Source: an uncultured virus (IMG/VR IMGVR_UViG_3300031857_000107)
Taxonomy: Duplodnaviria > Heunggongvirae > Uroviricota > Caudoviricetes
Virus record (IMG/VR): IMGVR_UViG_3300031857_000107
DNA length: 20,000 nt
Direction: 5' to 3' (one strand)
Shown: one piece after another, positions 1-20,000 of the stretch
Position numbering within the stretch: the stretch's first letter is position 1
How the letters are laid out: each line of letters starts with the position of its first letter
Translations under genes and position numbers: made by a program
The notes under the pieces: generated by a model
Databases searched by the model: none
Told to the model about the DNA's origin: nothing
Seen by the model: only the letters and a program-made list of their open reading frames with translations

Positions 1-719
1 ATAACATTGAGAAGTTCAATAAGATTATTCAGCACGAATCGGCAGACATAAACCTTTGTCTCGGCGATTGGTTTGATAGTTTTGTTTTGGACGAGAACGA
101 TGATTATAAAAAGACCGCTGATTATTTGATGCGATATCTATCTGCGCCAAATAATTATACTCTTTTTGGCAATCATGATCTGCATTATTTATTCAATAAT
201 CATTATACGATGTGTAGTGGTTATGAAGATAGAAAGTATTTTGCTATCGATGAGATTTTAGGATCTGAGCGTCAAAACATAACCAATAAATTCAAATGGC
301 GTTTTTGGGTTGATGGTATCCTTTGTACTCATGCAGGATTATTTCCTGACTATATAGATCCATCTGTCAAAAATAATGAAGACTTGAATCTATTTTTTGT
401 AAAAGAAATAGAACGCGCAAATATTGCTTTACGCACAGATCAAAATCACTGGTTCTATTTTGCTGGTCGTAGTCGAGGTGGCCCTAAGAAGGGTGGAGGA
501 ATTGTGTGGTTAGATTTCAAACAAGAGTTTCAGCCTATTGAAGGATTAAAACAAATCGTTGGTCACACTTATCATAAAAATGGTAGAGTTAATCCACACC
601 ATTTAGATGGCAACGTGAATCCAGCAGATTGCGACAACCTTTGTATTGACAATGGACTAAATGAGTATATAGTTATCAGCAACGGTAAGTTAGAAATTAA
701 AAAATTTTTAGATATATAA
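1..719 (+). CDS. Calcineurin-like metallophosphoesterase (5'-truncated by the window edge)
   Basis: Frame is open from position 3 (NIEKFNKII...LCLGDWFD). Motifs GDWFD, GNHD, THAG and VGHT match the metallophosphoesterase pattern. Confidence 0.9.
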   Translation, partial: NIEKFNKIIQHESADINLCLGDWFDSFVLDENDDYKKTADYLMRYLSAPNNYTLFGNHDLHYLFNNHYTMCSGYEDRKYFAIDEILGSERQNITNKFKWRFWVDGILCTHAGLFPDYIDPSVKNNEDLNLFFVKEIERANIALRTDQNHWFYFAGRSRGGPKKGGGIVWLDFKQEFQPIEGLKQIVGHTYHKNGRVNPHHLDGNVNPADCDNLCIDNGLNEYIVISNGKLEIKKFLDI

Positions 720-722
720 TTT

Positions 723-1178
723 ATGCCTTTCGAATATCACGCAAAAGTAAATAAAGTAATAGACGGCGACACTATCAATGTCGATCTTGATCTAGGATTT
801 AATGTAGTATTGTCCAATCAAAGTGTACGTCTTCTTGGAATCGACACTCCTGAAAGCCGAACATCCGATAAGGCGGAAAAAGTTTTCGGGACTCTCAGTA
901 AAAATAAAGTCAAAGAATTCATTGACAAATGCGAAGGTCAAATTATCCTACAGACTGTACTAAGTGACAGCGAAGAAAAGTTTGGACGTTTGCTTGGTAA
1001 AATTATTAATCCAAAAGATAATACCGTTCTTAATGATTGGTTGATTATTAGTCATTATGCAGTAGCTTACAATGGAGAAAACAAAGATAAAGTCGCGCAA
1101 GCTCATTTATCTAATCGTAAATTTTTGATTGACAATAAAGAAGTGTCTATGACTTACACCGAAGCAGGGATAAAGTAA
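723..1178 (+). CDS. Thermonuclease (SNase-like) family nuclease
   Basis: Motifs VIDGDT, VRLLGIDTPE and KFGRLLG. Confidence 0.9.
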   Translation: MPFEYHAKVNKVIDGDTINVDLDLGFNVVLSNQSVRLLGIDTPESRTSDKAEKVFGTLSKNKVKEFIDKCEGQIILQTVLSDSEEKFGRLLGKIINPKDNTVLNDWLIISHYAVAYNGENKDKVAQAHLSNRKFLIDNKEVSMTYTEAGIK

Positions 1179-1179
1179 A

Positions 1180-1818
1180 ATGATTAACGATAAAAATGAT
1201 AATAAAGTTCAGTTGATTGGCTTCTATGGCGATGACAAAGTTCATGCTTGTTCAGCTTGGACTTCTACAAGTAGAGATTTAAATGAAGACAAGATTAATA
1301 GAATTCCTAAGCTCCTTAAGATGCTCGCTGATGCGGGGCATCACACTCCATTTGAAAAATCCTCTCTTCACTTTTTAGTTGATACTGATATTGCTAGTCA
1401 CATTCATATTATAAAACACCGAGTTGGAACATCTGTAAATGGTGAGTCTGCTCGCTACAAAGAAATTAAAGAAGACAAGTATTTAATTCCTAGTGATTGG
1501 CCTGAAGATTGGCAGCTTGCATTAGCTAATTATACAGAAGAAGGTAATAGACTTTATCATCAGTGTATTAAGAGTCTATGCGATAGAGGTTTTGATAGAA
1601 AGCGAGTAAAAGAATCTGCTCGTTTCTTTAAGAATTATAATTCTCAAATTCAAGCTGATGTAATGTTTAACTGGCGATCTTTCAATCATTTTCTAAGCTT
1701 GCGTAATAAGCCTGATGCTCAGAAAGAGATTAGAGAAATTGCCGCCGAGATGTTACGCCTAGTAAAGAATATTGAAGGTAATCCTTTTGAACATACAATC
1801 GCCGCATTTGAACTATGA
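1180..1818 (+). CDS. thyX: FAD-dependent thymidylate synthase
   Basis: GHHTPFE, KHRVGTSVNGESARY (variant of RHRx7SxR), ESARF, NWRSFNHFLSLR and AQKEIR. Confidence 0.93.
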   Translation: MINDKNDNKVQLIGFYGDDKVHACSAWTSTSRDLNEDKINRIPKLLKMLADAGHHTPFEKSSLHFLVDTDIASHIHIIKHRVGTSVNGESARYKEIKEDKYLIPSDWPEDWQLALANYTEEGNRLYHQCIKSLCDRGFDRKRVKESARFFKNYNSQIQADVMFNWRSFNHFLSLRNKPDAQKEIREIAAEMLRLVKNIEGNPFEHTIAAFEL

Positions 1819-2156
1819 TCACTGATTATAATTTATGGCTTGATGACTTTCGTTATCCAAACGATGTTACATGGGTGGCTATTCCAAAAGATCAACATTA
1901 TTCTGTTGTACGAAACTACAAGGAATTTGTAGATTTAATCAGTCTTAGGGGAGTTCCCAAGTTCGTATGCTATGATCACGATTTAGCGGATTGTGATGAT
2001 ATAAAAGAAATGACTGGCTATGATTGCGCTAAATGGTTGGTAGGTTATTGTTTTGCGAAGAAAATTAAACATCCTCCATATATTGTGCATAGTTTAAATC
2101 CTATCGGTAAAAAGAATATTGAATCTTATATAGAAAGTTACAATAAAACATTATGA
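1815..2156 (+). CDS. Stand-alone divergent receiver-like domain (cyclic-phosphate-processing receiver type)
   Basis: LWLDDFR...YDHDL...TGYD...HSLNPIG pattern, typical of this phage family. Confidence 0.75.
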   Translation: MITDYNLWLDDFRYPNDVTWVAIPKDQHYSVVRNYKEFVDLISLRGVPKFVCYDHDLADCDDIKEMTGYDCAKWLVGYCFAKKIKHPPYIVHSLNPIGKKNIESYIESYNKTL

Positions 2157-2509
2157 AGGATAAATTACATATCGTCCCTAAAGGCTGGGGATTTGAAAAA
2201 TGGATTGTAAATAATGACAAATATTGCGGCAAACTTCTTTATATTATTAAAGATCGCAAATGCAGTTGGCATTATCATAAAATTAAAGATGAAACTTTTT
2301 ACGTTCAAAGAGGAAAGATAATTCTTTATTTTAGTGATATTCCTAAAGATCCAGAAAAAGCTAATAAGATTATTCTTGGACCGGGAGATCATTATCACAT
2401 TCCAGTGGGATTGATCCATCAAATGTATGCGTTGGAAGATACCGAACTGTTTGAGTTTAGTACGCAACATTTTGATGAAGATAGTATTAGATTACAAAAA
2501 GGAGATTAA
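2153..2509 (+). CDS. Cupin-domain protein (mannose-6-phosphate isomerase/lyxose isomerase-like)
   Basis: VPKGWG, SWHYHKIKDETFYV and HIPVGLIH cupin metal motifs. Confidence 0.85.
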   Translation: MKDKLHIVPKGWGFEKWIVNNDKYCGKLLYIIKDRKCSWHYHKIKDETFYVQRGKIILYFSDIPKDPEKANKIILGPGDHYHIPVGLIHQMYALEDTELFEFSTQHFDEDSIRLQKGD

Positions 2510-2511
2510 TT

Positions 2512-3180
2512 ATGTCATATCAATTAGAATTTAATTTCGAAACGCCAGAACAAAAAGAAAAACGCCTTAAAGATTGGCATGATCAAGAAGCCGAGATAGA
2601 TAAGATGTTTGCAGAAGATGGTAATTATTATACATATAATAAATATGTAGATAAATTTATTGATCTTTTACCTTATCGATTGGGATGGGGTTTCAAAAAT
2701 AATTGGTATGAATTGCGTTGGTGGGCAAAATGTAAGTATCAGAAATTTCGCTATGGAGTTTCTGACGATGATGTTTTTTCTTTAGAAACTAATATTGCTA
2801 AGTTTGTTGTTCCTCGTTTGCAATATCTTAAGAAGGTAGGCAAGATGGGAATTCCAATGAAATTTTTGCCTAATAACTATACTTCTTTGTCAGAAGAAGA
2901 TCAACAAAAAGCAGAAAAAATCGCCGAAAAAGAAATTGATCGCATCATGGATGAAATTATTTTTGCTTTTGATTACATCATTGATCCTGATAAGTACGCA
3001 CCTTTCCCACAGTCATCAACTAAATGGGATCTTAAAGATAGAAACTACTTCAACAGAGAGAAAACTATTGAAGAAAAACAAGCTTGGGACGAGTACATGA
3101 AAAAATGCGATGAATTGAATAATCGCAAGAAACAAGGTCTACTATTATTTGTGGAAAATATGGATATTTTGTGGATCTAA
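2512..3180 (+). CDS. Hypothetical phage protein
   Basis: 222-aa ORF tightly packed in the operon. Confidence 0.75.
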   Translation: MSYQLEFNFETPEQKEKRLKDWHDQEAEIDKMFAEDGNYYTYNKYVDKFIDLLPYRLGWGFKNNWYELRWWAKCKYQKFRYGVSDDDVFSLETNIAKFVVPRLQYLKKVGKMGIPMKFLPNNYTSLSEEDQQKAEKIAEKEIDRIMDEIIFAFDYIIDPDKYAPFPQSSTKWDLKDRNYFNREKTIEEKQAWDEYMKKCDELNNRKKQGLLLFVENMDILWI

Positions 3181-3519
3181 ATGAAATTATTTTTAGCAAT
3201 TTTGTTGCTTAGTTTGGTATATGTAGTTGGTTGGTATCAGATTCATGGACAATTCTTATCTGAATGGTTCAAGAAATATGAATACTATCTGATATTTATT
3301 AGCGTACCATCGACACTAATATCAATTCGCGCCATCAAATTAATTAATGAACATTTCAATGGTTTGATTTGGCCCAACAGAATATTAACTTTTACAATAG
3401 GTATAATATTATTTACGTTTTTAACTTCTTTTCATTTTGGTGAAAAATTAAGTTTAAAAACGTTGACATTATTGTGTCTGTGCGGTATTATAGTTACACT
3501 TCAAGTGATTTGGAAATGA
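3181..3519 (+). CDS. Small multi-pass membrane protein (about 4 TM segments)
   Basis: Four hydrophobic segments in 112 aa; abuts the upstream stop. Confidence 0.7.
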   Translation: MKLFLAILLLSLVYVVGWYQIHGQFLSEWFKKYEYYLIFISVPSTLISIRAIKLINEHFNGLIWPNRILTFTIGIILFTFLTSFHFGEKLSLKTLTLLCLCGIIVTLQVIWK

Positions 3520-3710
3520 AATTTACACCTCAACAAATCGAACTTTTAATCAAGACTCGCGATGAAATTAGAGATCTAACCGAAAAACAACATAAGCTAT
3601 ACGATAATCTTGTTAAAGAATTGAACGTAACAGTTTATGCCGAAGATTGGTTGTTTGATTATATTTATAACGAGTGCGGTAGCATTGAAGATTTAGAAGA
3701 GAGAATGTAA
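3516..3710 (+). CDS. Hypothetical protein
   Basis: ATGA overlap with the upstream stop suggests the start is at 3516 (MKFTPQQ...). Confidence 0.7.
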   Translation: MKFTPQQIELLIKTRDEIRDLTEKQHKLYDNLVKELNVTVYAEDWLFDYIYNECGSIEDLEERM

Positions 3711-4069
3711 TGGACTTAACTTCAGCAATTATAGGACATCTTATTGCAGATTATCTTCTGCAATTCGATTTCATTGCTGAGAATAAGAAAAAGAAGAGTT
3801 TAATTTGCGCCCTACATTGTTTTATATGGGCGACATTGGTTTGTGTAATGGGTGATATATGGAACATTAAAGCATTTAGTGTTCTGTTTATAACACATTA
3901 TATACAAGACAGATGGCAACTAATTCCTTGGTATATGAAAAAAATTGGGCAAACAAATTTCACCAAACCTCCGTTTGCTCCTTGGTCATTAATTGTTGTT
4001 GACAATGTTTGGCACATATTTACTATCTGGATAATCTATAAGTTATGCATCAACCAAATTTTTATTTAA
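3710..4069 (+). CDS. DUF3307-like membrane protein
   Basis: GHLIADYLLQ...LHC...THYIQD...VDNVWH pattern in a hydrophobic protein. Confidence 0.8.
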   Translation: MDLTSAIIGHLIADYLLQFDFIAENKKKKSLICALHCFIWATLVCVMGDIWNIKAFSVLFITHYIQDRWQLIPWYMKKIGQTNFTKPPFAPWSLIVVDNVWHIFTIWIIYKLCINQIFI

Positions 4070-4227
4070 CTTTAAATCTTCCAAAAGGTTTTAGTCGTGA
4101 AGACGCTGAAAAAATTCAAAAAGATCTCCTTGACTTTCTGGAATCTAAGCGTCATTATGGTGCTAAATATGACGGCAAAGCAGGTATAACTGTCAACGTC
4201 ATTACCGTATCTACAAATCATGATTGA
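4045..4227 (+). CDS. Hypothetical protein
   Basis: 60-aa ORF filling the gap between neighbours. Confidence 0.55.
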   Translation: MHQPNFYLTLNLPKGFSREDAEKIQKDLLDFLESKRHYGAKYDGKAGITVNVITVSTNHD

Positions 4228-4390
4228 AAAAGCTATAGAACGCCTTCGCGCATTCAACGATTGGCGCACGGGAAAAGATGAACGCACTATGACTGAAGCT
4301 GGAATTGTTCCAGCGCAAATAACTGCGGATATTAAAACTGTCTGCGATGAACTCGAAAAACTAATTTCAATGTATGCAAGTCGTAATTAA
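4220..4390 (+). CDS. Small hypothetical protein (56 aa, not in ORF track)
   Basis: Manual translation MIEKAIERLRAFNDWRTGKDE...SMYASRN*; overlaps both neighbours. Confidence 0.65.
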   Translation: MIEKAIERLRAFNDWRTGKDERTMTEAGIVPAQITADIKTVCDELEKLISMYASRN

Positions 4391-4670
4391 CGTTCAAGAA
4401 TTTGGCAACTTTTCTATTAGCAAGAAAGCTATAGAATATATCAACAAAAAGATTAAAAATAAAGAAGATAAAAATTTTGTTGGATGTTATTCATTCGATA
4501 ATGATAGAGCTAATCCTCTTTTAATTGATGCTGTTAAAAAATTAAAAAAAGAAGCTAATGGCATCTATTCTGACTTAAAAATTGTAGAGATACCAGACGA
4601 TGTTGAATGGCAAATTTTCGCTGTAAATGGTGAAGAAGTCATAAGAGAGAAACACAGATTTTGGAAATAA
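4374..4670 (+). CDS. Conserved phage hypothetical protein, paralog of 11283..11630
   Basis: Shares V-I-N...F-x-[IL]-S and ANGxYSxLKxVExPDDxxWxI...GxExxxExHRxW with 11283..11630. Confidence 0.8.
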   Translation: MQVVINVQEFGNFSISKKAIEYINKKIKNKEDKNFVGCYSFDNDRANPLLIDAVKKLKKEANGIYSDLKIVEIPDDVEWQIFAVNGEEVIREKHRFWK

Positions 4671-5063
4671 TTGAAGCCGCGAATATTAAAGAGAGCAGTT
4701 GAAACTGCTCACGCTCTATGTCCTACTAATTGGAAGAATGTTAATAATTCTCATGTAGCTTTTCTTGTCAAAAAGAACAAGATAGTAAAAATTGGTTGGA
4801 ATAGAAAAAGAACTCACCCTGAAATATCTAAACATCCGTATCACGATGGATACGTTGGCACTCATGCCGAATTAGATGTGATTTTAAAATCAGGTCTTGA
4901 AGATCTCAACGATCATTCTATGATCGTACTTAGAGTTGATAGAAAAGGACGATTGGCAAACAGTAAACCGTGTCCCGGTTGTTTGAGTCTATTGAAGTCT
5001 TACAATGTCGAAGAAGTTTTTTATTCAGATACCGAGGGTAATATTGAAAAATTATCAAATTAA
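4671..5063 (+). CDS. Zn-dependent cytidine/deoxycytidylate deaminase-like protein
   Basis: HAE and PCPGC zinc motifs; TTG start abuts the upstream stop. Confidence 0.85.
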   Translation: MKPRILKRAVETAHALCPTNWKNVNNSHVAFLVKKNKIVKIGWNRKRTHPEISKHPYHDGYVGTHAELDVILKSGLEDLNDHSMIVLRVDRKGRLANSKPCPGCLSLLKSYNVEEVFYSDTEGNIEKLSN

Positions 5064-5065
5064 CC

Positions 5066-5093
5066 TTGACTATATCTGAGACTAGAATATCAT
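5066..5093 (+). promoter_or_regulatory. Sigma70-like promoter, probably leaderless
   Basis: TTGACT-N16-TATCAT, with ATG 7 nt after the -10. Confidence 0.65.
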
Positions 5094-5100
5094 AACCGTA

Positions 5101-5343
5101 ATGAAGAAAGATTTATACATGAAGAATCCTAACGAGAAGATTGTTATTCAAAGTGATGATTTAAAGTACGATGGAAAGAATATTATTATTCCATCTTACT
5201 ATGCAGGTATTATTTCTGAATATCTTGCTAACGTAGATTTAAAAAATGCAAATTTTAATGATGCCGATATGCATGATTATTTAGCATTTTGTAGTTTCTT
5301 TGAAGCGATCATGGATTATAAGGCCGATAAAGGAGGTAACTAA
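5101..5343 (+). CDS. Hypothetical protein
   Basis: 80-aa ORF directly downstream of the promoter. Confidence 0.7.
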   Translation: MKKDLYMKNPNEKIVIQSDDLKYDGKNIIIPSYYAGIISEYLANVDLKNANFNDADMHDYLAFCSFFEAIMDYKADKGGN

Positions 5344-5344
5344 G

Positions 5345-5935
5345 ATGGGAATGTATGACAGTATAGAATGTAAATGTTTTTTGCCAATGCCAGATGAACC
5401 AAAAGGTTATACTGGCTCGCACGGCTTTCAAACTAAAGATTTTGATTGCGCGTTAGATATTTATATCATCGACGAGAACGGTCAATTATTTATTGAACGC
5501 CGCGAAACAGAATGGGTGGAAGGAGATCCAAATGCCAAAGGCTTTTTAGATAAAGTGGGGCATATAAAAACTAAAAAGACATGGCTTGAATCTGTAAATA
5601 AAACTTGCACAGTACAATTTTATGATTTTTTTAGTTCAAATAATACTGATTATGATTATTGGATTGTATATGATGCTGTATTTATTGACGGTAAAATGAA
5701 AGATATTAAACTAACTACTTTTGAAGCTACGCCAAATAGCGAACGCAAAAAAAAGGATATAGAGTTTTATAAAAAAATGCAAGAATGGGACCAGTTTAAA
5801 AAAACTCGCCGTTATAAATATTTATTTAATCCATATAATAAGGTTCTTAAATTTATTTGTGATAAAATATACAAGGCTTTGTGCTTTTTATCTAGTAGAA
5901 TCTGGCGAGTACACAACTTTTTAATGATCAAGTGA
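5345..5935 (+). CDS. Conserved phage hypothetical protein (MGMYD...FQTKD type)
   Basis: ATG at 5345 is 1 nt after the upstream stop, so it is preferred over the TTG at 5300. Confidence 0.75.
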   Translation: MGMYDSIECKCFLPMPDEPKGYTGSHGFQTKDFDCALDIYIIDENGQLFIERRETEWVEGDPNAKGFLDKVGHIKTKKTWLESVNKTCTVQFYDFFSSNNTDYDYWIVYDAVFIDGKMKDIKLTTFEATPNSERKKKDIEFYKKMQEWDQFKKTRRYKYLFNPYNKVLKFICDKIYKALCFLSSRIWRVHNFLMIK

Positions 5936-6177
5936 AAGAAGAAAAAGACTCTGAGTTTCTTATCTGTGATTGTTACAGTCATGGGCTTCTCGTTGAGAAG
6001 TTTGATGATGAAGAATTGTGCTTGAGTTTATTTGAGAGGGGATTGAATGGCAGAACGCTATGTTGGTCAGAAAGATTAAGATGGTGTTGGCAGATACTAA
6101 GATATGGAAAACCTTGGTCTGACTTTGTAATACTAAATAGAGAGAATCAGAAAAAGTTAAAAGAATTTTTAAAATGA
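5932..6177 (+). CDS. Hypothetical protein (CxCxxH motif)
   Basis: GTGA overlap start; 81 aa. Confidence 0.7.
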   Translation: MKEEKDSEFLICDCYSHGLLVEKFDDEELCLSLFERGLNGRTLCWSERLRWCWQILRYGKPWSDFVILNRENQKKLKEFLK

Positions 6178-6545
6178 ATTACTTTGTTTCTTCTTTTTTA
6201 GAAATTAAAAATACTTCGCGAGGTCTTGGAGTCTTTACTAAGATAGATATATGCGCTGAAGTAATTGTAGAACATTCTCCATTTAGTAGTTGTTGGTCTG
6301 CAAAATGGGAAGACACTCCTGAAAATTTAAGAAAAGTTGTATTTTCTCATCCGCAAAATTCTGATAATTATGTAATTGGATTAGGTTATACAGCTATTTA
6401 TAATCATAATGATAATAACAATGCTATTTGGCTAACTTCTGATGATGGTATTTATATAAAAACATTAAAAAATATAAATGCTGGAGAAGAAATTTTCATT
6501 CATTATGGAGACGCTTATTGGTCAGGAGGCTGGCCTAAATATTAA
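6174..6545 (+). CDS. SET-domain protein (putative lysine methyltransferase)
   Basis: RGLGVF, IYNH and INAGEEIFIHYG SET motifs. Confidence 0.88.
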   Translation: MNYFVSSFLEIKNTSRGLGVFTKIDICAEVIVEHSPFSSCWSAKWEDTPENLRKVVFSHPQNSDNYVIGLGYTAIYNHNDNNNAIWLTSDDGIYIKTLKNINAGEEIFIHYGDAYWSGGWPKY

Positions 6546-6547
6546 TT

Positions 6548-6814
6548 ATGAAATTTAAGAATTTTGAGGGTATTCAATATACAGTTAATTATAACAAACC
6601 ACACGCAAGATTTCATGCTTCTGGTTTGTGCGATTCTCCTGATACTGATAATCCTCAAATTCTAGTTGATCCAACATTATTAACTCGCCGTCAACTAAAT
6701 GTGTTAATTGAAGAAGTGTTTCATGCACATCTTTTTGAATTACCTGAAAAGAAAGCTAGAAAGTTTGCCGCCAATTTAGGCAAACTTGTGTATAATAGAT
6801 TTATAAAGAAATGA
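6548..6814 (+). CDS. Hypothetical protein with a minimal zincin-like layout and variant motif
   Basis: GLCD...ILVDP...LIEEVFHAH resembles small HExxH proteins, with the first His replaced by Glu. Confidence 0.6.
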   Translation: MKFKNFEGIQYTVNYNKPHARFHASGLCDSPDTDNPQILVDPTLLTRRQLNVLIEEVFHAHLFELPEKKARKFAANLGKLVYNRFIKK

Positions 6815-7071
6815 ATCTTAAAGAATTACTAGGGGACGAAGAAAACTTCGATCCCCTTTTTAAATTACAGTTTCGTAATCATAACATTATTTGTTTTAAT
6901 AAAAAATTAATGACTTTAAAGCATCCCTTTGAGTGTAATTCTCAAGATGATTCCTGTCGTAATCATGTAATTAAATTTTTAAACGATGAAGGCTATTTAG
7001 ATCAATGCGAAGACAAAGTGATTATTTTTGATATGTATACAGATTTATACGATGAAAATAGTGAAGAATAA
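6811..7071 (+). CDS. Hypothetical protein
   Basis: ATGA overlap; 86 aa. Confidence 0.7.
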   Translation: MNLKELLGDEENFDPLFKLQFRNHNIICFNKKLMTLKHPFECNSQDDSCRNHVIKFLNDEGYLDQCEDKVIIFDMYTDLYDENSEE

Positions 7072-7123
7072 TATTTTATTTTTTCACATTTCATCTTATG
7101 CTATGTACAATTAGAATATAAGT

Positions 7124-7288
7124 ATGAAAAAGTGTTTATACTGTAACGAATTTATCGATACTGAAAACGATGACTACCAAAAAGTTGGTAAGAAGTTAGT
7201 TTGTGTATTCTGCTATGAAGATTATGCAGATGAAATAGACAATAATTTTTCAGACGATGATGAAGATGATTGTCGCGAAGAAGAATAA
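7124..7288 (+). CDS. Small zinc-finger protein with acidic tail (54 aa, not in ORF track)
   Basis: MKKCLYCNEF...LVCVFCYEDY...DDDEDDCREEE*; two CxxC motifs. Confidence 0.75.
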   Translation: MKKCLYCNEFIDTENDDYQKVGKKLVCVFCYEDYADEIDNNFSDDDEDDCREEE

Positions 7289-7354
7289 ATAGTGTAATAT
7301 ATAATAGCGCAAATATAAACTGTTCAAACTTTGATCTATTGATTAAAAAACAGT

Positions 7355-7400
7355 AAGACCCGAAGCGCATCAAGCTTGTGTTTGATATCGGGTCTTTTTT
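7355..7400 (+). terminator. Intrinsic terminator with extended hairpin
   Basis: AAGACCCGA/TCGGGTCTT stem, inner ATCAAGC/GTTTGAT stem, then a T run. Confidence 0.75.
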
Positions 7401-7443
7401 CGTCCCCATCCCTCACTTTTCTCAAAAAATCTTGCGAAGCCCC

Positions 7444-7471
7444 TTGACAGCACCTAAAAACCTGATAAAGT
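7444..7471 (+). promoter_or_regulatory. Sigma70-like promoter, near-leaderless
   Basis: TTGACA-N16-TAAAGT with TGn extension; ATG 8 nt downstream. Confidence 0.7.
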
Positions 7472-7479
7472 GGTCGCGT

Positions 7480-7731
7480 ATGGAAAATCCATCACCCAAG
7501 ATTGGTCGTGGTCGTCCCAAGGGAGCGACCTCCACTGTTGAAATCACGTTGGGCGAGCTTCTCGCGAAGCTCAACAACGATGCGAACGCCACTGTTGTTG
7601 TTGGTCGCGTTTGGTACAATAAGTATCAGAACGTGCCTGTAGCTTCAGCGCAAGATGGCGATTCACTTCCTCAAGAGATTCAGAATCAGCTTGACGAAGA
7701 GTCTGTTGCAGAGTTCACTATCACCCAGTAA
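7480..7731 (+). CDS. Small putative DNA-binding protein with AT-hook-like motif
   Basis: MENPSPKIGRGRPKG N-terminus and acidic C-terminus. Start placed at 7480 because a promoter lies immediately upstream. Confidence 0.7.
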   Translation: MENPSPKIGRGRPKGATSTVEITLGELLAKLNNDANATVVVGRVWYNKYQNVPVASAQDGDSLPQEIQNQLDEESVAEFTITQ

Positions 7732-8660
7732 TGAACTACTTCGCTGAACTTGTTGGGCAAGAAGAAGTTAAACGCAAGCTTTCATTTTATTTGGAAGCTC
7801 ATGCTAAGACCGAACTTGTACCGTTTTTGAACTTCGTTGGCGCAAAAGGTTTAGGCAAGACTGCATTTGTTCGCGAATTTGCCAAGAACATTTATAACAC
7901 CACCGGAGTCAATAAGCCACTACTTGAGCTAAATAGCTCTAGTATTAAATCGGGGAATCAGTTTTTCGAACAAGTTTTTCTGCCCCACATTCAAGATCAA
8001 GAAATTATTTGTTTCTTTGATGAAGCGCACTGTCTGCCAAGAGACTTTACTTACGCATTACTTTCTATTCTCTCTACAGAGAAAGATCATGTAATTGATT
8101 ATAATGCTGGCAAAGCAAATTATATTTTCAATTTTAAGAAGCATCATTTTATATTCGCGACAACTGAATCAGATAAGCTATTTATTCCGTTGCGTGATCG
8201 ATTGACGACGATTGAATTTGCAGATTATAATACAAATGAATTGAAGGAAATTTTTCAAAAAGCTCTACCAAATATTGAGTTTGATGAAGAAGCTCTATCA
8301 ATGTTATCTGAAACTTCCCGAGGCAATGCACGTTCTTGTGTGCTTCGCGCTAAGGAGGTTAAGCTGTACGCTGATCGATTTGAGGTCAAGCGTTTCACCA
8401 AGGAAGACGCTGAGAAGTTCTTTTTTATTCTTGATATTCTTCCTCATGGGCTAAATAGAATTGAATGGCAGATACTAAATATTCTTCGTAAAGAAGGTAA
8501 CTGTACTCTTTCTATGCTCGCTGCAAAAACTGGTTTGTCAAGAACCGCGATTCAGCGTGATCACGAATTGTATCTTATTCGTAAAGGATTTATCAGCATT
8601 GATAATGTTAGATATATTACGAGTAATGGATGCAAAGTATTAGAACTGGTTAAGAAATAG
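7731..8660 (+). CDS. ruvB: RuvB-like Holliday junction branch-migration AAA+ ATPase
   Basis: VGQEEVK, Walker A GAKGLGKT, Walker B FFDEAH, ATT...PLRDR, RGNAR and C-terminal winged helix (ELYLIRKGFI). Confidence 0.9.
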   Translation: MNYFAELVGQEEVKRKLSFYLEAHAKTELVPFLNFVGAKGLGKTAFVREFAKNIYNTTGVNKPLLELNSSSIKSGNQFFEQVFLPHIQDQEIICFFDEAHCLPRDFTYALLSILSTEKDHVIDYNAGKANYIFNFKKHHFIFATTESDKLFIPLRDRLTTIEFADYNTNELKEIFQKALPNIEFDEEALSMLSETSRGNARSCVLRAKEVKLYADRFEVKRFTKEDAEKFFFILDILPHGLNRIEWQILNILRKEGNCTLSMLAAKTGLSRTAIQRDHELYLIRKGFISIDNVRYITSNGCKVLELVKK

Positions 8661-8678
8661 TGTATAATATTTAAGTGT

Positions 8679-8753
8679 GCTTCGCAAGCATAGATGCCGA
8701 TGCAGGGGTTTTGTAAACCTCAGAGCAGAGTTGAAGTCTCTGGCGAAGCTCCA
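8679..8753 (+). tRNA. trnT: tRNA-Thr(UGU), atypical D and T loops
   Basis: Acceptor GCTTCGC/GCGAAGC, anticodon arm GGGGT-TTTGTAA-ACCTC, T arm CAGAG-TTGAAGT-CTCTG, encoded CCA. Confidence 0.85.
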
Positions 8754-8762
8754 CTTTCCCCC

Positions 8763-8790
8763 TTGACAATCGGCGAAAACATGGTAGATT
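8763..8790 (+). promoter_or_regulatory. Sigma70-like promoter for the tRNA/ncRNA operon
   Basis: TTGACA-N16-TAGATT with TGn extension; shares CCCCCTTGACA...GTAGATTGT...CGTTCTTT with the promoter at 9357. Confidence 0.75.
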
Positions 8791-8810
8791 GTCAACGTTC
8801 TTTCAATAAT

Positions 8811-8885
8811 GCGTTCGTAGCTCAACGGTAGAGCATCGGCCTTTTAAGCCGGTGGTTGTGGATTCGAATTCCACCGGACGCACCA
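8811..8885 (+). tRNA. trnK: tRNA-Lys(UUU)
   Basis: Canonical cloverleaf, anticodon loop CTTTTAA, TTCGAAT T loop, CCA. Confidence 0.95.
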
Positions 8886-8907
8886 TTTTTTTCAGTTCTT
8901 TTAAATT

Positions 8908-8980
8908 TTAAGCAGTGGAGTCACTCACAATATAATGTGTGTTATTTTTGTGAGATAGGAATTCGTTCCTCGCTGCTTAA
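8908..8980 (+). ncRNA. Candidate structured RNA (73-nt three-way junction)
   Basis: Closing stem TTAAGCAGTG/CGCTGCTTAA; hairpins CTCACAA..TTGTGAG and AGGAA-TTCG-TTCCT. Confidence 0.55.
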
Positions 8981-8986
8981 TCCTTT

Positions 8987-9060
8987 TAAGTAAGATAGTA
9001 GATTTAATATTTTGATGCGAGTATTAAATTCGAAAGTAATTGGTATTACAATCTTACTTA
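8987..9060 (+). ncRNA. Candidate structured RNA (74-nt three-way junction)
   Basis: Perfect closing stem TAAGTAAGAT/ATCTTACTTA; hairpins ATTTAATATT/AGTATTAAAT and GTAAT-TGGT-ATTAC. Confidence 0.55.
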
Positions 9061-9094
9061 GTTCTTTTAAAATTTAATATGTAGTAGTTTCTAT

Positions 9095-9167
9095 GGGCCG
9101 TTAGCATAATGGTTTGTGCAGCGAACTCATAATTCGTCGGTTGCTGGTTCAAGTCCAGCACGGCCCA
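9095..9167 (+). tRNA. tRNA with CAU anticodon, likely Ile2 (lysidine type), otherwise elongator Met; no encoded CCA
   Basis: Acceptor GGGCCGT/ACGGCCC (paired G1-C72, so not initiator; C4-G69 and C5-G68 as in TilS substrates), loop CTCATAA, T arm GCTGG-TTCAAGT-CCAGC. Confidence 0.88.
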
Positions 9168-9191
9168 CAGAGACTATTGCGTATTTATTAT

Positions 9192-9263
9192 AGTCCAATA
9201 ACTCAACGGTAGAGTAAACTCTTTATAAGGGTGAAGTTGCGGGTTCGAATCCCGCTTGGACTA
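9192..9263 (+). tRNA. trnI: tRNA-Ile(UAU); no encoded CCA
   Basis: Acceptor AGTCCAA/TTGGACT, D arm ACTC/GAGT, loop TTTATAA on a 4-bp stem ACTC/GGGT, T arm GCGGG-TTCGAAT-CCCGC. Confidence 0.82.
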
Positions 9264-9269
9264 TGATAC

Positions 9270-9344
9270 GGTCCATTCGTCTAGTGGTTAGGACAGTAGG
9301 TTTTCAACCTATTAACAAGAGTTCGATTCTCTTATGGACTACCA
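9270..9344 (+). tRNA. trnE: tRNA-Glu(UUC)
   Basis: GGTCCAT/ATGGACT acceptor, GTAGG-TTTTCAA-CCTAT anticodon arm, CCA. Confidence 0.93.
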
Positions 9345-9356
9345 AATTTTTCCCCC

Positions 9357-9385
9357 TTGACAGGGGCCATAATCTCTAGTAGATT
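9357..9385 (+). promoter_or_regulatory. Sigma70-like promoter for the tRNA-Leu/ncRNA operon
   Basis: TTGACA-N17-TAGATT, followed by CGTTCTTT. Confidence 0.75.
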
Positions 9386-9402
9386 GTGCGCGTTCTTTAA
9401 AT

Positions 9403-9478
9403 GGGTGCATAGACCAGCGGAAGAGTCAACAGACTTAAAATCTGTCAAGCGATGGTTCGAATCCATCTGCACCTACCA
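9403..9478 (+). tRNA. trnL: tRNA-Leu(UAA) with short variable loop
   Basis: GGGTGCA/TGCACCT acceptor, ACAGA-CTTAAAA-TCTGT anticodon arm, 5-nt variable region CAAGC, A73, CCA. Confidence 0.9.
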
Positions 9479-9497
9479 CTTTTGTTCTTTTACATTT

Positions 9498-9587
9498 TCT
9501 TTTTCAATATGAATCCCCCGGCTTCCAAGAGCGAACCCATGATAACAGACTTGGAAAATCTGTTACGGAATGGTTCTGAGAAAAAGA
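9498..9587 (+). ncRNA. Candidate structured RNA with kissing loops
   Basis: Closing TCTTTTTC/GAAAAAGA; TTCCAAG (9523-9529) is complementary to loop CTTGGAA (9550-9556) of the TAACAGA/TCTGTTA hairpin. Confidence 0.55.
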
Positions 9588-9588
9588 T

Positions 9589-9618
9589 TACAGCTTAGGA
9601 GTCATGACCTAAGCTGTA
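9589..9618. repeat. Perfect 11-bp inverted repeat with self-complementary loop
   Basis: TACAGCTTAGG-AGTCATGA-CCTAAGCTGTA. Confidence 0.8.
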
Positions 9619-9622
9619 TAAA

Positions 9623-9818
9623 TTTTGCAGCAATGAGGGCAGTCGTCTACATAAGACGTAGTTTGGGGTAGCCAGTGAAAAGCCTCTCGGAAAGGATCTG
9701 GTACAAATTGGGGCGGAGATCAAATTAAAAAAATAGTGCTTTTCGAACTATTTGAATTGATTGAAGCGGATGCCTAGTTGGGAACACATCAAACAACTGA
9801 TCGACCTGATCTGCAAAA
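9623..9818 (+). ncRNA. Candidate ~196-nt multi-stem RNA with pseudoknot
   Basis: Closing TTTTGCAG/CTGCAAAA, four internal stems, and TGAAAAGC/GCTTTTCG long-range complementarity. Confidence 0.6.
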
Positions 9819-9824
9819 AACATA

Positions 9825-9891
9825 CAGTGCGCCCAAGTGATCTTGTTTTGAGTCGCTTTACACTGAGACAACAATGGGCTGAATTTTACTG
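9825..9891 (+). ncRNA. Candidate interrupted-hairpin RNA
   Basis: Nested CAGT/ACTG, GCCCA/TGGGC and TTGTTTT(G)AGT/ACTGAGACAA stems. Confidence 0.4.
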
Positions 9892-9913
9892 AAATTTAGT
9901 TCTTTTATAATTT

Positions 9914-10039
9914 TATTCGATGTCAGCAAGCTCATGATGCTGAAGATAGAGTTGATAATTGCAAGTATCAATGTCGTCGTGGAGAGTGAGTGGGTTCATA
10001 AAAATCCTTCGTGATTTCCCCCTAAACCAACATCGAATA
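9914..10039 (+). ncRNA. Candidate 126-nt four-way-junction RNA
   Basis: Perfect closing TATTCGATGT/ACATCGAATA; arms CAGCA/TGCTG, TTGATA/TATCAA and GGAGA..GGGTT/AATCC..TTTCC. Confidence 0.6.
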
Positions 10040-10043
10040 TATT

Positions 10044-10105
10044 TTTCGCTAGAAGGACAAGGGGCTTCATGCCCCGTTCTGTAAAAAGACTTACTTCTAG
10101 TGGGA
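10044..10105 (+). ncRNA. Candidate 62-nt three-way-junction RNA
   Basis: 12-bp closing TTTCGCTAGAAG/CTTCTAGTGGGA (with G-U pairs), GGGGC-TTCAT-GCCCC hairpin and a short TCT/AGA hairpin. Confidence 0.5.
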
Positions 10106-10111
10106 TTTAAT

Positions 10112-10139
10112 TTGACAATACTATAATAGAGTATAAGAT
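10112..10139 (+). promoter_or_regulatory. Sigma70-like promoter for tRNA-Arg/Asn
   Basis: TTGACA-N16-TAAGAT. Confidence 0.6.
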
Positions 10140-10154
10140 AGTTGTAGATTTTAC

Positions 10155-10232
10155 GTTCCCGTAGCTCAGTTGGATTAGAGCAAAAGCCTTCTAAGCTTTC
10201 GGTCACAGGTTCGAATCCTGTCGGGAACGCCA
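10155..10232 (+). tRNA. trnR: tRNA-Arg(UCU)
   Basis: GTTCCCG/CGGGAAC acceptor, AAAGC-CTTCTAA-GCTTT anticodon arm, CCA. Confidence 0.95.
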
Positions 10233-10239
10233 ATTTAAC

Positions 10240-10314
10240 TCCAGAGTATTTCAACGGTAGAAAAGCGCACTGTTAATGCGCGGGTTGAAGGTTCGAATCC
10301 TTCCTCTGGAGCCA
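10240..10314 (+). tRNA. trnN: tRNA-Asn(GUU)
   Basis: TCCAGAG/CTCTGGA acceptor, GCGCA-CTGTTAA-TGCGC anticodon arm, G73, CCA. Confidence 0.95.
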
Positions 10315-10319
10315 CTTTT

Positions 10320-11213
10320 TCAATACATCTTAAATCCACTCAAGTCTACTTCATTAACTTTATATCCACTACTTAATGAAGATATTGTATTATTTACTTC
10401 GTTTATATAACTAGGAATATTTGTTGCCAAGCCAGCCATAGCTCCAAGTGTCATATACCAGCCGCCGATCAATACAACTTCATTATTAATAATAGTAGAA
10501 ACAATATTGCCGCTGTCGCCGCCAATTAATGCTTCGAAATATTGCGCTCTGTTAGGATCTTTTGAAATATTTATTAAGGTATTATTTGATCCGTAAGTAG
10601 TATTAAGTAAACCATTTTCTCCAATTAAAGCTTTTCTTTCTTGATCAGAATACAATATTGGAAAATTAATTTTATTTGCGTCAAAGTATTTAAGATAGTT
10701 AGCTGGCAATACATTATATATTTTTAGTGAAGCATCGACTTCTCTATCAAGTTCACCAATTAAAATATCAGTATTTGCTACTCGCTTTGTTTTCATGACA
10801 TTATAAACAAGTGATACATCTTTATTGTTAATAAAGAAAATCATGAATGGCGATTGCGAATAAGGCACATGATTCGCCAACAAAACGTGCTTCTTAGTTA
10901 TAAGTGTTCCGCCGCCAACTCCACCAAGAGGAACGACAGCAGCGGCATATCCAGTTAGATCAAGACTTTTTGCCCAACAATTAGTATTTCTGGGCCAATT
11001 ATAAGGATTAGCATAAGGTGTTAATATATTCTTTTCTTTCTTATCTTTAATTAAATTATCGAAGTTAGAAGAAATATGAGAAAATAGATCTAATTTATTT
11101 GTGGTTATAGATTTTGGTTTGGGCGCATCATTTAAAGCTTCGTTCTTAGCTTCTGCGATTATTTTTTGAATTAAAATTGTGTGATCTGCGAGTAGTTGTT
11201 CTAGGGTTGTCAT
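10320..11213 (-). CDS. Trypsin-like serine protease
   Basis: GGGTLITKKHVLLANH (His), TDILIG (Asp) and GGDSG (Ser). Start likely MTTLEQ at 11213, since the longer start overlaps the divergent promoter. Confidence 0.82.
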   Translation of the reverse strand: MTTLEQLLADHTILIQKIIAEAKNEALNDAPKPKSITTNKLDLFSHISSNFDNLIKDKKEKNILTPYANPYNWPRNTNCWAKSLDLTGYAAAVVPLGGVGGGTLITKKHVLLANHVPYSQSPFMIFFINNKDVSLVYNVMKTKRVANTDILIGELDREVDASLKIYNVLPANYLKYFDANKINFPILYSDQERKALIGENGLLNTTYGSNNTLINISKDPNRAQYFEALIGGDSGNIVSTIINNEVVLIGGWYMTLGAMAGLATNIPSYINEVNNTISSLSSGYKVNEVDLSGFKMY

Positions 11214-11242
11214 ACATATTTTCTTACACCGAAAAATGCCGC

Positions 11243-11271
11243 TTGACAAGGGAAAATTTTTCTGCCATCAT
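11243..11271 (+). promoter_or_regulatory. Sigma70-like promoter of the small-gene operon
   Basis: TTGACA-N17-CATCAT with TGn extension, 11 nt before the ATG. Confidence 0.6.
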
Positions 11272-11282
11272 GTTCGCACGAT

Positions 11283-11630
11283 ATGAAAATAGTAATTAAT
11301 AAAAAATACGGCGGCTTTGGCCTTAGCGAAGAAGCTGTTCTATTATATGGTGATAAAAAAGGGCTTAACATCATAGCCCAACAAGATGAAAAAATAAAAA
11401 CCATCATTCATTATTATTTAGACGAAAAGAAAGATGGAAATCAATTCGGTGAGTGGGAGATTGAAAGAAATGATCCAGTTCTTGTAGAAGTTGTCGAGCA
11501 TCTTGGTGATTTAGCAAATGGACGTTATTCTAAATTAAAGGTTGTTGAAGTACCTGATGATATTAAATGGTATATTCACGATTATGATGGCGTAGAAGAA
11601 GTGCATGAAGAGCATAGAAAGTGGATTTAA
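11283..11630 (+). CDS. Conserved phage hypothetical protein, paralog of 4374..4670
   Basis: MKIVINKKYGGFGLS...RNDPVLV...LKVVEVPDD...YDGVEEVHEEHRKW. Confidence 0.85.
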   Translation: MKIVINKKYGGFGLSEEAVLLYGDKKGLNIIAQQDEKIKTIIHYYLDEKKDGNQFGEWEIERNDPVLVEVVEHLGDLANGRYSKLKVVEVPDDIKWYIHDYDGVEEVHEEHRKWI

Positions 11631-11632
11631 TT

Positions 11633-11863
11633 ATGAAATACAGAAAAAAACCTGTAGTTATTGAAGCAACGCAATGGTTCAAGCATGGAGACCATCCAAT
11701 GGTACAATCTAATTCACCAGATTCAAAAAGTGGATGGATTGCTACATTAGAGGGAGGACATATTGTTTCTCCCGGCGACTATATTATCAAAGGCGTTAAA
11801 GGAGAACATTATCCTTGCAAACCTGATATCTTTCATGCTACTTATGAGAAAGTGGAAGAATAA
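11633..11863 (+). CDS. Conserved phage protein (YRKKPVVIEA / PGDY type)
   Basis: MKYRKKPVVIEA...TLEG...PGDYIIKGVKGEHYPCKPDIFHATYE. Confidence 0.85.
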   Translation: MKYRKKPVVIEATQWFKHGDHPMVQSNSPDSKSGWIATLEGGHIVSPGDYIIKGVKGEHYPCKPDIFHATYEKVEE

Positions 11864-11864
11864 T

Positions 11865-12044
11865 ATGGAAAAATTCGATAAATTTATTCACACTGATATA
11901 CTTGGCAAAAAACATGAAGTAACATACACTGGAACTCGACGCATAGTTAAAGATTGCGAGTTTGAGTTTTTTGTAGATGATAAAGGAGATAGTTGTTTTT
12001 TTACTGATACAGAAGTGAAGAAGATGGAAAGGATAGAAGAATGA
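11865..12044 (+). CDS. Hypothetical protein
   Basis: ATG 1 nt after the upstream stop (MEKFDKF...). Confidence 0.65.
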   Translation: MEKFDKFIHTDILGKKHEVTYTGTRRIVKDCEFEFFVDDKGDSCFFTDTEVKKMERIEE

Positions 12045-12247
12045 ACGATGTCGCACTCTCTAATCTTTATTCCCATGCTAGTGGAGCTTATAACGAAGCC
12101 AAAGACGCACAAGACTTAATAATAATGATGAACGTATTGCATCTTAGACTTGAGCATAATATGGCATATCATAAGATTGCAAAAAGATGTGGTATTAAAG
12201 TGAATAAGGTGAAGTTGATTTTATTTAATTATGAATCCAGATCCTAA
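12041..12247 (+). CDS. Small HTH-like protein
   Basis: MAYHKIAKRCGIKVNKVKLIL resembles a helix-turn-helix. Confidence 0.6.
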   Translation: MNDVALSNLYSHASGAYNEAKDAQDLIIMMNVLHLRLEHNMAYHKIAKRCGIKVNKVKLILFNYESRS

Positions 12248-12515
12248 TTTGTGGAGAGAAATCCCTCAAGAAGTCAAGGACGCAGCCCTGCTCCTTGGAA
12301 ATTATTTCAAGAAACAAGGTATTGACGATTGGGACTTGTATGATGTATCTTCGCGTCAGAATTTCAATGGAGCCTACAACCAAGGGCTAGACACTGCAAT
12401 CAGCCTCGTTAGTGAGGGCAGCGACATGGAAACTATCATTTGCGGATTAGAAAATAGTAAAAAACAATTCTCAAATGAAGGCGGCGATGGTATTGATTAT
12501 ACAAAGAGTTTTTAA
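12231..12515 (+). CDS. Hypothetical protein
   Basis: 94-aa ORF in the operon. Confidence 0.7.
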   Translation: MNPDPNLWREIPQEVKDAALLLGNYFKKQGIDDWDLYDVSSRQNFNGAYNQGLDTAISLVSEGSDMETIICGLENSKKQFSNEGGDGIDYTKSF

Positions 12516-12517
12516 AT

Positions 12518-12784
12518 ATGAAATACAAAGTAACATACTACGATTACGATAGCGATAGCTATCTAACAAAAGACCTATATTGGATGGCATCTTACAGAGG
12601 ATCATTTGATTTTGTTCCTGTTAGTGATGGGCCAAAGGAGAACTGGAAAGGTTTTTCTATAAGTGGTTCTGGAGTCAATGTATTTTACAACGACAAAGGT
12701 ATGAATATTACTGTGGATGGTTTTCAAGAAATGAAGAGCGGCGGCTATGGTAAAACTACGACTTTTATTCAGGGAGTGATATGA
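12518..12784 (+). CDS. Hypothetical protein
   Basis: 88-aa ORF in the operon. Confidence 0.7.
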   Translation: MKYKVTYYDYDSDSYLTKDLYWMASYRGSFDFVPVSDGPKENWKGFSISGSGVNVFYNDKGMNITVDGFQEMKSGGYGKTTTFIQGVI

Positions 12785-12836
12785 GTAAAGTTATTCTAGT
12801 TATGGTTTGCGCTTTAGAAAATAGTAAAAAAAGAAT

Positions 12837-12941
12837 ATGAAATACCCAAGTTACTGCTGCCAGAAGTGCGGCGAATTAATTGGATGGATGGGAAGATTTA
12901 TGTTTCCATTTTTACATAAATGTAAGTGCAAAAAGAAATAA
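12837..12941 (+). CDS. Cys-rich micro-protein (34 aa, not in ORF track)
   Basis: MKYPSYCCQKCGELIGWMGRFMFPFLHKCKCKKK*; CxxC...HxC; ATGA-coupled start. Confidence 0.55.
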   Translation: MKYPSYCCQKCGELIGWMGRFMFPFLHKCKCKKK

Positions 12942-12950
12942 ATAAAAAAC

Positions 12951-13235
12951 ATGGATAATACCTCAAAGAAAAAAATCTACTGCATCAATATTGATGGTGA
13001 CTATGGAGAGCTTTGGCTAGGACATGACAAAGAACCATTGGCTCACGTTCACTCAAACGACGCTGATTTCAACGAAGAATATCAAAGATTTATTTTTGAT
13101 TATCTTGGTGTTGAATTGATTTGCGAAACATTTTATATTAAAAGCGAAAAAACAATGGATAAACTATATGATTCTAGCGGCGATGAAAAGGCAATTGCTA
13201 AGATTCTAAAAAAGCAAATTGCTGAGTTGCCTTAA
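12951..13235 (+). CDS. Hypothetical protein
   Basis: 94-aa ORF. Confidence 0.7.
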   Translation: MDNTSKKKIYCINIDGDYGELWLGHDKEPLAHVHSNDADFNEEYQRFIFDYLGVELICETFYIKSEKTMDKLYDSSGDEKAIAKILKKQIAELP

Positions 13236-13240
13236 TTTAT

Positions 13241-13633
13241 ATGAAATATACTCCAGAAAATATCAGACATCTTGCGCCGAATCAAATCTTTGTTTATGGC
13301 GCGAACGAGGCGTACATTCATGGTGCTGGTGCTGCTAAACTCGCCATGAAATGGGGCGCGAAGTACGGTGCTGCTGGTTTGGTTGGTCAGACGTATGGCA
13401 TTCCAACCAAGGATCGTCAAATTTATACGTTGCCGCTTGACAAGATCCAGCTTCATGTTAATACTTTCCTATCGTTGGCATTTACGCATCCTGAGTATGA
13501 ATTTCTTGTCTCAAAAATCGGCTGCGGACTTGCGGGATATAATCCAAAACAAATTGCGCCACTTTTTTCTACTGTAAAGACTGGTGCATTTGATAATGTA
13601 ATTTTACCAGAAGAGTTTTATAAATATATTTAA
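13241..13633 (+). CDS. Macrodomain-like phage protein (A1S_2505-like)
   Basis: IFVYGAN..HGAGAA...TYGIPT...SKIGCGLAG glycine-rich loops. Confidence 0.78.
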   Translation: MKYTPENIRHLAPNQIFVYGANEAYIHGAGAAKLAMKWGAKYGAAGLVGQTYGIPTKDRQIYTLPLDKIQLHVNTFLSLAFTHPEYEFLVSKIGCGLAGYNPKQIAPLFSTVKTGAFDNVILPEEFYKYI

Positions 13634-13634
13634 T

Positions 13635-13844
13635 ATGAGATATAGAAATAAACAAGACATAGTTTGGGGCGCAATATTTGTTGTTATTATTGGTTTAGTT
13701 ATTTATTCTTGGATCTTTATTAGAACTAAGAATAATACCATAAAAGTAATAGATAACTGCCAATATATTCAGCAATACAATGGTCATGGATGGAATCTGA
13801 CCCATAAAGGCAACTGCACCAACGCTATACATTACAGAAAATGA
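13635..13844 (+). CDS. Small membrane-anchored protein
   Basis: N-terminal TM segment, then IDNCQYI...LTHKGNCTN. Confidence 0.7.
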   Translation: MRYRNKQDIVWGAIFVVIIGLVIYSWIFIRTKNNTIKVIDNCQYIQQYNGHGWNLTHKGNCTNAIHYRK

Positions 13845-14056
13845 ACTTTAAACTATTAATTTTTTTATTGTGTGTCACTTTTTGCTATGCTGCCGCAAAT
13901 TTGGAGCAGATTAAAGTTTATTTAATTGTTTCCAGCAGAGGTGGAGAATACACTATTGAAAAAATATACCTAAAAAAAGAAAACGCGCAAAAATATTGCG
14001 AAATCTTTAAAGACAGTCATAATTATACAATTGAAGAAAGAAATTTAACTGAATAA
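13841..14056 (+). CDS. Hypothetical protein with signal-peptide-like N-terminus
   Basis: ATGA overlap; hydrophobic N-terminus. Confidence 0.65.
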   Translation: MNFKLLIFLLCVTFCYAAANLEQIKVYLIVSSRGGEYTIEKIYLKKENAQKYCEIFKDSHNYTIEERNLTE

Positions 14057-14057
14057 T

Positions 14058-14417
14058 ATGAGTCGCGAATTCATTTATAGAATCAGGAGCATAAAGGAAA
14101 AAAAGTATATCATGACTGGCTCTCTCTACGGTGTAGAGGGAGTCGCTCATTTAACTGGATGCTTCAATCGCGCTGAACATATTATTGAAGAATATACTGG
14201 TCTCAAAGATATCAATTTAAACAAAATCTTTGAAGGAGATATTCTTGACTTTACTGCCAGATACAAACAAAAAGGCAATGTCCCTGTAATTTATTATGGC
14301 GGATCTTTTGGGTGCGTGATTACTGATGATAGTGATTTTAGAGAATTTTGGAATTTAAGTCATATCGTTCAGCAATATTATCCAAAAATAGTTGGCACTA
14401 TTTACGATAATGAGTAA
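14058..14417 (+). CDS. YopX family protein (copy 1)
   Basis: MSREFIYR...EYTGLKD...IFEGDI...IVGTIYD. Confidence 0.85.
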   Translation: MSREFIYRIRSIKEKKYIMTGSLYGVEGVAHLTGCFNRAEHIIEEYTGLKDINLNKIFEGDILDFTARYKQKGNVPVIYYGGSFGCVITDDSDFREFWNLSHIVQQYYPKIVGTIYDNE

Positions 14418-14418
14418 T

Positions 14419-14793
14419 ATGAGAGAACTAAAATTTAGAATCTATTCTTTTGTTTCTAAGTATTTTATTTACTTTGATGTGTACGAAGGAGTGCCTCAAG
14501 GTATCGCTGGCGGCGTAAGTGAGCCGCAAGAATATACAGGACTGAAAGACAAAGATGGCAAAGAAATTTATTGCGGCGACATAGTTGAACTACATACAGC
14601 AGCAAATGATAAAGCCAAAGATGTTAAAGGTAATCATTGTGGATTGTATGAAATATACTGGGATCGTTGCTACAAATTAAAAACTATAAAACCCAATTGG
14701 TTCTTTGTACCAACCTTTGAAGGCCCAGCGGCTGATTATAATATTATGAAAGTTGTCGGCAACATCTTCGAGAACAAGCAACTATTAAATTAA
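14419..14793 (+). CDS. YopX family protein (copy 2)
   Basis: MRELKFR...EYTGLKDKDGKEIYCGDIV...VVGNIFEN; start could also be 14410. Confidence 0.88.
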   Translation: MRELKFRIYSFVSKYFIYFDVYEGVPQGIAGGVSEPQEYTGLKDKDGKEIYCGDIVELHTAANDKAKDVKGNHCGLYEIYWDRCYKLKTIKPNWFFVPTFEGPAADYNIMKVVGNIFENKQLLN

Positions 14794-14794
14794 C

Positions 14795-15178
14795 ATGAAC
14801 AGACCAATTAAGTTTAGAGTGTGGGATAAAAGAGAAAACAAAGGAATGCATACTCAGAATATGTTATATGATGCTCAATTACATCATTTCTGGCAAGACT
14901 TTGTAGATTATCCCGGTTATGAATTGATGCAATATACCGGATTAACTGATAAAAATGGTAAAGAAATTTACGAGGGGGACATCGTTCAATACAATCAAAA
15001 TTCTAGTTATGACAATATGGATTTTATTGCCAAATGGAGTGATGACAAACTTGGGTTTATTTTTCAATCTAATTCTGGAGAACAATTAGTTAATCAAACG
15101 CCACATCTAAATAGATTTAAGCATCTGGAAGTTGTTGGTAATATCTTTGAGAATCCAGAACTATTAAAAACAATATGA
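14795..15178 (+). CDS. YopX family protein (copy 3)
   Basis: MNRPIKFRVWDK...MQYTGLTDKNGKEIYEGDIV...EVVGNIFENPELL. Confidence 0.92.
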   Translation: MNRPIKFRVWDKRENKGMHTQNMLYDAQLHHFWQDFVDYPGYELMQYTGLTDKNGKEIYEGDIVQYNQNSSYDNMDFIAKWSDDKLGFIFQSNSGEQLVNQTPHLNRFKHLEVVGNIFENPELLKTI

Positions 15179-15600
15179 GAGAACTAAAATACCGAGTATA
15201 TATACCAGAGAATGATAAATTTGTATATTTTGGGCTTAATGACTTTGATTATTCTGATAGATATTTAACTAATGACAAATATCCAATCCAGCAATACACT
15301 GGAATGAAAGATAAATACGGCAAACCCATTTACGAAGGCGACGTTATTCGTGGCATATTTGATTTTGGCCCCGCTGGCTTTAAAGAAGAAATACTGCCTG
15401 TAACTTGGCACAATGAAAGAGGTTATCAATGGGATTATTGGAGGTTGATGACTATCGAAGTTCTTGGCAACTTGAATGAGTGGCCTTGTCGTAAACCTAA
15501 AGCTTTTGATCACAATGGTGAGTGTTTAACTTGTGACGCATGGGCCACAGATTGCCCATTTCTTAAATTTTGCCCTTCTCCTAAATTAACATTAAAATGA
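15175..15600 (+). CDS. YopX family protein (copy 4) with Cys/His-rich C-terminal extension
   Basis: MRELKYR...QYTGMKDKYGKPIYEGDVI...EVLGN, then C..DHNGECLTCD..DC. Confidence 0.88.
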   Translation: MRELKYRVYIPENDKFVYFGLNDFDYSDRYLTNDKYPIQQYTGMKDKYGKPIYEGDVIRGIFDFGPAGFKEEILPVTWHNERGYQWDYWRLMTIEVLGNLNEWPCRKPKAFDHNGECLTCDAWATDCPFLKFCPSPKLTLK

Positions 15601-15833
15601 AAATAAACATCATAAAAGACGAAAAGAATTTCAGATTTTTATATATTGAACTCTACTTTCCAATCATAGGCAGAGTCAATAAATTCAATGAATGGACTGA
15701 TCAATATTTTTCTGGATTTAAAATGAGTTTTCCGACAGAAATTTATTATTTAAATGACAAAGAAGATTTTTGGCATTTTGCCTTGACTTTTCTGGGTTTT
15801 GGATTCAGACTGGTGAACCAGCATGGGTATTGA
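15597..15833 (+). CDS. Hypothetical protein
   Basis: ATGA overlap; aromatic-rich. Confidence 0.65.
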   Translation: MKINIIKDEKNFRFLYIELYFPIIGRVNKFNEWTDQYFSGFKMSFPTEIYYLNDKEDFWHFALTFLGFGFRLVNQHGY

Positions 15834-16248
15834 CTCGACAAAAGCTCCAAGAACACACGCAACTTGGAAAAAAGCTTATGATGCTCAAGAGCTTGCGAAG
15901 TTCATGGTCGAGCTTTCTGTGCAACTTGAAGTTGAATTAAATGTTGCTACAGTAAACGAAGCATTTGCAGAAAATAAAGCATATATTCTTGAAAAAGAAT
16001 TAAAACAAGCACAAGATTGTATCAAGCGATTGGAGCAACTCGCTGAAATACGCCTTGCGTATTTGCAATTACTTGAAAAAAATGTCGATATATTAAAGCC
16101 ACGCATTGAACAATTAGAATCTTTTGTTAATAGATTTTTAGATCCTGAAGATTTAGGATATGCTGTTAATAAATGTTTGCGTGATGACGCAAGAGAAGCT
16201 CTTGGAAGGAGCCGAGTAGAATCGCCAAGTAAGGAGAATAAATTATGA
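15823..16248 (+). CDS. Coiled-coil hypothetical protein
   Basis: Heptad-like E/L/K-rich sequence. Confidence 0.7.
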   Translation: MGIDSTKAPRTHATWKKAYDAQELAKFMVELSVQLEVELNVATVNEAFAENKAYILEKELKQAQDCIKRLEQLAEIRLAYLQLLEKNVDILKPRIEQLESFVNRFLDPEDLGYAVNKCLRDDAREALGRSRVESPSKENKL

Positions 16249-16391
16249 AATCAAGAATTATTATTGGATTTTTATTAATGCTTTCGGCAGGACTTCTTTG
16301 GGACTTGACAAAGCTTCATGTTACAGCTTATATTATTGGAAGCATTGGATTTATGTTTTTGACTTTTGGTTTTATGAAGATTAATTTATGA
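16245..16391 (+). CDS. Small 2-TM membrane protein (48 aa, not in ORF track)
   Basis: MKSRIIIGFLLMLSAGLLWDLTKLHVTAYIIGSIGFMFLTFGFMKINL*; ATGA overlaps at both ends. Confidence 0.65.
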   Translation: MKSRIIIGFLLMLSAGLLWDLTKLHVTAYIIGSIGFMFLTFGFMKINL

Positions 16392-17071
16392 GCAAAAAAA
16401 TATACAAAAAAGTAATAGATAAGGTCAACAAAATGACCGAAAAAGAAATTAAAGAATCAATTCTTGCCGCCAACCCTCAATTGGAAAAAGATGTCAATCT
16501 TGTTAAGCTAACAGATGCTCACCTTTCTGTTATTAATGCTGCGCTTGAGTCTTATTATAGGTTAAAGTCTGGTCAGATTAGCATGGCCCTTGATATTGCT
16601 TATGAATATAAATTAACCTACGATCAGAGTCATGCTATTGAAAATATTGTAAAAGTCATTGCTTTGCCAGAACTTGCAAAAAATGGTTGCAGTTATGGTT
16701 TTAATTCGCCGCAAATTGGAGATGGCAAAATTGCTTTTGAGATCAGAAAAACTTTTGAAGAAGTTCTTGCGGTGAAGAGAAACGGTGGCTATTATGGCAA
16801 CACTGTTGATTTTCATGGTCCGCTGAAGGCGAGTGATGAACCATTGCCAGAGGTTGTTAATTTTGTCAATTATATAGATCACAAATTCACCGACAAAGAA
16901 TCAGATATTATAAATGACTATTATCATTTGAAAGATTTTGAAAAGATGTGGCAATACGTTGATTCTATTACTTCTAAATTGCCGAAAGGTGAAAAGCGAG
17001 AAATTGTTCCTAGTTTTAATGGCGTAATCATGAGAATACATAAACCAAGAAAGCCTAGTGATTCAATATGA
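16388..17071 (+). CDS. Hypothetical protein
   Basis: 227-aa ORF. Confidence 0.75.
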   Translation: MSKKIYKKVIDKVNKMTEKEIKESILAANPQLEKDVNLVKLTDAHLSVINAALESYYRLKSGQISMALDIAYEYKLTYDQSHAIENIVKVIALPELAKNGCSYGFNSPQIGDGKIAFEIRKTFEEVLAVKRNGGYYGNTVDFHGPLKASDEPLPEVVNFVNYIDHKFTDKESDIINDYYHLKDFEKMWQYVDSITSKLPKGEKREIVPSFNGVIMRIHKPRKPSDSI

Positions 17072-17220
17072 AATTCTTTATAAGAAATACCATTTTATCT
17101 ATATGTTGGGGCATTATGTCTGCGGCTATGGGATATAGCATAAAAACAGCGCAAGGAGCAGTTGTTTTTGGTTTGGGCATGGTTATTATTTTAATTTTGG
17201 CTGATAGAAATGACGCATGA
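17068..17220 (+). CDS. Small 2-TM membrane protein (50 aa, not in ORF track)
   Basis: MKFFIRNTILSICWGIMSAAMG...VVFGLGMVIILILADRNDA*; ATGA overlaps at both ends. Confidence 0.6.
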   Translation: MKFFIRNTILSICWGIMSAAMGYSIKTAQGAVVFGLGMVIILILADRNDA

Positions 17221-17333
17221 TTCGACAAACAAGAGAACATAGATTTTATGCGTGGCTGCTTAAACATTTGATTTTGCCAAAATGTCTAAGAATGAGGCTA
17301 GTTAAAAAAGTAAGTGACACTGCTCAATATTGA
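17217..17333 (+). CDS. Small basic hypothetical protein (38 aa)
   Basis: MIRQTREHRFYAWLLKHLILPK...; ATGA-coupled start and fills the gap exactly. Confidence 0.45.
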   Translation: MIRQTREHRFYAWLLKHLILPKCLRMRLVKKVSDTAQY

Positions 17334-17335
17334 AT

Positions 17336-17551
17336 ATGAATACAAAATATTTAAGTGTATATCCGCAATGGCATTGTAGAAATGGCGGCGGATTATTTTT
17401 GGGAATCAAACTTCAATTTCCAAAGATCATCTATGATATTGAAGCAATCGACAAACATACTTATGCCTGTTTACGCTTGACATTGGGGCTATTAGTGTTT
17501 AGCATCAATGTAGATATAAAATACAATCGTATTAAAATGTTACCCCAATGA
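17336..17551 (+). CDS. Hypothetical protein, tandem paralog 1
   Basis: MNTKYLSVYPQWHCRNGGGL... Confidence 0.75.
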   Translation: MNTKYLSVYPQWHCRNGGGLFLGIKLQFPKIIYDIEAIDKHTYACLRLTLGLLVFSINVDIKYNRIKMLPQ

Positions 17552-17573
17552 TGACTACAGAACAACAAAATAA

Positions 17574-17879
17574 ATGAATACAAAATATTTAAGTATATAT
17601 CCTGAATGGCATTGTAAAAGAAACGGAGGAGGATTATATTTAGGACTAAGGATGATGTTTCCCCGAAATATTTGGCGCAATGATGCTTTAGGAATTGATG
17701 ACACTTATAAAGCAATTACTTTGCAGTTAGGATTGATATTTTTTACTTTGCGGTTTGATTTTAAATACAATTACAAAGATATTCCTTGGCCTAAGCCATT
17801 AGATCCTCCAACTACTACTGCCGAGGCAGAAGCAAGACAAAAAAAGTTTGAAGATGGTATCAGGCATATTCAAGGTTAA
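17574..17879 (+). CDS. Hypothetical protein, tandem paralog 2
   Basis: MNTKYLSIYPEWHCKRNGGGL... Confidence 0.78.
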   Translation: MNTKYLSIYPEWHCKRNGGGLYLGLRMMFPRNIWRNDALGIDDTYKAITLQLGLIFFTLRFDFKYNYKDIPWPKPLDPPTTTAEAEARQKKFEDGIRHIQG

Positions 17880-17886
17880 TATTTAA

Positions 17887-18066
17887 GTGAAAAATAGTTG
17901 TAAACATAAAATCCGTGTGCAAGTAAGAATTAGAAAGACTGGCATCGAATCTTCTGAGTGGAGATCTACTTGTGTACATATAGGTGCTATAAATATATGC
18001 AAATTGTGCGGCGAAATTAATTATTTTTCAAGTGCCACTACAAACAAAGACAGCAAATATGACTGA
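17887..18066 (+). CDS. Small zinc-finger-like protein (59 aa, not in ORF track)
   Basis: GTG start; CKH...CKLCG. Confidence 0.55.
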   Translation: MKNSCKHKIRVQVRIRKTGIESSEWRSTCVHIGAINICKLCGEINYFSSATTNKDSKYD

Positions 18067-18406
18067 TAACCGCACATATTATTATGACATCTATGGTAAG
18101 ATGGAGCCAGACTATGAAAGTATGGCTGCTTACCTATTGGATGAAAGTATATTGTTTGTTGGTTCAGCAATTGACAAATGTGACAAACAAGAATGTACAG
18201 GGTTGTTTATTAATATAAATGATTACTTTGCTCCCGCTGCTGATTCTGAACCTGTAACATATAGTGAACTGCCAAAGTTGTATGAGATGTATAAAGAAAA
18301 GAAATATGATGGTGTATCTCAATTTGTAGCAGATAAACGAGGTATTCCAAACATTTATTGGAAAGATAAAGGTAGCGCATTTCAGAAAAAACTTGACTTG
18401 TTATAA
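18059..18406 (+). CDS. Hypothetical protein
   Basis: ATG at 18059 (MTDNRTY...); contains ININDYFAPAADSEP. Confidence 0.72.
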   Translation: MTDNRTYYYDIYGKMEPDYESMAAYLLDESILFVGSAIDKCDKQECTGLFININDYFAPAADSEPVTYSELPKLYEMYKEKKYDGVSQFVADKRGIPNIYWKDKGSAFQKKLDLL

Positions 18407-18421
18407 AGTGTGTGGTAAAGT
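18393..18421 (+). promoter_or_regulatory. Sigma70-like promoter, leaderless
   Basis: TTGACT-N17-TAAAGT with TGn extension; ATG 6 nt downstream. Confidence 0.7.
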
Positions 18422-18427
18422 AGAGTT

Positions 18428-18733
18428 ATGACTGCTGATATAAAAAATAAATTTTATAAAGAAATTTACCAAAAACTTGGATCAGGCAGATGTGTTACTA
18501 TTAATGTTTTTATTAATAATAAATGCATAGAATTAAAAGGAGTGTTTGATATAGATGAACTCAAGTATATCACAGAATTATCAGAAAAATATTTAAAAGA
18601 TTTGGAAGACACTAAAGCAGAAAACAAATCTGAAGAAGAATGTAACATTTGCGAAGGAAATAAATATTTTGTGAGCTATGACGGATATTATATTCCGTGT
18701 CGTAGATGTAATCCTGATGATAAAATTCATTAA
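18428..18733 (+). CDS. Hypothetical protein with C-terminal zinc ribbon
   Basis: CNICEG...PCRRC. Confidence 0.7.
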   Translation: MTADIKNKFYKEIYQKLGSGRCVTINVFINNKCIELKGVFDIDELKYITELSEKYLKDLEDTKAENKSEEECNICEGNKYFVSYDGYYIPCRRCNPDDKIH

Positions 18734-18771
18734 AACTGACCTAAATTAAAATGTGTTAAAGTGAAAATAAT

Positions 18772-19227
18772 ATGAGCAACAATATTAAAACCTGCCCAAA
18801 TTGTGACGCATATGAAGTAAAAGGAGAATATCATTCTCTTTTTGGATGCGGTTCTTACTACTCTGATACGCGAAGCGGAACACCTACGATCACAGAGAAG
18901 CGAGAAGGTTATAGATTTCACGAAACATTACAGTGCGCTCATAACAGAATCGCAGTCTTAAATATTAGACTGCGTAAAGTTGAAGAATATGTTAAAAAAC
19001 AAACAGAAGTTCCAGAAGTTCCAAAGAAAACACTAAAAAGTCTTGAGGAACATAATAAACAAGCATATATTAATTTTGCCGCAGTCAATAATCTCAACTC
19101 TGGCTTTGCTTGCCCAAAGTGTGGAGAAGAAATGTTTTATTCTAATCCCAATGCCATGTTAGCAACATATCCTCCTAAACGAAGTGTGAATTGCAATAAG
19201 TGTAATCATACAGATTATGTCTATTAA
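18772..19227 (+). CDS. Zinc-ribbon hypothetical protein
   Basis: N-terminal CPNC; C-terminal CPKCG...CNKC. Confidence 0.72.
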   Translation: MSNNIKTCPNCDAYEVKGEYHSLFGCGSYYSDTRSGTPTITEKREGYRFHETLQCAHNRIAVLNIRLRKVEEYVKKQTEVPEVPKKTLKSLEEHNKQAYINFAAVNNLNSGFACPKCGEEMFYSNPNAMLATYPPKRSVNCNKCNHTDYVY

Positions 19228-19606
19228 TTTCTTTAAGCTAATGAACATACTAAACATATTCAAGAAAAAATCTTTGGAACCCGAAACGCCAAAGATCGAA
19301 ACACTGCTTCCTGAGCAGCACTATGTAAAAATATCATTAGAAGTAGAATATCTATTAGGTAAACAATTGTATATTTACACCACTAATTATACAATAAACG
19401 CAGAAAACGAACAGCTTTTCAATGAAAGTAAAGAAAAGCAAGCTAAGGTATTTAATGAGATCATAAAAGACATTCATGAAAAACTAGATGACAAATCTAG
19501 TGATTATGTTCGTGTCGGCGAATCAATGCTATTAAAGAAAAGCGATTTTGTAAACGCCAGAATAGTATATAATTACAAAAAGACAAATGAACATCCACGT
19601 TCCTGA
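19217..19606 (+). CDS. Hypothetical protein
   Basis: 129-aa ORF; start may be the internal ATG at 19241. Confidence 0.68.
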   Translation: MSINFFKLMNILNIFKKKSLEPETPKIETLLPEQHYVKISLEVEYLLGKQLYIYTTNYTINAENEQLFNESKEKQAKVFNEIIKDIHEKLDDKSSDYVRVGESMLLKKSDFVNARIVYNYKKTNEHPRS

Positions 19607-19784
19607 AGAAATAAAAAAGAAATATCCTCAATATGAGTTTCGTGGCAAACAGCGCGAAATTAATAATAGAATAGTAATTGAAGCATACAATCCTGTCACT
19701 GAGCAGACTTTTTATTATTCTTTTGAGGAAGACTTTTTTTGGATGGCTGGGCAGATTCCAGACTATAAGCTGCAAAAGCCTTGA
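19587..19784 (+). CDS. Hypothetical protein
   Basis: 65-aa ORF. Confidence 0.68.
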   Translation: MNIHVPEEIKKKYPQYEFRGKQREINNRIVIEAYNPVTEQTFYYSFEEDFFWMAGQIPDYKLQKP

Positions 19785-20000
19785 AAAATAAGCTCGCAAC
19801 CCTGCAAGATCGCCTTGACAACGCCCTGAAAGACGATCATACTGCTCTCCGACAGTTGGAAAAGACTTTGCCGCTGTCTGAAGCTGCTAAAAAAATATTA
19901 AATACTTCCTACATGAGAGCTTACCTTGAGTTCAGTTTTATTGATCAGGAAATTGATCATCTCGACAAAATTGGTTTCGGTGCAAAGATTCTTGACGCTT
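19781..20000 (+). CDS. Hypothetical protein, 3'-truncated by the window edge
   Basis: TTGA overlap start; frame open to the end (MKNKLATLQDRLDNALKDDH...GAKILDA). Confidence 0.6.
   Translation, partial: MKNKLATLQDRLDNALKDDHTALRQLEKTLPLSEAAKKILNTSYMRAYLEFSFIDQEIDHLDKIGFGAKILDA

Follow-up and report, generated by a model that had tools for sequence, protein, structure and literature searches.

A conserved small RNA of phage tRNA clusters with a candidate loop–loop pairing and a palindromic hairpin loop

The role of the non-tRNA RNAs encoded in phage tRNA clusters has been open since the description of the T4 species I and II RNAs. These RNAs (rnaC and rnaD) derive from a tRNA precursor (PMC2330249), lie within the tRNA cluster without being tRNAs, have no known function and occur in some relatives only (PMC2330249, PMC9697503). 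PMC12286853 places ROOL and GOLLD, again with no known function, near phage tRNA islands, and describes symmetric kissing loops in OLE and GOLLD that were revealed by palindrome switching. The manA RNAs of aquatic phages likewise assemble via kissing loops (10.64898/2026.07.01.735769). Theta ribozymes, which are minimal HDV-like ribozymes, are defined by a cleavage site within 5 nt of a tRNA 3' end (PMC10879173). The prohead RNA (pRNA) of phi29 is described as unique to phi29-like motors, the large terminase being its equivalent in other phages (PMC5066667).

The RNA described here lies at 9498-9618 on the plus strand of a 20,000-nt stretch of DNA from an uncultured virus (IMG/VR IMGVR_UViG_3300031857_000107), the whole of which is called the window below. 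Like T4 species I and II, it is a gene for a structured RNA, other than a tRNA, that lies within a phage tRNA cluster, but the likeness is one of setting, and no phage-record blastn match covers it. Its hairpin P6 resembles the palindromic kissing loops of OLE and GOLLD, whereas ROOL, GOLLD and OLE are ~550-830 nt long against ~121 nt here, and the element has no Rfam match. It shares its small size (<200 nt) with manA and EGFOA but matches neither family; moreover, manA lies in 5' untranslated regions, whereas the RNA at 9498-9618 has no downstream reading frame, which makes cis control of translation unlikely. Like theta ribozymes, it is small, pseudoknotted and located 3' of a phage tRNA; theta ribozymes, however, form a nested double pseudoknot with a catalytic C in J4/2, whereas the covarying helices of this element make a three-way junction. 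No acceptor stem, T arm or model match on 9498-9618 supports a tRNA, a tmRNA or a Y RNA (YrlA), and the cores of the hammerhead, twister and pistol ribozymes, as generally known, are not matched. The element can be classed neither as a pRNA nor as a theta ribozyme or a tRNA, and it belongs to none of the Rfam families tested.

The window comes from a large phage genome, and its reading frames, many of them short, include ThyX, a RuvB-like ATPase and a SET protein. Seven tRNA genes were called at 8811-10314 by ARAGORN and Rfam, both of which find the tRNA-Leu(TAA) gene, with encoded CCA, at 9403-9478 (plus strand). The first-pass annotation had the RNA directly following this gene and a GTTCTTT motif. 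The order holds, with GTTCTTT at 9484, but 19 nt separate the CCA from the closing stem in the window, the spacing varies in relatives and the motif precedes 19 of 31 copies of the RNA. The motif belongs to an optional boxA-like sequence, GTTCTTTT (9484-9491, plus strand), that may act in antitermination. It matches GYTCTTTAANA, the boxA consensus (PMC5725501), in the core, and five of the six plus-strand GYTCTTTW sites in the 20-kb window fall within the 1.8-kb tRNA cluster. A putative sigma-70-type promoter (TTGACA-17-TAGATT, 9357-9385, plus strand), called from a consensus match only (10/12), lies 5' of the tRNA-Leu and RNA cassettes, and relatives carry a similar promoter-like site at the equivalent place.

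The element is also present in a relative, G001, a record of 174,551 bases rated complete, with one RNA copy at 36.8 kb. Its genes include rIIA/rIIB, UvsX, a clamp loader and a DNA polymerase (69 of 104 long frames scanned), and it encodes a large terminase (612 aa, phrog_2, E 1.9e-22, near 167-169 kb) that lies ~130 kb along the record from the RNA and is just 23-25% identical to its best cultured matches. As to the tRNA genes themselves, a tRNA-Thr(TGT)-like gene at 8678-8755, whose T loop is altered in the window copy, is missed there by ARAGORN and Rfam and called in relatives such as L004 and L005. Introns interrupt the tRNA-Leu genes of L115, L002, L003, L009, L027 and L028; that of L115 (1204-1415) is a group I intron by Rfam, and the others were recognised by ARAGORN or by likeness. 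Downstream of the cluster, on the minus strand, a 309-aa frame (10320-11249) shows trypsin-like motifs by eye (GTLI...ANHV, GGDSG) and has no Pfam hit.

Homologues were collected by several routes. Starting from the RuvB neighbour, 23 loci were found, of which three hold the element. A pattern for the small hairpin and junction gave true matches in 6/8 viral and 29/30 metagenome cases, and a looser pattern added one genome contig. A pattern for the next cassette, which does not draw on the element itself, matched 36 loci, of which 29 hold that cassette (7/36 module-B matches were dropped, the full module being absent) and 9/29 the element, including the divergent L070/L077, L088 and L100. Chance matches (L025, L026, L037, L105, L108, L132) were removed. 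In total, homologues lie on 40 contigs, duplicates included: 10 viral, 29 metagenome and one genome. Each of the ten viral contigs could also be found without recourse to a loop pattern. The genome contig, L115, is the sole genome-collection match, an 11-kb contig with the tRNA cluster of this phage in a Gammaproteobacteria assembly; it is probably a misbinned phage piece, which says nothing on the host. A model was built from 24 sequences, and 31 rows were aligned (33 sources given, 31 matched); alignment A3 leaves out exact duplicates and the cut copy L057.

Elsewhere the element was not found. The exact window pattern matched no viral contig, loop-free patterns gave no further lineage, and model searches over the full length of six records without the cassette, which are 10-58% complete, were negative. 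Blastn of 50,697 phage records returned three short chance matches, and of plasmids one, none covering the element in the phage set. Rfam at gathering score found tRNAs alone in the window, and tRNAs plus one group I intron in nine related loci; neither it nor ARAGORN made a call on 9498-9618, the weak snoU83 match over P5 reaching 20.9 bits against a cut-off of 50. The RNA did not appear in the published literature searched, and six of its motifs are absent from the part of the supplements of PMC10690425 that was searched, so that the RNA may still be among the 8495 IMG/VR candidates given there. Judged by its homologues, the 121-nt element is almost certainly a genuine and uncatalogued RNA.

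The strand is fixed by base-pair usage: the alignment has 58 G.U cells against 0 A.C, which places the RNA on the plus strand, although the minus strand of the window sequence folds better (z = -5.75, against -4.48 for 9498-9618). The ends of the ~121-nt unit are placed by U-rich spacers. The first-pass annotation had described a 90-nt unit, ending at 9587, in which an arm and a small hairpin lie inside a closing stem behind a single-stranded segment. All its strings are present (TCTTTTTC/GAAAAAGA, TAACAGA/TCTGTTA, GAACC/GGTTC), but comparison redraws the fold around them. P1, the closing stem (9498-9505/9580-9587), has a conserved core at 9501-9505/9580-9584, with C-G replaced by U-A in 7/31 rows and 100% of cells paired. 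Inside it, P2 (9511-9515/9572-9576, GAATC/GGTTC) shows two-sided change at 3/5 pairs, with 88% of cells paired, and P3 (CCG 9518-9520/CGG 9566-9568; G-C in 17 and A-U in 14 of 31) closes a three-way junction. Because pairing in P2 and P3 is conserved, GAATCCCCC is not single-stranded, and the segment GAATCCCCCG that had been taken as unpaired instead helps to close the junction. The long arm keeps TAACAGA/TCTGTTA as P5 (9543-9565; 98.6% of cells paired, two-sided change at 2/7 pairs, loop length variable) and loses GAACC/GGTTC, which pairs fully in 1/27 distinct cores and at four or more of its five positions in 2/27, against 24/27 for P2 as the alternative. P4 (9521-9532) is a 3-bp hairpin with loop UCCAAG, in which U-A becomes C-G in L088. 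P4 and P5 are joined by P3 without a linker, and the 10-nt strand between them (9533-9542, N-AACCCAUG-N, unpaired) is nearly invariant, its one change being AACACAUG in L070. Beyond 9587 a further hairpin, P6 (9589-9618), continues the RNA.

In the alignment of 31 rows, 97% of the cells are paired; 17/42 pairs change on both sides, against a mean of 7.3 in shuffled controls and 2-6 in slid registers. The alignment was fitted to the model and so leans towards it, and the two-sided count undercounts helix 5, where four rows are shifted by one column. Run unaided, RNAalifold recovers the three-way junction and the 3' hairpin, including 4/5 pairs of P2, and three homologues have the junction fold, or nearly so, as their minimum-energy structure. 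For the window sequence itself the two folds are near equal in energy (-17.8 for the first-pass fold, which is the computed minimum, and -18.1 for the revised one). Comparison of the homologous sequences thus shows the plus strand, helices P1-P6 and an optional block between U-rich spacers. Three other readings of the core were rejected: a pairing between the CAUG of the junction and the P6 loop, as the junction remains CAUG where that loop is AAUU or AGCU; a short reading frame from the junction ATG, which 1-nt indels in the P5 loop would break; and a circularly permuted tRNA, as the sequence makes no acceptor stem and neither GAATCCCCC nor ATGGTTC is conserved.

The claim at the centre of the first-pass annotation was a perfect 7-bp kiss between TTCCAAG (9523-9529) and CTTGGAA (9550-9556). 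Both strings lie at those positions, but T9523 is also used by the stem of the small hairpin, and, when the 90-mer was shuffled 5000 times with its dinucleotides preserved, 20.8% of the shuffles contained a 7-nt complement and 0.66% contained at least four, so that in the window alone it is weak evidence; the 90-mer alone folds at z = -1.57. Conservation supports a shorter contact. Five pairs, CCAAG 9525-9529 with CUUGG 9550-9554 (consensus CCAAR/YUUGG), can form in all 27 distinct cores, a sixth in 15/27 and all seven as Watson-Crick pairs in only 11/27. The left loop was fixed by the search pattern for most rows, whereas the right-hand YUUGG, found in 27/27 cores, lies outside every pattern used. 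Four of the five pairs are invariant and therefore give no covariation. The fifth (GC in 25, AU in one and GU in one of 27 cores) changes on both sides once, from G-C to A-U in L070/L077, and becomes G.U in L001; the double change, however, also turns the fourth P4 pair from U.G to U-A, so that a second explanation is available. In L100 that U.G pair is lost and the kiss retained. Taken together, the sequences make it likely that the 5-bp kiss forms and, if it does, we somewhat favour a contact within one molecule. To this extent the compact tertiary fold proposed in the first-pass annotation stands, as a conserved three-way junction with a 5-bp loop–loop pairing.

Self-association has better sequence support a little beyond the coordinates of that annotation, in the candidate dimer contact of P6. 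This 11-bp hairpin, with two-sided change at 6/11 stem pairs, is present in all rows long enough (29 whole and two cut, of 31) and absent wherever the element is absent. Its loop (9600-9607) overlaps the self-complementary GUCAUGAC (9601-9608). At the loop centre, 30 rows hold CATG (21), AATT (8) or AGCT (1), and none a single-change variant. The tree needs three changes of the loop, each double and each palindromic, where 6/54 double changes would be palindromic; the tree was built from 115 columns and cassettes are shuffled in these phages, so that there may have been two events and not three. Neighbouring bases are unable to pair inside a single loop, and palindrome switching therefore points to pairing between two copies. 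In PMC12286853 the same argument supported a symmetric intermolecular kiss in OLE L9.3, which cryo-EM confirmed. P6 shows the palindrome-preserving loop covariation of the ROOL/GOLLD/OLE type, a likeness of mechanism and not of membership. We consider it probable, from the pattern of loop changes, that the RNA dimerises through this palindrome. The junction strand 9533-9542 holds a palindrome of its own, CATG, in 31/31 rows; a second symmetric contact there is possible, but invariance cannot show it.

The element behaves as an optional cassette. It is missing from 20 of the 29 related loci, records that are incomplete. Where present, it is followed by at least four different cassettes and preceded, across a U-rich spacer, by a tRNA end or another cassette; where it is absent, tRNA-Leu or another cassette abuts the next cassette directly. 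In RNA libraries, contigs cover the element in three of four runs, run X8 having none; one contig of 136 nt spans 9484-9617 and another is identical over 9505-9714. The labelled runs that gave contigs from the region come from lakes, rivers and other waters. The same runs cover coding DNA, so that they attest presence in RNA libraries and not a discrete transcript, and DNA carry-over is possible.

The reading that we prefer, with a probability of about 0.48, is that of an accessory RNA, stable and released from the tRNA transcript by cleavage, that folds as an intramolecular pseudoknot, dimerises through P6 and serves as a decoy or scaffold. The ~121-nt gene, one of several interchangeable tRNA-cluster cassettes, would share a transcript with tRNA-Leu and the cassettes that follow, starting at the 9357 promoter and subject to boxA antitermination, and host nucleases would excise the RNA at the U-rich spacers. 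CCAAG would pair with CUUGG in the same molecule and stack on P4 as a pseudoknot, the invariant AACCCAUG strand may pack in the core, and two molecules could join via the palindromic P6 loop. During infection, the dimer might then be a trans-acting accessory, a decoy or scaffold for some host factor; such a role, as opposed to that of a cis regulator or packaging RNA, is a tentative suggestion, held at less than even odds. The P6 dimer and the intra- or intermolecular nature of the 5-bp kiss are separable predictions, both of which could be settled in vitro; the natural variants L070, L088 and L100 are ready-made compensatory mutants, and close relatives with and without the cassette offer a natural comparison.

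Whether the kiss is made within or between molecules also bears on an alternative that we regard as unlikely, namely higher-order assembly, in which the 121-nt RNA would carry three sticky loops. CCAAR and YUUGG would pair head to tail, hand in hand, into rings, and the symmetric P6 contact would join rings into a protein-free, RNA-only cage or filament. By a rough helix estimate using fibre parameters from general knowledge, the strand ends are ~17 A apart for a 3-bp P4 and 26-30 A for a 6-7-bp P5. An intramolecular kiss would thus be tight, with 9-13 A to absorb by bending or by fraying of the top P5 pair. That pair is weak (unpaired in 3/31 rows, G.U in 5/31) and could supply the slack. For an H-type pseudoknot, a loop of 1 nt, a second stem of 5 bp and an A-rich linker are nothing unusual, and at low concentration the intramolecular contact usually wins. 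In favour of assembly, the P5 loop varies in length while the five kiss pairs stay constant. Furthermore, covariation had first suggested a tertiary contact for the ROOL bridge B4, which turned out to be quaternary (PMC12286853), so that covariation cannot tell an intra- from an intermolecular kiss, and manA RNAs of <200 nt form pentamers and cages by kissing loops (10.64898/2026.07.01.735769); an intermolecular kiss together with P6 would give three sticky ends and hence rings or cages, as in manA. If so, RNA-only rings or cages would have in this RNA a natural building block of very small size, shorter than the cage-forming RNAs in the papers compared, and the RNA would belong to an exchangeable array together with at least five other uncatalogued cassettes, mixed like accessory genes.

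Returning to the preferred dimer, P6 could instead be a hairpin unrelated to a monomeric, pseudoknotted 90-nt RNA, acting as an intrinsic terminator or a barrier to 3' exonucleases, with a palindrome that is incidental or a DNA-level site. A consensus scan does list 9589-9618 as terminator-like, on both strands, and the loop GUCAUGUC of 8/30 rows, in which a U.U mismatch flanks CATG, self-pairs weakly (-2.6 against -5.8 to -10.5 kcal/mol). However, the U run begins several bases past the stem, the consensus scan finds no plus-strand promoter-like site between P6 and the next cassette, that cassette directly follows tRNA-Leu where the element is absent, and a terminator does not need palindrome-preserving loop changes. 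We consider this explanation quite unlikely.

More unlikely still is a self-cleaving ribozyme of a new class, or a processing element, that would free the tRNA 3' end or separate cassettes. The three-way junction, loop–loop contact and invariant junction strand make a catalytic-looking layout, and theta ribozymes beside phage tRNAs offer a precedent (PMC10879173). Against it, the distance from CCA to the conserved start ranges from 1 to 25 nt across copies: it is 18-25 nt in 17 of 31, 6 nt in two and 5 nt or less in only six, a distribution that also led us to reject a theta or other HDV-like ribozyme, and six copies have no CCA within 45 nt. Rfam matched no ribozyme family, and tRNA-Leu adjoins other cassettes where the element is missing.

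A decoy derived from tRNA-Leu, whose P5 arm would mimic the anticodon arm and divert a host anticodon nuclease, is very improbable. Positions 9555-9576 are 82% identical to 9437-9458 of tRNA-Leu and AACAGACTT is common to both, just upstream; but the T-arm-like ATGGTTC is confined to the window and L044, the loop of at least 8 nt has its 5' side committed to the kiss, and the T arm and CCA end are absent.

The phi29 prohead RNA, to which the first-pass annotation had likened the element, shares with it a three-way junction, two complementary loops and a length near 120 nt, but this analogy can be dismissed as far as function is concerned, since the element is dispensable (missing from 20/29 loci, hence not essential by comparison) and G001, at 174.5 kb, has a large terminase far from an RNA that is not near packaging genes and has a different junction. 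Rfam holds a pRNA model, and no pRNA was among its weak hits up to E = 10 at the element. For the phi29-type gp16 ATPase motor, PF05894 found nothing in G001, but it also scored in no control.

The neighbouring blocks of the cluster are of interest in their own right. A second uncatalogued cassette (9627-9814), with a GCAG...CTGC closing stem, conserved AATGAGG and ACCTGATCTGC and no Rfam match, occurs in short and long forms at 29 viral loci and is commoner than the 121-nt element. A third (9825-9879) has a nested pseudoknot layout in which CAGTG/CACTG encloses a hairpin and GCCCA/TGGGC crosses it; the inner hairpin covaries in relatives, and plain folding gives z = -0.15. We take its order of helices to resemble HDV-like ribozymes or preQ1-III, any catalysis being putative. 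The blocks 9915-10040 and 10050-10105 (hairpin GGGGC-TTCAT-GCCCC) are conserved, non-coding and present in some relatives only. An optional cassette of L001 (9380-9462) and L090, with a long closing stem and a T-loop hairpin, looks Y-RNA-like by eye and falls below Rfam thresholds; G001 lacks it, and no Ro60 gene (PF05731) was found in G001 by a scan in which 2/14 controls were positive. Finally, an optional pseudoknotted cassette without an Rfam match, at 9472-9556 of L001 and in L068, L079 and L088, has the form GCCAACAGGAC...CTGCAC with two crossing helices.

Follow-up and report, generated by a model that had tools for sequence, protein, structure and literature searches.

A predicted phage tRNA-island RNA family joining a constant core to an exchangeable head

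Comparative analysis of a 20,000-nt window of uncultured phage DNA (the whole stretch analyzed; IMG/VR record IMGVR_UViG_3300031857_000107) reveals a 188-nt RNA unit that, judged from its sequence relatives, is a real, conserved, structured and uncatalogued family of one uncultured freshwater phage clade. The alignments depict a modular, non-coding RNA on the + strand, composed of a constant core and an exchangeable head. The long-range complementarity that had drawn attention to this region is predicted to sit in an optional domain grafted onto the smaller core. The original prediction of a complex structured non-coding RNA is supported by covariation; the four-arm domain in which it was drawn is replaced here, as two of its arms break in relatives and swapped partners repair the fold.

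Results

The RNA unit and its relatives

The ends of the unit are fixed by tandem copies at two loci (L025 and L040), by differing neighbors, and by locus L002 (RuvB 97% identical), from which the RNA module is precisely absent. Sequences were gathered from RuvB-anchored loci, which are pattern-free, and by scanning viral, metagenome and genome collections with patterns; scan matches were filtered by script and model. The raw matches of the looser scans were largely due to chance, and such matches were discarded. The resulting family holds at least 53 distinct sequences, the window's included, in three length classes: long (184-189 nt, at least 14 members), short (84-90 nt, at least 38) and a single variant of 119 nt. 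R1, the short-form model, scores 62 bits against 9627-9814. Among the RuvB-anchored loci, L001 and L003 carry the full element, and L004, L005, L008-L010, L012, L014, L016 and L017 lack its middle; the module was not found in the islands of L449-L451. Long and short forms are separate genes, because both stand in tandem in one genome (L025, L040, L240, L251 and L249).

The long forms fall into two lineages, 76-80% identical between and 89-99% within. A joined-core tree (69 columns, 53 rows), poorly resolved, places them at three positions among the short forms, an arrangement that fits head swapping or repeated head loss. The distal head was not found apart from the core among 530 stored sequences. 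In more distant phages, with records all below 90% completeness, R1 finds the core in 4 of 21 loci, 7 of 19 whole records and 0 of 4 others. Scans of cellular genomes gave 42 pattern matches, of which two were kept (L371 and L380, both scored by R1), the other 40 being filtered by pattern alone; the two kept lie on small metagenome-bin contigs near-identical to phage copies and are read as probable mis-binned phage DNA.

Table 1. Features of the RNA unit and its surroundings, in window coordinates
Feature	Position	Strand	Support
RNA module, long form, 188 nt, ends GCAG...CTGC	9627-9814	+	Absence in L002, tandem copies, changing neighbors
P1, 5' strand	9627-9643	+	Two-sided changes GC:27/CG:6, GC:27/AU:4, CG:27/GC:6 (short forms)
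P2 hairpin, 4 bp, variable loop, stacks directly on P1	9644-9658	+	UA:26/GC:6 at third pair
P3, 5' strand, pairs with 9789-9794	9661-9668	+	100% paired, 2 two-sided pairs, long forms
Arm P5: 6-bp helix, 9-nt bulge strand, 3-bp hairpin (9685-87/9693-95)	9669-9703	+	34/35 identical between long lineages
Bulge strand of the kiss, within the 9-nt bulge 9676-84	9676-9683	+	7 conserved pairs, 8 in the window copy
Long arm P6, 6+3+5+7 bp	9704-9779	+	7 pairs with two-sided change
Apical loop, 9 nt	9738-9746	+	9/9 identical between lineages
Purine-rich single-stranded joiner closing the distal junction	9780-9788	+	9/9 identical between lineages
3' strands of P3 and P1, two 2-nt bulges	9789-9814	+	Core and long-form alignments
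Small nested pseudoknot module, separable	9825-9879	+	97.8% paired on 12 sequences; inner-stem covariation
Sigma-70-like promoter, nearest upstream, before tRNA-Leu	9357-9385	+	TTGACA-17-TAGATT, 10/12; consensus match alone
boxA-like motif at head of RNA-module row	9484-9492	+	Exact 9-mer match

Fold of the core

The core (~85 nt) is composed of a long bulged terminal stem (P1), a stacked 4-bp hairpin (P2) and a 6-bp helix (P3), meeting in a three-way junction. Across 33 short forms the fold comprises 31 pairs with 95.5% of cells paired and 11 pairs changed on both sides, and pairing falls to 26-35% when partners are slid. From its base, P1 runs through 4 bp, a CA bulge, pairs around a G-G or k-turn-like loop, and then 3+1+4 bp. 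The P2 loop varies in sequence and in length (by 1-2 nt), so no reading frame is shared and the element is non-coding; many G-U changes place the RNA on the + strand. P3 shows several two-sided and G-U changes in short forms and ends in a G-A mismatch followed by a G-Y pair, which bears the distal domain in long forms and the tip in short ones. Short forms are more stable than their shuffles (z -1.1 to -3.5, 10 tried). Part of the invariance of the core, including that of the first ten bases, is imposed by the search patterns, a bias that only the RuvB-anchored loci escape; the first ten bases are invariant in the pattern-free loci L448, L452, L453 and L463 too.

The start of P1 was likened to a k-turn or SECIS core, against the consensus as we take it to be. 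A standard kink-turn or SECIS-type core was rejected: the tandem G-A/A-G register is absent, compensatory changes pair G9637-C9806 and G9639-C9802, and the register of P1 lies one base off the standard k-turn motif; a complex k-turn with an extruded U may be an alternative. Likenesses to SRP Alu, Y RNA, T-box, hammerhead and hairpin-ribozyme RNAs, judged by eye against what we take to be their consensus, were also dropped.

The distal head and the revised long fold

In the long form an extra head of ~120 bases is added to the core, as a second junction with two arms at the P3 tip. P5 is replaced in short forms by a simple hairpin, which looks like a possible reduced P5. P6, a long arm with two hinges, is interrupted by a 3' bulge of 5 nt, a 4x4 loop and an asymmetric A-rich loop; its length is kept at 75-79 nt and it folds alike in each copy when folded alone. 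Between the lineages, P6 is ~50% identical (18/37 and 16/33) yet preserves the 5-nt bulge, the A-rich loop and the 9-nt apical loop. No pairing partner was found for the joiner at 9780-9788. The sole 119-nt member (L284, 1201-1319) has a two-hairpin head, one loop of which carries a 6-nt palindrome. From these alignments the P3 tip emerges as a cargo site that takes a simple hairpin, the 119-nt variant or the distal domain.

All sequence strings quoted in the original prediction lie where it placed them, and each helix it listed can pair in the window. Folded as a single sequence, the region reaches an MFE of -45.1 kcal/mol (z -0.25), matched by 68 of 200 shuffles, and the long form shows no extra stability over its shuffles (z +0.2 to +0.6); the case for structure therefore rests on relatives. 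The closing helix stands in its GCAG/CTGC portion (9627-30/9811-14), and the T-run and A-rich flanks that had been drawn into it fall outside, the 5' T-run being the same spacer as after tRNA CCA ends and the 3' flank often not A-rich. The hairpin at 9644-58 and the arm at 9719-61 hold in relatives. Two other arms give way: TAGTTTG/CAAATTG (9659-65/9704-10) is 84.7% paired and loses three pairs in 5 of 14 long forms, and AGTTG/CAACT (9776-80/9794-98) is 89.2% paired and loses one pair in 6 of 14. The revised partners are 9661-66/9789-94 (100% paired, 2 two-sided) and 9706-11/9774-79 (97.6%), and the stretches previously described as purine-rich joiners become mostly paired. Overall, the revised long fold is 98.2% paired, versus 94.7% for the earlier one, with 9 pairs changed on both sides in 14 sequences; these 14 represent two lineages, so the covariation counts stand for few independent events. 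RNAalifold recovers the revised helices unaided.

The bulge-loop kiss

The apical loop (9738-46) probably pairs with 9676-83 as a bulge-loop kiss of 7-8 bp, and with similar confidence the kiss is 7 bp with a purine-purine pair closing the loop. The complement, originally given as 8 bp, is beyond chance: when the unpaired bases are shuffled, 8 bp with G-U arise in 7 of 20,000 trials, seven Watson-Crick pairs in 8 of 20,000, and the 7-bp core in 55 of 10,000. The perfect identity of the loop (9/9) at the end of a half-diverged arm of constant length also favors the kiss. A check for compensatory change in 9676-9683/9738-9745 across 14 long forms finds seven pairs invariant and none covarying; the eighth, C9683-G9738, is broken without compensation in one of the 14 (L249, where the first base of the loop changes from G to A). 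A long-form search that left the kiss bases free returned seven matches, five of them known and two due to chance.

Whether the kiss closes within one molecule or joins copies is about evenly balanced. A crude toy model of rigid helices closes it in cis in 0 of 2,000,000 trials with both hinges at 90 degrees or less; closure is rare (256-1,800 of 2,000,000) and takes a bend of at least ~110 degrees at the A-rich loop. This strain, the palindromic variant and precedents among other RNAs argue for pairing in trans, whereas the fixed spacing of the two P6 hinges argues for a fold-back triangle. In its strict form, pairing in trans would make the kiss solely intermolecular, the long form being a self-assembling subunit of a ring, cage or filament, in the manner of phi29 pRNA or manA, and the short form a non-assembling or capping one. 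We consider this possible, at a rather low probability. Besides the missing cis closures at 90 degrees or less, it draws on the 6-nt palindromic loop of the 119-nt variant, which sits at the same site and could pair only between copies, and on the report, in part of its text, that phage RNAs below 200 nt build cages through kissing loops (bioRxiv 10.64898/2026.07.01.735769). The two hinge loops, however, are spaced as a fold-back triangle would have them, and an intramolecular bulge-loop kiss is described in a section of PMC8457670 as forming even in a tile designed against it. In addition, the palindrome is a single sequence with a rough chance of a few percent, 39 of the 53 listed members have no kiss, and the geometry model is crude.

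The same two strands could instead remain unpaired and mimic tRNA anticodon loops as decoys for anticodon nucleases, which we judge very unlikely. Positions 2-6 of the apical loop equal the first five bases of the window's tRNA-Lys loop, so that this loop begins like tRNA-Lys(UUU), and the bulge strand begins like what we take to be the tRNA-Phe(GAA) loop; phage tRNA regions are reported to counter tRNA-cutting defenses. These are nevertheless 9-nt loops without the frame of an anticodon stem-loop, and exact complementarity over 7-8 bp is more simply explained by pairing.

The phage tRNA island

The source window is phage DNA whose short co-oriented genes include members of the RuvB, ThyX and YopX families. 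IMG/VR viral contigs encode relatives of its RuvB at 91-97% identity, and the completeness figures of these contigs indicate genomes of ~145 kb; no cultured phage close by RuvB was found, the best reaching 31% identity. Seven tRNA genes lie in the island around the RNA, and related loci are built likewise. An exact 9-mer, which we take to be boxA-like from its presumed consensus, occurs five times in the 20 kb, all on the + strand within 8895-9907, and five or more copies arise in 6 of 200 shuffles. Each of the five precedes an RNA gene or module. The motifs suggest that the phage would use host rRNA-type antitermination, which we assume to be the role of boxA in the host.

Among 76 distinct contexts of the matches listed, the 5' neighbor of the unit is another RNA module in 36, a tRNA CCA in 23, a boxA-like motif in 11 and another core copy in 6. 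On the 3' side, RNA modules and tRNAs on the same strand, with no protein gene, follow in 73 of 74 listed uncut contexts, the remaining one being unclassified. The order of modules up- and downstream is shuffled among relatives, and tandem copies occur. This layout bears on a cis-acting switch, a riboswitch-like aptamer or attenuator controlling the downstream island, which appears highly improbable. Such a switch could be seen in the terminator-like hairpin just 5' of the unit (9589-9618) and in the boxA-like motifs, which suggest regulation of the island at the level of elongation; yet the module overlaps neither a terminator nor a ribosome site, no protein gene lies 3' of it, and both the shuffled neighbor order and the tandem copies speak against control in cis.

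Further elements populate the island and its relatives. Two more conserved RNA modules (9510-9587 and 9589-9618) lie 5' of the unit, the second an 11-bp hairpin with a terminator-like call on both strands, and folded self-contained modules with terminal helices occur at 8912-8980, 8987-9060, 9909-10044 and 10045-10105, their presence varying among relatives. tRNA-Met(CAT) (9076-9185) and tRNA-Ile(TAT) (9186-9268) have no encoded CCA, and their acceptor stems are lengthened by complementary arms of 13-26 nt; they are possibly tRNA mimics or unusual precursors. A tRNA-Thr(TGT)-like gene (8676-8755) receives no ARAGORN or Rfam call in the window and is called in ~90% identical relatives. On the - strand, a 309-aa ORF without a Pfam match (10320-11249) carries motifs that, by eye, resemble what we take to be a trypsin-type serine protease. 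In L448, tRNA genes are interrupted by group I intron-like inserts (7726-8007 and 9297-9620) scoring 41 and 27 bits, under the gathering score of 50; a similar insert was identified by eye in a tRNA gene of L040 (~1200-1470). The L448 island also holds, at 9780-11450, at least 10 RNA modules that lack annotation, several of them with a tRNA T-arm-like hairpin at the end, and Rfam finds nothing in these except a weak tRNA match. In L449, a NifU_N (IscU-like) gene (7647-8042, E 5.8e-47) lies between tRNA-Leu and tRNA-Arg, at the site that the row of RNA modules occupies in relatives.

The adjoining pseudoknot module and RNA-library contigs

The pseudoknot module at 9825-9879 lies directly 3' of the core in 66 of the 74 listed uncut contexts and behind a second core in seven; L002 has it without the core. 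By eye, its helix order resembles that which we take to characterize HDV-like ribozymes without P4, and its A-rich joiner suggests a triplex.

The stretch 9480-9900, neighboring modules included, was found in 15 RNA runs from 9 studies, at 0.41-0.57 of words. Long-form contigs are present in all four RNA runs examined, and these contigs may include DNA. Contigs X1 (9518-9779) and X6 (9505-9714) span the 5' end of the unit, and X2 (9623-9879) and X9 (9636-9878), from two studies and each with one changed letter and one gap, span its 3' end. The latter two stop at the last helix of the pseudoknot module, a weak hint that this module may cap the 3' end of the RNA. In the X2 and X9 runs the flanking genes are without contigs, from which no meaning for expression level is drawn.

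These observations also bear on a self-cleaving or processing ribozyme. The core, with or without the 3' pseudoknot module, would be a new one that cuts the island transcript, with the head as stabilizing periphery; we regard this as unlikely. The many conserved unpaired bases, the near-constant link to the pseudoknot module and a position directly behind tRNA 3' ends in 23 of 76 listed contexts would suit such an activity, and optional peripheral domains are common in ribozymes. Against it, Rfam gives no ribozyme match, a single helix, bordered by variable flanks, closes both ends of the unit, 39 of 53 listed members do without the pseudoknotted domain, and RNA-library contigs cross both ends, though these may be precursor or DNA.

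Relationship to known RNAs

An Rfam search of the window returned tRNAs only, and 9600-9840 gave no match at E<=10 among 4,227 families; the short form gave matches at tRNA edges only, and seven related loci gave tRNAs only. By blastn, neither the region nor the short form has a real match in 50,697 phage records or any match in plasmids. Searches with exact 19-base strings and by topic found no literature on this RNA. Supplements 3-6 of Fremin 2023 (PMC10690425) contain no match to two strings and six data-set numbers, and its other files may include the family.

Known self-cleaving ribozymes, group I and II introns, RNase P and tmRNA were rejected as candidates, with no model or ARAGORN match; the original prediction had already noted the lack of hallmark sequences of RNase P RNA, tmRNA and group II intron domain V. 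A riboswitch was rejected as well: an aptamer with an expression platform 5' of a regulated gene is not what the contexts hold (73 of 74 listed uncut ones). Among the function classes first proposed, a scaffold RNA comes close to the present reading, and a riboswitch-like aptamer and a ribozyme are unsupported.

Nearest in kind are the tRNA-island RNAs manA, GOLLD, ROOL and T4 rnaC/rnaD, and by model, size and context the present RNA is a member of none. T4 rnaC and rnaD are small, stable, structured RNAs in a phage tRNA cluster and share this setting with the present RNA, which shows no sequence match in phage records. The phi29 prohead RNA differs: there is no Rfam pRNA match, and carrier records reach 174,551 bases (L116), against the small phi29-type genome.

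manA (RF01745), as outlined in passages of PMC2864571 and bioRxiv 10.64898/2026.07.01.735769, is an RNA of <200 nt from aquatic phages with a conserved core and varied peripheral helices. Its loop pairings, first derived from comparative analysis, proved intermolecular according to part of Ren 2026 (bioRxiv 10.64898/2026.07.01.735769), and a section of Weinberg 2010 (PMC2864571) describes it 5' of protein genes. As far as these accounts extend, the two RNAs are alike in being small phage RNAs with a constant core, a differing periphery and loop-loop complementarity; unlike manA, the present RNA lies among tRNAs and RNA modules, has no RF01745 match and carries a single, optional kiss. GOLLD and ROOL are portrayed in excerpts of Kretsch 2025 (PMC12286853) as phage RNAs near tRNA islands, several hundred to >800 nt long, and ROOL pairings once drawn as pseudoknots proved, in the same excerpts, to be bridges between copies. 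On that description the present RNA shares the phage tRNA island and differs in its 84-189 nt and in giving no model match in the window or seven related loci. The branched kissing loop, which phi29 prohead RNA also exemplifies and in which an apical 9-nt loop pairs intra- or intermolecularly with a bulge or internal-loop strand (parts of Liu 2021, PMC8457670), has its counterpart in the 9738-46 loop and 9676-84 bulge of the revised fold; this is a motif rather than a family, and would pair 7-8 bp here versus 6 in the designed motif. We consider the present RNA a real and probably new family whose broad kind is known and whose core-plus-head design is unusual.

Discussion

The explanation that we favor, with about even confidence, is a trans-acting RNA gene with a predicted protein-binding core and an optional kissing head. 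The RNA would be transcribed with the tRNAs from island promoters and freed at U-rich spacers like those after tRNAs. The conserved unpaired bases of the ~85-nt core would most likely form a site for a host or phage protein: what is conserved in it is a set of bulges and mismatches on a closed helix, and, like the optional tRNAs nearby, the element is shuffled, duplicated and dispensable. The RNA would thus act in trans during infection, as a ligand or decoy. The kiss would either close the arm into a triangle or link copies into dimers, rings or chains displaying several cores, and the head would add compaction or valency.

The family offers a natural deletion series of ~87, 119 and 188 nt on one core, together with tandem copies and a natural null (L002), and with this series small transcripts can address both the binding partner of the core and the choice of the head between folding back and bridging copies. 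Several of the structured RNAs encoded in phage tRNA islands, whose function is open, have lately proved self-assembling, according to parts of PMC12286853 and bioRxiv 10.64898/2026.07.01.735769. More speculatively, and with a probability that we put low, the predicted protein-binding core would carry exchangeable heads for self-association (no head at all, a palindromic loop or a bulge-loop kiss) and serve as a multivalent sponge for a host factor. If this is true, RNA-only rings or filaments would display many cores, and their valency would be tuned by head swapping or by long and short copies in tandem.
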